From the NCBI GenBank assembly GCA_035765675.1, contig DASTXC010000040.1, positions 19,369 through 83,368 of the forward strand: a stretch of DNA of 64,000 nt, given 5' to 3'. Positions 1 to 64,000 of the stretch are shown in pieces (position 1 is the first letter of the stretch; each line of letters opens with the position of its first letter). Source of the stretch: Verrucomicrobiia bacterium. Its GTDB lineage: Bacteria > Verrucomicrobiota > Verrucomicrobiia > Limisphaerales > DASXHY01. Under the pieces are notes generated by a model, which saw nothing but the letters and a program-made list of their open reading frames with translations, searched no databases and was not told where the DNA came from. The translations under genes were made by a program, and so were the position numbers.

Positions 1-1
1 T

Positions 2-847
2 GGTTCTTATCTTCAAACGGGTGGGACGAACATCGTCGCTGGGAGCATTATCGTGGCACCCCACGGTGCTGGGCCTGCGCCTTGTCCGGTTCATGTCTCT
101 GGCGGCACATTGATGGCGCCGGAAATCATAACCGGACCTGCCGGGCTTTACGGTGGGTTGATCCAAAGCGGCGGGCAGATTATCGTGTCGAATTTGACTA
201 TCGGATCACCCAGCCCCCAAAATCTTCCCGGCCAGTTTCTACAAACCGGGGGCACAATTCGTCAATCTGGAGTGTTCACGCTGAATAACAGCAGCCGCCT
301 CACTGTGGCGCCGGGCGATCAGGAGTTCGGCCAACTGCGAAGTTTCGGGGGTTCGCTTACGTTTGCAAGCAACGCACCGACGATAATTCACTTCGCTGCC
401 ATCTCGTCGAACATGTCACTGGCGATCAACAACTGGTCAGGTTCGTTTGCCGGCGGTGGAACCCACCAGATTTTTTTCGGGAACTCTTCAGGAGCGATTA
501 CACCGGCAGCATTGGTGGGAGTCAGTTTCCACAATCCTGCTGGAGTTCCGCCGGATGTCTATCCGGCACGTCTGTTGTCCACGGGCGAACTGGTGCCCGT
601 CACGGCACCATGGTGGACCGCGGCTTGGCCGGGGGGGAGGATGTGGCTGTCTCCGCAAAGCAATGCAAGTCTGCAGCTCAATTTCCAGGGAACGGCAGGG
701 AGGAATTATCTGATTCAGTCCTCGTCGAATCTGATCGACTGGGAACCTCTCACCAATTCTGACTGGCCCGACGGAGTGTTGTCTGTTTTTAATGTCTGGA
801 CTACAAACGGTTCCTCTCGATTCTATCGCGCTCGACTCATCCAATAA
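2..847 (+). CDS. 3' part of a gene for a large repetitive secreted/surface protein (5' end lies upstream of the window)
   Basis: The frame is open from nt 2 with no stop. It contains Gly/Thr/Ser/Asn-rich beta-helix-like repeats (LQTGGTIRQSGVFTLNNSS). The last ~65 aa (LQLNFQGTAGRNYLIQSSSNLIDWEPL...SRFYRARLIQ) resemble the C-terminus of the giant ORF ending at 35029. Confidence 0.7.
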   Translation, partial: GSYLQTGGTNIVAGSIIVAPHGAGPAPCPVHVSGGTLMAPEIITGPAGLYGGLIQSGGQIIVSNLTIGSPSPQNLPGQFLQTGGTIRQSGVFTLNNSSRLTVAPGDQEFGQLRSFGGSLTFASNAPTIIHFAAISSNMSLAINNWSGSFAGGGTHQIFFGNSSGAITPAALVGVSFHNPAGVPPDVYPARLLSTGELVPVTAPWWTAAWPGGRMWLSPQSNASLQLNFQGTAGRNYLIQSSSNLIDWEPLTNSDWPDGVLSVFNVWTTNGSSRFYRARLIQ

Positions 848-861
848 GTCTGCGAAGGCGC

Positions 862-2004
862 TCACTGATTCTTCACAAACATCTTTCCCGGCAACTGCTT
901 TACCAGCCGCTTCATCTCCAACGCCAGCAAACCAACCGAAACAGCCGAACTCGGCAAGCCGCTGCGGCGGATGATTTCGTCGATGCTTGATTCCTCCGAC
1001 TGCAACGTGTTGAAGATTTTCTGTTCGTTTTCGGAAAGTTCCAGCGCGGGCAGAACGCCGGTTTCGCTCGCAGCGGCAGGACGGTTCGTGGCGGGAAACA
1101 AGTATTCAAACTCGCTCAAAATATCCTCCGCGCCTTCGCACAGTTTCGCGCCTTTTTTGATTAATTCATGACAGCCTTTGCTGCGCGGCGAATCAATGCG
1201 GCCAGGAACAGCGAAAATCTGCCGGCCATATTCCGTCGCGAAATTCGCGGTGATTAGCGCGCCGCTCGAAAGATTGGCTTCCACAACCACGGTTCCCAAA
1301 GTCATTCCGGCAACGATGCGATTGCGAATGGGAAACGATTGTTTGTCCGCGGGCCGGTTGAACGGGAACTGCGTCATCACCGCGCCGTTTGCTGCGATGC
1401 GTTCGAACAGTTCCGCATTCTCGGGCGGAAACACGCGATTGATCCCCGTGCCGAGTACCGCGACGGTTCGGCCTTTCGAAGTGATCGCACCTTGATGAGC
1501 CGCGGTATCAATGCCGCGCGCGCCGCCGCTCACAACTGTGACGCCGAGATACGCGAGTTGATACGCCAGCTTGCGCGCGACTTCGATTCCGTAATGCGTG
1601 GTCATTCGCGATCCCACCATGGCAACGCCGTTTTTGTCCTGCGGCATCAATTTGCCTTTGACGTAGAGTACGATTGGCGGGTCGTAAATCTGGCGCAGCA
1701 GTTCAGGATAATCCGCATCGTGCTGCGTCAACACATGACAGCCGAAATCGCGAATGCGTTGCAGTTCGCCGGTGAGATCCACCGTCTTTTCCCAATTCGA
1801 AATCGCCTCGGCAGTTTCCTCACCAATACCGTTGACGTGTAAAAGCTGTTGTTTCGAAGCGTGGAGAATTGCGGGCGCATCGGCGAAGAATTCGAGTAAT
1901 TGCCGGACGCGAACGGGCCCGACGTGTTCGATCATATTGAGAGCCACCAGCGCTTCCTTGGAATCCATGGGCGATGGAATACTGATTTCCTCCAGACGGA
2001 GCAA
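862..2004 (-). CDS. dprA: DNA-processing protein DprA (Smf)
   Basis: 380-aa ORF with DprA core motifs VVSGGARGIDTAAHQGAI, VAVLGTGINRVFPPEN and GALITANFATEYGRQIFAVPG, plus a C-terminal winged-helix-like tail. Confidence 0.9.
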   Translation of the reverse strand: MLRLEEISIPSPMDSKEALVALNMIEHVGPVRVRQLLEFFADAPAILHASKQQLLHVNGIGEETAEAISNWEKTVDLTGELQRIRDFGCHVLTQHDADYPELLRQIYDPPIVLYVKGKLMPQDKNGVAMVGSRMTTHYGIEVARKLAYQLAYLGVTVVSGGARGIDTAAHQGAITSKGRTVAVLGTGINRVFPPENAELFERIAANGAVMTQFPFNRPADKQSFPIRNRIVAGMTLGTVVVEANLSSGALITANFATEYGRQIFAVPGRIDSPRSKGCHELIKKGAKLCEGAEDILSEFEYLFPATNRPAAASETGVLPALELSENEQKIFNTLQSEESSIDEIIRRSGLPSSAVSVGLLALEMKRLVKQLPGKMFVKNQ

Positions 2005-2118
2005 GTTTTACAAAGTTGAAAATATCGAAGGAGAACACCGCTTTTCGCCCCGAATTTGATTTTCAAAAATGAAGGAATCCACTCGGCCTCTTTCAGTCTT
2101 CGATGATAGATTTTGCCA

Positions 2119-2445
2119 ATGAGCCACAATGCTGATCGTCGTCGTCGCGGGATGGGCCTATTGTTTTTGGGTTTTGCTGCGGGAATGTTGATTGCCGGCG
2201 AAACCATTTTGAGCGCGCGGCTGCGTCAAAGTCCCTGGCTGACGATCATTTATTGGCTGGCGTGTTTTGGGGCCGTGATTCTGGCGATGATCGTGGCATT
2301 GTTGGACTTCTGGATTGTGCGGCGCCGGTCGCGTGCGGAACAACGCGGGCTGTTGCAGGAAACGCTGGACAACATTGCGCATGAAAAGAAAACGCGGGAA
2401 ACGTCGAGAGAGATTGGTAAACCGGATGGCGATTCACGACCATAA
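2119..2445 (+). CDS. small membrane protein, function unknown
   Basis: ATG at 2119 (the ORF opens at TTG 2113). Two hydrophobic segments (GLLFLGFAAGMLIAG, LTIIYWLACFGAVILAMIVALL) are followed by a charged tail. I recognise no family. Confidence 0.5.
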   Translation: MSHNADRRRRGMGLLFLGFAAGMLIAGETILSARLRQSPWLTIIYWLACFGAVILAMIVALLDFWIVRRRSRAEQRGLLQETLDNIAHEKKTRETSREIGKPDGDSRP

Positions 2446-2502
2446 ATTTTGGGGATTGCGCATTGAAATCAGCAGCCGGGTTTGGTTCATTAGGACAGCA
2501 GC

Positions 2503-3369
2503 ATGAGTTCGCCAGCCACCACTTCCGCCGCGGCTCCACTTTCTCCGACCGAACAGGCGGCGTTGATCAAGCTTCTCGCCGATGACGATCCCGCAGTTTT
2601 CCGGGCAGTTCGCCAAAAAATAATTTCGTGCGGAGATACAAACTGGCTGCTCCCACACGCATTGAGCAATGATCCCGTTTTGCGCGCGCATGTCCGGGAT
2701 ATTCTCGGGCATTTCGAACGGCAGCAGGCGGACACGCGGTTTCTTTCGTTCTGCCTGAAATTCGGTGAAGAGTTTGATCTTGAAACCGGCGCATGGCTGT
2801 TGGCGCGCACCACTTATCCCGAGATCAATGTGGAGGCGTATCAGGCGTTGCTGGATGAATATGCGAACGCGGCGCGGGAAAAAATCGCCCTGGAATTCAG
2901 CGCCGAAGAAAAGCTCACCGTGCTGAACGTGTATCTCTTCAAGGAACTCGGCTTTACCGGAAATTCGGAGAACTATTACGAAGCGGAAAACAGCTATCTG
3001 AATTGCGTGCTCGACCGGCGGCTCGGAAATCCAATCAATCTCAGCTTGTTTTACATGCTCATTGCCCGGCGGCTGGGATTGCCGATTATCGGGATTGGAA
3101 TGCCGGGACATTTCATCTGCCGGTATCAATCCAGTTCGGATGAGATTTACATTGATCCGTTCAACAACGGTCAACTGTTGAGCAAGGCGGATTGCGTTCA
3201 GTATCTTCAACGCGGCAATTACAGTTTGAACGACGATTTTCTCGCGCCGGCCAGCGCGCGCCGGATGTTTCTGCGCATCTGCAGTAATCTGCATCAGATT
3301 TACACGGAACTGGGAAAAGCTTCGGAAGTCACACGCTTTCAACGTTATCTCATTGCACTGGCGAGATAG
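2503..3369 (+). CDS. SirB1/YchA-like transglutaminase-like protein with TPR-like C-terminus
   Basis: 288 aa. The central motif NSYLNCVLDRRLGNPINLSLFYMLIARRLGLPIIGIGMPGHFICRY...IYIDPFNNG is typical of the SirB1/UPF0162 transglutaminase-like family. Confidence 0.7.
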   Translation: MSSPATTSAAAPLSPTEQAALIKLLADDDPAVFRAVRQKIISCGDTNWLLPHALSNDPVLRAHVRDILGHFERQQADTRFLSFCLKFGEEFDLETGAWLLARTTYPEINVEAYQALLDEYANAAREKIALEFSAEEKLTVLNVYLFKELGFTGNSENYYEAENSYLNCVLDRRLGNPINLSLFYMLIARRLGLPIIGIGMPGHFICRYQSSSDEIYIDPFNNGQLLSKADCVQYLQRGNYSLNDDFLAPASARRMFLRICSNLHQIYTELGKASEVTRFQRYLIALAR

Positions 3370-3563
3370 CAGAATCACTTGCGGTTCTGGACCGGTAAAT
3401 TGATTCTAATCTACGGAATCCATTTCGTTTCGCAGCAGGGCTTTCAGTTTTTCCTGTTTCAATTTTGATGTTCCAATCGTGCAGCCGCGAAAACTTGCAC
3501 AACCTCGGCGGTCATGGAACACTATCGCACTAAATTTCCGGCAATTTGCCGTGCATCATTGTT

Positions 3564-4916
3564 ATGGTTCAAGCGATCGAAACACAGAACTCAAACGAAA
3601 CCGATCAATACGTAAAGAGCTTTGAGCGGTTCGAAAAACGCGGCCAGCCTGCCTGGCTGCTGCCGCTGCGCAAAGCCGGTATTTCCAGCTTTGCGGAACA
3701 AGGCTTTCCCACACTGCGCGATGAAGACTGGCGTTTCACCAACGTGGCGCCCATCGCCAAACTACCGTTCCAGCCGGCGACAGATTTCGCCATCGACGCC
3801 GCAGTGAAGGACGCTGTCAAAACCGCTGCGTTCAACCAACCCGCGGGCAATCGTCTGGTGTTCGTCAACGGTCGTTTCGCTTCCGAACTTTCCGCGTGCA
3901 ACGCCATTCCGGATGGAGTGAAAGTTCAGAACCTCGCCGCTGCGCTTACCGAAAACGGCGCGTTGGTTGAAAAACATCTCGGCCAACACGTCCAGTCCAA
4001 CGGCAATGCTTTCGCGGCATTGAATCAGGCCTTTTTTGAAGACGGCGTTTTCATTCACGTTCCCGCCGGAGTGGAGGTCAGCGAGCCGGTGCAACTGATT
4101 TTTATTTCCACCGCAAAACAGGCGGGCACTGCCGTTCAACCGCGGAATCTGATTCTTGCTGAGGCCAACAGCAAATTGACGGTGATCGAAAGTTATCTTC
4201 ATACCAGCAAGGCGGCTTACTTCACCAATGCGGTGACCGAACTGGTGGCAGGCGATAACGCGAATGTTGAACTCGTGAAATTCCAGGACGAAGCGCCGGA
4301 GTCATTTCATATCGCCGCCATTCAAGGATTGTTCGGCCGTTCCAGCAACGTGTGGGTTCATTCCTTTGCGCTGGGCGCGAAACTGTCGCGAAACAACATT
4401 CGCACGAAACTCGACGGCGAAGGTCTGGAATGCGTGTTGAACGGGCTTTATCTGACGCGCGGCGAACAACTGGCGGATCACCACATGATCGTTGAACATG
4501 CGCAACCGCATTGCGCCAGCCACGAATATTTCAACGGCATTCTCGACGACAAATCGAAAGGCGTTTTCCACGGCCGCATTCTCGTCCGTCAGATCGCGCA
4601 GAAAACCGACGCCAAGCAAACGAATAAAAACCTGTTGTTATCCGACGACGCCACGGCGGACACAAAGCCGCAATTGGAGATTTATGCCGATGACGTCAAA
4701 TGCACGCACGGCGCGACCGTTGGACAGTTGAACGACGAATCGATTTTTTATCTGCGTTCGCGCGGTATCGATCAACCCACGGCCCGGCGCATGTTGATTC
4801 ATGCGTTCGCCGGAGAAATCATCGAGCGCATTCAGTGCGAATCCGCCCGTGAAGAGCTGGATAAAATCGTCTGGGACCGGCTCGAGAACAATCCGCATCT
4901 GGAACTCGCGAAGTAA
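3564..4916 (+). CDS. sufD: Fe-S cluster assembly protein SufD
   Basis: C-terminal SufB/SufD beta-helix signature (FHGRILVRQIAQKTDAKQTNKNLLLSDDATADTKPQLEIYADDVKCTHGATVGQL, SRGID...ARRMLIHAF). The start is placed at in-frame ATG 3564; the ORF opens at TTG 3546. Confidence 0.85.
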   Translation: MVQAIETQNSNETDQYVKSFERFEKRGQPAWLLPLRKAGISSFAEQGFPTLRDEDWRFTNVAPIAKLPFQPATDFAIDAAVKDAVKTAAFNQPAGNRLVFVNGRFASELSACNAIPDGVKVQNLAAALTENGALVEKHLGQHVQSNGNAFAALNQAFFEDGVFIHVPAGVEVSEPVQLIFISTAKQAGTAVQPRNLILAEANSKLTVIESYLHTSKAAYFTNAVTELVAGDNANVELVKFQDEAPESFHIAAIQGLFGRSSNVWVHSFALGAKLSRNNIRTKLDGEGLECVLNGLYLTRGEQLADHHMIVEHAQPHCASHEYFNGILDDKSKGVFHGRILVRQIAQKTDAKQTNKNLLLSDDATADTKPQLEIYADDVKCTHGATVGQLNDESIFYLRSRGIDQPTARRMLIHAFAGEIIERIQCESAREELDKIVWDRLENNPHLELAK

Positions 4917-4940
4917 CGGGACACGGCTGCGCTTTTCAAA

Positions 4941-5396
4941 ATGTTCGAAGACCTAAACGATCTTTATCAGCAGGTCATTCTGGATCACTGCAAGCAGCCC
5001 CGGAATTTCCACGAAACGCCCGCGGCATCGTGTTCCGCGCAGGGACACAATCCGCTTTGTGGCGACAATCTGAAGCTCTTCCTCGTGCTTGAAGGCGACC
5101 GCATTCAGGACGCGAGCTTTGTCGGTTCCGGCTGCTGTATCTCGAAAGCGTCGGCGTCGTTGCTGACGGAAAACATCAAAGGCAAAACCAAAGCCGAAGC
5201 GATGGAAACCTTTCAGCAGGTTCACGAAATGGTGATGACCGGCAAGCCGCAGGAGAACATCGGCAAGCTCGCGGTGTTTGCGGGCGTTTACAAATTTCCC
5301 GCGCGCGTGAAGTGCGCGATTCTGGCGTGGCATGCATTGACCGCAGCGCTGAAGGGCGAAGGCCAGCCGGTCAGCACCGAGAACGAGCAGACGTGA
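4941..5396 (+). CDS. sufU: SUF-system NifU-family sulfur-transfer/scaffold protein SufU
   Basis: 151 aa, collinear with Bacillus SufU as I recall it: LYQQVILDHCKQPRN, NPLCGD, GSGCCISKASASLLTE, KFPARVKCAILAW. Confidence 0.9.
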   Translation: MFEDLNDLYQQVILDHCKQPRNFHETPAASCSAQGHNPLCGDNLKLFLVLEGDRIQDASFVGSGCCISKASASLLTENIKGKTKAEAMETFQQVHEMVMTGKPQENIGKLAVFAGVYKFPARVKCAILAWHALTAALKGEGQPVSTENEQT

Positions 5397-5418
5397 TTCT
5401 GCGAAAGAGGAATTGATT

Positions 5419-5979
5419 ATGTACAACAGCGAACCCGTAGTCCTGCGCCGCGACGTTGAAGCCGCGGTGGTGCCCGTCGGCACCAAAGTCACTCTCCAAA
5501 AAGGCGAAACCGCCTACATCACTCAATCGCTCGGCGGCAGCTACACCGTGGTCGTAAACGGAAACATGTTTCGTATTGGCGGCCAGGACGCCGACGCGCT
5601 CGGCCTTGAAGTCACAGCGAAGCCGGCCGTTCCGAGTGCTGGCGCTCCCGCCACAATCGAACAGGTGGAAAAGGAAATCTGGAATCAGTTGCGCACCGTT
5701 TACGATCCGGAAATTCCGGTCAACGTCGTTGATCTCGGATTGATTTACGATTGCCACGTCGAAGCGTTGCCCAATGCCGGTAACAGTTTCAAAGTGGAGA
5801 TCAAAATGACTTTGACCGCGCCCGGCTGCGGCATGGGCCCGGTTCTTCAACAGGACGTGCAAAACAAATTGCTGTCCATCGAAAATGTGGACGACGTCAC
5901 GGTCGAACTCGTCTGGGAACCGCAATGGAATCAGGGCATGATGACTGAAGCGGCGCAGCTTCAGCTTGGCCTGTTGTGA
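5419..5979 (+). CDS. sufT: Fe-S assembly protein SufT (N-terminal domain plus DUF59/MIP18 domain)
   Basis: DUF59 motifs IWNQLRTVYDPEIPVNVVDLGLIYD and MTLTAPGCGMGP. ATG 5419 lies 8 nt after an AAGAGGA Shine-Dalgarno-like string; the ORF opens at TTG 5413. Confidence 0.8.
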   Translation: MYNSEPVVLRRDVEAAVVPVGTKVTLQKGETAYITQSLGGSYTVVVNGNMFRIGGQDADALGLEVTAKPAVPSAGAPATIEQVEKEIWNQLRTVYDPEIPVNVVDLGLIYDCHVEALPNAGNSFKVEIKMTLTAPGCGMGPVLQQDVQNKLLSIENVDDVTVELVWEPQWNQGMMTEAAQLQLGLL

Positions 5980-5992
5980 TTGGAGATCTGCA

Positions 5993-7222
5993 ATGAGCCA
6001 TCCCGATTGGTCCCGACTTCGCGCCGATTTTCCCATTCTCAACCAACAGGTTCACGGAAAACCGCTGATTTATTTCGACAACGCCGCCACATCGCAGAAA
6101 CCGCGCGCGGTGATTGAAGCGTTGCAGCGTTACTACGAACGCGACAATGCGAATGTGCATCGCGGCATTCACGAATTGAGCAATCGTTCCACCGCGGCCT
6201 TCGAAGCCGCGCGCGCCCGCACGGCGAAATTCATCAATGCAAAAACGCCGGAGGAAATCGTGTTCGTTCGCGGCACGACGGAAGGCATCAATCTCGTGGC
6301 GAACTCCTGGGGTTATAAAAACCTCAAAGCCGGCGATGTCATCCTGCTCACCGAAATGGAGCATCACAGCAACATCGTTCCCTGGCAGATTCTCGCGGAA
6401 CGCGTCGGCGCGAAGATCGCGTATGTGCCGGTCACCGGCGACGAAGGTTTGCTGGGCTTGAGCAAGCTGGATTCGTTGCTCACGAAAGACGTGAAATTCT
6501 TTTCCATGGTTCACATTTCGAACTCCATGGGAACGGTGAATCCGGTGGCGGAACTTTGCGCCCGCGCGCGCAAACTGGGAATCACGACGCTGGTTGATGG
6601 CGCGCAAAGCGCCGGACACACGCCGGTGGATGTTCAGGCGATCGGTTGCGATTTCTTTGTTTTTTCCGGTCATAAAATTTGCGGGCCGACGGGAATCGGC
6701 GCGCTGTGGGGGCGGCAGGAATTGCTGGACGGCATGCCGCCGTATCAGGGTGGCGGCGAAATGATCCTGACCGTCAGTTATCAAAAAACGGAATTCAAAA
6801 AAGCGCCGCATCGGTTTGAAGCGGGAACGCCGGACATTTCCGGTCCGGTCGGATTGCACGCCGCGATGGATTATCTGGATGGCATCGGCCGCGAGAACAT
6901 CTGGAAACACGATCAGGACCTCGCGAACTACGCTTACGAAAAGTTAGCCGCGCTCGGAAACATCCGGCTCTTTGGCCCGAAGCAGAATCGCGCTGGCCTG
7001 GTTAGTTTTCTGTTGAAGGATGTTCATGCGCACGACGTGGTCACGCTGGCCGATCAGGCGGGCGTGGCGTTGCGCGGCGGACATCATTGCACGCAACCGC
7101 TGATGCACAAACTCGGCGTGGAATCGACGGCGCGCGCGAGCTTCTATTTTTACAACACCCGGGAGGAAGTGGACCGCTTCGTCGAAGTGGTGAAAGAAAT
7201 TCAGAAGTTCTTTGCGTCGTGA
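5993..7222 (+). CDS. sufS: cysteine desulfurase SufS (class V aminotransferase, group II)
   Basis: Motifs FPILNQQVHGKPLIYFDNAATSQKP, PLP-lysine motif FSGHKICGPTGIG and active-site loop RGGHHCTQPLM. The start is placed at ATG 5993. Confidence 0.9.
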   Translation: MSHPDWSRLRADFPILNQQVHGKPLIYFDNAATSQKPRAVIEALQRYYERDNANVHRGIHELSNRSTAAFEAARARTAKFINAKTPEEIVFVRGTTEGINLVANSWGYKNLKAGDVILLTEMEHHSNIVPWQILAERVGAKIAYVPVTGDEGLLGLSKLDSLLTKDVKFFSMVHISNSMGTVNPVAELCARARKLGITTLVDGAQSAGHTPVDVQAIGCDFFVFSGHKICGPTGIGALWGRQELLDGMPPYQGGGEMILTVSYQKTEFKKAPHRFEAGTPDISGPVGLHAAMDYLDGIGRENIWKHDQDLANYAYEKLAALGNIRLFGPKQNRAGLVSFLLKDVHAHDVVTLADQAGVALRGGHHCTQPLMHKLGVESTARASFYFYNTREEVDRFVEVVKEIQKFFAS

Positions 7223-7264
7223 AGCGGCCCTCCGGCTTTGCCGGAAGTCGCTGACAGTCCAGAC

Positions 7265-7527
7265 ATGAAACCGATTTCGGTTCAGGATGCACAGGGGCAA
7301 TTGAAAAGACTGATCGCTGAAGCTTATCGCGGGGAAATCATCGTTCTGGCAGATGGTAACAAACAGGTCACGTTGAACCCGGGAATTGCAATTGATCTGG
7401 AAGAGGACAGTTCGAACTGGAAGCTGAACTGCTAATTACTGCCAAAGGCCCTTTCGCATCTTTTGAAGGTCGCGAACTTCAGGAAATCGCGGATCGCGCG
7501 TTGCAGATACATCGTGACCAGCGGTAA
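7265..7527 (+). pseudogene. frameshifted antitoxin-like gene (Phd/YefM-style N-terminus)
   Basis: In frame 2, MKPISVQDAQGQLKRLIAEAYRGEIIVLADGNKQVTLNP...DLEEDS stops at 7433-7435. The sequence continues sensibly only in frame 1 from about 7408 (QFELEAELLITAKGPFASFEGRELQEIADRALQIHRDQR, stop 7525-7527). Confidence 0.45.
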
Positions 7528-7529
7528 AG

Positions 7530-7723
7530 ATGATACTTCCGCTGCGACGCTCGGAATATTTCAAGATCGACTTTACCAGCACTCGCGCTGGTACCTGGAG
7601 AACGCCAGCGAGACGACCGCCAGCGAGTTCTTAAACGCAGTGAGGGAAACATTGCGACTGCTGGGTTCTCTGGCACTAAAGTCCCATTACCGACCTGCGC
7701 CAAATATTCTACGGTCAGCTTTC
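7530..7723 (+). pseudogene. frameshifted and 3'-truncated ParE/RelE-family toxin remnant
   Basis: ATG 7530 lies 2 nt after the antitoxin stop. In frame 0, MILPLRRSEYFKIDFTS runs into a stop at 7632. The ParE-like continuation (WYLENASETTASEFLNAVRETLRLLGS) is in frame 2 and runs straight into the next gene without the C-terminal half of a toxin. Confidence 0.45.
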
Positions 7724-8365
7724 ATGAAGCGTAACCAGGTCAACTCTTTGAGGCATTGTGCTGCCATCCTCCTGTGTGGATTGATCTTTTTCGGCGCACA
7801 TAGAAATGCAGATGCCCAGGGTGTAATTCTTGATCCCGTTGCTGTCCTGCAAACCGGAAATGGCGAAACGCTTCATTCCGCTTTGCAAACCCTTTTCATT
7901 CCGCAATCGGCTTTCCCTCAGCAGATTCAAATCGCCGTCGGCTTTTCCACCGACGAAATCTTTGCGCCGGAAACTTTCTTTGATTCCGTCACGCTGACGT
8001 TGCAGGACGAGCTTTCGTCGCTGGCCGCCATTTTTTTCACGATGGATTGTTCCGGCGTATTTTGGGCGCCGCTGCCGGATGGCGGAATTCCGGTCGATGC
8101 GAATGCCATTGGCCGCGAATCGATTGAATTTCCAGACCTGTCGCCGGCTTACGCGCATCAGGTTGCCTATTATCTCACGCTGCCTATTCCGGCGTCGCTC
8201 ACCGGACGCCAACTGAATTTGTATCTCGATCTGTTCGACAACCAGAACGCCACGGGATCGCTGGCCTGGATGAGCCAGGCCACCCGTGTGCCCGAACCGG
8301 GCACGGCCGCTCTGGTTGCGCTTGGAACAGTGCTGTTCGCTCTTCGTCGGAAATCAAAACTTTGA
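7724..8365 (+). CDS. secreted PEP-CTERM sorting-domain protein
   Basis: Internal ATG 7724 gives a signal peptide (MKRNQVNSLRHCAAILLCGLIFFGAHRNADA). The C-terminus VPEPGTAALVALGTVLFALRRKSKL is a textbook PEP-CTERM motif (PEP, TM helix, basic tail). Confidence 0.8.
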   Translation: MKRNQVNSLRHCAAILLCGLIFFGAHRNADAQGVILDPVAVLQTGNGETLHSALQTLFIPQSAFPQQIQIAVGFSTDEIFAPETFFDSVTLTLQDELSSLAAIFFTMDCSGVFWAPLPDGGIPVDANAIGRESIEFPDLSPAYAHQVAYYLTLPIPASLTGRQLNLYLDLFDNQNATGSLAWMSQATRVPEPGTAALVALGTVLFALRRKSKL

Positions 8366-8391
8366 TTCGTCTTCAACCTGCTTTGTCTCCC

Positions 8392-11300
8392 ATGACTATT
8401 GCCAATGCTCCATTTCGTCGCGTCTGGCCGTTGATGCTGCTCAGCGTGCTGCTGTTTCAAAGCGTTCGTGCCGAGGAAAAAACGTTGAATGTCGGCGGCG
8501 TTCCCATCGTGTTGCAGGACGTCACCGCGCAGGCGGAAGTGTTTTATTCCGCCATGCGTTTCAATCGCGCCTCAAACGTGTGGAATGTCGAAGCCTCCAT
8601 CCGCAACAAAAGTCAATCCGCGCTGCCCACACCGCTGGTCCTTTACATTGAATCCGCCAGCGGAACGAGCGGTGTGCTGCACGCCGACGGTCATGACGGT
8701 GCGAATCCCTATTTCAATTTCGCGAATTCCGTTTCTGGAATCACCTTGGCCGCCGGCGAATCCAGCGCGCCACGCACCTTGACTCTGGCTTTCGGCACGG
8801 GAACACCGCAGTTGGTCACACGCGTTTTTGCACCGGGAATTCCCAGCGCCGCCGCGATTGCGTTCGGACGTTCGCTGAACGAAGCGGGCCAGCCGTTGCC
8901 GGATGTGACGGTCACCGAAGTGGGGCCGAACGGTGAATCGACGAATATCACCGGCCACGCATCCGGAATCGTCACGCTTGGCCAGGGAACCGGCGCGCAT
9001 CTCTGGAAATTTTCCAAACCGGGTTATCTGCCGGTCTGGCGCGCTTTGACGCTGAACACCAACGGCGTTGCGACTGTGCCTTCGCCACGTCTCACTCCGC
9101 GCGCGACCGATATTTTTCCGCTGACGCCTGTGGGCGGCGGCAGTTTTTCGAATCAAACGATTTCGCTGCAATTCGGTCCCGGCGCAGTTCTCAGCGACAC
9201 GACGGCCACGATCACGATGCTGAATGCCCAGACGCTGCCCGCGTTGTTGCCGATGGGCTGGAGTCCGTTGGGCGCGTTCTGGATGGAAATCGCGAGTCCG
9301 GTTCAACAGCCCGGAACGCTCGCAATCGCGCCAGACGACAGAATCGCATTTTCGGAAACCGCCTCGCTGATTCGCTGGAACGAAACAGCCGCGCGCTGGG
9401 AAGTTGTCGCCAGTCAATCCGGCCTCGGAACCAACGCCTTGAGTTTTGCGCTTCCTGGCGCTGGCGCTTACGCGCTGGTCGTTCCCGATGAAGGAATTTT
9501 TGCGCCGCCGGCTGCAACGGTCGGTCAACCACTCGCCGCGACCGCAAACGCGTTCACCAACTTCGCCGCGCTGACAGCGTTTGGAACCGTGACGCCGTCG
9601 CTGAGTCCGGCCAGTCCCATTGCCGATCTCGTGACGGCGCAGGCTGAAGTGACGTTCACCGCCCTGTCCGGCGCGTTGCCGAGCGGCCTGGTGTTGCCCA
9701 CGGAAGTTTCGGAAAACTACGAACTCACCGATCACACGCATCGCCTGCCGCCGACTTACGAAAATCACATTGTGGCTTATCAGCGTCCCGCCGATGACAA
9801 TGCGTCCACGCTCGTGGCGACGTTTCCTCTGCGGCCGATCTGGCTGCTGGGCGCGGATGAACTCGCGCAGGCCAATATTCATGTGGACGTACTCCCGCCC
9901 GTTTCGTTTCCCGGCGGCGTGCTGGATCAGAACGGCGGACAGATCGCGCTCGGGCCGGTCCGCATTTTGTCCGGTGTCAGCAATCTGACTTCGGCATACG
10001 CCATTCGCCTTCAGCTTTTGAACCGAACGAATTTCTCTTCGCTCGCCAGCAACATTGTGGTCGCGTTTGAAATCAGCGCCGGCGAATTGCCCTCGGGCAA
10101 ACGTCTTTCCGCTCAATTCACGCCTCAGGCAACGAACAGCATTTTTGTCCTCGCCCGCGTGCTGTCGCGCAACGGACTTTACGGGCTGGAACCGATTGAA
10201 CGTTTTGCGAGCAATGCGTCCGGCGCGCTCAGCAGTGTTGAACCGCAAACCGGCGAACGGCTTTCGGGGATTACCGGCGCGGGACAATTCCTGTTGATCC
10301 AGATGGGAACGCCGCAGGGACTGGTCAGCGGGATTGCTCGAAACGCTGCGAATCAACCGCTCGAAGGCGCGGCGATTCAGATTCCGCCCTGGCTGACGTT
10401 TTCCGATGCGTTCGGAAAATATCAACTGCTTTCGCCGACCGGCGCGGTGCAGGTCGCCATCACGGATTTGAATTCCGGTGATTCCACGCATCTCGATGTG
10501 GTGTTGAACGATTGGCAGATCGGTGTGGTCGCGGATATCGAAGCCGCGCCGCAACCCCCGCGCGTCGTTTCCGTTTCGCCTGCGCCGGGTGCAACGGGAG
10601 TCAGTCTCGTGACACCGATTACAATTACGTTCAGCGAGCCGATCAATCTCGCCAGCGTTTTGCCGAATGGCATTCAACTCATTGGCGCAAGCAATCAAAT
10701 CGTTCCGACATCGCTGTCCTTCAATCTGAAAGGCACCGTGGCGAATCTGCTGCCTGTGGATCCGCTCGCGCCGACGACGCTTCACACGATTGTGGTTTCC
10801 ACCAACGTCGCGGATTTTACGAATCTGAAACTCACCGGCCAGAACGCATTTTCGTTCACGACCACCAGCGATGCGAACCAGCGCGATCTCGCGGCGCAGG
10901 TCATCAGTTACGAGCCGACGAATGGCTTGATGCGCATTCGCGGAACGCTTGGAATCGCGGAGCCGAACGCGCCGGTGATTCTCGTGAATGACACGACCGG
11001 CTACACCTCAACGGTGCTGGCGAAGGCGGACGGCAGTTTCGACAATTCCATCCCGGCTTCGGAAGATGATCTGCTCAGCGCGGTGCTGGTAAATGGGAAC
11101 GGAACGCGCAATGTGATTCCGGTCAGCCGCCAGATTTTTCGCGATGGCTCCGTCGGTCTGTTCAATGGCGGCGGCACAATTGAAAGCACCAACGCCAACG
11201 GCGTCGTGCAGGTGCTTATCGAGGCGGGTTCCATTCCGGGACGAACGAAATTCAAGATCGACGCGCTGGACATGACGGCGTTGCCCGCCTTCGTAACCAA

Positions 11301-14300
11301 TGTTCCCGCGGGTTCGGCGAAACCGCTGGGCGGTTTGAAAATCAAAATTTCCGGCGACACCCTTCAACAGTCCGTGGACGTTTCGTTTCCGATCAACGTC
11401 GCGGATTTGAATCTGCCGGAAGGCGAAAATCCGACCAACGCAACCTTCTGTCTGGCGATTCCGCACGAAGACGTTGCGGACGGAATCACGAACACCATTT
11501 ATGAAATCGTGGACCGCATGCATTTCGAGGAAGGCAAGCTGGTCACGCATTCGCCGCCGTTCTTCGGATTGTTGCCCGCGTTGAATCTCGACCTGCTCAC
11601 CGTGCCGCTGTTCATGAGCGTCGGCCAGCAGATGACGATTGCGGGTCGCGTGTATTCCGCGCAACTCGACAACTACGGCAAGCCCATCCCGGGAACGGAA
11701 AAAAATCTTCCGGGCGCGGTCGTGAGTGCAGTTCCACCCGGCGCGCCGCAGGGAATTCCGGGACGTTTGCGTCCGGGCACAATCATGGCCACTGCGGGCG
11801 GAACCAATTCCAGCTACGCCATGATGGTTGTGGTCACCGAAGCCGCACCCGCCGTGGTGACCGCGTCGCATCCGCGTTTTCCGGGAATCGCGCCGGTGGC
11901 CTTTGTTCCCGCGATGAGCCAGGCCGAACGCTTTTCGCTCGGAAACTTTTTCAAACCGGTCGATGTCGTTTTCCCGACGCGCGACGCGCTGGATTTGAGT
12001 TCGCCGACGGTTTTGTTTTCGCATTCGCCGGAACGTCCGGAACCGACCAGTAATGGCGTGGTTCGTATTGTGGCCACGGATACCGCGTCGCGGCCGAGCC
12101 TGACGGTTTCCATTGCGGAAGCGGTTGCGCTGGGCAGTGCAACGAATATTCCCGCAGGTGAAATTGAACTCTCCCTCGCCGGCAGCGAAGACATTGGCGC
12201 TTTCACGCGTCGCGAAAACTGGAACGTGTCCGCGCCCGTCGCCGCGCGTGTTTTGTTGCAGGCGCGCGCCACGGATGATTCTGGAAATGAAGTGGTCAGC
12301 GCGTATCCGATTTTGTTCGGCGGCAGTGAAGTGGTCGTTTCAAATTCAATCCCCGCGCCTGATCCCAATGACAAAACCGGCCCGCGCGTGATTTCGTCGA
12401 TTCCGTCGCGCGGTGGTTTGGGCGCGGCTCCGGGCGAAGCAATTGTGCTGCGTTTCGATGAGCCGATTGATCGCGCCATTTTGCAGGATGCCACGGTGCT
12501 CAGTCTGATGCCGGGAAATCTGCGTCCGGTGTTGCGATTGAGCGAAGACCAAATGGAACTGCGATTGAACTTTGCCGACATGCGTCCGGGCGTGGCCTAC
12601 ACGCTGACTTTGAATTCCGGCGTGCGCGACATTTCTGGAAATCGCCTGGATCAGGATCCGATTGCGGAAGGGAACAACAGTTTCGTTTTGAATTTCACCA
12701 CTGCCGCGCTCACAACCGGCAATCTGCCCAATATTCAATCCGGCGGCGGCGCAATCGTTCGCGGCATCTACGCTTACGTGCTGGATCGCAATACTTCTTC
12801 AAACGCGTCGGTCGGCATTTACGATCTTTCCAATCCAGCCGCGCCGCGCCGCGCCGCGCAATTTCTGCTGGGCGGCGGTTATCCGCGCGATCTCGTTTTG
12901 ATTCCGGATTATTCGTTCAAACGCCGAATCGACGGCCCGGTGTTGAAAAAGGATTTGCTTGCAGTCGTCGGCGGCTATACCGGCGTGGGACGCAGCCAAT
13001 ATCTGCGGTTGATCGATATCAGCGATCCGCTCAATCCTCAGTGGGAAGCGGGGATCACGCTCACGTTAAATCCTGACTCCGTGGTTTCGCGCGTGCAATG
13101 GGCTCCGCCGTATCTCGGTTATCTCGAAAATGGAACGGTGAATTCCATCGGCGTGCTCGATCTGCAAACGCTGATTCTTTTCGAGAACATGACTTCGGCG
13201 GAATACGTCGCGATGCCGGACGCGGGCTATCCAGGCGTCGATGCGAATGGCGATGGCGATTACGTCGATGCCGGTGATGAACTGCCTTTGCCCGCCAGCC
13301 AGCCGGTGGAATTTGCGGGCAAGCTTTTCAGCTTCACGCTGAACGACGCGGATTCGTGGATCAATGATTTCGTTCTGGGTGAACACGGACAATTCGTCGG
13401 CGTCGTCACAGACGCGGGCCATCGCTACGGCGAGAATGGATCGCAGACGAGCGAGATTGCGCCGCCGATGTATCGCACGCTCTACAGTTCGGGAACGTTT
13501 CCCGAAAACGATCTCGCGTCGTATGTGTTCACGAATGCGCGGCCCAAGCGATTGCTGCTGATGTCGGATTTTCCGGTGGTGGACAACGGCCAGACGCGGC
13601 TCGCGCGATTGGCATTGGTTTCCATTCGCATGGACGCGGGACACGAAGACGGAAAACCGAATCGGCTGGTGATTCTCGATGTGACCATTCCGGTCGATCC
13701 GCAGGTCTTTGCGGAAATCTCCATTCCCGAAGCCAATGGCGAATCGATTTATTCCGTGGTTCGTCGCGAAGACGGAATGCTGCTGCTCGCGACCGACAAG
13801 GACGTGTTGATTCTTGATCCTTCGAAGTTCCGTTCGCCGATTGGAACGAATGGTGTTCATCCCGCAATCGTTGGTGTCATTCCCGACGCAGGCAACGCGA
13901 TGCGCACGTTCGACGGAAATCTTGCCGGGCTGAATGTCATCAGCGACGGCGCGAAAAATCAGGTGCTGCTGGGAACGCCGACGCTGGAATTTGTCGCCGC
14001 TCCGACGAACACGCCGTTCATTCCGGCGAATCTCGTCAACAACACGAATCTGCAATCGCTGCTCGGCACCTTCACGCCGGTGAACGATCTCTGGCTATCG
14101 CGCTATCGCGGTGAACCTGGCATCGTGCCGTCCACGATTTCTCCGCCGCTGGGTGTGACGCATTATTACGTGCTGGTTCATGCGCCCGGTTCCGCGGGCG
14201 CGACGATCGATCTCGCGCTGGAAAGTTTGAACTGGTCCGGCCAGCCGTTGCGCAAACAGGGATTCCTGTTCCCGCCGGTGAACGCCTTCAGCAGCAGCGC

Positions 14301-17300
14301 GCTCGCGGCATTGGAACAAACTCCTTCCGCTGAAGAAGCGCCGGTGCGTTCGAGCAAAGCCTGGCGGCTGTCGAGCAATCCAGGAAGTCCGTTCTATAAT
14401 CTGTATCTCTCGCGTCCGTTCGCTTTGGTCGGCGAAGAAATGTCGAAGGACGAACTCGCGACCGTTCAATCGGAACTCGACCGCGACATTTTCTGGAGTG
14501 GCGCGTTTCTGCGCGCGAGTTTTGATCCGTCGTTGAAGGACAATCCGGTGCTTGGAAAATTCGTCGGCAGAATCAGCCCCGAAGACAGCGTGCATTATCC
14601 TGGCGTCGAAGCGCTCGCGTATTCCTATCCCGCGGATTATATCCAATCGCCCAATCCCGGACCGATCATCGGCGGCGTGACGCTGATCGATGCCTTGGGC
14701 GCAATCGGCGCGCACAACGGCGAGTTGCGTTCGGAAACGGTGGACATGGCGTTGCCGGGACGACGGTTGCCGATTGAGTTTCGCCGGTTCAATGGCGCGC
14801 AGGGCATTTATGACGGACCGTTCGGGCGCGGCTGGGATTTCAATTTCAACCAGCGCATTGTCGAGCTTTCAACCCGAGGTTTCGCGCCGGATTCAAAATT
14901 ACCGCAGGTGATCCGGGATTCCGCTGAGGACAGTGAAATCGCCGCGACGAAAGACCTGTTGTTCTACACCGGCGCGGGCCGCGTCGTGATCTGGAAATAC
15001 TCCGGAACCAATGCGCCGCCGGAAGTCGCCAGTGATCCGCTCGTGACGCAGGTGTTGAAATGGACGAATCAGGTGGCGCGTTATTATCTGCCGCCGGCGG
15101 GCGCGTTCAATCTGATGTTCAAATTCAAGGATGGCCGTTACGCGCGGCTCGAACCGGATGGCACGCAGTTCTGGTACAACTCCGCCGGACGGCTCACGAA
15201 AATTTACGATCGTTACGACAAGAATTCGCTGGAGATGGTTTACAACGCGCGCGGCGAACTGATTCGCATTTACGACGAACTGCATCGCGCGCTGGACATC
15301 GGCTGGTGGCGTTTGCCGACCGATCCGTTGCGGCGTCCGGGCATTGATGAAGCCACGTTGCGCCCGAACATCGCGGGAAAAATCTGCAGGCTGCTCGATT
15401 ATTCGAATCGCGATGTTTTGTTCTATTACACCGAAGACGGTTTGCTGGATCGCCGCGAAGGACCGTTGGTGGAAACGGCGGCGCTGAATGGTTTCACCGG
15501 CCGCGGCATCACGCGCTACACCTACAGCAATTCCAGCCAGCCGGATCGTTCTGGAAAATCGCTCACGGGAATCATTGCCGGGGACAACATTGGCACGCCG
15601 CTGATTGCCGCCACTGATCTCGGCGCGCGTGGTCGCGACACGGTCAGCAAACTCAAGCTTGCGACCGGTGACGTGAAAATCGAACTCGGCCAGGCGAACA
15701 CCGCGAAAGCGTTGAGCGCTGGTAATGGCGCGATGAAGGTCACAAACCCGGATCAGTCCACCACCCGTTACAAGCTCGATAAATTCGGCCGGCCTTTGGA
15801 AATCGGATTGGCAGCGCAAAACGGCGACGAGCAAAAAACCGCGAAGGAATATTATCCAAACGGTTTGCTGAAATCGATTACGCATCCGGAAGGCAATCGC
15901 ATCGAATACGTTTACGATTCCGAAAATCCGTCGCTGCGCGCCCGCGCCAACGTGATCAGGATCACGAAATATCCCGGACCGCGCGGCGGGCCGGTGCTGC
16001 AGGCGACCAGCGAATTCGATGACTGGTACAATCTGCCCGCGGGAATCAAAACCGATTTCAACACGAACTCCGCCACGATCACACTGCGCCTGGATCATCG
16101 CGACACCGAACGCGTCACCAAAGCGGGATTGTTCGAAACGTTCACCGCGAATGAATTCGGCCAGATGGAACGCCACGTTTCCATTGATGGCATTGTGCGG
16201 CAATGGACTTACACGCCGGATGGATTTGTGAAGACGCTTTCGATCGGCGACGTCACGACGACCTACGGCTACGCGCCGGCGACCGGTGCGCGCAGTGATT
16301 TCACGTTGCGCGGACTGGCGTCGTCCGAAACCGACGGACGCAATCTCACGACGCAATTTATCTACGACGAACGCAATCAGCTCGTGCGCTCAATTCGCGC
16401 CGGACGCGAGACGAGTTATGCGTACGATGAAACCGGAAACATTCTGGAATTGCGCACGCAAGTGGATGGCGAGCGCACGTTGATCGAGCAGCGCACTTAC
16501 GATCAGCTCGGTTTTATGCGCACGAAAACCTTGAAAGATGTCGAGGTCAATGGCGTGCCGACCGACATCTTGACTACGTTTGAACCGGACGAAATGCATC
16601 GCGTCAAACGCGCGACGTTCCCCGGCGGTGAAGTGCATGAATTGCAATACAACCACGTCGGTCAGCTCACGAATTACGTGATCGGCGGAACGTATCGCGA
16701 AAGTTACACCTACGACGCAAACGGCAATCGCCTCACCACGACAATTGGCGGCGCGACGGAAACCCATGTCTTCGACGGTCACGATCGACTGATTCAAATC
16801 ATTACTCCGAGCGGCGCAACGAACTTCATTGCTTACGATGGCAACAACAACATCGTTGGAAAAAAATCCATTGATGCAGATGGAACGGTTCTGGCCGAAA
16901 TGTCCGCGGAGTTTGATGAGCTTAACCGGCCCTTCCACGAAACGCGTTTGCGCGATTCGGGAGTGTCCACGGCGAATTACGATTACAACACGGCGGATCG
17001 CATTGTGACCTTCACCGACGCGCTCGGTGCGCAGGTGAAAACGTATTACGACAATGTGGGTCGCATCTGGAAAGAGGAACTGCCGACGCGCACGACCGAA
17101 ACGGAATTCGACGGCAACGGCAATGTGCATCGACGCAAAACGACTGAGAGCGGACGCGTTTATTCCGAGGAATTCGATTACAACGAATTCGATCAACTCA
17201 CGGAAGCGCGCGACAATCTCGGCAATGCCACGCGTTACACGCTGGGCTTTGACGGACGCGCGAAGGAGATTCGCGACCGCGAAGGATTTTCAATCACGAA

Positions 17301-20300
17301 CCAGTTCACGATCCTGGGAGAAGCGGCGCGCACGTTGGACGCCAATGGTGTCATCACCGATTTTCAACGTTCGACCAATCGTCAGATCAGCCGGATCAGC
17401 GATGCCGCGGATCATGCGTTGCGCACGGAATTCGACACGATGAATCGTGTGCGGCGCGTGATTCTTCCGGATGCGGCGGAGACGACTTACAGCAACTTCG
17501 ACGCGCTGAATTCGCCTCGCAGCATTTCCATGCCGCGCGGGATTCAGATCACGGCGGCGTACAATTCCGAAGGGCTGCTGACCAATCGCGTTTTCACCAG
17601 TCCGATGGGAACACGCACGGAAACTTACGTGTATGACGGGTTGCAACGATTGAAGTCGGTGACCGATCCGTCCGGTTCCGTGAACTTCACGTTCGACAAG
17701 TTCGGATTCACGAAAACGTTCGGTCACGAATATCAGTTCCGCTTGCCGGTGAATGGTTCCAGCACGCTCGCGTTCAGTGTGGAACAAAATGCAGATGCGG
17801 GTGGATTCCGTTCTTCAATTATTTATGCGAACGCCGCGCTGACGGTGGAGAATCGTCGCGACAACACCGGTCGGTTGCTCGCGCTGATTCCCAGCACCGG
17901 CGAAGCGATCATCAAGACGAACGAATATGTCGGTGACACTTTGGTGGCGACCCGAGAAATGGGAAATGGCCGCGTGCGAATGGAAGCGGAATTCGACGCG
18001 CTGAAGCGTCCGACCGCGCGCCGGTTTGTGAATGCCGCCGGTCGCGATCTCGTGGATGTGCGTTACGCGTATGACAAAAACGGTGCGCAAATAGCGCGGC
18101 AATTTGTGCATCGCGCCGGACGTGCGGACTTCTTCCAATACGATCCGGGCTATCGTTTGAAACGCGCCGATCTCGGAGTTCATCCGTCGCTCGGCGGCGC
18201 AGATGCCAATCGTGTGTTCCCCGGATTTTCTGTTCCGGCGGGTCTCGAAGGGAACTGGGCTGCGGGTGCCTTCGCGCGCGAAATGAATTATTCCGATACC
18301 GACGTGTTGGGTGGAGTTGCGACGTCGAATCCGGATTCGCTGGAATTGCCACCGCTCGCGTCCAGCTTCGGAACGCCGGATGATCTTCTGTTCGTCTCAT
18401 CGCTCGACGGTTTCACGCGTCAACGTGATGAAGTGGGAAATATCACAGTGACGCGGCTCTACATGCGCTTGCCGGGAAGCGCGATTCCAGTCGCGGTGGC
18501 AGCTACGAACACGTTCAACGAATTGAATCAACTCGTCCGGATCGAACGCGCCGACGGTGTGGTGATTGAGAACGAATACGATCCGAGCGGTTTGCGATTC
18601 CGCCGCAAAGTCACCGGCAATCCTGCGCGCTGCGTTCCGTCGGACACGGCTTTTCTGTATGACGGCGGCAATCTGATCGAAGAACGTGATCTGCAAAATG
18701 GTGGAGCAGTGATCGCGCGTTATTTCTACGGTGACGATGGCGATGAACTGATCGCCGGCGATCTCGCGGATGGAAATGGAACTTTGGCGCGGCATTACTT
18801 TCTGAGTGACGTCGTTCGTTCCATTCTCGGCGTGACCGATGCCAATGGAAATCTGGTGGAACGCGTGCGTTACGATGCGTGGGGCCAGCCGGTGATTGAA
18901 TCCGCGGACAATGTCGCACCGCAGATTGCGCGCGTTTCGCTGGAAACCAATTCGCTGTTGATCGAGTTCACTGAATCCGTTTTGCCTGCGTTCAACGACG
19001 CGGTCGATCCCAATGGATTCGTTACCAGCCTGCGCGATGCGAATTCATTGTTCGAAGTGCGCGTGAATGGTTCGTCCGTTTCGGGCACGGTGCGCTTCGA
19101 AGAAAATCTTCCGGGAACATTGTTCGGCAGCGCGTATCGCTTCATTCCTTCCGAAACCTTGAGCGGCACCGCGCAATTGACGGTTGTGGGCGGCGCGGTC
19201 CAGGACGATTTCAACAACACCAATCTTACTCTCACGGTTAATCTCGATCTCAATCCCGCTTCGCCTGGCGTGGTGTTCACCGGCGCGGCTTCGGGCAGCA
19301 CAGCCGCAACGCAGCTTGGCCGCAGCACAATTGGATCGCCGTTCCTGTTTCAGGGACAGGTGTTTGATTACGACAGTGGTTTGGTTTATTGCCGCGCGCG
19401 TTTCTACGATCCGGCCAGCGCCATGTTCCTTCAGCGCGATCCGGGCGGTTACGTCGATGGCGTGAATCAGTACGCGGGCTTCGCGAATAATCCGATCAGC
19501 CTGCGCGATCCGACCGGCCACGCGACCCCAGAAGGCATGGATCAAGGTGAAGCGCGCGAGCAACACAGCATCAGCGGCTATCTCGTGAACACGATGCGCG
19601 ATTCGATCAACCGCGCGCTCGATCTCGGCACGGCCACAGCCCAGGGCATTGATCTGTTGAACTCCGGCAATCCGGGATCGCAGGGCGCATTGGACGCGAT
19701 ACGCGGCGCGGATTTGATTATTTCCGACGCGCAGGTGGCCGCGGGAGCGTTTGGCACATTGAAGTTTGCGATGACGTCGTCGGTGAATCTCGCTCGGCGC
19801 GCGGCTGGGCTCTTTCAGAAATTCCGCAGCTCACCGCAGATTCCAGCGGCGGTGCGCGATCATTTGATCAAGTCGGGTCTGACGCAGGTGGAGATTGACG
19901 CCATTGTTCCCGCGATGAAGGAGCATGGCATCACGCGTTTGAGCATTCGCAGCTTCAATGAGAAACGATTCGCGCGCCAGACGGGTGTGAACGCGGGGCT
20001 CCCGCAGAAGCCGATGCACATCAAAGAGAAAACCGGCTTTGATTCCACGATCACGCGCGACGGGGTGACGTATGTTTCCGACGCGGACATTCTGCACGTT
20101 GAAATTCAAGGGCGTCCGGCCACGGTGAAAGAAGTTCAGAAATTCACCGCTTCGGCGAATCGCAATTATTCCAAGCTGTGGAATCAGCGCGGCCTCGGCA
20201 CGCTCGGTGTCCCCGCCAATCCGCCGTTCCAGCACGGGTCGCATCTCAGCATGGCGCAGATGTATGACAAGGGCGGCAAGGTCAATGGCGCGTATATCCG

Positions 20301-35126: not shown

Positions 35127-35846
35127 TCAATTTCTCCGTGTGACTCGAATCTGCGGACGATAAACAATTCGTACCAGCAGATCGCCGCGTCCGCCGCGCG
35201 GTTTGGGCAAGCCTTCACCGCTGATGCGAAGAATTTCGCCGCGCTCAACATTGCGAGGAATTCTCAATCGCAAACGTGAACCGGTCGGGCCGGTCACCAT
35301 TTCTTCGCCGCCCTGGCTCGCGCGTGGCAGACTGATTTTCAAATCACAGCGCAAATCTGCGCCGCGCGCTTTGAATTGGAAGTGAGGTTGCAGTTTCAGC
35401 CGGATTACCACAAATCCGCCCTCCGGACGCGAGAGGCGAATGCGCGTTCCGACCGCTGTGTTCGATGGCACGATCAATTCCAATTGCTCCGCGCCGCCCG
35501 GATTTCCAGGATCAAAAATTCGAATTTCGCGACAAGTTCCGCGAAAAAAATCTTCCAGTCGCAAATGAACCTCCTGCGACAGATTGCGAAGAGGTGCGCT
35601 GCGGGGCGAGCGGACGCGCTTCTCTGATGCGGCGAGTTCCTGATCGTAATCGCGGCGCCGCTCCGCGTCGCTCAAAATTTCGTAAGCGGCATTCAACGTT
35701 TGCGTTCGCGCGATGGCGTCGGCCGATCCGCCGTTAAGATCGGGATGATGCTGCTTGGCGAGTATCCGGTAAGCGGCGCGGATTTGGTCGTCGGTGCAGT
35801 GGCGATCCAGTCCGAGCGCGGCGTAATGATTTTCGAAACGTTGCAA
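35127..35846 (-). CDS. J-domain protein (DnaJ/CbpA-like, no zinc-finger region)
   Basis: N-terminal J domain YAALGLDRHCTDDQIRAAYRILAKQHHPDLN...AYEILSDAERRRDYD with the HPD tripeptide, followed by a DnaJ_C-like beta-rich C-terminus. Confidence 0.85.
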   Translation of the reverse strand: MQRFENHYAALGLDRHCTDDQIRAAYRILAKQHHPDLNGGSADAIARTQTLNAAYEILSDAERRRDYDQELAASEKRVRSPRSAPLRNLSQEVHLRLEDFFRGTCREIRIFDPGNPGGAEQLELIVPSNTAVGTRIRLSRPEGGFVVIRLKLQPHFQFKARGADLRCDLKISLPRASQGGEEMVTGPTGSRLRLRIPRNVERGEILRISGEGLPKPRGGRGDLLVRIVYRPQIRVTRRN

Positions 35847-35909
35847 CGCGCGCAGCTTATCGAACTCAACGTGAAGCTCAAGGCAGGTGAGGGTTCCGAT
35901 TCAGCCTTT

Positions 35910-36398
35910 TCAGCCGTTTTTCTTTCCACTCATTTTTTCGAATTCCGCTTTCATTCGCCGCTGCAATTCTTCCGGTTCAACATCTTCGATATGCATCATC
36001 AATGACCATTGATGGCCGAACGGATCGAGCACCGTTCCCGCACGATCACCGTAGAATTTATTTTCGAGCGGCTGTTTCACTGTTGCGCCAGCGTCCAGCG
36101 CGCGTTGAAATGCGCCGTCCACATCGGACAGGTAAATTACCAAACCAACGGAAGTTCCCTGCAATGCTTGCGGCGATTGACTGCAACCGGGAAATTCATC
36201 AGCCAGCATCACAATCGAATCGCCAATGGTGATTTCCGCGTGGCCGATGGATTTCCCGTCCGGCAACGTCATGCGAAAGCGTTCCTGAGCGCCGAAAGCG
36301 CGTTTGTAAAATTCAATCGCCTGCGCCGCGTCTTTAACCGTGAGATACGCGGTGACGGAATGGAAACCTTCGGGAATTGGATTTACGGTTTTGTTCAT
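35910..36398 (-). CDS. VOC-family (glyoxalase/bleomycin-resistance, PhnB-like) protein
   Basis: 162 aa with motifs VTAYLTVKDAAQAIEFYKRAFGA...GHAEITIGDSIVMLADEFP...GDRAGTVLDPFGHQWSLM. Confidence 0.85.
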   Translation of the reverse strand: MNKTVNPIPEGFHSVTAYLTVKDAAQAIEFYKRAFGAQERFRMTLPDGKSIGHAEITIGDSIVMLADEFPGCSQSPQALQGTSVGLVIYLSDVDGAFQRALDAGATVKQPLENKFYGDRAGTVLDPFGHQWSLMMHIEDVEPEELQRRMKAEFEKMSGKKNG

Positions 36399-36641
36399 AG
36401 CTCAAAAGTTTGCTCGGTTAAATTTTCTCCAAGCCGAAGCTGCGCCGATTTTGTACTGTGGTCAACATTCGGAATATAGCGCGGCTTTGTGAGCCGCGGC
36501 AGGTTAAACTTGTGAACGGACGCACAACTCGATTGGACACGCTTGATTGTCGAAGTCGCTGCGAGTCACAGACTGGCGCTCCGCGCGCCCGGTTTTTCCC
36601 GGCTTGTTCCCGGCGTTCGATGTGATAGTTTGCGCGGCCTT

Positions 36642-38243
36642 GTGGATATCGCGAAAGAAATTCAGAAACGGCGCACGTTCGCCATCATCTCCCATCCGGA
36701 CGCCGGCAAAACCACGCTGACCGAAAAGCTGCTGCTCTACGGCGGCGCAGTGCAGCTCGCCGGTTCCGTGACCGCGCGAAAAAATCAGCGCGCCACCACG
36801 TCCGACTGGATGGAACTGGAAAAGAAACGCGGCATCTCGATCAGTTCAACCGTTCTGCAATTCGAATACAACGGCTATCGCATCAACCTGCTCGACACGC
36901 CCGGCCACAAGGATTTTTCCGAAGACACCTATCGCGTGCTGACGGCGGTGGATTCCGTCGTGATGGTGATCGATTCCGCGAAAGGCATTGAGCCGCAGAC
37001 GCGCAAGTTGTTTGAAGTCTGCCGCCAGCGCGGCGTGCCGATTTTCACGTTCATGAACAAGTGCGATCGGCCGATGAAAAATCCGCTGGAGCTTGTCGAT
37101 GAACTGGAACGGGTGCTCGGCATCGGCGCGTTTCCGGTGAACTGGCCGATTGGAAATGGTTTTGAATTTCAGGGCGTTTACGACCGGCAGGCGAAACAGT
37201 TTCACCTGTTCGAACGCACCGTCGGTGGAAAACATCGCGCGCCGGTTTCGGTGGGCGGCATTGACGATCCGGAAATTCGCGCGCGGTTGAACGACGAGAC
37301 GTATCACAAAACTGTTGAAGAACTGGAAATGCTCGAACTGGCCGGTCACGCATTTGATGAAGAAGCTGTGCTGGCAGGTCAGACAACGCCGGTGTTTTTC
37401 GGCAGTGGCGTGAACAACTTCGGCGTGCAGTTGTTGCTGGATGGTTTTCTGAAACATTCGCCCGCGCCGAAACCGCGGGTGATGGGCGGTATTGAAATCG
37501 CGCCCGACAATCCGGCGTTCTCCGGGTTCATTTTCAAAATCCAGGCAAACATGGATCCCAAACATCGCGATCGCATTGCGTTCATTCGCGTGTGTTCGGG
37601 AAAATTTGAGCGCGACATGATCGTGCATCATTCGCGGTCCGAACGAAAAGTGCGGCTCTCCAGTTCACACAAAATTTTCGGCAATGAACGCGAAACGGTG
37701 AACGAAGCGTTTCCCGGCGACGTGATCGGACTGGTGGGCCACGACAGCTTTGGCATTGGCGACACGCTGACGACCGATCCCAAAATTCTCTACAAGGAGA
37801 TTCCGCGGTTCACACCGGAAGCATTTGCATATCTGCACAATCCGAACACGGCGAAGTTCAAGCAGTTTCGTCAGGGATTGGATCAGCTGTTGCAGGAAGG
37901 CGTGATTCAGGCGCTGTATCTGCGGGATTCGATGCAGAAGATTCCGTTGCTCGCGGCGGTCGGGCCGCTGCAATTCGAGGTCGTGCAATATCGGTTGGAA
38001 AGTGAATACGGCGCGGTGTCGCGATTGGAATCCGCGCCATGGTCAGTGGTCCGCTGGCTGCCCACTGATTTCACGGAGGAACAACTCGATGCGTTGTCGC
38101 TGCCGACCGGTGCGAAGATTGCCTATGACATGGGCAGGAACGCGGTCGTATTGTTTCAGAACGATTGGTCGGCGAATTATTTCAGCGAAACGAACAAAGG
38201 CGTGGCGCTTTCCGCGCTTCCGGTGCAGACGGCGAGGGAGTGA
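36642..38243 (+). CDS. prfC: peptide chain release factor 3 (translational GTPase)
   Basis: RRTFAIISHPDAGKTTLTEKLLLYGG (G1), DTPGHKDF (G3) and NKCD (G4), collinear with E. coli PrfC as I recall it. The start is uncertain: GTG 36642 or TTG 36630, and the ORF opens at 36543. Confidence 0.9.
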   Translation: MDIAKEIQKRRTFAIISHPDAGKTTLTEKLLLYGGAVQLAGSVTARKNQRATTSDWMELEKKRGISISSTVLQFEYNGYRINLLDTPGHKDFSEDTYRVLTAVDSVVMVIDSAKGIEPQTRKLFEVCRQRGVPIFTFMNKCDRPMKNPLELVDELERVLGIGAFPVNWPIGNGFEFQGVYDRQAKQFHLFERTVGGKHRAPVSVGGIDDPEIRARLNDETYHKTVEELEMLELAGHAFDEEAVLAGQTTPVFFGSGVNNFGVQLLLDGFLKHSPAPKPRVMGGIEIAPDNPAFSGFIFKIQANMDPKHRDRIAFIRVCSGKFERDMIVHHSRSERKVRLSSSHKIFGNERETVNEAFPGDVIGLVGHDSFGIGDTLTTDPKILYKEIPRFTPEAFAYLHNPNTAKFKQFRQGLDQLLQEGVIQALYLRDSMQKIPLLAAVGPLQFEVVQYRLESEYGAVSRLESAPWSVVRWLPTDFTEEQLDALSLPTGAKIAYDMGRNAVVLFQNDWSANYFSETNKGVALSALPVQTARE

Positions 38244-38247
38244 GATT

Positions 38248-39075
38248 GTGACTGAGGAGAAAACAAATTCGAAGACGAATACTTCTCATCGCTTTCTGGA
38301 TGAAACCGGAGATACAACATTTTATGGCAAAGGCCGGAAGCTGATTGTCGGACAGGAAGGTTGTTCGTTGAGCTTTGGTTTAGGGATCGTAAAAGTGAAC
38401 CGACCGCTGGATGAGGTGGGGAAGCAAATACAGGAATTGGAAAAACAGGTTGAAAGAGATCCGCTATTGAACACCATTCCAAGCGTTCAGAAGCGGATTG
38501 CGTCCGGAGGATTCTTTTTTCACGCCTGTAAAGACACTCCTGATGTGCGTTCCGTGTTGTTGCATTACCTTCGCGAACTGCCCTGCGAAGCTGAAGTCGT
38601 GGTAGCCAGAAAGATCGCGGCGCTTTTCGAGAAGCAGCATCACGCAAAAGAAGAGGAGTTCTACGCCGATCTCCTCGCTCATCTCATAAAGAATCGACTG
38701 AAACGTCCCGGAACTCTTGTTCTGAACATTGCGGAGCGGGGATCAAGCACCCGGGAAAAGGTTCTGACCGCCGCATTGCAATTGGCCAAGGAACGAGCGG
38801 GAAAAAAGTGGGGTGAATCCAGTCTCCAGACCCGGATTGTTTTCAATATTCAGAATTCGCGGACGGAACCGTTGCTGACCGTTTCCGATTATCTTTGCTG
38901 GGCTGTTCAACGGGTTTTTGAACAGGGTGAAGTGCGCTATTACAATTATCTCCTCGAAAAAATCCGCCTCGTCGTAGACCTTTACGACCGTGATCGATAT
39001 ATCGACTCACGAAATTATTATGATCGAAACCATCCGTTAACGGCCAAAAATAAATTAGGCCCGCAAGTTACCTGA
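38248..39075 (+). CDS. DUF3800-like protein, AT-richer than its neighbours
   Basis: GTG 38248 lies 4 nt after the prfC stop. Motifs FLDETGDT near the N-terminus, FHACKDTPDVR and TVSDYLCWAVQRVF fit the DUF3800 pattern (DE.G ... FHa.D ... D...wA). My hand count gives 43% G+C for the first 100 nt, against 60% for 38001-38100 in prfC. Confidence 0.65.
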   Translation: MTEEKTNSKTNTSHRFLDETGDTTFYGKGRKLIVGQEGCSLSFGLGIVKVNRPLDEVGKQIQELEKQVERDPLLNTIPSVQKRIASGGFFFHACKDTPDVRSVLLHYLRELPCEAEVVVARKIAALFEKQHHAKEEEFYADLLAHLIKNRLKRPGTLVLNIAERGSSTREKVLTAALQLAKERAGKKWGESSLQTRIVFNIQNSRTEPLLTVSDYLCWAVQRVFEQGEVRYYNYLLEKIRLVVDLYDRDRYIDSRNYYDRNHPLTAKNKLGPQVT

Positions 39076-39245
39076 GCGGCTTTCGCCGCGACGTCATGGA
39101 GACGACTTTCAGTAAACGCAGGCCTGGCAGCAATATGCCTGCGCGTGACGAGAAATGCAATCAATAGCTGGGTATAACCTGATTTGGATCGCAGCGGATC
39201 CCGAACTGACACAAAATCACAGATGACGAACCACTCAATTCTGAC

Positions 39246-40289
39246 ATGAGCAAGAACCAGAGTATTTTTATCGGCACGGACGGCGGTGCGACAACTTCCA
39301 AGGTCAATGGCGTTTGGGAAAACGGCGAGGTGATTTCGACAAAACTGCTTCAGCGTCCGACGAATTCGCATCTCGGGCCGGATGCGGTGATTGCGAGCTG
39401 GATTGAAACGATCAATATTTTTCTCGAGCAAAACGGATTGAACTGGGCGCAGGTGAAAGGCGCGGGGCTGGCGATTCCCGGACCGTATCTGAGTTACGGC
39501 GTGCTGGATCGTTCGGCGAATCTGCCGGCGAGCTTTGCCGGCTGGGATGTTCACGCCGCGTTCAGTGCCGCGCTCGCAAAAGCGGCGGGACGTCCGCTGC
39601 CGCTGGTCGTGGGCAACGATGGCAATTACGGCGGTGTCGCCGAAGCGAGTTCCGCGCGCGGCAATACGAATCGTTCCGTGCTGATGCTGATGCCGGGTTC
39701 CGGTTTGGGCTGTGCGTTCATCGATCAAAACGGTTTGCCGCTCGATGGCGATACCCTCGCGGGAATGGAAGCCGGTCATATGCCCGCGCCGCTGCATCTG
39801 CTTGGCGTCAAGCCGTTCACCTGCGGTTGCGGCCGCGACTGGGGTTGTATCGAGGCTTACACGACCATTTCGGGATTGCCGCAGTTACTGGCGGAAAAAC
39901 TTCCGAACTATCCGGATCACGAACTCGCCACCGCGCCGGGCACGCCGAAGGAAAAGGCGCTTTCGCTCCGCAGCCGCGCGCAGAAAGGTGATCCGCTGGC
40001 GCTGGAAATTTTCGATCTCCAGGCGCGCGCGATGGGATTGCACATTGCGAATCTGGCAATGGCGCTCGATCCAGGGATCGTGGTGATCGGCGGCGGCCTG
40101 ATGGATCCGGAAGCGACCACGCCGGAATTCCGCGAACGCTATCTGCGCGTGATGCGTGAAACGGCGGACCAATATCTCTGGTCGGCACAGCGGCGGACGA
40201 TTCAAATTGTTCCCGCAGTTCTCGGCGATCTTTCCCAGGCGATCGGAGCGGCGCTGGTGGCGCTTTACCGGAATCGCCAGTCGTTGTGA
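39246..40289 (+). CDS. ROK-family sugar kinase (glucokinase-like)
   Basis: N-terminal ATP-binding motif IGTDGGATTSK, GNDGNYGGVAEA, and the ROK zinc motif HL...CGCGRDWGCIEAY. Confidence 0.85.
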   Translation: MSKNQSIFIGTDGGATTSKVNGVWENGEVISTKLLQRPTNSHLGPDAVIASWIETINIFLEQNGLNWAQVKGAGLAIPGPYLSYGVLDRSANLPASFAGWDVHAAFSAALAKAAGRPLPLVVGNDGNYGGVAEASSARGNTNRSVLMLMPGSGLGCAFIDQNGLPLDGDTLAGMEAGHMPAPLHLLGVKPFTCGCGRDWGCIEAYTTISGLPQLLAEKLPNYPDHELATAPGTPKEKALSLRSRAQKGDPLALEIFDLQARAMGLHIANLAMALDPGIVVIGGGLMDPEATTPEFRERYLRVMRETADQYLWSAQRRTIQIVPAVLGDLSQAIGAALVALYRNRQSL

Positions 40290-40334
40290 GAAGTTTTTTC
40301 TGAGTTAAAATAACCCTCACCCGGCCTCCGGCCA

Positions 40335-40359
40335 CCCTCTCCCGTCGGACGGGAGAGGG
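40335..40359. repeat. GC-rich stem-loop (11-bp stem, 3-nt loop) downstream of the ROK kinase gene; REP-like, possible terminator without U-tract
   Basis: The sequence is CCCTCTCCCGT-CGG-ACGGGAGAGGG. No T-run follows it. Confidence 0.6.
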
Positions 40360-40395
40360 ACGTCGCAACTGTCATCAGTCGAAGTTTAAAATTGC

Positions 40396-42288
40396 ATGTC
40401 CCAGGTTATTTCCGTCACTGACATTGTTGTCCGCTACAACGATCGCGCGATTCTGAATGGCGCCACGCTGGGCATTCAGGAAGGCGAACGCATTGGTCTG
40501 GTCGGTCGCAATGGCTGCGGCAAAACCACCTTCCTGAAAATTCTCGCGGGCATTCTCGCGCCCGACAGCGGCGAAGTCAGCCGGCGGCGCGATCTGGTCA
40601 TGAGTTATCTCTCGCAGGATTTCACGCTCGATCCGGAACTGGACGTGCGCGGAAATGTTCGTGCGGGAGCAAAGCATGTGCTCGATTTGATTTCGGAATT
40701 TGAATCGCTGCCCGCCGAATCGAAACGCCACGAGGAACTGGAACATCGCATTCAAACGCTCGAAGGCTGGACCGTGGATCAACGCGTGGAAATCACGATG
40801 TCGCATCTGAATTGTCCCGCGGGTGAACGCCGGATCGAGACGCTGTCCGGCGGAGAAAAACGGCGCGTGGCCATGGCGCGGGCGATTGTTGCGCAGCCGG
40901 ATTTTCTGATTCTCGACGAGCCGACGAATCATCTCGATCCCGAATCCATCGAGTGGGTGGCCGAATTTCTGGAAAACTTTTCCGGCACATTTCTCGTCGT
41001 GACACACGATCGCTATTTCCTGGATCGCGTGGTGAACCGCATGGTGGAATTGAGCGACGGGAAATTTTTCTGGCACGCGGGAAACTACACCGACTATCTG
41101 CTCGCCAAAGCGGAACGCCAGGAAGCGGATGCGACCATTGAGCACAAGCGGCAGATGTTTCTGAAAAAGGAACTTGCCTGGGTGCGAACCGGTCCACGCG
41201 CGCAACGCAGCAAACAGAAGAATCGATTCGAACGTTATTACGAAACCGCTGCGCAGGACGGACCTGTCGTCGAAGAAGATGTCGAACTGGTCATTCCGCC
41301 GCCGCCGCAACTGGGAAATCGCACGGTCGAATTGACGAACCTGGCCATGGAACTGGGCGGGCGCACATTGTTCAGCGGTTTCAGTTTCACATTCGAGAAC
41401 GGCCAGCGCATTGGCGTTTGTGGCCGAAATGGCTTGGGCAAAAGCACATTGCTGAAAATTATCATCGGCCAGCTTCAGCCGACGGACGGAACTGTGAAGA
41501 TCGGCCAGCTCACGAAATTCAACTACGTCGATCAGGGCCGGTTGCAACTGGATGACAATCGCACCGTGCTGGATGAAATCGCGGATGGAACGGAGTTCGT
41601 GCAATGGGGCGAGGCGAAACTTTCGTTGCGCGCGTATCTGAAGCGTTTTCTTTTTGCCGACGATCGCATTACGACGCTGGTGAAATATCTGAGCGGCGGC
41701 GAACGCAGCCGATTGCTGCTCGCGCGCATTTTGAAAAACGGCGGCAATTTCCTGATTCTTGATGAACCGACGAACGATCTGGATCTCGCGACGTTGCGTG
41801 TGCTGGAGGAAGCGTTGATCGCGTTTCCGGGCGTGGTTTGTGTGGTGAGCCATGATCGCTATTTTTTGAATCGCGTTTGCACGGACATTCTCGCGTTCGA
41901 AGGCGACGGGCGGATTCATCACAGCGTTGGCGATTACGATTATTATCTGGAAAAGAAAAGGCGCGCGGAAGCGGTCGCGGCGAAGGAAAGCGCAGCGATC
42001 CTGGCGGTAAACAAATCCGCCGCTGCGAAAGAGCCGGCGAAGCAATCGAAACCGCGCAAATTGTCGTTCAAGGAAAATCGCGAACTGGAAGGCATGGAGG
42101 AAGAGATTCACGCCGCTGAAGCGGAAGTGGCGCGAATCGAAGAATTGTTTGCGTCGCCGGATTTTCACCGAACGCACGCCACGCAAACCAACGAACTCCT
42201 CGCGCAACTCGCAGCGGCGAAGGAAAAAGTGACGCAGCTTTACGCGCGCTGGGAGGAGCTGGAAGCCATTCGCGCGGGAACAGCGTAG
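40396..42288 (+). CDS. ABC-F family ATPase (Uup/EttA-like, no transmembrane domain)
   Basis: Two ABC cassettes (GLVGRNGCGKTT / LSGGEKRR..; GVCGRNGLGKST / LSGGERSR..) are joined by a linker. A C-terminal charged coiled-coil tail (EGMEEEIHAAEAEVARIEELF) follows. Confidence 0.9.
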   Translation: MSQVISVTDIVVRYNDRAILNGATLGIQEGERIGLVGRNGCGKTTFLKILAGILAPDSGEVSRRRDLVMSYLSQDFTLDPELDVRGNVRAGAKHVLDLISEFESLPAESKRHEELEHRIQTLEGWTVDQRVEITMSHLNCPAGERRIETLSGGEKRRVAMARAIVAQPDFLILDEPTNHLDPESIEWVAEFLENFSGTFLVVTHDRYFLDRVVNRMVELSDGKFFWHAGNYTDYLLAKAERQEADATIEHKRQMFLKKELAWVRTGPRAQRSKQKNRFERYYETAAQDGPVVEEDVELVIPPPPQLGNRTVELTNLAMELGGRTLFSGFSFTFENGQRIGVCGRNGLGKSTLLKIIIGQLQPTDGTVKIGQLTKFNYVDQGRLQLDDNRTVLDEIADGTEFVQWGEAKLSLRAYLKRFLFADDRITTLVKYLSGGERSRLLLARILKNGGNFLILDEPTNDLDLATLRVLEEALIAFPGVVCVVSHDRYFLNRVCTDILAFEGDGRIHHSVGDYDYYLEKKRRAEAVAAKESAAILAVNKSAAAKEPAKQSKPRKLSFKENRELEGMEEEIHAAEAEVARIEELFASPDFHRTHATQTNELLAQLAAAKEKVTQLYARWEELEAIRAGTA

Positions 42289-42311
42289 CCGGATCGAGAA
42301 CGTGCGGGTTT

Positions 42312-42384
42312 TCGGAGCGCGGAATTCATTCCGCGAGATCCTGCAACCGCAGCCGGGACACGCGGAATGAATTCCGCGCTCCGA
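42312..42384. repeat. perfect 23-24-bp inverted repeat with 25-nt spacer (REP-like) between the ABC-F gene and ppk1
   Basis: CGGAGCGCGGAATTCATTCCGCG (42313-42335) is the exact reverse complement of CGCGGAATGAATTCCGCGCTCCG (42361-42383), and one more flanking pair (42312/42384) also matches. Each arm is itself a small palindrome. Confidence 0.9.
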
Positions 42385-42497
42385 TGTCGGCAATTCGTAT
42401 CGCTCGAATCCTTCATGTTCGCTGCCTATTTGTTGCTGAATCGTAACTTCCCGAGTCCGGTTGCGCCTCCTGACCTTCGCGGGTTAAGTTATCCCGC

Positions 42498-44636
42498 GTG
42501 AGCGTCCAGACTTTCAAACCACAACATTTTCTCAATCGCGAATTGAGCTGGCTGGAGTTCAACCAGCGCGTGCTCGATCAGGCGCTCGATCCTGAAAACC
42601 CATTGCTGGAACGACTGAAGTTTTTCTGCATCGTCAGTTCGAATCTGGACGAGTTTTTCGAAGTGCGCGTCGCCGGCGTGAAACAGCAGATCGAAAGCGA
42701 TGTGGTGGAACGCAGCGTGGACGGTTTGACCGCAACGGAAACGTTCAAAGCCATCGTTCAACGCGTGCGGCAGATGGTCGATGACGTCTATGCCTGCTGG
42801 CGCGAGCAACTGGAACCCGCGTTGCGCAAGAACGGCATCCGCCTTTTGGAAATGTCCGAACTCGACGAAACCGATCGTCAGTGGATCGAGGATTATTATC
42901 ACACGCAGGTGCGCCCCGTGTTGACGCCGCTGGCGATTGATCCCGCGCATCCGTTTCCGCAGTTGTTGAACAAATCGCTGAACCTGATCGTGCGATTGGA
43001 AATGCCGCGTGGATCGGAACTGCTCAAGCATCTGGCAGTTGTGCAAATCCCGCGCATTCTCCCGCGGCTGATTGCACTGCCACGTTCGGACAAACGGCGC
43101 GATTACGTTTATCTCGGCAAACTGATCGGACATCAACTTGCTGATCTTTTTCCCGGCACGAACATCGTCGGTTACTGGGCATTTCGCGTCACGCGCAACA
43201 GCGAGCTTTACATCGATGAAGAAGAAATCGCGAATCTGCTGAAAGCCGTTGAAAACGAATTGCACAATCGTCGCAAGGGCGACGCAGTGCGATTGGAGAT
43301 TGAAGCGGATTGTCCGCGCGTGATTCGCGACGCGCTCTTAAACACGCTGCGGCTGAACGACGAAGATCTCTATGCGATAGACGGTCCGCTGAATCCCACG
43401 CGTTTGATGGCGCTTTACGAAGGCGATCATTCGCCCGAACTGCGCGATCCGCCGTTCGTGGCGCCGGTTGCGGCCGTGTTGCAGAATCGAGTGGATTTGT
43501 TCGATGCCATTCGCGAACGCGACATTCTGCTGCATCATCCGTACGAAAATTTCAACACGGTGGTCGAACTGCTGGAACAGGCTTCAAACGATCCGAACGT
43601 GCTGGCGATCAAACAGACTTTGTATCGCACCGGGGGCGATCCGCGAATCATCGGCGCGCTGGAGAAAGCGGTGCAAAACGGAAAGCAGGTCACGGCCGTG
43701 GTGGAATTGCGCGCGCGGTTTGACGAAGCCAACAACATTCAATGGGCGCGGCGATTGGAGGAAAGCGGCGTGCATGTGGTTTACGGGTTGGTGGGTTACA
43801 AGATTCACGCGAAGAGTCTTTTGATCGTGCGACGCGAAGGGCAGGACATCCGCCGCTACGTTCATCTCGCGACGGGCAATTACAATCCTTCAACGGCCAA
43901 GCTTTACACCGATCTGGGACTGCTCACCTGCCGAGCGGAGTTCGGCGAAGATGCGACCAACTTTTTCAATCTGCTCACCGGCATTTGCCAGTTTCAGTCC
44001 ATGCAGAAAATCCTGGTTGCGCCGTTCGAACTGCACGCGCGCATTCTGCGGCTGATCCAGCGCGAAACCGAAAATGCGCGGCGCGGTTTGCCGGCGCGAA
44101 TCATTGCAAAAATGAATTCGCTCGCGGACGAACGCGTGATCGAAGCGCTTTATACCGCATCGCGCGCGGGTGTGAAGATTGATCTGATCGTGCGCGGTAT
44201 CTGTTGCCTGCGGCCGGGCGTGAAAGGATTGAGCGAGAAGATTACGGTGCGCAGCATTGTGGATCGTTTTCTGGAACACAGCCGGATTTTTTATTTTGAA
44301 AATGCCTGCCAGCCCGAGGTTTTCATCAGCAGCGCGGATTGGATGCCGCGCAATTTCGTCCGGCGCATCGAGCTGGCGATTCCCATCGAAGACGGCATTT
44401 TGCGCGAGCGCATTATCAAGGAAGTGCTGGAGGTTTCGCTGGCGGACAACGTCAAAGCGCGCTTTCTTGCCAGCGACGGATCGTATTCCCGTCCGCGCCG
44501 GGTGAATGGCGACAAGCCGCGCCGCAGCCAGCGCGAATTTATTGAACTTGCCACCACGGGAAAAACCACGCCGACGAAATCGCGTTCGCCCCGGCGGCGT
44601 TATCCAGAGGTCAAAGTCGCTCGACGGCCGTTCTGA
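42498..44636 (+). CDS. ppk: polyphosphate kinase 1
   Basis: 712 aa with the N-terminal FLNRELSWLEFNQRVL motif and two PLD-like HKD regions (YKIHAKSLLIVRRE, RFLEHSRIFYF). Confidence 0.95.
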   Translation: MSVQTFKPQHFLNRELSWLEFNQRVLDQALDPENPLLERLKFFCIVSSNLDEFFEVRVAGVKQQIESDVVERSVDGLTATETFKAIVQRVRQMVDDVYACWREQLEPALRKNGIRLLEMSELDETDRQWIEDYYHTQVRPVLTPLAIDPAHPFPQLLNKSLNLIVRLEMPRGSELLKHLAVVQIPRILPRLIALPRSDKRRDYVYLGKLIGHQLADLFPGTNIVGYWAFRVTRNSELYIDEEEIANLLKAVENELHNRRKGDAVRLEIEADCPRVIRDALLNTLRLNDEDLYAIDGPLNPTRLMALYEGDHSPELRDPPFVAPVAAVLQNRVDLFDAIRERDILLHHPYENFNTVVELLEQASNDPNVLAIKQTLYRTGGDPRIIGALEKAVQNGKQVTAVVELRARFDEANNIQWARRLEESGVHVVYGLVGYKIHAKSLLIVRREGQDIRRYVHLATGNYNPSTAKLYTDLGLLTCRAEFGEDATNFFNLLTGICQFQSMQKILVAPFELHARILRLIQRETENARRGLPARIIAKMNSLADERVIEALYTASRAGVKIDLIVRGICCLRPGVKGLSEKITVRSIVDRFLEHSRIFYFENACQPEVFISSADWMPRNFVRRIELAIPIEDGILRERIIKEVLEVSLADNVKARFLASDGSYSRPRRVNGDKPRRSQREFIELATTGKTTPTKSRSPRRRYPEVKVARRPF

Positions 44637-44638
44637 AA

Positions 44639-45520
44639 ATGAGCCGCAGCCAGCCAACGCCCTTGGCGGAGCACCTCGCGAAAACCATTCGCAAAGCGCG
44701 GCATCGCTATTGCAAACGACTGGCGCGCTGCCGAAGAAAACTATCGCAACGGGCGGTGCATGATCTTCGCGTGGAAACCCGGCGGATTCTCGTCCTGCTG
44801 GAACTGCTGTGCCGGTTGGGATTTTTCAAATCGCAAAACCAACTTTCCAAAACGGTTCGCAAACGGCTGAAGGCATTCGGTGATCTGCGCGATGTGCAGG
44901 TGGAACTGGAACTGTTGAATCCGTTCTGGGCGCGATTTCCCAACGCGATTGCTTTCAAGACGCTGCTGGAGCGACGCGAAGAAAAACTCGCAGCGAAGTT
45001 AAGCGCGAAAATTGGCGAACCGAAATTTGCCGCCATAAACGAAGATTTGAAGCGCGTGGAAAAACGGATTTGCAAATCAGCGGCGTTCCAAACGGTCACG
45101 CTTTCCAGAGCGCGCGACGTGCTCGGCGCAGTCTTTTGTGAAGTGGAAGCCTTACGCGAGCAGGTGCGCAGAGAGGATCCAACGAGCATTCATCAGATGC
45201 GCGTCGCATTCAAACGCTTTCGTTATCTGAATGAACTGCTGCAACCCGCGCTGCGCGGCATCACCGATCCATTGTTGGCGCGGATGAAGGACTATCAGCA
45301 AATCGCCGGCGCGGTTCAGGATTTCGAAGTGCTCATCGGCCGGCTCGCGCGCGAAGTGAAACATCGCAAATTAAATCCGGCAAAGATTCGCGATTTACGC
45401 GCCGAACTGTTGCAGAAACGAAAGCAGGCGGTTGAAAAGTTTTTGCAGCGCGTGGATGATTTCAAACAATTTCCAACCTTTCGATTACCGGAACCGCTAA
45501 AGAAAATTCGAAGCCCATGA
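44639..45520 (+). CDS. CHAD domain protein
   Basis: It starts 2 nt after the ppk stop. It is helical, with the CHAD hallmarks VHDLRVETRRIL and IHQMRVAFKRFRY. Confidence 0.85.
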   Translation: MSRSQPTPLAEHLAKTIRKARHRYCKRLARCRRKLSQRAVHDLRVETRRILVLLELLCRLGFFKSQNQLSKTVRKRLKAFGDLRDVQVELELLNPFWARFPNAIAFKTLLERREEKLAAKLSAKIGEPKFAAINEDLKRVEKRICKSAAFQTVTLSRARDVLGAVFCEVEALREQVRREDPTSIHQMRVAFKRFRYLNELLQPALRGITDPLLARMKDYQQIAGAVQDFEVLIGRLAREVKHRKLNPAKIRDLRAELLQKRKQAVEKFLQRVDDFKQFPTFRLPEPLKKIRSP

Positions 45521-46002
45521 AAATTTATATTCTCCGTCACGGTGAAGCCGCGGAACACGGCGATCCGCGCTACAAAGAAAACGAGCGTCCGCTCACCGCG
45601 AAAGGCATTCAGCGCACCAAGCAATTGGCGGAATATCTGGAGGATCTGGAAATCGGGTTCGATCGCATTCTGTCGAGTCCGCTGATCCGCGCCAGGCAAA
45701 CGGCCGAAATTGTTGCCGGAAAACTGCGCAAGCCGGTGGAATTGACCGACGCATTGACGCCGTCGGGAAGCATGAAGGATCTGGTCGATCAGATTGCAGG
45801 ATTGCGTCCGGTGCCGGAAAGCGTGGCGTTGGTGGGGCACGAACCGTATCTGAGCGGATTTATTTCCTTGTTGTGCATCGGCAGTCCGGATTTGCCGATC
45901 AAGCTCAAGAAAGGCGCGCTGTGCCGGCTGGATGTTGAACGGGTGATCAGCGGCAGATGCGCGACGCTGGAATGGCTGATTCAGCCAAGATTGTTGGGAT
46001 GA
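45517..46002 (+). CDS. sixA: SixA-type phosphohistidine phosphatase (histidine phosphatase superfamily branch 1)
   Basis: MKIYILRHGEA (RHG motif), SSPLIRARQT and VGHEP. There is an ATGA start/stop overlap with the CHAD gene. Confidence 0.85.
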   Translation: MKIYILRHGEAAEHGDPRYKENERPLTAKGIQRTKQLAEYLEDLEIGFDRILSSPLIRARQTAEIVAGKLRKPVELTDALTPSGSMKDLVDQIAGLRPVPESVALVGHEPYLSGFISLLCIGSPDLPIKLKKGALCRLDVERVISGRCATLEWLIQPRLLG

Positions 46003-46070
46003 TTCGCGCTCGTAAAAACGCGGCCAAATCCACCTTTACAAGCATTTGATGCTTTGCCACGCTCCAACTC

Positions 46071-46448
46071 ATGTTGAAGAAAATTTTGCCCCTTTTGATT
46101 CTGCCGCTGTTCCTGGCCGGCTGCGCCGCGAACTTCACGAATCTCACGCCCAAACAACAGGTGCGGAATCCCAACAACCTTTACCCGGTGGAAGTCGCTG
46201 TGAATTCGCGCCAGCAAACCATGCGCTGGGACAGCATCAAACCTCAGATCGTTGTGAACGGTGAAATTTATCCGATGCGCCAGACGCCGCTGATGACCAA
46301 TCGTTGGGAAGGGCTGGTTCCCGTTCCCGCCGGTAGCGATTCGGTGAAGTATCAATACAAATTCGATTTCCTGAACAACGCGTTCGGCGGGCCGGTGCCC
46401 AACAGCGCTTCCTCGCGCGAATTCACGCTGCGAATTCTCGAACCGTAA
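46071..46448 (+). CDS. small lipoprotein, function unknown
   Basis: Signal peptide with a lipobox: MLKKILPLLILPLFLAGC. Confidence 0.7.
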   Translation: MLKKILPLLILPLFLAGCAANFTNLTPKQQVRNPNNLYPVEVAVNSRQQTMRWDSIKPQIVVNGEIYPMRQTPLMTNRWEGLVPVPAGSDSVKYQYKFDFLNNAFGGPVPNSASSREFTLRILEP

Positions 46449-46473
46449 AATCGCCGCGCCAATCGCTTTGAAT

Positions 46474-46508
46474 AACCGGCCGGGCTTCCTGGCCGGTTAT
46501 TTCTTTTT
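46474..46508 (+). terminator. rho-independent-type terminator between convergent genes
   Basis: AACCGGCC (46474-46481), a 9-nt loop, then GGCCGGTT (46491-46498), followed by TTTCTTTTT. Confidence 0.6.
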
Positions 46509-47270
46509 GAACAGATCGCCCACGCCTTTGGTGATGTTGCTCACGCTGCTGCCGGTGCTCTTTCCCAGATCTTTCGTCAGACCGGCCGCGTTTTTGGTGA
46601 TGTCGGAGACCGCGGCGTTCGCAGCCTGCACGGCTTTTTGCTCGATCTCCTTCAACACCCGCTGTGTCAGTTCCGCCACCGTGATTCCATCCGGCCCGGT
46701 TCCCAGTTCGCTCAAATGAATTGCGGGAATGATCACGGGAATGGATTTTCCGCCCATGCCGGTAATGCTCACGTTCAACTTCGCGTCGCGAATCAAAAAA
46801 TCATCCACCTGAATTTTCCGCGCCGGGCCTTTTTCCTCGCCCGGAGCTGGCGCGTTCGTTCCGCCGCTGCCGGTGAACTCATCGACGTTCGCCAGGATTT
46901 TGTTGAGATTATTTCCGCCAAAACCGCCTTCGAAAGTGATTTCAGGCGCGATGACTTCGATCTTGTGAATCACCAGTTTGTCGCCCAGAAGGGAAGCCGG
47001 TTTCAAAGAGAGCGTCGCACTGCCAACGGAAATGGCTTGCGGCGTTTTGTAACCTTCGGGATTGCCCACGGAGAGGCCTTTGATCGTGCCGCCGCCGGAC
47101 AGCAATGACAGGCTGACGTTATCAACCGCCACCGTGGTTTTGGTCATCCGCGGCCCGAAGGTTTCCACGCCGCGTTTCACTGCGCTGTCGAGAAAAAGAC
47201 TCATGGCGAGAACCCCCAGGATGATCAGAATCACCAGGCCGATGCCGACTTTCAGGAGAATTTTTTTCAT
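46497..47270 (-). CDS. membrane-anchored AsmA/DUF748-like protein (function unknown)
   Basis: N-terminal anchor MKKILLKVGIGLVILIILGVLAMSL followed by a beta-rich body (VAVDNVSLSLLSGGGTIKGLSVGNPEGY, KIEVIAPEITFEGG). The start is placed at the second ATG (47270); the ORF opens at 47282. Confidence 0.6.
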   Translation of the reverse strand: MKKILLKVGIGLVILIILGVLAMSLFLDSAVKRGVETFGPRMTKTTVAVDNVSLSLLSGGGTIKGLSVGNPEGYKTPQAISVGSATLSLKPASLLGDKLVIHKIEVIAPEITFEGGFGGNNLNKILANVDEFTGSGGTNAPAPGEEKGPARKIQVDDFLIRDAKLNVSITGMGGKSIPVIIPAIHLSELGTGPDGITVAELTQRVLKEIEQKAVQAANAAVSDITKNAAGLTKDLGKSTGSSVSNITKGVGDLFKKK

Positions 47271-47583
47271 GCCGCCATTCAACGCCCGAAGAATGCGTTT
47301 CGCCAGTCAATTTCAAGAAAAGATTTTCAGGAAATAGAGCGTTCAAGAATTCATATTCTGGCTTTATGACGACGGAAAAATTCAAAACATTGAACCTCCA
47401 GGATTCGAAGCGTGGAGCACTGCTTCGCGATTAACGGATTGTTGATTTTCGCGCGGAGCGATGCGTTGCTGTTCGAAGGCGGATTCATGAGAGCGCCGGC
47501 TGGTTTTCCGTTGCGACCTCGGACGGCGGTTCGTAATCTCCCTGCCGCCCGGCCACCCTGAAAATTTCCGCGAGAGAACCGTT

Positions 47584-49221
47584 ATGAAGTCGAAGAAGAA
47601 AGCTCTAAAAAAGAAGATTGCCGCGCTGCCAGCCGTTCGGGTGGTAATGAAAAAAAGCCCGCGTCCTCGCGCCAAAACCGCTTCCAAAATCGAGGTGTCG
47701 AAACCGGTGGAATCCAAACCCGCGAAGCCCGCCAAAGCGAAGGCCGCCGCGCCAAAGAAGTCTGCGATTCTCAAAGCTACCTCCACCAAATCGAAGTCAG
47801 TCACCACTGCTAAAAAAATATCCGTTCGCAAATCCGCGGTTACTGCGGCGGTGAAACCAACCGCAAAAAAGAAAGCGGTCGTGAAAGCGCCGCGCGCGGA
47901 AGTCGCCCGAAAAGCGGTGGCCGAAGCTGTGTCATCGACCGTTCCTCAATCAAGAGCGACCGTTTCGGCAGCGGCGATTCGTGAAGTTTCCAAAAACTTT
48001 TCAGCGGCCACGCCGTCCGCGCCAAAGCGCAAAGCGCCGGAACGAATTCCGCCCATTTTGTTTGAAGGTGACCAGCCAGCGGCGGTTTCAGTCAGCGGCC
48101 CGGGCCAGCGTTATTCGCTGGGGCCGCTTCCGCCATCTGAAAAATTTTCCGCGGAAGGCGAGTTGCCAAAATCCTACGGCACGCAACGCTTGTTTCTCGC
48201 CGCGCGCGATCCGCATTGGCTGTATGCGCATTGGGATTTGACCGACGAACAGCTTCGGAGCTGGAACGCGCGTTCGCGGGATCGGCATTTGTTGCTTCGC
48301 ATTCATGAGGAAAGCGATTCCGCGAAACCGGTTCAGGAAATTCATTTGCACCCGGAATCGCGCCACTGGTTTGTGCCGGTCGCTCGCGCCGGTGTGAAAT
48401 ACGTCGCGGAACTGGGTTGTTACCTCGCCGATGAAAGCTGGACGCGCGTGGCGATTTCCAGCGCAACGCTGACGCCGCCGGACACAATTTCCGCGGATGC
48501 CTCGGCGAATTTCGCGACGATTCCGTTTGAGCTTCCGATGGAAAAATTACTTTCGCTGGTGAAGGAAGCGGTTCAGGAAAACGTCCCGCTTGCACAAGCT
48601 TTGCGAGACGTTCGCGCGGAGGAGTTTTCAGATCTTCCTGAATTTCCCACCGCGGAAAAATCGTCCCCGATTTCGGGCCAGCGAACAGATTGGAGCGTCG
48701 ATCAGGAACGGGCTTTGGCTAAAATCATCAACATGGATCACGTGCGCCGCGTCTGGATGGGATCGCTGGAAATCACGGAATTGATCCGGCGCCAGGCGAT
48801 GCAGGAACTGGTGGCGAACGCCGCTGCCGCTTTGCCTCGCGTCGGCGAGAGCGCGCCCACTTCGCCCGGCGGCGCAATACCGGGAGGTGCGATTTCCAGT
48901 TCGTCGGGCATTGAACAAAAACCGGGAAAAGGGTTCTGGTTCAACGTGAATGCGGAATTGATCATTTATGGCGCGACGGAAGCGGATGCGACGGTGACGA
49001 TTGCGGGACGCAAGATTCGGCTGCGGCCGGATGGATCATTCAGTTATCGCTTCGCATTGCCGGATGGAAACTACGAATTGCCGATTGTGGCGGTTTCGGC
49101 GGATCAAACGGATGGGCGCGCGGCTGAACTCGCGTTCAGCCGAACAACCGAAGTGCGCGGTGACGTGGGAACGCATCCGCAGGATCCGGAACTCAAACGG
49201 CCGGAAGCTGCCAGCGTATGA
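47584..49221 (+). CDS. DUF4912-like protein with Lys/Ala-rich histone-H1-like N-terminal tail
   Basis: The first ~120 aa are K/A/P/S-rich (KSKKKALKKKIAALP...KPAKPAKAKAAAPKK...KPTAKKKAVVKAP). The core contains RLFLAARDPHWLYAHWDL, typical of DUF4912 as I recall it. Confidence 0.7.
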   Translation: MKSKKKALKKKIAALPAVRVVMKKSPRPRAKTASKIEVSKPVESKPAKPAKAKAAAPKKSAILKATSTKSKSVTTAKKISVRKSAVTAAVKPTAKKKAVVKAPRAEVARKAVAEAVSSTVPQSRATVSAAAIREVSKNFSAATPSAPKRKAPERIPPILFEGDQPAAVSVSGPGQRYSLGPLPPSEKFSAEGELPKSYGTQRLFLAARDPHWLYAHWDLTDEQLRSWNARSRDRHLLLRIHEESDSAKPVQEIHLHPESRHWFVPVARAGVKYVAELGCYLADESWTRVAISSATLTPPDTISADASANFATIPFELPMEKLLSLVKEAVQENVPLAQALRDVRAEEFSDLPEFPTAEKSSPISGQRTDWSVDQERALAKIINMDHVRRVWMGSLEITELIRRQAMQELVANAAAALPRVGESAPTSPGGAIPGGAISSSSGIEQKPGKGFWFNVNAELIIYGATEADATVTIAGRKIRLRPDGSFSYRFALPDGNYELPIVAVSADQTDGRAAELAFSRTTEVRGDVGTHPQDPELKRPEAASV

Positions 49222-49637
49222 ACCGCCGGGACGAAGAGCAGTTGCGGTTGCTTACGATTTTTCACTACGTGTGCGCCGGGATGATTGCGCTCTGCGCATG
49301 CGTTCCGATTATTCACATTGCCCTCGGCTTCTCAATGATTCTTCGTCCAGAAGTCTTTGGTCCGGCGCGAAATCAACCGCCTGCGTTTATCGGCTGGATG
49401 TTTATGTTTATTGGCGGACTGATTGTCCTGTTCGGCTGGACGATTGCGGCTTTGCTGGCGGTCGCCGGACGCTGTTTGAGCCAGCGCCGTCATTACACAT
49501 TCTGCCTCGTGGCGGCGGGCGCGGCTTGCCTGTTCATGCCCTTCGGAAGGGTGCTGGGCGTGTTTACGATTGTGGTGCTGACGCGGACGGACGTGAAAAA
49601 TCTTTTCGAGAAAAATGTTCCACCGGCCTATCCATGA
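49218..49637 (+). CDS. integral membrane protein (about 4 TM), function unknown
   Basis: ATGA overlap with the upstream stop. Hydrophobic segments include YVCAGMIALCACVPIIHIALGF, FIGWMFMFIGGLIVLFGWTIAALLAV and LVAAGAACLFMPFGRVLGVFTIVVL. Confidence 0.65.
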   Translation: MNRRDEEQLRLLTIFHYVCAGMIALCACVPIIHIALGFSMILRPEVFGPARNQPPAFIGWMFMFIGGLIVLFGWTIAALLAVAGRCLSQRRHYTFCLVAAGAACLFMPFGRVLGVFTIVVLTRTDVKNLFEKNVPPAYP

Positions 49638-49855
49638 AACGCGCGATTCGCAATTTGATCCGATTTATCGCCGCAGGGTTGATCACATTCGGCGGAATGG
49701 AAATTGGTTTGGAAATCATGCGGCATCGGTTGCAGAACGCCGAAATCGGTGTGCGCCAATGCGTCATCGGATCGGCGCTGATCATCATCGGCGCGATGCT
49801 CCTGGCATTCAGTTCACGGCTGGCAGACCGCCTTTCGGACGATCTGGACGAATGA
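49634..49855 (+). CDS. small membrane protein (2 TM), function unknown
   Basis: ATG 49634 overlaps the upstream TGA (ATGA). Sequence MKRAIRNLIRFIAAGLITFGGMEIG...VIGSALIIIGAMLLAF. It is only the last 73 codons of the long 49001-49855 ORF. Confidence 0.5.
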   Translation: MKRAIRNLIRFIAAGLITFGGMEIGLEIMRHRLQNAEIGVRQCVIGSALIIIGAMLLAFSSRLADRLSDDLDE

Positions 49856-49954
49856 TTCCAACGCGAACAAATATCGATTGCAACCGGAGCGCGGCGGTCA
49901 CCGCGAACCTGCTCCGGTCAAACTGTCCGTTCGACCGCTGATTTTCTAATTCAC

Positions 49955-51529
49955 ATGCAAGGGTATCTCTCGCTTGTTCTGCACGCGCATCTGCCGTTTG
50001 TCCGGCATCCGGAACATCCAAAATTTCTGGAGGAAAGCTGGCTCTTCGAAGCCATCACTGAAACCTACATTCCGCTGCTGCAAATGATTTCCGGCTGGGA
50101 ACGCGACGGCATGGAAACGCGCCTCACGCTCACGCTGACGCCCACGCTGTGTTCGATGTTGCTCGATCCACTGTTGCAGGAACGTTACGAACGGCATCTG
50201 AACGAATTGATCGAACTGGCGGAAAAGGAAGTCCATCGAACGCACTGGGATCGCGCCTTCAACGAACTCGCCGTGATGTATCACGAGCGCTTTCTCGCGA
50301 TTCGAAAAACATTCCTGAACTGCGATCAAAATCTCGTGACTGCGTTTGCCGGTTTTCAGGAACGCCGCCAATTGGAAATCATCACCTGCGCCGCGACCCA
50401 CGCCGTGCTGCCGCTGTTGGCCGGGCATCCACCTTCCATTCGCGCGCAGATTCTGGTGGCCCGCGATCATTATCGCAGTTGCTTCGGCCGCGATCCGCGC
50501 GGCATCTGGCTTCCTGAATGCGCTTATGCCGAGGGCGTGGAAAAATTTTTGCAGGAAGCGAATATCCGTTGGTTCATCACCGACACTCACGGCGTACTTC
50601 ATGCGAATCCGCGTCCGCGTTACGGCGTTTTTGCTCCGATCTTTACGCCGAATGGAATCGCCGCATTTGGCCGCGATCTGGATTCCGCAAAACAGGTCTG
50701 GAGCAAACATGAAGGTTATCCCGGCAACCCGCATTACCGGGATTTCTATCGCGATGTCGGCTTTGATCTGGATTGGGATTATGTGAAGCCGTATCTGCCG
50801 GCGCCGGATCAACGCGGATTCACCGGCTTGAAATATTATCGCATCACCGGCGCCTCATCAGACAAACAGGTTTATCAACGTCACGCCGCACTCCAAACTG
50901 CCGACCATCACGCGCAACATTTCCTCGAAGCGCGCATTGAACAAATTCAGGAACTGGCGGGCATTCTCGATCGTCCTCCGCTGGTGTTGTCCCCTTACGA
51001 TGCCGAACTGTTCGGGCATTGGTGGTACGAAGGGCCGGAGTTTCTGAACTATTTCGTGCGCAAGGCGTGCTTCGATCAGAACATTTTTCAGGTCATCACG
51101 CCGGAGGAATATCTGACACAGTTTCCGTCCAACCAGATTGCGAAGCCCAGCGCGTCAAGCTGGGGCGAGGAAGGATACTGGCGCGTGTGGTTGAACGAAA
51201 CGAACGAATGGATTTATCCGCACCTGCAGATTGCGCAGGAACGAATGACGCGTCTGGCGCAACATTTCGTGGAAACGACGCCTTTGCAGGAACGCGCTTT
51301 GAAACAGGCCGCGCGCGAACTGTTGCTCGCGCAAGCCAGCGACTGGCCGTTCATCCTCCGCGCGGGAACGAGTCCCGATTACGCGCGCAAACGCGTGAAG
51401 GATCATCTGCTGCGCTTCATGGCGTTGCACGATCAGTTGCTGGAAAACGCGGTGAATGAAACGCAGTTGGCGGAGATCGAAAGCCGCGACAATCTTTTTC
51501 CGGAGATTGATTATCGCTACTGGCGGTGA
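49955..51529 (+). CDS. GH57-family alpha-glucan branching enzyme (DUF1957-type)
   Basis: N-terminus GYLSLVLHAHLPFVRHPE...ESWLFEAITETYIPLL, the catalytic-region motif WLPECAY, and YDAELFGHWWYEGPEF. Confidence 0.88.
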   Translation: MQGYLSLVLHAHLPFVRHPEHPKFLEESWLFEAITETYIPLLQMISGWERDGMETRLTLTLTPTLCSMLLDPLLQERYERHLNELIELAEKEVHRTHWDRAFNELAVMYHERFLAIRKTFLNCDQNLVTAFAGFQERRQLEIITCAATHAVLPLLAGHPPSIRAQILVARDHYRSCFGRDPRGIWLPECAYAEGVEKFLQEANIRWFITDTHGVLHANPRPRYGVFAPIFTPNGIAAFGRDLDSAKQVWSKHEGYPGNPHYRDFYRDVGFDLDWDYVKPYLPAPDQRGFTGLKYYRITGASSDKQVYQRHAALQTADHHAQHFLEARIEQIQELAGILDRPPLVLSPYDAELFGHWWYEGPEFLNYFVRKACFDQNIFQVITPEEYLTQFPSNQIAKPSASSWGEEGYWRVWLNETNEWIYPHLQIAQERMTRLAQHFVETTPLQERALKQAARELLLAQASDWPFILRAGTSPDYARKRVKDHLLRFMALHDQLLENAVNETQLAEIESRDNLFPEIDYRYWR

Positions 51530-51533
51530 GAAT

Positions 51534-51573
51534 GGGGAACATTCAACAACCAACATTCAACGTCGAACACACA
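51534..51573. repeat. left copy of the CAACAT/CGAAC-rich repeat that forms an inverted pair with 52011-52064
   Basis: The core AACATTCAACAACCAACAT (51538-51556) is the exact reverse complement of 52039-52057. Confidence 0.75.
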
Positions 51574-51603
51574 ATTTCCGACGCGCGCGGACAGTAAAGT
51601 TTT

Positions 51604-51990
51604 CTACTTTCGACGCTCTGTCGAAGGTTCCCAAATGCTGCCGTCCATCAGGACTTTGACATTCTGAAACTCGAGCCGTCCCGACTGTCGGGCGGTCAGC
51701 ATAATGTTGTAAACCCAATAATCGTAATCCTTCCGCAGATCGATGCTGTCCACCTCCCATGATGCTATGTCCGAATGCTTGGTTTTTAAGCCTTCCATCG
51801 CCGCGATCACGGCGTGGTCAGGCGTCAACGGAATCGCATTCGTCACCTGCCAAACCGGGAGGGTTCGTCCTTTGAGGTCTGCGGGATAATAATACTCGGT
51901 GGTACTTGTCCGGGAGCACGAAACGACGAATAGCAAAACCAATAGCGAAAGCAAGTCTCGCAGATACTTGGCTGATGATTCTAGTTTCAT
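51604..51990 (-). CDS. small lipoprotein, function unknown (lower G+C, bracketed by inverted repeats)
   Basis: Internal ATG (51990) gives MKLESSAKYLRDLLSLLVLLFVVSC with a lipobox. The upstream part of the 160-aa ORF is a translation of the repeat. Two 60-nt stretches I counted are 50% G+C. Confidence 0.65.
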   Translation of the reverse strand: MKLESSAKYLRDLLSLLVLLFVVSCSRTSTTEYYYPADLKGRTLPVWQVTNAIPLTPDHAVIAAMEGLKTKHSDIASWEVDSIDLRKDYDYWVYNIMLTARQSGRLEFQNVKVLMDGSIWEPSTERRK

Positions 51991-52010
51991 GAGAGGCAGC
52001 GATTCGCGAC

Positions 52011-52064
52011 GTGCATTCAATTCGATGTTGAGCGTTCGATGTTGGTTGTTGAATGTTTCTTCCC
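52011..52064. repeat. right (inverted) copy of the CAACAT/CGAAC-rich repeat
   Basis: ATGTTGGTTGTTGAATGTT (52039-52057) is the reverse complement of 51538-51556, with flanking degenerate CGATGTTGAGCGTTCGATG units. Confidence 0.75.
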
Positions 52065-52070
52065 TCAGCC

Positions 52071-52832
52071 CTACCGCGACAGCCATCCGCCATCCACCGC
52101 AACCGTGTATCCCTGCATGTATGCCGAGGCTGCCGAAGCAAGAAACACCACCGCGCCCTGCAAATCCTCCGGCGTTCCCCAGCGTCCGGCAGGAATGCGC
52201 GCGAGAATTTCCGCATTCCGTTTTTCATCCGCGCGCAACGCTGCCGTGTTGTCCGTTTCCATGTAGCCGGGCGCAATGGCATTCACGTTGATTCCGTGGG
52301 GCGCCAGTTCGTTCGCGAGAATGCGCGTCAAACCCATCACCGCGCTTTTGCTGGCGGTGTACGACGGCACGCGAATGCCACCCTGGAACGAAAGCATGGA
52401 TGCGATGTTGATGATCTTTCCGCCGCCGCCTTGTTTCACCACCTGTTTCGCCACCGCTTGGCTGAGAAAAAACAAACTCTTCTGATTGATCTGAATGACG
52501 TCGTCCCAATCCTTTTCAGAAAATTCCAGTAACGGCGCGCGGCGAATGGTCCCGGCGTTGTTCACGAGAATGTCAACGCGGCCCAGCCCGGCCAGTGTTT
52601 CGCGCAGAATGGTTTCGACCGCATTCGCTTCGAGCAGGTTGGCTTTGATCTGAACCGCGCGGCGGCCCAACGTTTGGATTTTCTTCGCGGTTTCTTCAGT
52701 AGAACTCGACGCCACCAACGCAACATCCGCGCCGGCTTCCGCCAAACCGATCGCCATGCTTTGTCCCAGACCGCGGCTCGCACCGGTGACGATGGCGACT
52801 TTTCCGTTCAGTTTGAATTGATCGAGAATCAT
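52071..52832 (-). CDS. kduD: 2-dehydro-3-deoxy-D-gluconate 5-dehydrogenase (SDR family)
   Basis: Near-collinear with E. coli KduD as I recall it: GKVAIVTGASRGLGQ, FSEKDWDDV, GGKIINIASMLSFQGGIRVPSYTASKSAVMGLTR, NVNAIAPGYM, RIPAGRWG, GYTVAVDGGWL. Confidence 0.85.
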   Translation of the reverse strand: MILDQFKLNGKVAIVTGASRGLGQSMAIGLAEAGADVALVASSSTEETAKKIQTLGRRAVQIKANLLEANAVETILRETLAGLGRVDILVNNAGTIRRAPLLEFSEKDWDDVIQINQKSLFFLSQAVAKQVVKQGGGGKIINIASMLSFQGGIRVPSYTASKSAVMGLTRILANELAPHGINVNAIAPGYMETDNTAALRADEKRNAEILARIPAGRWGTPEDLQGAVVFLASAASAYMQGYTVAVDGGWLSR

Positions 52833-52860
52833 AAATCTATTTTTCGCAAATCATCCGATT

Positions 52861-53550
52861 TCAGAAACAGAAAATCGTCAGCTTTTTCGGCCCGTGCGCG
52901 CCCAGCACCAAAATGCGTTCAATGTCGCCGGTGCGGCTGGGACCGGTGATAAACGAAATCATGCTCGGATAATTGTCGCGATACTTCTGCTTCAAAAATT
53001 GAAACGCCGACGGCAGATCGCGCAGTAGTTGATCGCGTCGCGCGAGAACCACGTGATGCGGCGGCAGCACCGAAAGCGCGCGTCCGCCGGAGCTGCGATT
53101 CGTCACCAGCACACTGCCGGTTTGCGCGATGAGCGCTTCGCATTCCGTGATTCCAGCATCGCAACGTTCGAGTTCGTTCACGTCGTAATCGCGATCCGTG
53201 AAACAAGCGGGCAATTCCAAAATACTCGTCACGTTATCAGTCAAAGCCCCAGCGTGAGTTGCGATGGTTTTCCAGCCTTCCGCATCACGCAGCTTTAACA
53301 ATTCTCCGGCAACTTCCTCCTGGCTGTTCAGCAAACGAAAATCGGTTTTCAGATCAGCCGAGTTCGCCGCAAAACGCGCCATTTGATCTTCGATGGAATC
53401 GCCCGCAGCCGGAAGCCATTCGTTCGCGTGGCCGGAATGCGCGGTGCCCACTTTCGCGTGATGCGACGGCCCGTGATGTTGTCCGGGCAACGGCGCGGGA
53501 ACCGTCAGCGCTTCCCGAATACGAGCGAAGATTTTTTCACGTTCGGTCAT
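52861..53550 (-). CDS. lutC: LUD-domain lactate utilization protein C (LutC/YkgG)
   Basis: 229 aa, placed immediately downstream of lutB. The sequence is LutC-like: REKIFARIREAL...GITECEALIAQTGSVLV...LSVLPPHHVVL...GPSRTGDIE. Confidence 0.75.
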   Translation of the reverse strand: MTEREKIFARIREALTVPAPLPGQHHGPSHHAKVGTAHSGHANEWLPAAGDSIEDQMARFAANSADLKTDFRLLNSQEEVAGELLKLRDAEGWKTIATHAGALTDNVTSILELPACFTDRDYDVNELERCDAGITECEALIAQTGSVLVTNRSSGGRALSVLPPHHVVLARRDQLLRDLPSAFQFLKQKYRDNYPSMISFITGPSRTGDIERILVLGAHGPKKLTIFCF

Positions 53551-53561
53551 TGAAATTTACA

Positions 53562-53621
53562 GAAGAAAACAAAGAGAACGAAGTGAGGTTGGATAACAAG
53601 ATCCGTTCTTTGTTGTCTTCG
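53562..53621. repeat. imperfect hairpin (REP-like) in the lutB-lutC spacer
   Basis: GAAGAAAACAAAGAGAACG (53562-53580) pairs with CCGTTCTTTGTTGTCTTCG (53603-53621), with one mismatch and one indel. Confidence 0.5.
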
Positions 53622-53647
53622 TTTCCTTCTGTTAATGAGTTGCCGTT

Positions 53648-55042
53648 TCATTTTCGTCGTTTCCAAAATTCCTTGAACGTTTCCGGCGCGATTTTCGGCG
53701 CTTCGCGGGTTTTCGTCCAGGGATACGCCGGATCGAGGCGCGTGCCTTTAACCAAGGGATGCAAGGTCTGGCCGAAGCGCCCGAACTTTGGCACCAGCGA
53801 GTAGAGCGCGGGACGATTGAACACAAAGTTCATCAGCCTGAAGCCGACTTTCCAGGGCAATGACGATTTCTGCTGCGTGGCGTTACGGCGGTTTTGCAAC
53901 AGATGATGCGCGAGATCGATTTTGACCGGACACGTTTCCGTGCAGGCGCCGCACAATGAACTGGAATTCGAAAGGTGTTTCCAATTCTGCAAACCGCGGT
54001 AATGCGGCGTGATCACGGAACCGATCGGGCCGCTGTAAGTTGTGCCGTAGGTGTGGCCGCCGACGTTGCGGAAAATCGGGCAGACGTTCAGGCACGCGCC
54101 GCAACGAATGCAGTGCAGCGAATCACGTTGCTCCGCGTCGGCGAGCAATTCCGTGCGACGATTATCGAGCAGAACCACGTGCCATTCTTCGGGTCCATCA
54201 GATTCGCCGGGCTGACGCGGGCCGCTGTACATCGTGTTGTAACCGGTCAACGCCTGGCCCGCGCCAGCGGTGGCCAGCATTGGAAGGAACAGCGCGAGAT
54301 CTTCGAGCCGCGGCAAGACCTTCTCGATGCCCATCAGCGTGATCATCGTTTTCGGAACCGCGGCCGTCAGACGCGCGTTGCCTTCATTTTCGGTGATCGA
54401 AATCATCCCGGTTTCAGCGATGGCGAAATTGCCGCCGGTGAAACCAATGTCGGCGGTGAGATATTTTTTCCGCAGAACACGGCGCGCGACCATCGTGAGT
54501 TCTTCGGGACTATCGGACGGCGCATCGCCGAGTTCCTTTTGAAACAGCGCCTGAATTTCCCCGCGCGTCAGGTGCATCGAGGGAAACACGATGTGATACG
54601 GCGGCTCGTGGCGCAGCTGGACGATGAACTCGCCGAGATCGGATTCCACGACCTTCAAGCCTTCGCGTTCCAACGCTTCGTTCAGGTGAATTTCCTCTGA
54701 AGTCATCGCCTTGGACTTGATCAGCGAGGTCGCTTTCTTGTCGCGAACAATTCCGAGAATGATGTCGCGGGCCTGATCGCCCGTGCTCGCCCAATGCACT
54801 TTTGTTCCGCGCGCTTCGAGTTGGGAGACGAATTGTTCCAGATACTTGTCGAGATGATTGATCGCTTCCCACTTGGTTTCCGCGGCGGCCTGGCGTGCGG
54901 ACTGGTAATCCTGAAATTTGGACTGTTTGCTTTCGCGAACGGCCATGTATTTGCCGAGCGCGGTTTGAATGAATTCGCGATGCTGCAGGTTGTGCGTCAG
55001 CACTTCGGCCTGGGCGTGGAATTTTTCAGCAGCACTGCTCAT
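53648..55042 (-). CDS. lutB: iron-sulfur lactate utilization protein B (LutB/YkgF)
   Basis: It has a LUD domain plus two 4Fe-4S motifs (CIRCGACLNVCP, CGACTETCP). Confidence 0.9.
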   Translation of the reverse strand: MSSAAEKFHAQAEVLTHNLQHREFIQTALGKYMAVRESKQSKFQDYQSARQAAAETKWEAINHLDKYLEQFVSQLEARGTKVHWASTGDQARDIILGIVRDKKATSLIKSKAMTSEEIHLNEALEREGLKVVESDLGEFIVQLRHEPPYHIVFPSMHLTRGEIQALFQKELGDAPSDSPEELTMVARRVLRKKYLTADIGFTGGNFAIAETGMISITENEGNARLTAAVPKTMITLMGIEKVLPRLEDLALFLPMLATAGAGQALTGYNTMYSGPRQPGESDGPEEWHVVLLDNRRTELLADAEQRDSLHCIRCGACLNVCPIFRNVGGHTYGTTYSGPIGSVITPHYRGLQNWKHLSNSSSLCGACTETCPVKIDLAHHLLQNRRNATQQKSSLPWKVGFRLMNFVFNRPALYSLVPKFGRFGQTLHPLVKGTRLDPAYPWTKTREAPKIAPETFKEFWKRRK

Positions 55043-55062
55043 GACAGAAATTTTTTAAACAC

Positions 55063-55148
55063 GAATGAACACGGATGAACACAGATTTTCAAAATACCAG
55101 TAATCGCTGAATGGGCGCGTTCTAATCCGTGTGCGTCGGTGTTCATTC
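55063..55148. repeat. imperfect inverted repeat (REP-like, GTGTTCATTC family) in the lutA-lutB spacer
   Basis: GAATGAACAC (55063-55072) pairs with GTGTTCATTC (55139-55148), with partial pairing further inward. The related string GTGTTCATTCGTG recurs at 56076-56088. Confidence 0.5.
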
Positions 55149-55160
55149 CGGGGTTGAAAC

Positions 55161-55874
55161 TCACCGGCTTGTCAGCACCTGGGCGAGGTGAATGGTTTTG
55201 ATCGGCTTTCCCTGGCGGTCGAGCAGGCCTTGAATGTGCATCAGACAACTGGAATCGCTGGACACGATGTAATCCGCGCCGGTCTCAATCGCCTGGCTGC
55301 ATTTCACTTCGCCCATCGCGGTGGAAATCATTGGGAATTTCACCGCAAACGTTCCGCCGAAACCGCAGCAGACCGCTTCCTTCATTTCGACGAGTTCCAG
55401 ATCGCGAACTTTTTCCAGCAGCAGACGCGGACCTTTTTTGATTCCCAGTTCCCGCAAGCCATGGCAGCCGTCGTGGAACGTGACTTTGGCCGGAAAGCGC
55501 GCGCCGAAATCCGTGACGCCCAGTTTGGCGACGAGAAAATCGGAAAACTCAAAACATTTCGCGGACAGCGCTTTCGCTGCGGCTTCGTGTTCGGTTCCGG
55601 CAAAAAGTTGCGGATAAAAAACTTTCAGCATCGCGCCGCAGGAACCGGAAGCGATCACCACCGCGTCCGCATTTTTGAAACGTTGAATCACCGGCAGCGC
55701 CAGTTCGCGCGCTTCCGGCCAGTAACCGGAATTGAACGCCGGCTGACCGCAGCAGTTCAGTTCCTCCGCGAAATCAATCTTGTGCCCGAGCCGCTCCAGA
55801 ATTTCGACGATGCTGATGCCGACGCGCGGATACAGCAGGTCCACAAAGCAGGGAATGAAAAGCGAAACGGTCAC
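55161..55874 (-). CDS. lutA: (Fe-S)-binding lactate utilization protein A (LutA/YkgE, CCG domains)
   Basis: VSLFIPCFVDLLYP, NCCGQPAFNSGY and a second CCG motif VCCGFGGTF. Confidence 0.9.
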   Translation of the reverse strand: MTVSLFIPCFVDLLYPRVGISIVEILERLGHKIDFAEELNCCGQPAFNSGYWPEARELALPVIQRFKNADAVVIASGSCGAMLKVFYPQLFAGTEHEAAAKALSAKCFEFSDFLVAKLGVTDFGARFPAKVTFHDGCHGLRELGIKKGPRLLLEKVRDLELVEMKEAVCCGFGGTFAVKFPMISTAMGEVKCSQAIETGADYIVSSDSSCLMHIQGLLDRQGKPIKTIHLAQVLTSR

Positions 55875-55906
55875 AATAATTTCAAGGATGCGGCAGATCC
55901 AACGTC

Positions 55907-56041
55907 GTAGCGCAGGTTTCCAAACCTGCTGTATCGCCGATTTCCAAATCGGCTGAGCGTGAAATGTTCTAAGCGCATCAAAATTTTCCAGCCGCGCAGG
56001 TTAGAAACCTGCGATACAGCAGACTGGGAAGTCTGCGCTAC
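55907..56041 (+). repeat. MITE-like composite palindromic element, copy 2
   Basis: Structure: GTAGCGCAG...CTGCGCTAC termini, with hairpins GCAGGTTTCCAAACCTGC, GCCGATTTCCAAATCGGC, GCAGGTTAGAAACCTGC and GCAGACTGGGAAGTCTGC. It is intergenic, between lutA and the MFS transporter gene. Confidence 0.8.
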
Positions 56042-56099
56042 TTCGGCTGCGGCTTCGCCGGATCAGGTTCATTGGTGTTCATTCGTGGTTAAGCCGGTT

Positions 56100-57680
56100 T
56101 CAATGCGCCGCCATGGATTTCGAGCCGGCGCGGACGTGTTTGAATAGTAAAATGAGCGGCAGGCAAACCAAGCAGAAAAGTCCGAACAACCGGAAGTCTT
56201 CCACAAACGACCACAAACTCGCCTGTTGCACGAGCTTTCCATAAAGAAGCTGCTGCGCCTGCAAATGCGCGGTCACGGGATCGGCATGAGCCGCGAGCGC
56301 GTGTTGCGCAACCGCGAGTTGTTCCATGTACGGCTGGTCATAAGGCGTCATGTGCCGGACCATCAACGCCTGATGCACCTGCGCGCGCCGATCCAGAAAA
56401 GTGCCAACCAGCGCAATGCCAATGCTGCCGCCGAGATTGCGCATCAGATTGTAAATGCCCGTCGCATTGCCCATTTGTTCCTGGCGCAAATGCCCCATCG
56501 TCGAAGTCGTCAGCGGAACGAAAATGAAACTGATTGCCACACCGTTCAGCACGCTCGGCCAAATCACATTGCGCATCGAAACCTGAAGATTGATCTGCCC
56601 GAGCCAGAACGATGACGTTGCCAACAGCGAAAATCCGATCAGCATCAGCACGCGATTCGGCACTTTGCCAATGATGCGGCCCACCAGCATCGTAGTGAGA
56701 AACGCGCCAATGCCGCGCGGGCTGAGCGCGAATCCGCTTTGCAGCGCCGGATAACCCATCATCGTTTGCAGAAAAATCGGCAGCGCCGCGGTCGTGCCGT
56801 ACAACACGGCCGCCAGCGTCGTGATGAGCAGAATGCCCGCGGCGTAATTGCGATTCTTGAGAATGCGCAGATTCACGATCGGATGTTCAGTTCGCAATTC
56901 GCGAATCAAAAATGCGATGAAACAAAACGCCGATAGCGCGGCGAAGGAGCGAATCCAGTTCGATTCAAACCAATCCTCCTGCTGCCCTTTGTCCAAAACG
57001 ATCTGCAACGTTCCCAGCCAGATTGCCAGAAAGAGAAAGCCCCAGGCGTCCACGCGTTCCACTTTCGCGTGCTTGATGTACGGCGGATCTTCCACCACCG
57101 CCTGCGCCATCAACGCGGCAAAAATTCCTACCGGCAGATTGATGTAAAAAATCCAGCGCCACGAATAATTGTCCGTGATCCAGCCGCCGAGCGTAGGGCC
57201 GAGAATCGGCGCGACCACCACGCCCATCGCAAACACCGCCATTGCCACGCCGCGTTTTTGCGGAGGAAAACTTTCCAGCAGCACCGCTTGAGAAATCGGC
57301 AGCATCGCGCCGCCGCCAATTCCCTGAAGCACGCGCGCGACGATCAGCAGTTGAAGATTCGGCGCCATTCCGCACAGCACCGACGCCAGCGTGAAGAGTC
57401 CAATGCACAGCACCAGCAGGCGTTTGCGTCCGAAATAAAGCGCGAGCCATCCAGTCATCGGCAGCACAATCGCATTGGACACCAGATAGCTCGTCAGCAC
57501 CCACGTGGATTCAGAAGTCGTGGCGGAAAGATTGCCCGCGATGTGCGGCAGCGACACGTTCGCGATGGAAGTGTCGAGCACTTCCATGAACGTCGCCGCC
57601 ATGACCGCCATCGCAATGAGGTACGGATTGTGGCTTGGACGCCACACGTCGGCGGGTTTGCTGATCGCGCCCTCGGCCAT
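56100..57680 (-). CDS. DHA2-family MFS efflux permease (EmrB/QacA-like, 14 TM)
   Basis: 526 aa with motifs LDTSIANVSLPHIAG, GWLALYFGRKRLL and LQGIGGGAMLP, which are typical of EmrB-type transporters. Confidence 0.9.
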   Translation of the reverse strand: MAEGAISKPADVWRPSHNPYLIAMAVMAATFMEVLDTSIANVSLPHIAGNLSATTSESTWVLTSYLVSNAIVLPMTGWLALYFGRKRLLVLCIGLFTLASVLCGMAPNLQLLIVARVLQGIGGGAMLPISQAVLLESFPPQKRGVAMAVFAMGVVVAPILGPTLGGWITDNYSWRWIFYINLPVGIFAALMAQAVVEDPPYIKHAKVERVDAWGFLFLAIWLGTLQIVLDKGQQEDWFESNWIRSFAALSAFCFIAFLIRELRTEHPIVNLRILKNRNYAAGILLITTLAAVLYGTTAALPIFLQTMMGYPALQSGFALSPRGIGAFLTTMLVGRIIGKVPNRVLMLIGFSLLATSSFWLGQINLQVSMRNVIWPSVLNGVAISFIFVPLTTSTMGHLRQEQMGNATGIYNLMRNLGGSIGIALVGTFLDRRAQVHQALMVRHMTPYDQPYMEQLAVAQHALAAHADPVTAHLQAQQLLYGKLVQQASLWSFVEDFRLFGLFCLVCLPLILLFKHVRAGSKSMAAH

Positions 57681-57686
57681 GATACC

Positions 57687-58949
57687 TTACTCAGCAGCAG
57701 GTTTGCGTTGCGCCAGTTTCCACCAGAAGAAACCAGCCACGAGCGCGAGCACAATGGCCGCGATCAATGTCGCCCATTCTGGAATCTCAAAGGAGAGAAC
57801 CCGCACCGAAGGATCCACCGACATGCCCGGACCGACCACGAATTGCGCGGGAATTTCCGAATCGAAAAGAATTCGAACGGGCACGCGCTGAACCACTTTG
57901 ACGAAATTGCCGACGGCATTTTCCGGCGGCAACAGGCTGAACGCCGCGCCGCTCCCGGCTTGAATGCTTTCGACATGACCGGGAAATGTGTGGTTGGCGA
58001 TGGAATCAATCTGGATTCGCACCGGCTGACCGACGCGGATTTTTTTCAACTGCGTTTCCTTGAAGTTCGCCGTGACCCAGATGTCTTTCTGCACGAGCGC
58101 CATGAGCTTCTGCCCGACCTGAACGTAATCGCCCGGCTCAACCGATTTGCGCGTGACGCGTCCGTCCCGCGGTGCGGTGACGTGAGTATAGGAAAGGTTC
58201 AGCTCGGCTTCGCGGATTTCGAGACTCGATTCTTCGCTCTGCGCTTCGGCGCGTTCCAATCCGCGCCTCCCGGCTTCAAGCTGCGCTTTGGCGGTATCGA
58301 CTTTCGAACGGTCGCTCAGGGCTTTTTCTTTGCCGGCATTGGCGGAAGCGAGCGCGGCAGCGGCGGCGGTTCGCGCGGTGTCGTATTCCTGCGGCGAAAT
58401 GATTTTTCGCTGATTCAAATCTTCCGCGCGTTGCAAATCGGCCTTGGCTTGTTCTGCCTTGGCTTCATCGGCGGCAGCTTCGGCTTCGGATTGTTTGGCG
58501 GTGGCTTCGGCGGAAATGACCTCCGTTTTCAATAACTCGAAGCTGGCTTTGATGACCTGTTCATTGGCGCGCGCGGTGGCAAGAGCGGATTTTTTTTGTT
58601 CCAACTGAACCTCGTAATCCCGTGGATCAATTTCCAAAAGCAGATCACCGGCTTTCACAAGTTGATTGGGCTGCACGTAAACACCCTTCACCTGGCCGTA
58701 AACTTTCGGTGCGATGGAAATGATGTCGCCGTCAATGAACGCATTGTCCGTCGATTCGTGCGTGAAGCTTTCGCCAAAAATGCGCAGGCCGATGAACAGC
58801 AGCCAGCCGAGAGCGAGGGTGCCAATGACGATGACGGGAAGGCGTTTCCAGAACGGAGTTTTGGCCGGTTTTTTTGGTTCAGCCGCCGGCGCGGCGTGCG
58901 GCTCGTTGGGCGATTGTGTTTCTTCCATAAGGCTGCTCCCGGAATTCAC
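57687..58949 (-). CDS. HlyD/EmrA-family periplasmic adaptor of the efflux pump
   Basis: It has an N-terminal TM anchor, a biotinyl-lipoyl-like motif (ISIAPKVYGQVKGVYVQPNQLVKAGDLLLEID), a long coiled coil and a beta-barrel domain. It ends 6 nt before the MFS gene start. Confidence 0.85.
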   Translation of the reverse strand: MNSGSSLMEETQSPNEPHAAPAAEPKKPAKTPFWKRLPVIVIGTLALGWLLFIGLRIFGESFTHESTDNAFIDGDIISIAPKVYGQVKGVYVQPNQLVKAGDLLLEIDPRDYEVQLEQKKSALATARANEQVIKASFELLKTEVISAEATAKQSEAEAAADEAKAEQAKADLQRAEDLNQRKIISPQEYDTARTAAAAALASANAGKEKALSDRSKVDTAKAQLEAGRRGLERAEAQSEESSLEIREAELNLSYTHVTAPRDGRVTRKSVEPGDYVQVGQKLMALVQKDIWVTANFKETQLKKIRVGQPVRIQIDSIANHTFPGHVESIQAGSGAAFSLLPPENAVGNFVKVVQRVPVRILFDSEIPAQFVVGPGMSVDPSVRVLSFEIPEWATLIAAIVLALVAGFFWWKLAQRKPAAE

Positions 58950-59257
58950 GTCAACGCGTCACCCTGACAGCAAACGGGGACTCGACCAATGTCGGATGTC
59001 CCGCATTTCCTTTTCGGATTAACCCGTGGTGGTGAGATAACTATTCGGTTACTTGCGGCGGAATGTCCACTGGAAAAATATGAATTTGCCGTTCCGTCAC
59101 TCAAAAGAACCTTCAACCATTGAATCAATCCCACGGCAACCTCATTTCATCGCACCGCGATATAATCCTTTTCGCATCTGTTTTGATTCATTTGCCCTGT
59201 TCGCGACGCGCTGTTCACTTGACGCCTGATCTCGCGACGGTTCACATTTCGAAAATC

Positions 59258-60583
59258 ATGAAGCGCTCTTTTCCTCAATTGACCCGGCTCGTTTCTCTTT
59301 CACTGTTGCTGGCCACGGCTCTTCCGCTGATCGCGGCAGAAAAGGTTTTTGAAGCCAAACCCAGCGATCCGTTCTTCGCGAAGTTCGAACCGCTGAAAGC
59401 GCCCGCTCCGGCCGGCCTCGCGCTTCAACCCGGCGACCGTCTCGCGATCATTGGCGATTCCATCACGGAACAACGGATGTATTCGCGCATCATCGAAACG
59501 TATCTCACGGTTTGCGTTCCTGAATTGAAAATCACCACGCGCCAGTTCGGTTGGAGCGGCGAAACCGCGGAAGGTTTTCTGCACCGCATGACCAACGATT
59601 GTCTGCGCTTTCATCCGACCATCGCCACCACCTGCTACGGCATGAACGATCATCGTTATCGCGCATTCGATGAAGCGAATGGAAACTGGTATCGCGAAAA
59701 TTACTCCGCGGTGGCGAGTTCTTTGAAAGCGTCCGGTGCGCGCGTGATTCTCGGTTCTGCCGGGTGCGTTGGAAAAACACCGCGCTGGGCTCCAAACACC
59801 AACACGCCGGTTGAAGTGCTGAACCTGAATCTCTGCGCGTTGCGGAACATCGATATCGGCATTGCGGAACAGGAACAGATTGGATTCGCGGATGTTTTCT
59901 GGCCGATGTTAAAAGCGGATTTCGCGGCGCGTCAAAAGTTCGGACCCGATTACGCGGTGTGCGGACAGGACGGCGTGCATCCGGATTGGGCGGGGCACTT
60001 GATCATGGCCTATATCTTTCTGAAAGCGATGGGACTGAACGGCGATGTCGGAACGTTCACCGTTGATCTCGCGGCAAACAAGGCTTCCGCCACGAGTGGT
60101 CATCACGTCGATGGTTTTGAGAACAACACGTTGACGCTGACCAGCACGCGCTATCCGTTCTGCGCGACCGGCGCGGCGGACAAGGATAATTCGCTCCGAT
60201 CCGGCATGGCGCTGGTTCCGTTCAACGCGGACCTGAATCGCCTGCGTTTGATTGTGAAAAACGGTTCCGCCGCAAATTATGCGGTAACGTGGGGAAACGA
60301 AACGCGCACCTATTCCGCTGCGCAACTCGCCGAAGGTGTGAATCTCGCGGAAGATTTTGCGGTGAATCCGTTTTCGGAAGCATTCGGAAAAGTTGATGCC
60401 GCGGTGGCCGAGAAACAGAAATACGAAACGCGCCAGATCAAGGATTTGTTTCACGGTCCCGAAGGTCGCGCGGATATGAAAGCCACCGTGGCGTTGACCG
60501 AAGAAACCCGCCAGCCGCTGACGGAAAAAATCGCCGCGGCATTCATTCCCGTGAAACACACAATCCGCATCGAGCCGAAATAA
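59258..60583 (+). CDS. secreted SGNH/GDSL-family hydrolase
   Basis: Signal peptide MKRSFPQLTRLVSLSLLLATALPLIAA. SGNH blocks are IIGDSITE (block I), GMNDH (block III) and DGVHPDWAGH (block V). The ORF opens earlier, at 59120. Confidence 0.8.
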   Translation: MKRSFPQLTRLVSLSLLLATALPLIAAEKVFEAKPSDPFFAKFEPLKAPAPAGLALQPGDRLAIIGDSITEQRMYSRIIETYLTVCVPELKITTRQFGWSGETAEGFLHRMTNDCLRFHPTIATTCYGMNDHRYRAFDEANGNWYRENYSAVASSLKASGARVILGSAGCVGKTPRWAPNTNTPVEVLNLNLCALRNIDIGIAEQEQIGFADVFWPMLKADFAARQKFGPDYAVCGQDGVHPDWAGHLIMAYIFLKAMGLNGDVGTFTVDLAANKASATSGHHVDGFENNTLTLTSTRYPFCATGAADKDNSLRSGMALVPFNADLNRLRLIVKNGSAANYAVTWGNETRTYSAAQLAEGVNLAEDFAVNPFSEAFGKVDAAVAEKQKYETRQIKDLFHGPEGRADMKATVALTEETRQPLTEKIAAAFIPVKHTIRIEPK

Positions 60584-60585
60584 TC

Positions 60586-60610
60586 CGGAGCGCGGACTTC
60601 AGTCCGCGAG
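60586..60610. repeat. single arm of the CGGAGCGCGGA..TCCGCGAG palindrome family (same family as 42313-42383)
   Basis: CGGAGCGCGGACTTCAGTCCGCGAG here, compared with CGGAGCGCGGAATTCATTCCGCGAG at 42313. Confidence 0.6.
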
Positions 60611-60642
60611 TTCCCGGTTGGACAGGCGACGTTTCACGTTCT

Positions 60643-60667
60643 AAAAAAAGCGGCGGAAGCCCGCCGC
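60643..60667 (-). terminator. candidate rho-independent terminator for ald (read on the minus strand)
   Basis: The minus strand reads GCGGCGG-GCTT-CCGCCGC followed by TTTTTTT (plus-strand A-run 60643-49). It lies about 80 nt downstream of the ald stop. Confidence 0.5.
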
Positions 60668-60747
60668 ACTCCAGGACGCTGACGCGAATCAAGAAGCCGC
60701 GTTTCATTAGCGGCGCAGAAACATTGCCCGGACATCTACCGTCAGGC

Positions 60748-61848
60748 TCAAAACTCCGGCGCGACCGATTTCATCCCGTGTGCATTCGCAACCGCCGAAT
60801 GCGTGATCCGGCCATTCAGAATATTGATGCCGCTCAGCAGCGCCGGTTGTTTTTCCATTGCTTCAGCCAAACCATGATCCGCGAGCAATTCAATGTAGCG
60901 ATACGTCACGTTGGTCAGCGCCTGTGTTGCCGTTCGCGCATAAGCGCCGGGCATGTTCGTCACGCAATAATGCGTCACGCCTTCTTCGACAAAGACTGGA
61001 TTCTGATGCGTCGTGGGCCGGGAGGTTTCGGCGCAGCCACCTTGATCAATCGCGATGTCCACCAGCACACTTCCCGGACGCATCCGGCGCAGCATTTCGC
61101 GTCGAACCAGCTTCGGCGCTTTGGCGCCGGGAACCAGCACTGCGCCGATCAATAAATCCACCGTCGGAAGAATTTCTGCCAGATGCGATTCGTTGGAATA
61201 CAACGTGTGCGCGGTGTGCAAAGTGATGTCCAGAAAGCGCATTCGTTCCGTGTCCACCTCGAGAATGGTGACATCCGCGCCGACGCCCTGGGCCATGCGC
61301 GCCGCGTTGATTCCGGAAGTTCCGCCGCCGAGCACCACCACTTTTCCCGGCAGCACACCCGGAACGCCACCGAGCAACACGCCGCTGCCACCGCAATGTT
61401 TCGCAAGGAAATATCCGCCAACCAGAATCGACATGCGCCCGGCGATTTCGCTCATCGGTTCCAGCAACGGCAATCGATGATTCACTTCCACCGTTTCATA
61501 AGCGAGCGCGGTGACGCCGGAATTGATCAGCGATTCCGTCAAAATCCGATTCGCGGCGAGATGCAGATACGTGAACAGCAACTGGCCCGGGCGTAACAAT
61601 GGAATTTCGGACGCAAGCGGTTCCTTCACTTTGACGATCAGTTCCGCGCGTTCAAAAACGGCTGGATGTGAATTCACGAGAATTGCACCGGCTTCGGCGT
61701 ATTCCGAATCCGGGTAACCCGCGCCCGCACCGGCGCCGCGTTCGACGATCACTTCGTGGCCGCGGCGAATGAGTTGATATGCGCCGGAAGGCAAAAGCGC
61801 GACGCGATATTCCTGCTCTTTGATTTCCTTGGGAACGCCAATGATCAT
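60748..61848 (-). CDS. ald: alanine dehydrogenase
   Basis: MIIGVPKEIKEQEYRVALLPSG, the Rossmann motif VVVLGGGTSGINAA, and VLVDIAIDQGGC. Confidence 0.92.
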   Translation of the reverse strand: MIIGVPKEIKEQEYRVALLPSGAYQLIRRGHEVIVERGAGAGAGYPDSEYAEAGAILVNSHPAVFERAELIVKVKEPLASEIPLLRPGQLLFTYLHLAANRILTESLINSGVTALAYETVEVNHRLPLLEPMSEIAGRMSILVGGYFLAKHCGGSGVLLGGVPGVLPGKVVVLGGGTSGINAARMAQGVGADVTILEVDTERMRFLDITLHTAHTLYSNESHLAEILPTVDLLIGAVLVPGAKAPKLVRREMLRRMRPGSVLVDIAIDQGGCAETSRPTTHQNPVFVEEGVTHYCVTNMPGAYARTATQALTNVTYRYIELLADHGLAEAMEKQPALLSGINILNGRITHSAVANAHGMKSVAPEF

Positions 61849-62166
61849 GAAAACAGTTTAGCATTGTCCGGCCTGAAAGCACGTTGGGCGGGAATTTGAT
61901 GTAGTGGCACGGGCGTCCCGCCTGTGCGAATCAAGACATTGGAATGGATCGTCGCGCGCGTGGTAGCGCGGCTCGCGCGGCGAGCCGCCGGCACGAACAG
62001 GTTCTTCGCGCCGTTCTGTTGATTCACACTTTTCCGGACGAGCGCGGAACAGCGCGCCGGGGCTGCCGCGGCGCGGCAATCGCTACCGGAACTGGATCAG
62101 CGGCTTATGATTGAACGAACGAAGTTTGACACGCGCGGGGCGGCAGGCATATTCGCCGCAACTCAA

Positions 62167-63615
62167 ATGAAACCGCGTTCTCTCACTGGCCGTGCACTGG
62201 CACGTTTTCGTTTCACCCGAAATCTTTTCCCGCTTCCACTCGCTACGCTGCTGATCGCCTTCAGTGTGAGCGTCTCGGCGCGGGACGTTGGAGAGTTTTT
62301 CAATCAGAACTGCGCCAATTGCCATGGCCGTGATCTTCAGGGCGGTTCCGCTCCGAGCCTGCTGACGAATGTCTGGAAACACGGCAGTGACGACGCGAGC
62401 ATCGCCCGTTCAATTGCTGAAGGTTATCCGACCAACGGAATGCCCTCGTGGAAAGGCGCGCTGACCGATGGCGAGATTCGCGCAATGGTCGTGCTGATTC
62501 ACGAAAAGCAGGCGCGGGCCAAACGCAAAGAAACGGTTTTCCCAAAGCCGAACGAAGATGAAATCGTGAAAAGCGAGGTGGAATCCTTCCGCATCAAAAC
62601 CGTGGTGGACGATCTCGACACTCCGTGGTCGCTGACGTTTCTGCCTGACCATCGGATGCTGGTGACGGAATTGCCCGGCAAACTGCGCGTGATTGAAAAT
62701 GGGCAGGTGTCACGTCCGGTCGCGGGAATTCCGCGCGCGCGGGTGCAGGGGCAGGGCGGTTTGATGGCCGTCGCGTTGCATCCGGGTTATGCAACGAACG
62801 GATGGATTTATTTGTCGTTCACCGATCGAAGTCAAAATGGCGATGCGATGACGGAAGTGGTGCGCGGCCGTCTTCAGGACAATCGCTGGACGGATCAGGA
62901 AATTATTTTCCGCGCGCCGGAAAATCTTTATCGTTCCGGCGGAATTCAATACGGCTGCCGTTTGGTTTTTGATCATCACGGACATCTGTTTTTCACGATC
63001 GGCGATTGCGGTCACAAGGAGGATTCCCAGGACATCACTCGACCCAACGGGAAAGTCCATCGCGTGATGCTCGACGGACAGATTCCACAGGACAATCCGT
63101 TCGTGAACACGTCCAATGCGGTTCCTTCGATCTGGAGCTACGGCCATCGAAATCAACAGGGTCTCGCTCAGGATCCCGTCACCGGCGAACTCTGGGCGAC
63201 CGAACACGGCCCGCGCGGTGGTGATGAATTGAATCTGATTCGCCCCGGATTGAACTATGGCTGGCCGGTGATCACTTACGGAATGGATTACAATGGTTCG
63301 CCGATCAGCGCACTGACCGCAAAGGAAGGAATGGAACAACCGGTGACTTATTGGACGCCATCAATCGCCGTGAGCGCCATCACGTTCTACACCGGTGATC
63401 AATTTCCGCATTGGAAAAACAATCTGTTCGTCAGCTCGCTCGCCGCGCAGGAACTCCGCCGGCTCGTGCTCAAGCAGGACAAAGTTCAATCGCAGGAAAT
63501 TCTGTTCAAGGACATCGGCCGCATTCGCGATGTCATCACCGGACCGGATGGTTTTCTTTACGTGGTGTTGAACAGCCCGGGAAAAATTGTCCGGCTCGAA
63601 CCGGCAAAGGAGTAG
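62167..63615 (+). CDS. PQQ-dependent sugar (glucose/sorbosone-type) dehydrogenase with N-terminal cytochrome c domain
   Basis: Signal peptide, then the heme motif CANCHG with a distal Met region (GMPSW). A beta-propeller body follows ([59 protein letters not shown]). The start is placed at ATG 62167. Confidence 0.85.
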
Positions 63616-63616
63616 G

Positions 63617-64000: not shown

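Follow-up and report, generated by a model that had tools for sequence, protein, structure and literature searches.

Rhs cocoons that carry a propeller are already known from the Tc toxins, from the teneurins and the bacterial counterparts whose structure has lately been solved, and from the mosquito protein SGS1. The bacterial counterparts, the teneurin-like proteins (TLPs), are Sec-dependent Rhs toxins whose toxic C-terminal domains are cleaved and encapsulated, and a cryo-EM structure with toxicity assays was published in 2026 (PMC13018210). In teneurins and TLPs alike an FN-plug sits ahead of a six-bladed NHL propeller (PMC13018210, PMC6425310). The six phyla assigned to the TLPs exclude Verrucomicrobiota (PMC13018210); TLP-like proteins have been reported from Verrucomicrobia (PMC6425310). 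Among the Tc toxins, the hypervariable regions of TcC span 276-295 aa (PMC6425310), and SGS1 is a precedent for Ig-fold receptor domains inserted into an Rhs shell (PMC9935623). An RHS toxin with a PVC-metallopeptidase C-terminus has been noted in Pedosphaera parvula (Verrucomicrobia), and the architecture and operon that we discuss here are not described in that 2012 survey of polymorphic toxins (PMC3482391).

The window, by which we mean the whole 64 kb stretch of DNA that was analysed, encodes a giant Rhs protein on its forward strand. The reading frame runs from an ATG at 8392 to a stop codon ending at 20604, with an alternative TTG start ahead of it at 8362 on the same strand, and gives a protein of 4,070 aa and 430 kDa. 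The sequence-only reading of this DNA had claimed an Rhs giant of that length; the gene is genuine, and the observation is confirmed. The profile searches proposed there were run against Pfam and NCBIfam: CarboxypepD_reg, Big_5 and RHS_repeat all matched, and LVIVD matched weakly. We believe the protein is quite probably a Sec-exported, surface-displayed or released Rhs cocoon that serves as a polymorphic toxin, and that its family is large and for the most part verrucomicrobial. What is new is this propeller-bearing Rhs clade of the Verrucomicrobiota; the class of Rhs cocoon toxins was already known. The gene and its neighbours are laid out as follows.

7721 to 8365, forward strand: small secreted PEP-CTERM protein, first gene of the module (TIGR02595, 22.1 bits against a cutoff of 16)
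8392 to 8472, forward strand: Sec-type signal peptide, aa 1-27, predicted cleavage between VRA and EE, read off the translation
8473 to 12705, forward strand: stalk of about 1,400 aa of beta-sandwich domains (Pfam; conserved over its whole length in the family alignment)
12742 to 14001, forward strand: seven-bladed beta-propeller, Kelch/LVIVD-like, aa 1451-1870 (AlphaFold2, Foldseek)
14002 to 14712, forward strand: alpha/beta 'mid' domain between propeller and shell, aa 1871-2107, a candidate plug or seal
14713 to 18888, forward strand: DUF6531 (aa 2108-2157), then the YD-repeat shell to aa 3499 (Pfam, TIGR01643)
18889 to 19329, forward strand: insert of about 146 aa in the Rhs core, aa 3500-3646, probably Ig-like (Big_5-like)
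19330 to 19521, forward strand: Rhs-associated core with aspartyl-protease residues (TIGR03696, E 1.8e-17)
19522 to 20601, forward strand: predicted cleaved C-terminal cargo, 360 aa (no Pfam, NCBIfam or PDB match)
20615 to 35029, forward strand: downstream partner of about 4,800 aa, here called giant 2 (signal peptide, about 10 CarboxypepD_reg domains, Big_5, TSP3_bac)

Read by eye, the N-terminus (MTIANAPFRRVWPLMLLSVLLFQSVRA, followed by EE) shows the three parts of a signal peptide: the n-region is basic, the hydrophobic core spans 12 residues, and cleavage would fall after V-R-A. Comparable N-termini occur in most full-length relatives, and several carry a lipobox, so that most family members have one or the other. 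The claim of a signal peptide and a Sec-dependent look thus stands. Twin-arginine (Tat) export, prompted by an 'FRRV' motif, was considered and rejected, since relatives do not keep the two arginines and the hydrophobicity of the h-region is high. In the stalk, Pfam finds a CarboxypepD_reg (TTR-like) domain at aa 162-229 with a weaker second copy at about aa 645-685, and Big_5 domains at aa 721-824 and about 1330-1438, just the CarboxypepD_reg and SbsA-type Ig/FN-like sandwiches that had been claimed. The stretches aa 28-155 and 825-1325 have no NCBIfam match.

The propeller is the part of the argument where sequence profiles alone are no proof. There is a single weak Pfam match to LVIVD (aa 1523-1549, 23 bits), so structure prediction was needed. 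AlphaFold2 was run on aa 1440-2500 with a family alignment of 20 sequences and gave a model with pLDDT 89.1 and pTM 0.84; with only 4 homologs the pLDDT was 45. The model arranges aa 1451-1870 as seven four-stranded groups, 28 strands in all, followed by shell strands. Searched with Foldseek it resembles seven-bladed propellers (target-normalised TM 0.69 for Sec12, 4h5j, and 0.59 for WDR91), and SAKe6, a designed Kelch-like propeller, matches one of the blades. HMMs of the blades match one another at three positions, and blade 3 holds a conserved DANGDGDYVD loop. According to this model the protein has a true beta-propeller directly ahead of a very large YD shell, as the sequence-only reading had proposed, and the coordinates of about 12730-14005 given there were essentially right. 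The type was only half right: the modelled propeller is LVIVD-like, or Kelch-like, and has one weak profile match to show for it, but it is not NHL, having seven blades and no reported Pfam match to NHL or TEN_NHL.

Directly after the propeller comes the mid domain of 237 aa, which is modelled confidently by AlphaFold2, is conserved across the family and has no sequence match in Pfam, NCBIfam or PDB. A profile of the propeller and mid domain likewise retrieves nothing from the PDB, including the solved teneurin, TLP and TcB chains. When propeller and shell are compared together by Foldseek, the solved bacterial TLP 9ifo comes out on top (E 1e-13), though only just, with the T6SS effector RhsA (7q97), teneurins, TcdB2-TccC3 and SGS1 close behind; all have probability 1.0.

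The claimed YD shell of about 1,400 aa is easily seen. RHS_repeat (Pfam, many matches, E 3e-32) and the NCBIfam model YD_repeat_2x (TIGR01643, E 2.5e-19) both match in the shell, which runs to aa 3499, and the modelled shell strands and the Foldseek matches agree with known Rhs shells. The Rhs-associated core follows at aa 3647-3710 (Rhs_assc_core, NCBIfam). Its match begins only at profile position 13, and the insert of about 146 aa precedes it, sitting between YDAWGQP and PFLFQGQ. The insert is present in the window and in four related loci (L003, L004, L008, L010) and absent in another (L009). Aligned by hhalign with the protein's own Big_5 domains it scores 68% and 53% probability, against less than 0.3% for controls, which is why we call it probably Ig-like.

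The core carries the residues of an aspartyl autoprotease (R3668/R3670, D3683 and D3706), and the pattern DPxG-x19-DPxG with its Arg is conserved in the cores of relatives. The two aspartates are 23 residues apart, the same spacing as in the catalytic pair of TccC3, a D651A mutant of which is among the structures listed by Foldseek; we take D674 to be the partner of the catalytic D651. On this motif, cleavage is predicted after H3710, between RDPTGH and A, which coincides with the toxin start at about 19522 in the sequence-only reading.

Past the motif the family changes character. Identity to relatives falls from 50-78% in the core to background, and 50 family C-termini fall into 35 unrelated types that switch abruptly after the cleavage motif. 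Among the few that are recognisable are an MsddA-like deaminase, a PT-HINT with a Tox-SHH nuclease and a C39-like peptidase; one C-terminus matches eCIS_core. Cargo length across the family is roughly 280-360 aa. The type found in the window is the commonest (10/50) and is moderately conserved. Its cargo has a Gly-rich helical N-terminal part at about aa 3711-3825 followed by a putative enzyme domain of about 245 aa, and an alignment of 11 members shows an invariant E, R, R, K-x6-K, DxD and H. Neither the single sequence nor the 11 members match anything in Pfam or NCBIfam, phmmer and profile searches of the PDB find nothing, and the profile finds nothing beyond two fragments in a set of 5.8 billion proteins. 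An EF/CyaA/ExoY-like nucleotidyl cyclase was suggested by the order K-x6-K, DxD, H and was rejected: the Lys pair and the DxD are only 17 aa apart, where we take the spacing in such toxins to be about 120 aa, and there is no supporting profile match. The pattern 'KTG-x12-SDxD' may offer a lead toward a pol-beta nucleotidyltransferase-like enzyme. The claim of a C-terminal toxin survives in part. There is a swapped cargo, and relatives have toxins in its place, but the domain in the window matches no toxin family. This lack of a recognisable toxin fold or family counts against reading it as a toxin. Most of the 35 types, that of the window included, fit no known family, which makes the clade a source of novel toxin or enzyme folds.

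The family itself is large. A word-indexed homolog search returned 4 relatives only, where an exhaustive search of metagenomic proteins returned 793 representative clusters when the threshold was E<1e-3; 182 of them pass E<1e-30. Members are mostly about 4,000 aa long with the propeller at the same position, and the genomic loci are almost all from Verrucomicrobiota. Three genes form a conserved module, the PEP-CTERM protein, the Rhs protein and giant 2, while the outer flanks are not conserved. The Pfam PEP-CTERM match of the first gene is borderline; by tblastn a homolog lies directly upstream of the giant Rhs gene in seven related loci (L001, L003, L004, L007, L008, L009, L010). Giant 2, which ends in beta-helix-like repeats, starts 0-170 nt past the Rhs stop in six (L002, L003, L004, L008, L010, L014) and is absent in some family members (L013). 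It has no TcA-type Pfam domain and no similarity to the PDB, so the idea that it is TcA-like was dropped. No PAAR, VgrG, Hcp, CdiB/TpsB, T7SS, T5SS or T6SS gene was found in the 64 kb window, in agreement with the sequence-only reading, and no T6SS gene lies in the flanks of 10 related loci, where nothing but the PEP-CTERM protein and giant 2 is conserved beside the Rhs gene.

In the window, and equally in those same six loci, there is no ORF between Rhs and giant 2 to serve as an immunity gene; the exception is L013, with an ORF of 188 aa downstream of Rhs. Two candidates were set aside. An antisense ORF at 19831-20616, conserved neither in frame nor in extent, is an artefact of codon complementarity. 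The PEP-CTERM gene is kept alongside differing toxin types and is therefore not cognate immunity. The missing immunity gene sets the window and its six relatives apart from nearly all TLP, Rhs and CDI loci, and it counts against the toxin reading.

How might such a protein work? Judging by the signal peptide, the unfolded chain would pass through SecYEG. The domain types of the N-terminal 1,400 aa or so suggest that these TTR-like and Ig-like sandwiches would form a stalk. The propeller, the alpha/beta domain and DUF6531 would close the N-terminal mouth of the YD shell; their fold is modelled with high confidence, and the sealing role is proposed from a comparison with known Rhs, TLP and Tc structures. 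The Rhs core would close the other end, and its two aspartates, part of a motif that is plainly there, would cut after RDPTGH, leaving the 360-aa domain freed yet enclosed. The propeller, and probably also the Ig-like insert of the core, may be outward binding modules, so that contact with a target would release the cargo. That cargo would be the enzyme-like domain of about 245 aa, and the Gly-rich helical segment may, speculatively, help it across a membrane. From synteny, the PEP-CTERM protein and giant 2 would probably serve surface display or adhesion to the target. A protein of 430 kDa would have to cross the outer membrane of a diderm cell, and this counts against the proposal.

Is this protein instead a bona fide bacterial TLP, with the canonical superfold of FN-plug, NHL propeller and YD shell, which would make it direct kin of the teneurin ancestor? 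It shares a good deal with BiTLP of Bacillus inaquosorum (9ifo/9pt5; PMC13018210). Both are single polypeptides with a Sec signal and no dedicated secretion machine, both have Big and TTR-like adhesion domains at the N-terminus and a propeller adjoining the YD shell, and both have the DPxG...DPxG autoprotease motif and a variable C-terminus, toxic and encapsulated in BiTLP and predicted to be so here. BiTLP heads the Foldseek matches, the family profile reaches 1.5e-37 with the TLP and about 1e-14 with teneurins, relatives have weak or faint precomputed TEN_YD-shell matches, and there is the report of TLP-like proteins from Verrucomicrobia. However, the same profile scores higher against the shell of a T6SS-type Rhs protein (8h8b, 4e-54). 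No FN-plug or TIP domain is detected by Pfam ahead of the propeller, where an ordinary Big_5 occupies the place, and the plug-like segments, the 237-aa domain and then DUF6531, come after it, unlike in TLPs. The modelled propeller has seven Kelch/LVIVD-like blades rather than six NHL blades, and its profile retrieves no TLP or teneurin chain. No teneurin-specific Pfam model is reported for the Rhs protein itself; TTR_TEN1-4 was found in a neighbouring gene. The shell is about 1,400 aa against 880 aa or so, the whole protein 4,070 aa against about 2,240 aa, and the C-terminus 360 aa (280-360 aa in the family) against about 15 kDa. The core insert, the missing downstream immunity gene, the conserved giant and PEP-CTERM operon partners and a phylum outside the six (PMC13018210) are further differences.

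We consider the TLP reading quite unlikely. Teneurins themselves (6fb3, 8r50) share the TTR-like sandwich(es), the propeller, a YD shell found by profile and by Foldseek, and a toxin-derived C-terminal domain. In them, however, the FN-plug stands before an NHL propeller, the protease motif has disappeared, the C-terminus (ABD and Tox-GHH) leaves the shell, and the whole is a membrane protein of type II; sequence kinship to them is weaker than to bacterial Rhs. The teneurin-like domain order claimed earlier holds for the sandwiches, the propeller before the shell, the core and the cargo, and is not borne out for the FN-plug, the number of blades and the DUF6531 after the propeller. The further claim, that the protein is a candidate relative of the teneurin ancestor, looks improbable: by profile the shell is nearer to T6SS-type Rhs, with Foldseek placing the TLP narrowly first, and no FN-plug, NHL domain or sequence kinship of the propeller was detected. 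The architecture is shared without shared FN-plug and NHL modules, so domain order alone is tempered evidence for teneurin ancestry. We read the family instead as a separate, undescribed branch, built like teneurins and Tc toxins and probably not a direct relative. The remark that such proteins are poorly characterised is outdated for the class, since TLPs now have a structure and assays (PMC13018210), and still true of the verrucomicrobial clade.

One might also see in the protein a TcB-TcC fusion, the BC component of a Tc-like (ABC) toxin, with giant 2 as the A-component translocator on which its propeller would dock. A propeller does adjoin a large cocoon here, as in TcB-TcC (4o9x, 4igl and natural fusions), the core aspartates have the same spacing, TcdB2-TccC3 is among the Foldseek matches, and the cargo, at about 30-40 kDa, is near the size of TcC hypervariable regions. 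Giant 2 is strictly conserved downstream and nearly translationally coupled, and eukaryote-targeting Tc toxins likewise have no immunity gene. We still find the Tc reading highly doubtful. Giant 2 looks adhesin-like, with its TTR-like and Ig-like sandwiches and its beta-helix-like end, it is missing in some members, and neither it nor any other ORF of the window has TcA-type domains or TcA-like PDB similarity. Pfam reports no SpvB, TcdB_toxin_midN/midC or integrin-like propeller signature in the Rhs protein, and sequence similarity to TcB-TcC is confined to the core. The propeller is of another type and ends before DUF6531 and the first YD repeats begin, whereas that of TcB is inserted in the shell sequence, and TcB-TcC has neither the 1,400-aa stalk nor the signal peptide. 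The earlier suggestion that the protein mirrors TcB-TcC fusions fails on the mid domains, on the extent of the sequence match and on the TcA partner.

A third view gives the protein a chiefly structural or adhesive role at the surface and takes the C-terminal domain of this member for something other than a toxin, perhaps a surface enzyme or signalling domain. It would account for an unmatched C-terminal domain of the commonest and moderately conserved type, for the lack of immunity and for partners that look adhesin-like, and teneurin scaffolds do serve adhesion (PMC13018210). Against it, the cleavage motif is intact, bona fide toxin domains (a deaminase, a HINT with an HNH nuclease) stand at the same position elsewhere, and the sharp identity break at the motif is typical of the exchange of toxin cassettes, all of which makes it very improbable. 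That the protein is cargo of a T6SS or other specialised system encoded elsewhere in the genome is hardly credible. Its YD shell and DUF6531 are indeed most like those of T6SS-associated Rhs effectors, but T6SS substrates are not known to carry a cleavable Sec signal peptide, and this protein has one, together with 2,100 aa of extracellular-type sandwiches and propeller in place of any PAAR, prePAAR, VgrG-binding or clade domain, and no T6SS gene nearby.

We return, then, to a Sec-exported Rhs cocoon toxin. The lack of an adjacent immunity gene and the fixed partnership with the PEP-CTERM protein and giant 2 raise the questions of how such a protein is displayed or delivered in diderms without help from a T6SS or T5SS, and of what it targets. 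A speculative answer, and on balance an unlikely one, is that the trio is a self-contained, Sec/exosortase-linked toxin delivery system of Verrucomicrobiota with no known secretion machine and no cognate immunity. If so, giant 2 would provide surface display, target adhesion or translocation, the cargos of 30-40 kDa would be aimed at non-self, for example protists or unrelated prey bacteria, and the trio would be a third independently assembled combination of propeller and cocoon beside Tc toxins and TLPs.

Among other known systems, the T6SS Rhs effectors (RhsP 8h8b, RhsA 7q97, Tse15 8uy4 and Tre23-Rhs 7pq5) have the closest YD shell and core by profile and share a DUF6531-type N-terminal shell segment, but they are about 1,400-1,600 aa long, have PAAR, VgrG or clade domains and adjacent immunity genes, and have no signal peptide, stalk or propeller. 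The WapA-type Sec-dependent Rhs toxins of Gram-positives and the 'T2SS/Sec-dependent RHS' class (PMC3482391) share the signal peptide, the RHS repeats and a variable C-terminal toxin; WapA differs in that it lacks a propeller, carries repeats that bind the cell wall and has its immunity gene next door. SGS1 of mosquitoes (8fjp; PMC9935623), a bacterial-derived Rhs cocoon of more than 3,000 aa, matches in core sequence and by Foldseek and has a propeller of seven blades as well as Ig-fold receptor domains set into the Rhs sequence; it differs in its second, nine-bladed propeller, which lengthens the chamber, in its helical membrane-active cargo, in the place of its inserts and in being eukaryotic. 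The combination of propeller and cocoon appears to have been assembled more than once. Beside the Tc toxins, the teneurins with their bacterial counterparts, and SGS1, this family is a fourth such lineage, abundant in metagenomes and set apart by the type and position of its propeller, by a larger shell and by much larger cargos.

We believe the giant Rhs is best read as a cocoon toxin of the Rhs type, exported by Sec and carried on a long stalk of beta-sandwiches. Its gene runs unbroken on the + strand from TTG 8362 or ATG 8392 to 20604, and the ATG start, from which residues are numbered here, gives 4,070 aa. All three parts of a Sec signal peptide can be read by eye in its N-terminus, MTIANAPFRRVWPLMLLSVLLFQSVRA|EE. 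Every domain listed in the sequence-only reading was found close to where it had been placed, and profiles were sufficient for all of them except the propeller. Profile searches with Pfam and NCBIfam give the following domains.

Domains of the giant Rhs found by profile search (+ strand gene)
aa 162-229: CarboxypepD_reg; a second, weaker copy lies near aa 645-685
aa 721-824 and about 1330-1438: two Big_5 domains
aa 1523-1549: LVIVD, a single weak match
aa 2108-2157: DUF6531
many copies: RHS/YD repeats
aa 3647-3710: Rhs-associated core

The C-terminal 360 aa, the cargo, have no match in Pfam, NCBIfam or the PDB.

The propeller was resolved by structure prediction. An AlphaFold2 model of aa 1440-2500, made from a 20-sequence family alignment, is of high confidence (pLDDT 89.1, pTM 0.84). 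Its secondary structure places 28 strands in aa 1451-1870, seven sets of four, followed by an alpha/beta mid domain (aa 1871-2107) and, from aa 2108, by DUF6531 and the YD strands. Foldseek with this model against the PDB matches a bacterial teneurin-like protein (TLP; 9ifo, E 1e-13), T6SS RhsA (7q97, E 4e-13), fly and mouse teneurins (E about 1e-12), TcdB2-TccC3 (E 1.6e-10) and mosquito SGS1 (E 2.7e-10), as well as the seven-bladed propellers of Sec12 (TM 0.69 to target) and WDR91 (TM 0.59 to target). Searched as a profile, the propeller together with the mid region matches nothing in the PDB. By sequence comparison, a designed propeller has a Kelch-type blade similar to one of the blades here, and the blade HMMs cross-match at three 'hhhDhsdP' sites. 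The claim that a propeller precedes the YD shell is therefore borne out by AlphaFold2 and Foldseek, and at the place proposed, but the predicted propeller is seven-bladed and Kelch/LVIVD-like, not NHL. Blade 3 carries a loop, DANGDGDYVD(AGDELPLP), at 13240-13269 (+), aa 1617-1626. Across the family, its Gly, Asp and Pro positions are mostly invariant (alignment G176, D178, G183, D184, P193, P195), and the loop resembles a calcium-binding motif of the form Dx[DN]xDG.

The Rhs core is interrupted: the NCBIfam model aligns only from its position 13, and an insert of about 146 aa lies between YDAWGQP (aa 3494) and PFLFQGQ (aa 3650). There is precedent for this in SGS1, where Ig-fold receptor domains are inserted into the Rhs shell sequence (PMC9935623). 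At profile level, hhalign relates the insert weakly and partially to the Big_5 domains of the same protein (68% and 53%; controls <0.3%). Most relatives keep the insert, and one (L009) lacks it. None of the protease residues is lost (R3668/R3670, D3683 and D3706). The two Asp residues are 23 apart, as are D651 and D674, the catalytic pair of TccC3; a D651A mutant entry of TccC3 is among the Foldseek PDB matches. In the Bacillus inaquosorum TLP (BiTLP) the density ends after the residue that follows DPxG (PMC13018210), so by analogy cleavage would be expected after H3710, freeing the 360-aa domain.

What follows the core is polymorphic. Family members part abruptly past the RDPxG motif: identity to the window protein is 50-78% over the final 100 core residues and drops to a background of 19-32% in the C-terminus, with two close orthologs as exceptions. 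Fifty C-termini make up 35 unrelated types (median 278 aa, range 185-449). A few types are recognisable as toxins or pretoxins, namely an MsddA-like deaminase, PT-HINT with a Tox-SHH nuclease, a C39-like peptidase and an eCIS_core metallopeptidase, and HExxH motifs can be seen by eye in several more. Judged from sequence, such a pattern marks out a polymorphic toxin system (PMC3482391). Ten of the 50 are of the window's own type, the commonest. This type opens with a Gly-rich helical part; a second part of about 245 aa follows, in which the alignment of this cargo type shows invariant E, R, R, K-x6-K, DxD and H. In the numbering of the full protein, the Lys pair is K3873 and K3880, the DxD is D3897 and D3899, and the His is H3948.

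The family is large. An exhaustive HMMER search with aa 1301-2110, counted in representative clusters at the 50% identity level, finds 793 clusters at E<1e-3, of which 182 reach E<1e-30. Members are mostly 3,900-4,300 aa long, with some up to 5,400 aa, and the position of the match is constant. Conservation in the family alignments spans the first domain through the core; a signal peptide opens most members, and a lipobox is seen in several. In the species-representative genome set 10 loci were found, the best match at 72% identity; an ortholog of that identity lies in OW818681.1. Eight are labelled Verrucomicrobia or Verrucomicrobiota, one of these as subdivision 3 and another as Limisphaerales. 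One further locus (L003) is a metagenome-assembled chromosome whose title gives no taxon, and a Myxococcota MAG gives only a partial match of 98 residues. Another of the loci, CAZNOE010000011.1 (L008), has the full module and is labelled a Bifidobacteriaceae MAG; all other taxon-labelled full-length loci are Verrucomicrobiota, and this contig is probably mis-binned. Among metagenomic homologs, the one closest in the propeller region (P0001, 58% identity) lies in locus L001. There the orthologous giant gene (6180-17643) is split into many short ORFs, and either a pseudogene or frameshift errors of long-read assembly would account for it.

Across related loci the Rhs gene is kept together with two neighbours, while the outer flanks vary.

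Conserved neighbours of the giant Rhs
7721-8365, + strand: small secreted PEP-CTERM protein, TIGR02595 above cutoff
20615-35029, + strand: giant 2, about 4,800 aa, with a signal peptide, about 10 CarboxypepD_reg, 3 Big_5, TSP3_bac and a beta-helix-like end

In seven related loci a PEP-CTERM homolog directly precedes the giant Rhs. Since this holds across differing toxin types, a link between the Rhs family and the exosortase surface-sorting system is suggested. In six other loci, giant 2 begins 0-170 nt past the Rhs stop. Which codon starts giant 2 is ambiguous: both in L004 and in the window, about 100 in-frame codons come before the hydrophobic core. About 1,200 aa after its signal peptide and the 820 C-terminal residues of beta-helix-like repeats match no family, and no similarity to TcA or to any other solved structure was found for it. 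In L009, about 1.8 kb (17620-19700) part Rhs from giant 2, containing degenerate fragments of a giant-2 N-terminus, a minus-strand PIN-domain (VapC-like) ORF and a small antitoxin-like ORF. The rest of the window's genes serve housekeeping functions (DprA, Suf, RF3, PPK, Lut, an MFS transporter with an HlyD-type partner, and others). None of the 64-kb window's genes belongs to a T6SS, T5SS or T7SS, as had been claimed.

There is no immunity-sized ORF between the giant Rhs and giant 2. An antisense ORF over the toxin region (19831-20616, - strand, 261 aa) was considered and rejected. Its codons share their boundaries with those of the sense strand, and the antisense frames of orthologs are similar without conserving frame or extent, so we regard it as a codon-complement artefact of GC-rich codon usage. 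At L013 a 188-aa ORF (7846-8412), with no family match, follows by 13 nt a member with an MsddA-like deaminase C-terminus and is a candidate immunity protein; this locus has no giant 2, so operon organisation varies within the family. The obvious options for the missing immunity gene are that the targets lie beyond the producer's own kind or that immunity is encoded elsewhere.

We propose that the protein would leave the cell by Sec and be displayed at the surface, with the propeller and core insert perhaps serving as binding modules. Going by the summary scores of the model, the propeller, mid domain and DUF6531 may seal the N-terminal end of the shell. The Rhs core would seal the opposite end and cut loose a presumably toxic cargo enclosed within, whose release would be set off at the target.

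The type had been called poorly characterised. That no longer holds for TLPs, a described class since February 2026 (PMC13018210), though the giant Rhs is a variant outside them. TLPs are exported by Sec and carry Big/TTR/TIP domains, an FN-plug, a six-bladed NHL propeller and a YD shell; their C-terminus is cleaved, toxic and about 15 kDa, with an immunity gene downstream, and they are reported from 139 genomes in six phyla, Verrucomicrobiota not among them (PMC13018210). An earlier review mentions TLP-like proteins in Verrucomicrobia (PMC6425310), and a Pedosphaera parvula RHS toxin is in the 2012 survey of polymorphic toxins (PMC3482391). The giant Rhs would work like these, but the proposed teneurin-like membership is not supported: no FN-plug was detected before the propeller, and the predicted propeller is not of the NHL type. 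By profile score its shell is nearer to T6SS-type Rhs (4e-54) than to TLP (1.5e-37) or teneurins (about 1e-14). The fused TcB-TcC reading fares no better: SpvB and TcdB mid domains are both missing, and the window encodes no TcA partner. Unlike T6SS effectors, it has a signal peptide and no PAAR. Since it fits none of these definitions, we place it outside both the TLP/teneurin family and the TcB-TcC fusions, and on its sequence would class it as a new form of Sec-dependent, propeller-bearing Rhs cocoon toxin, a kind that is itself known.
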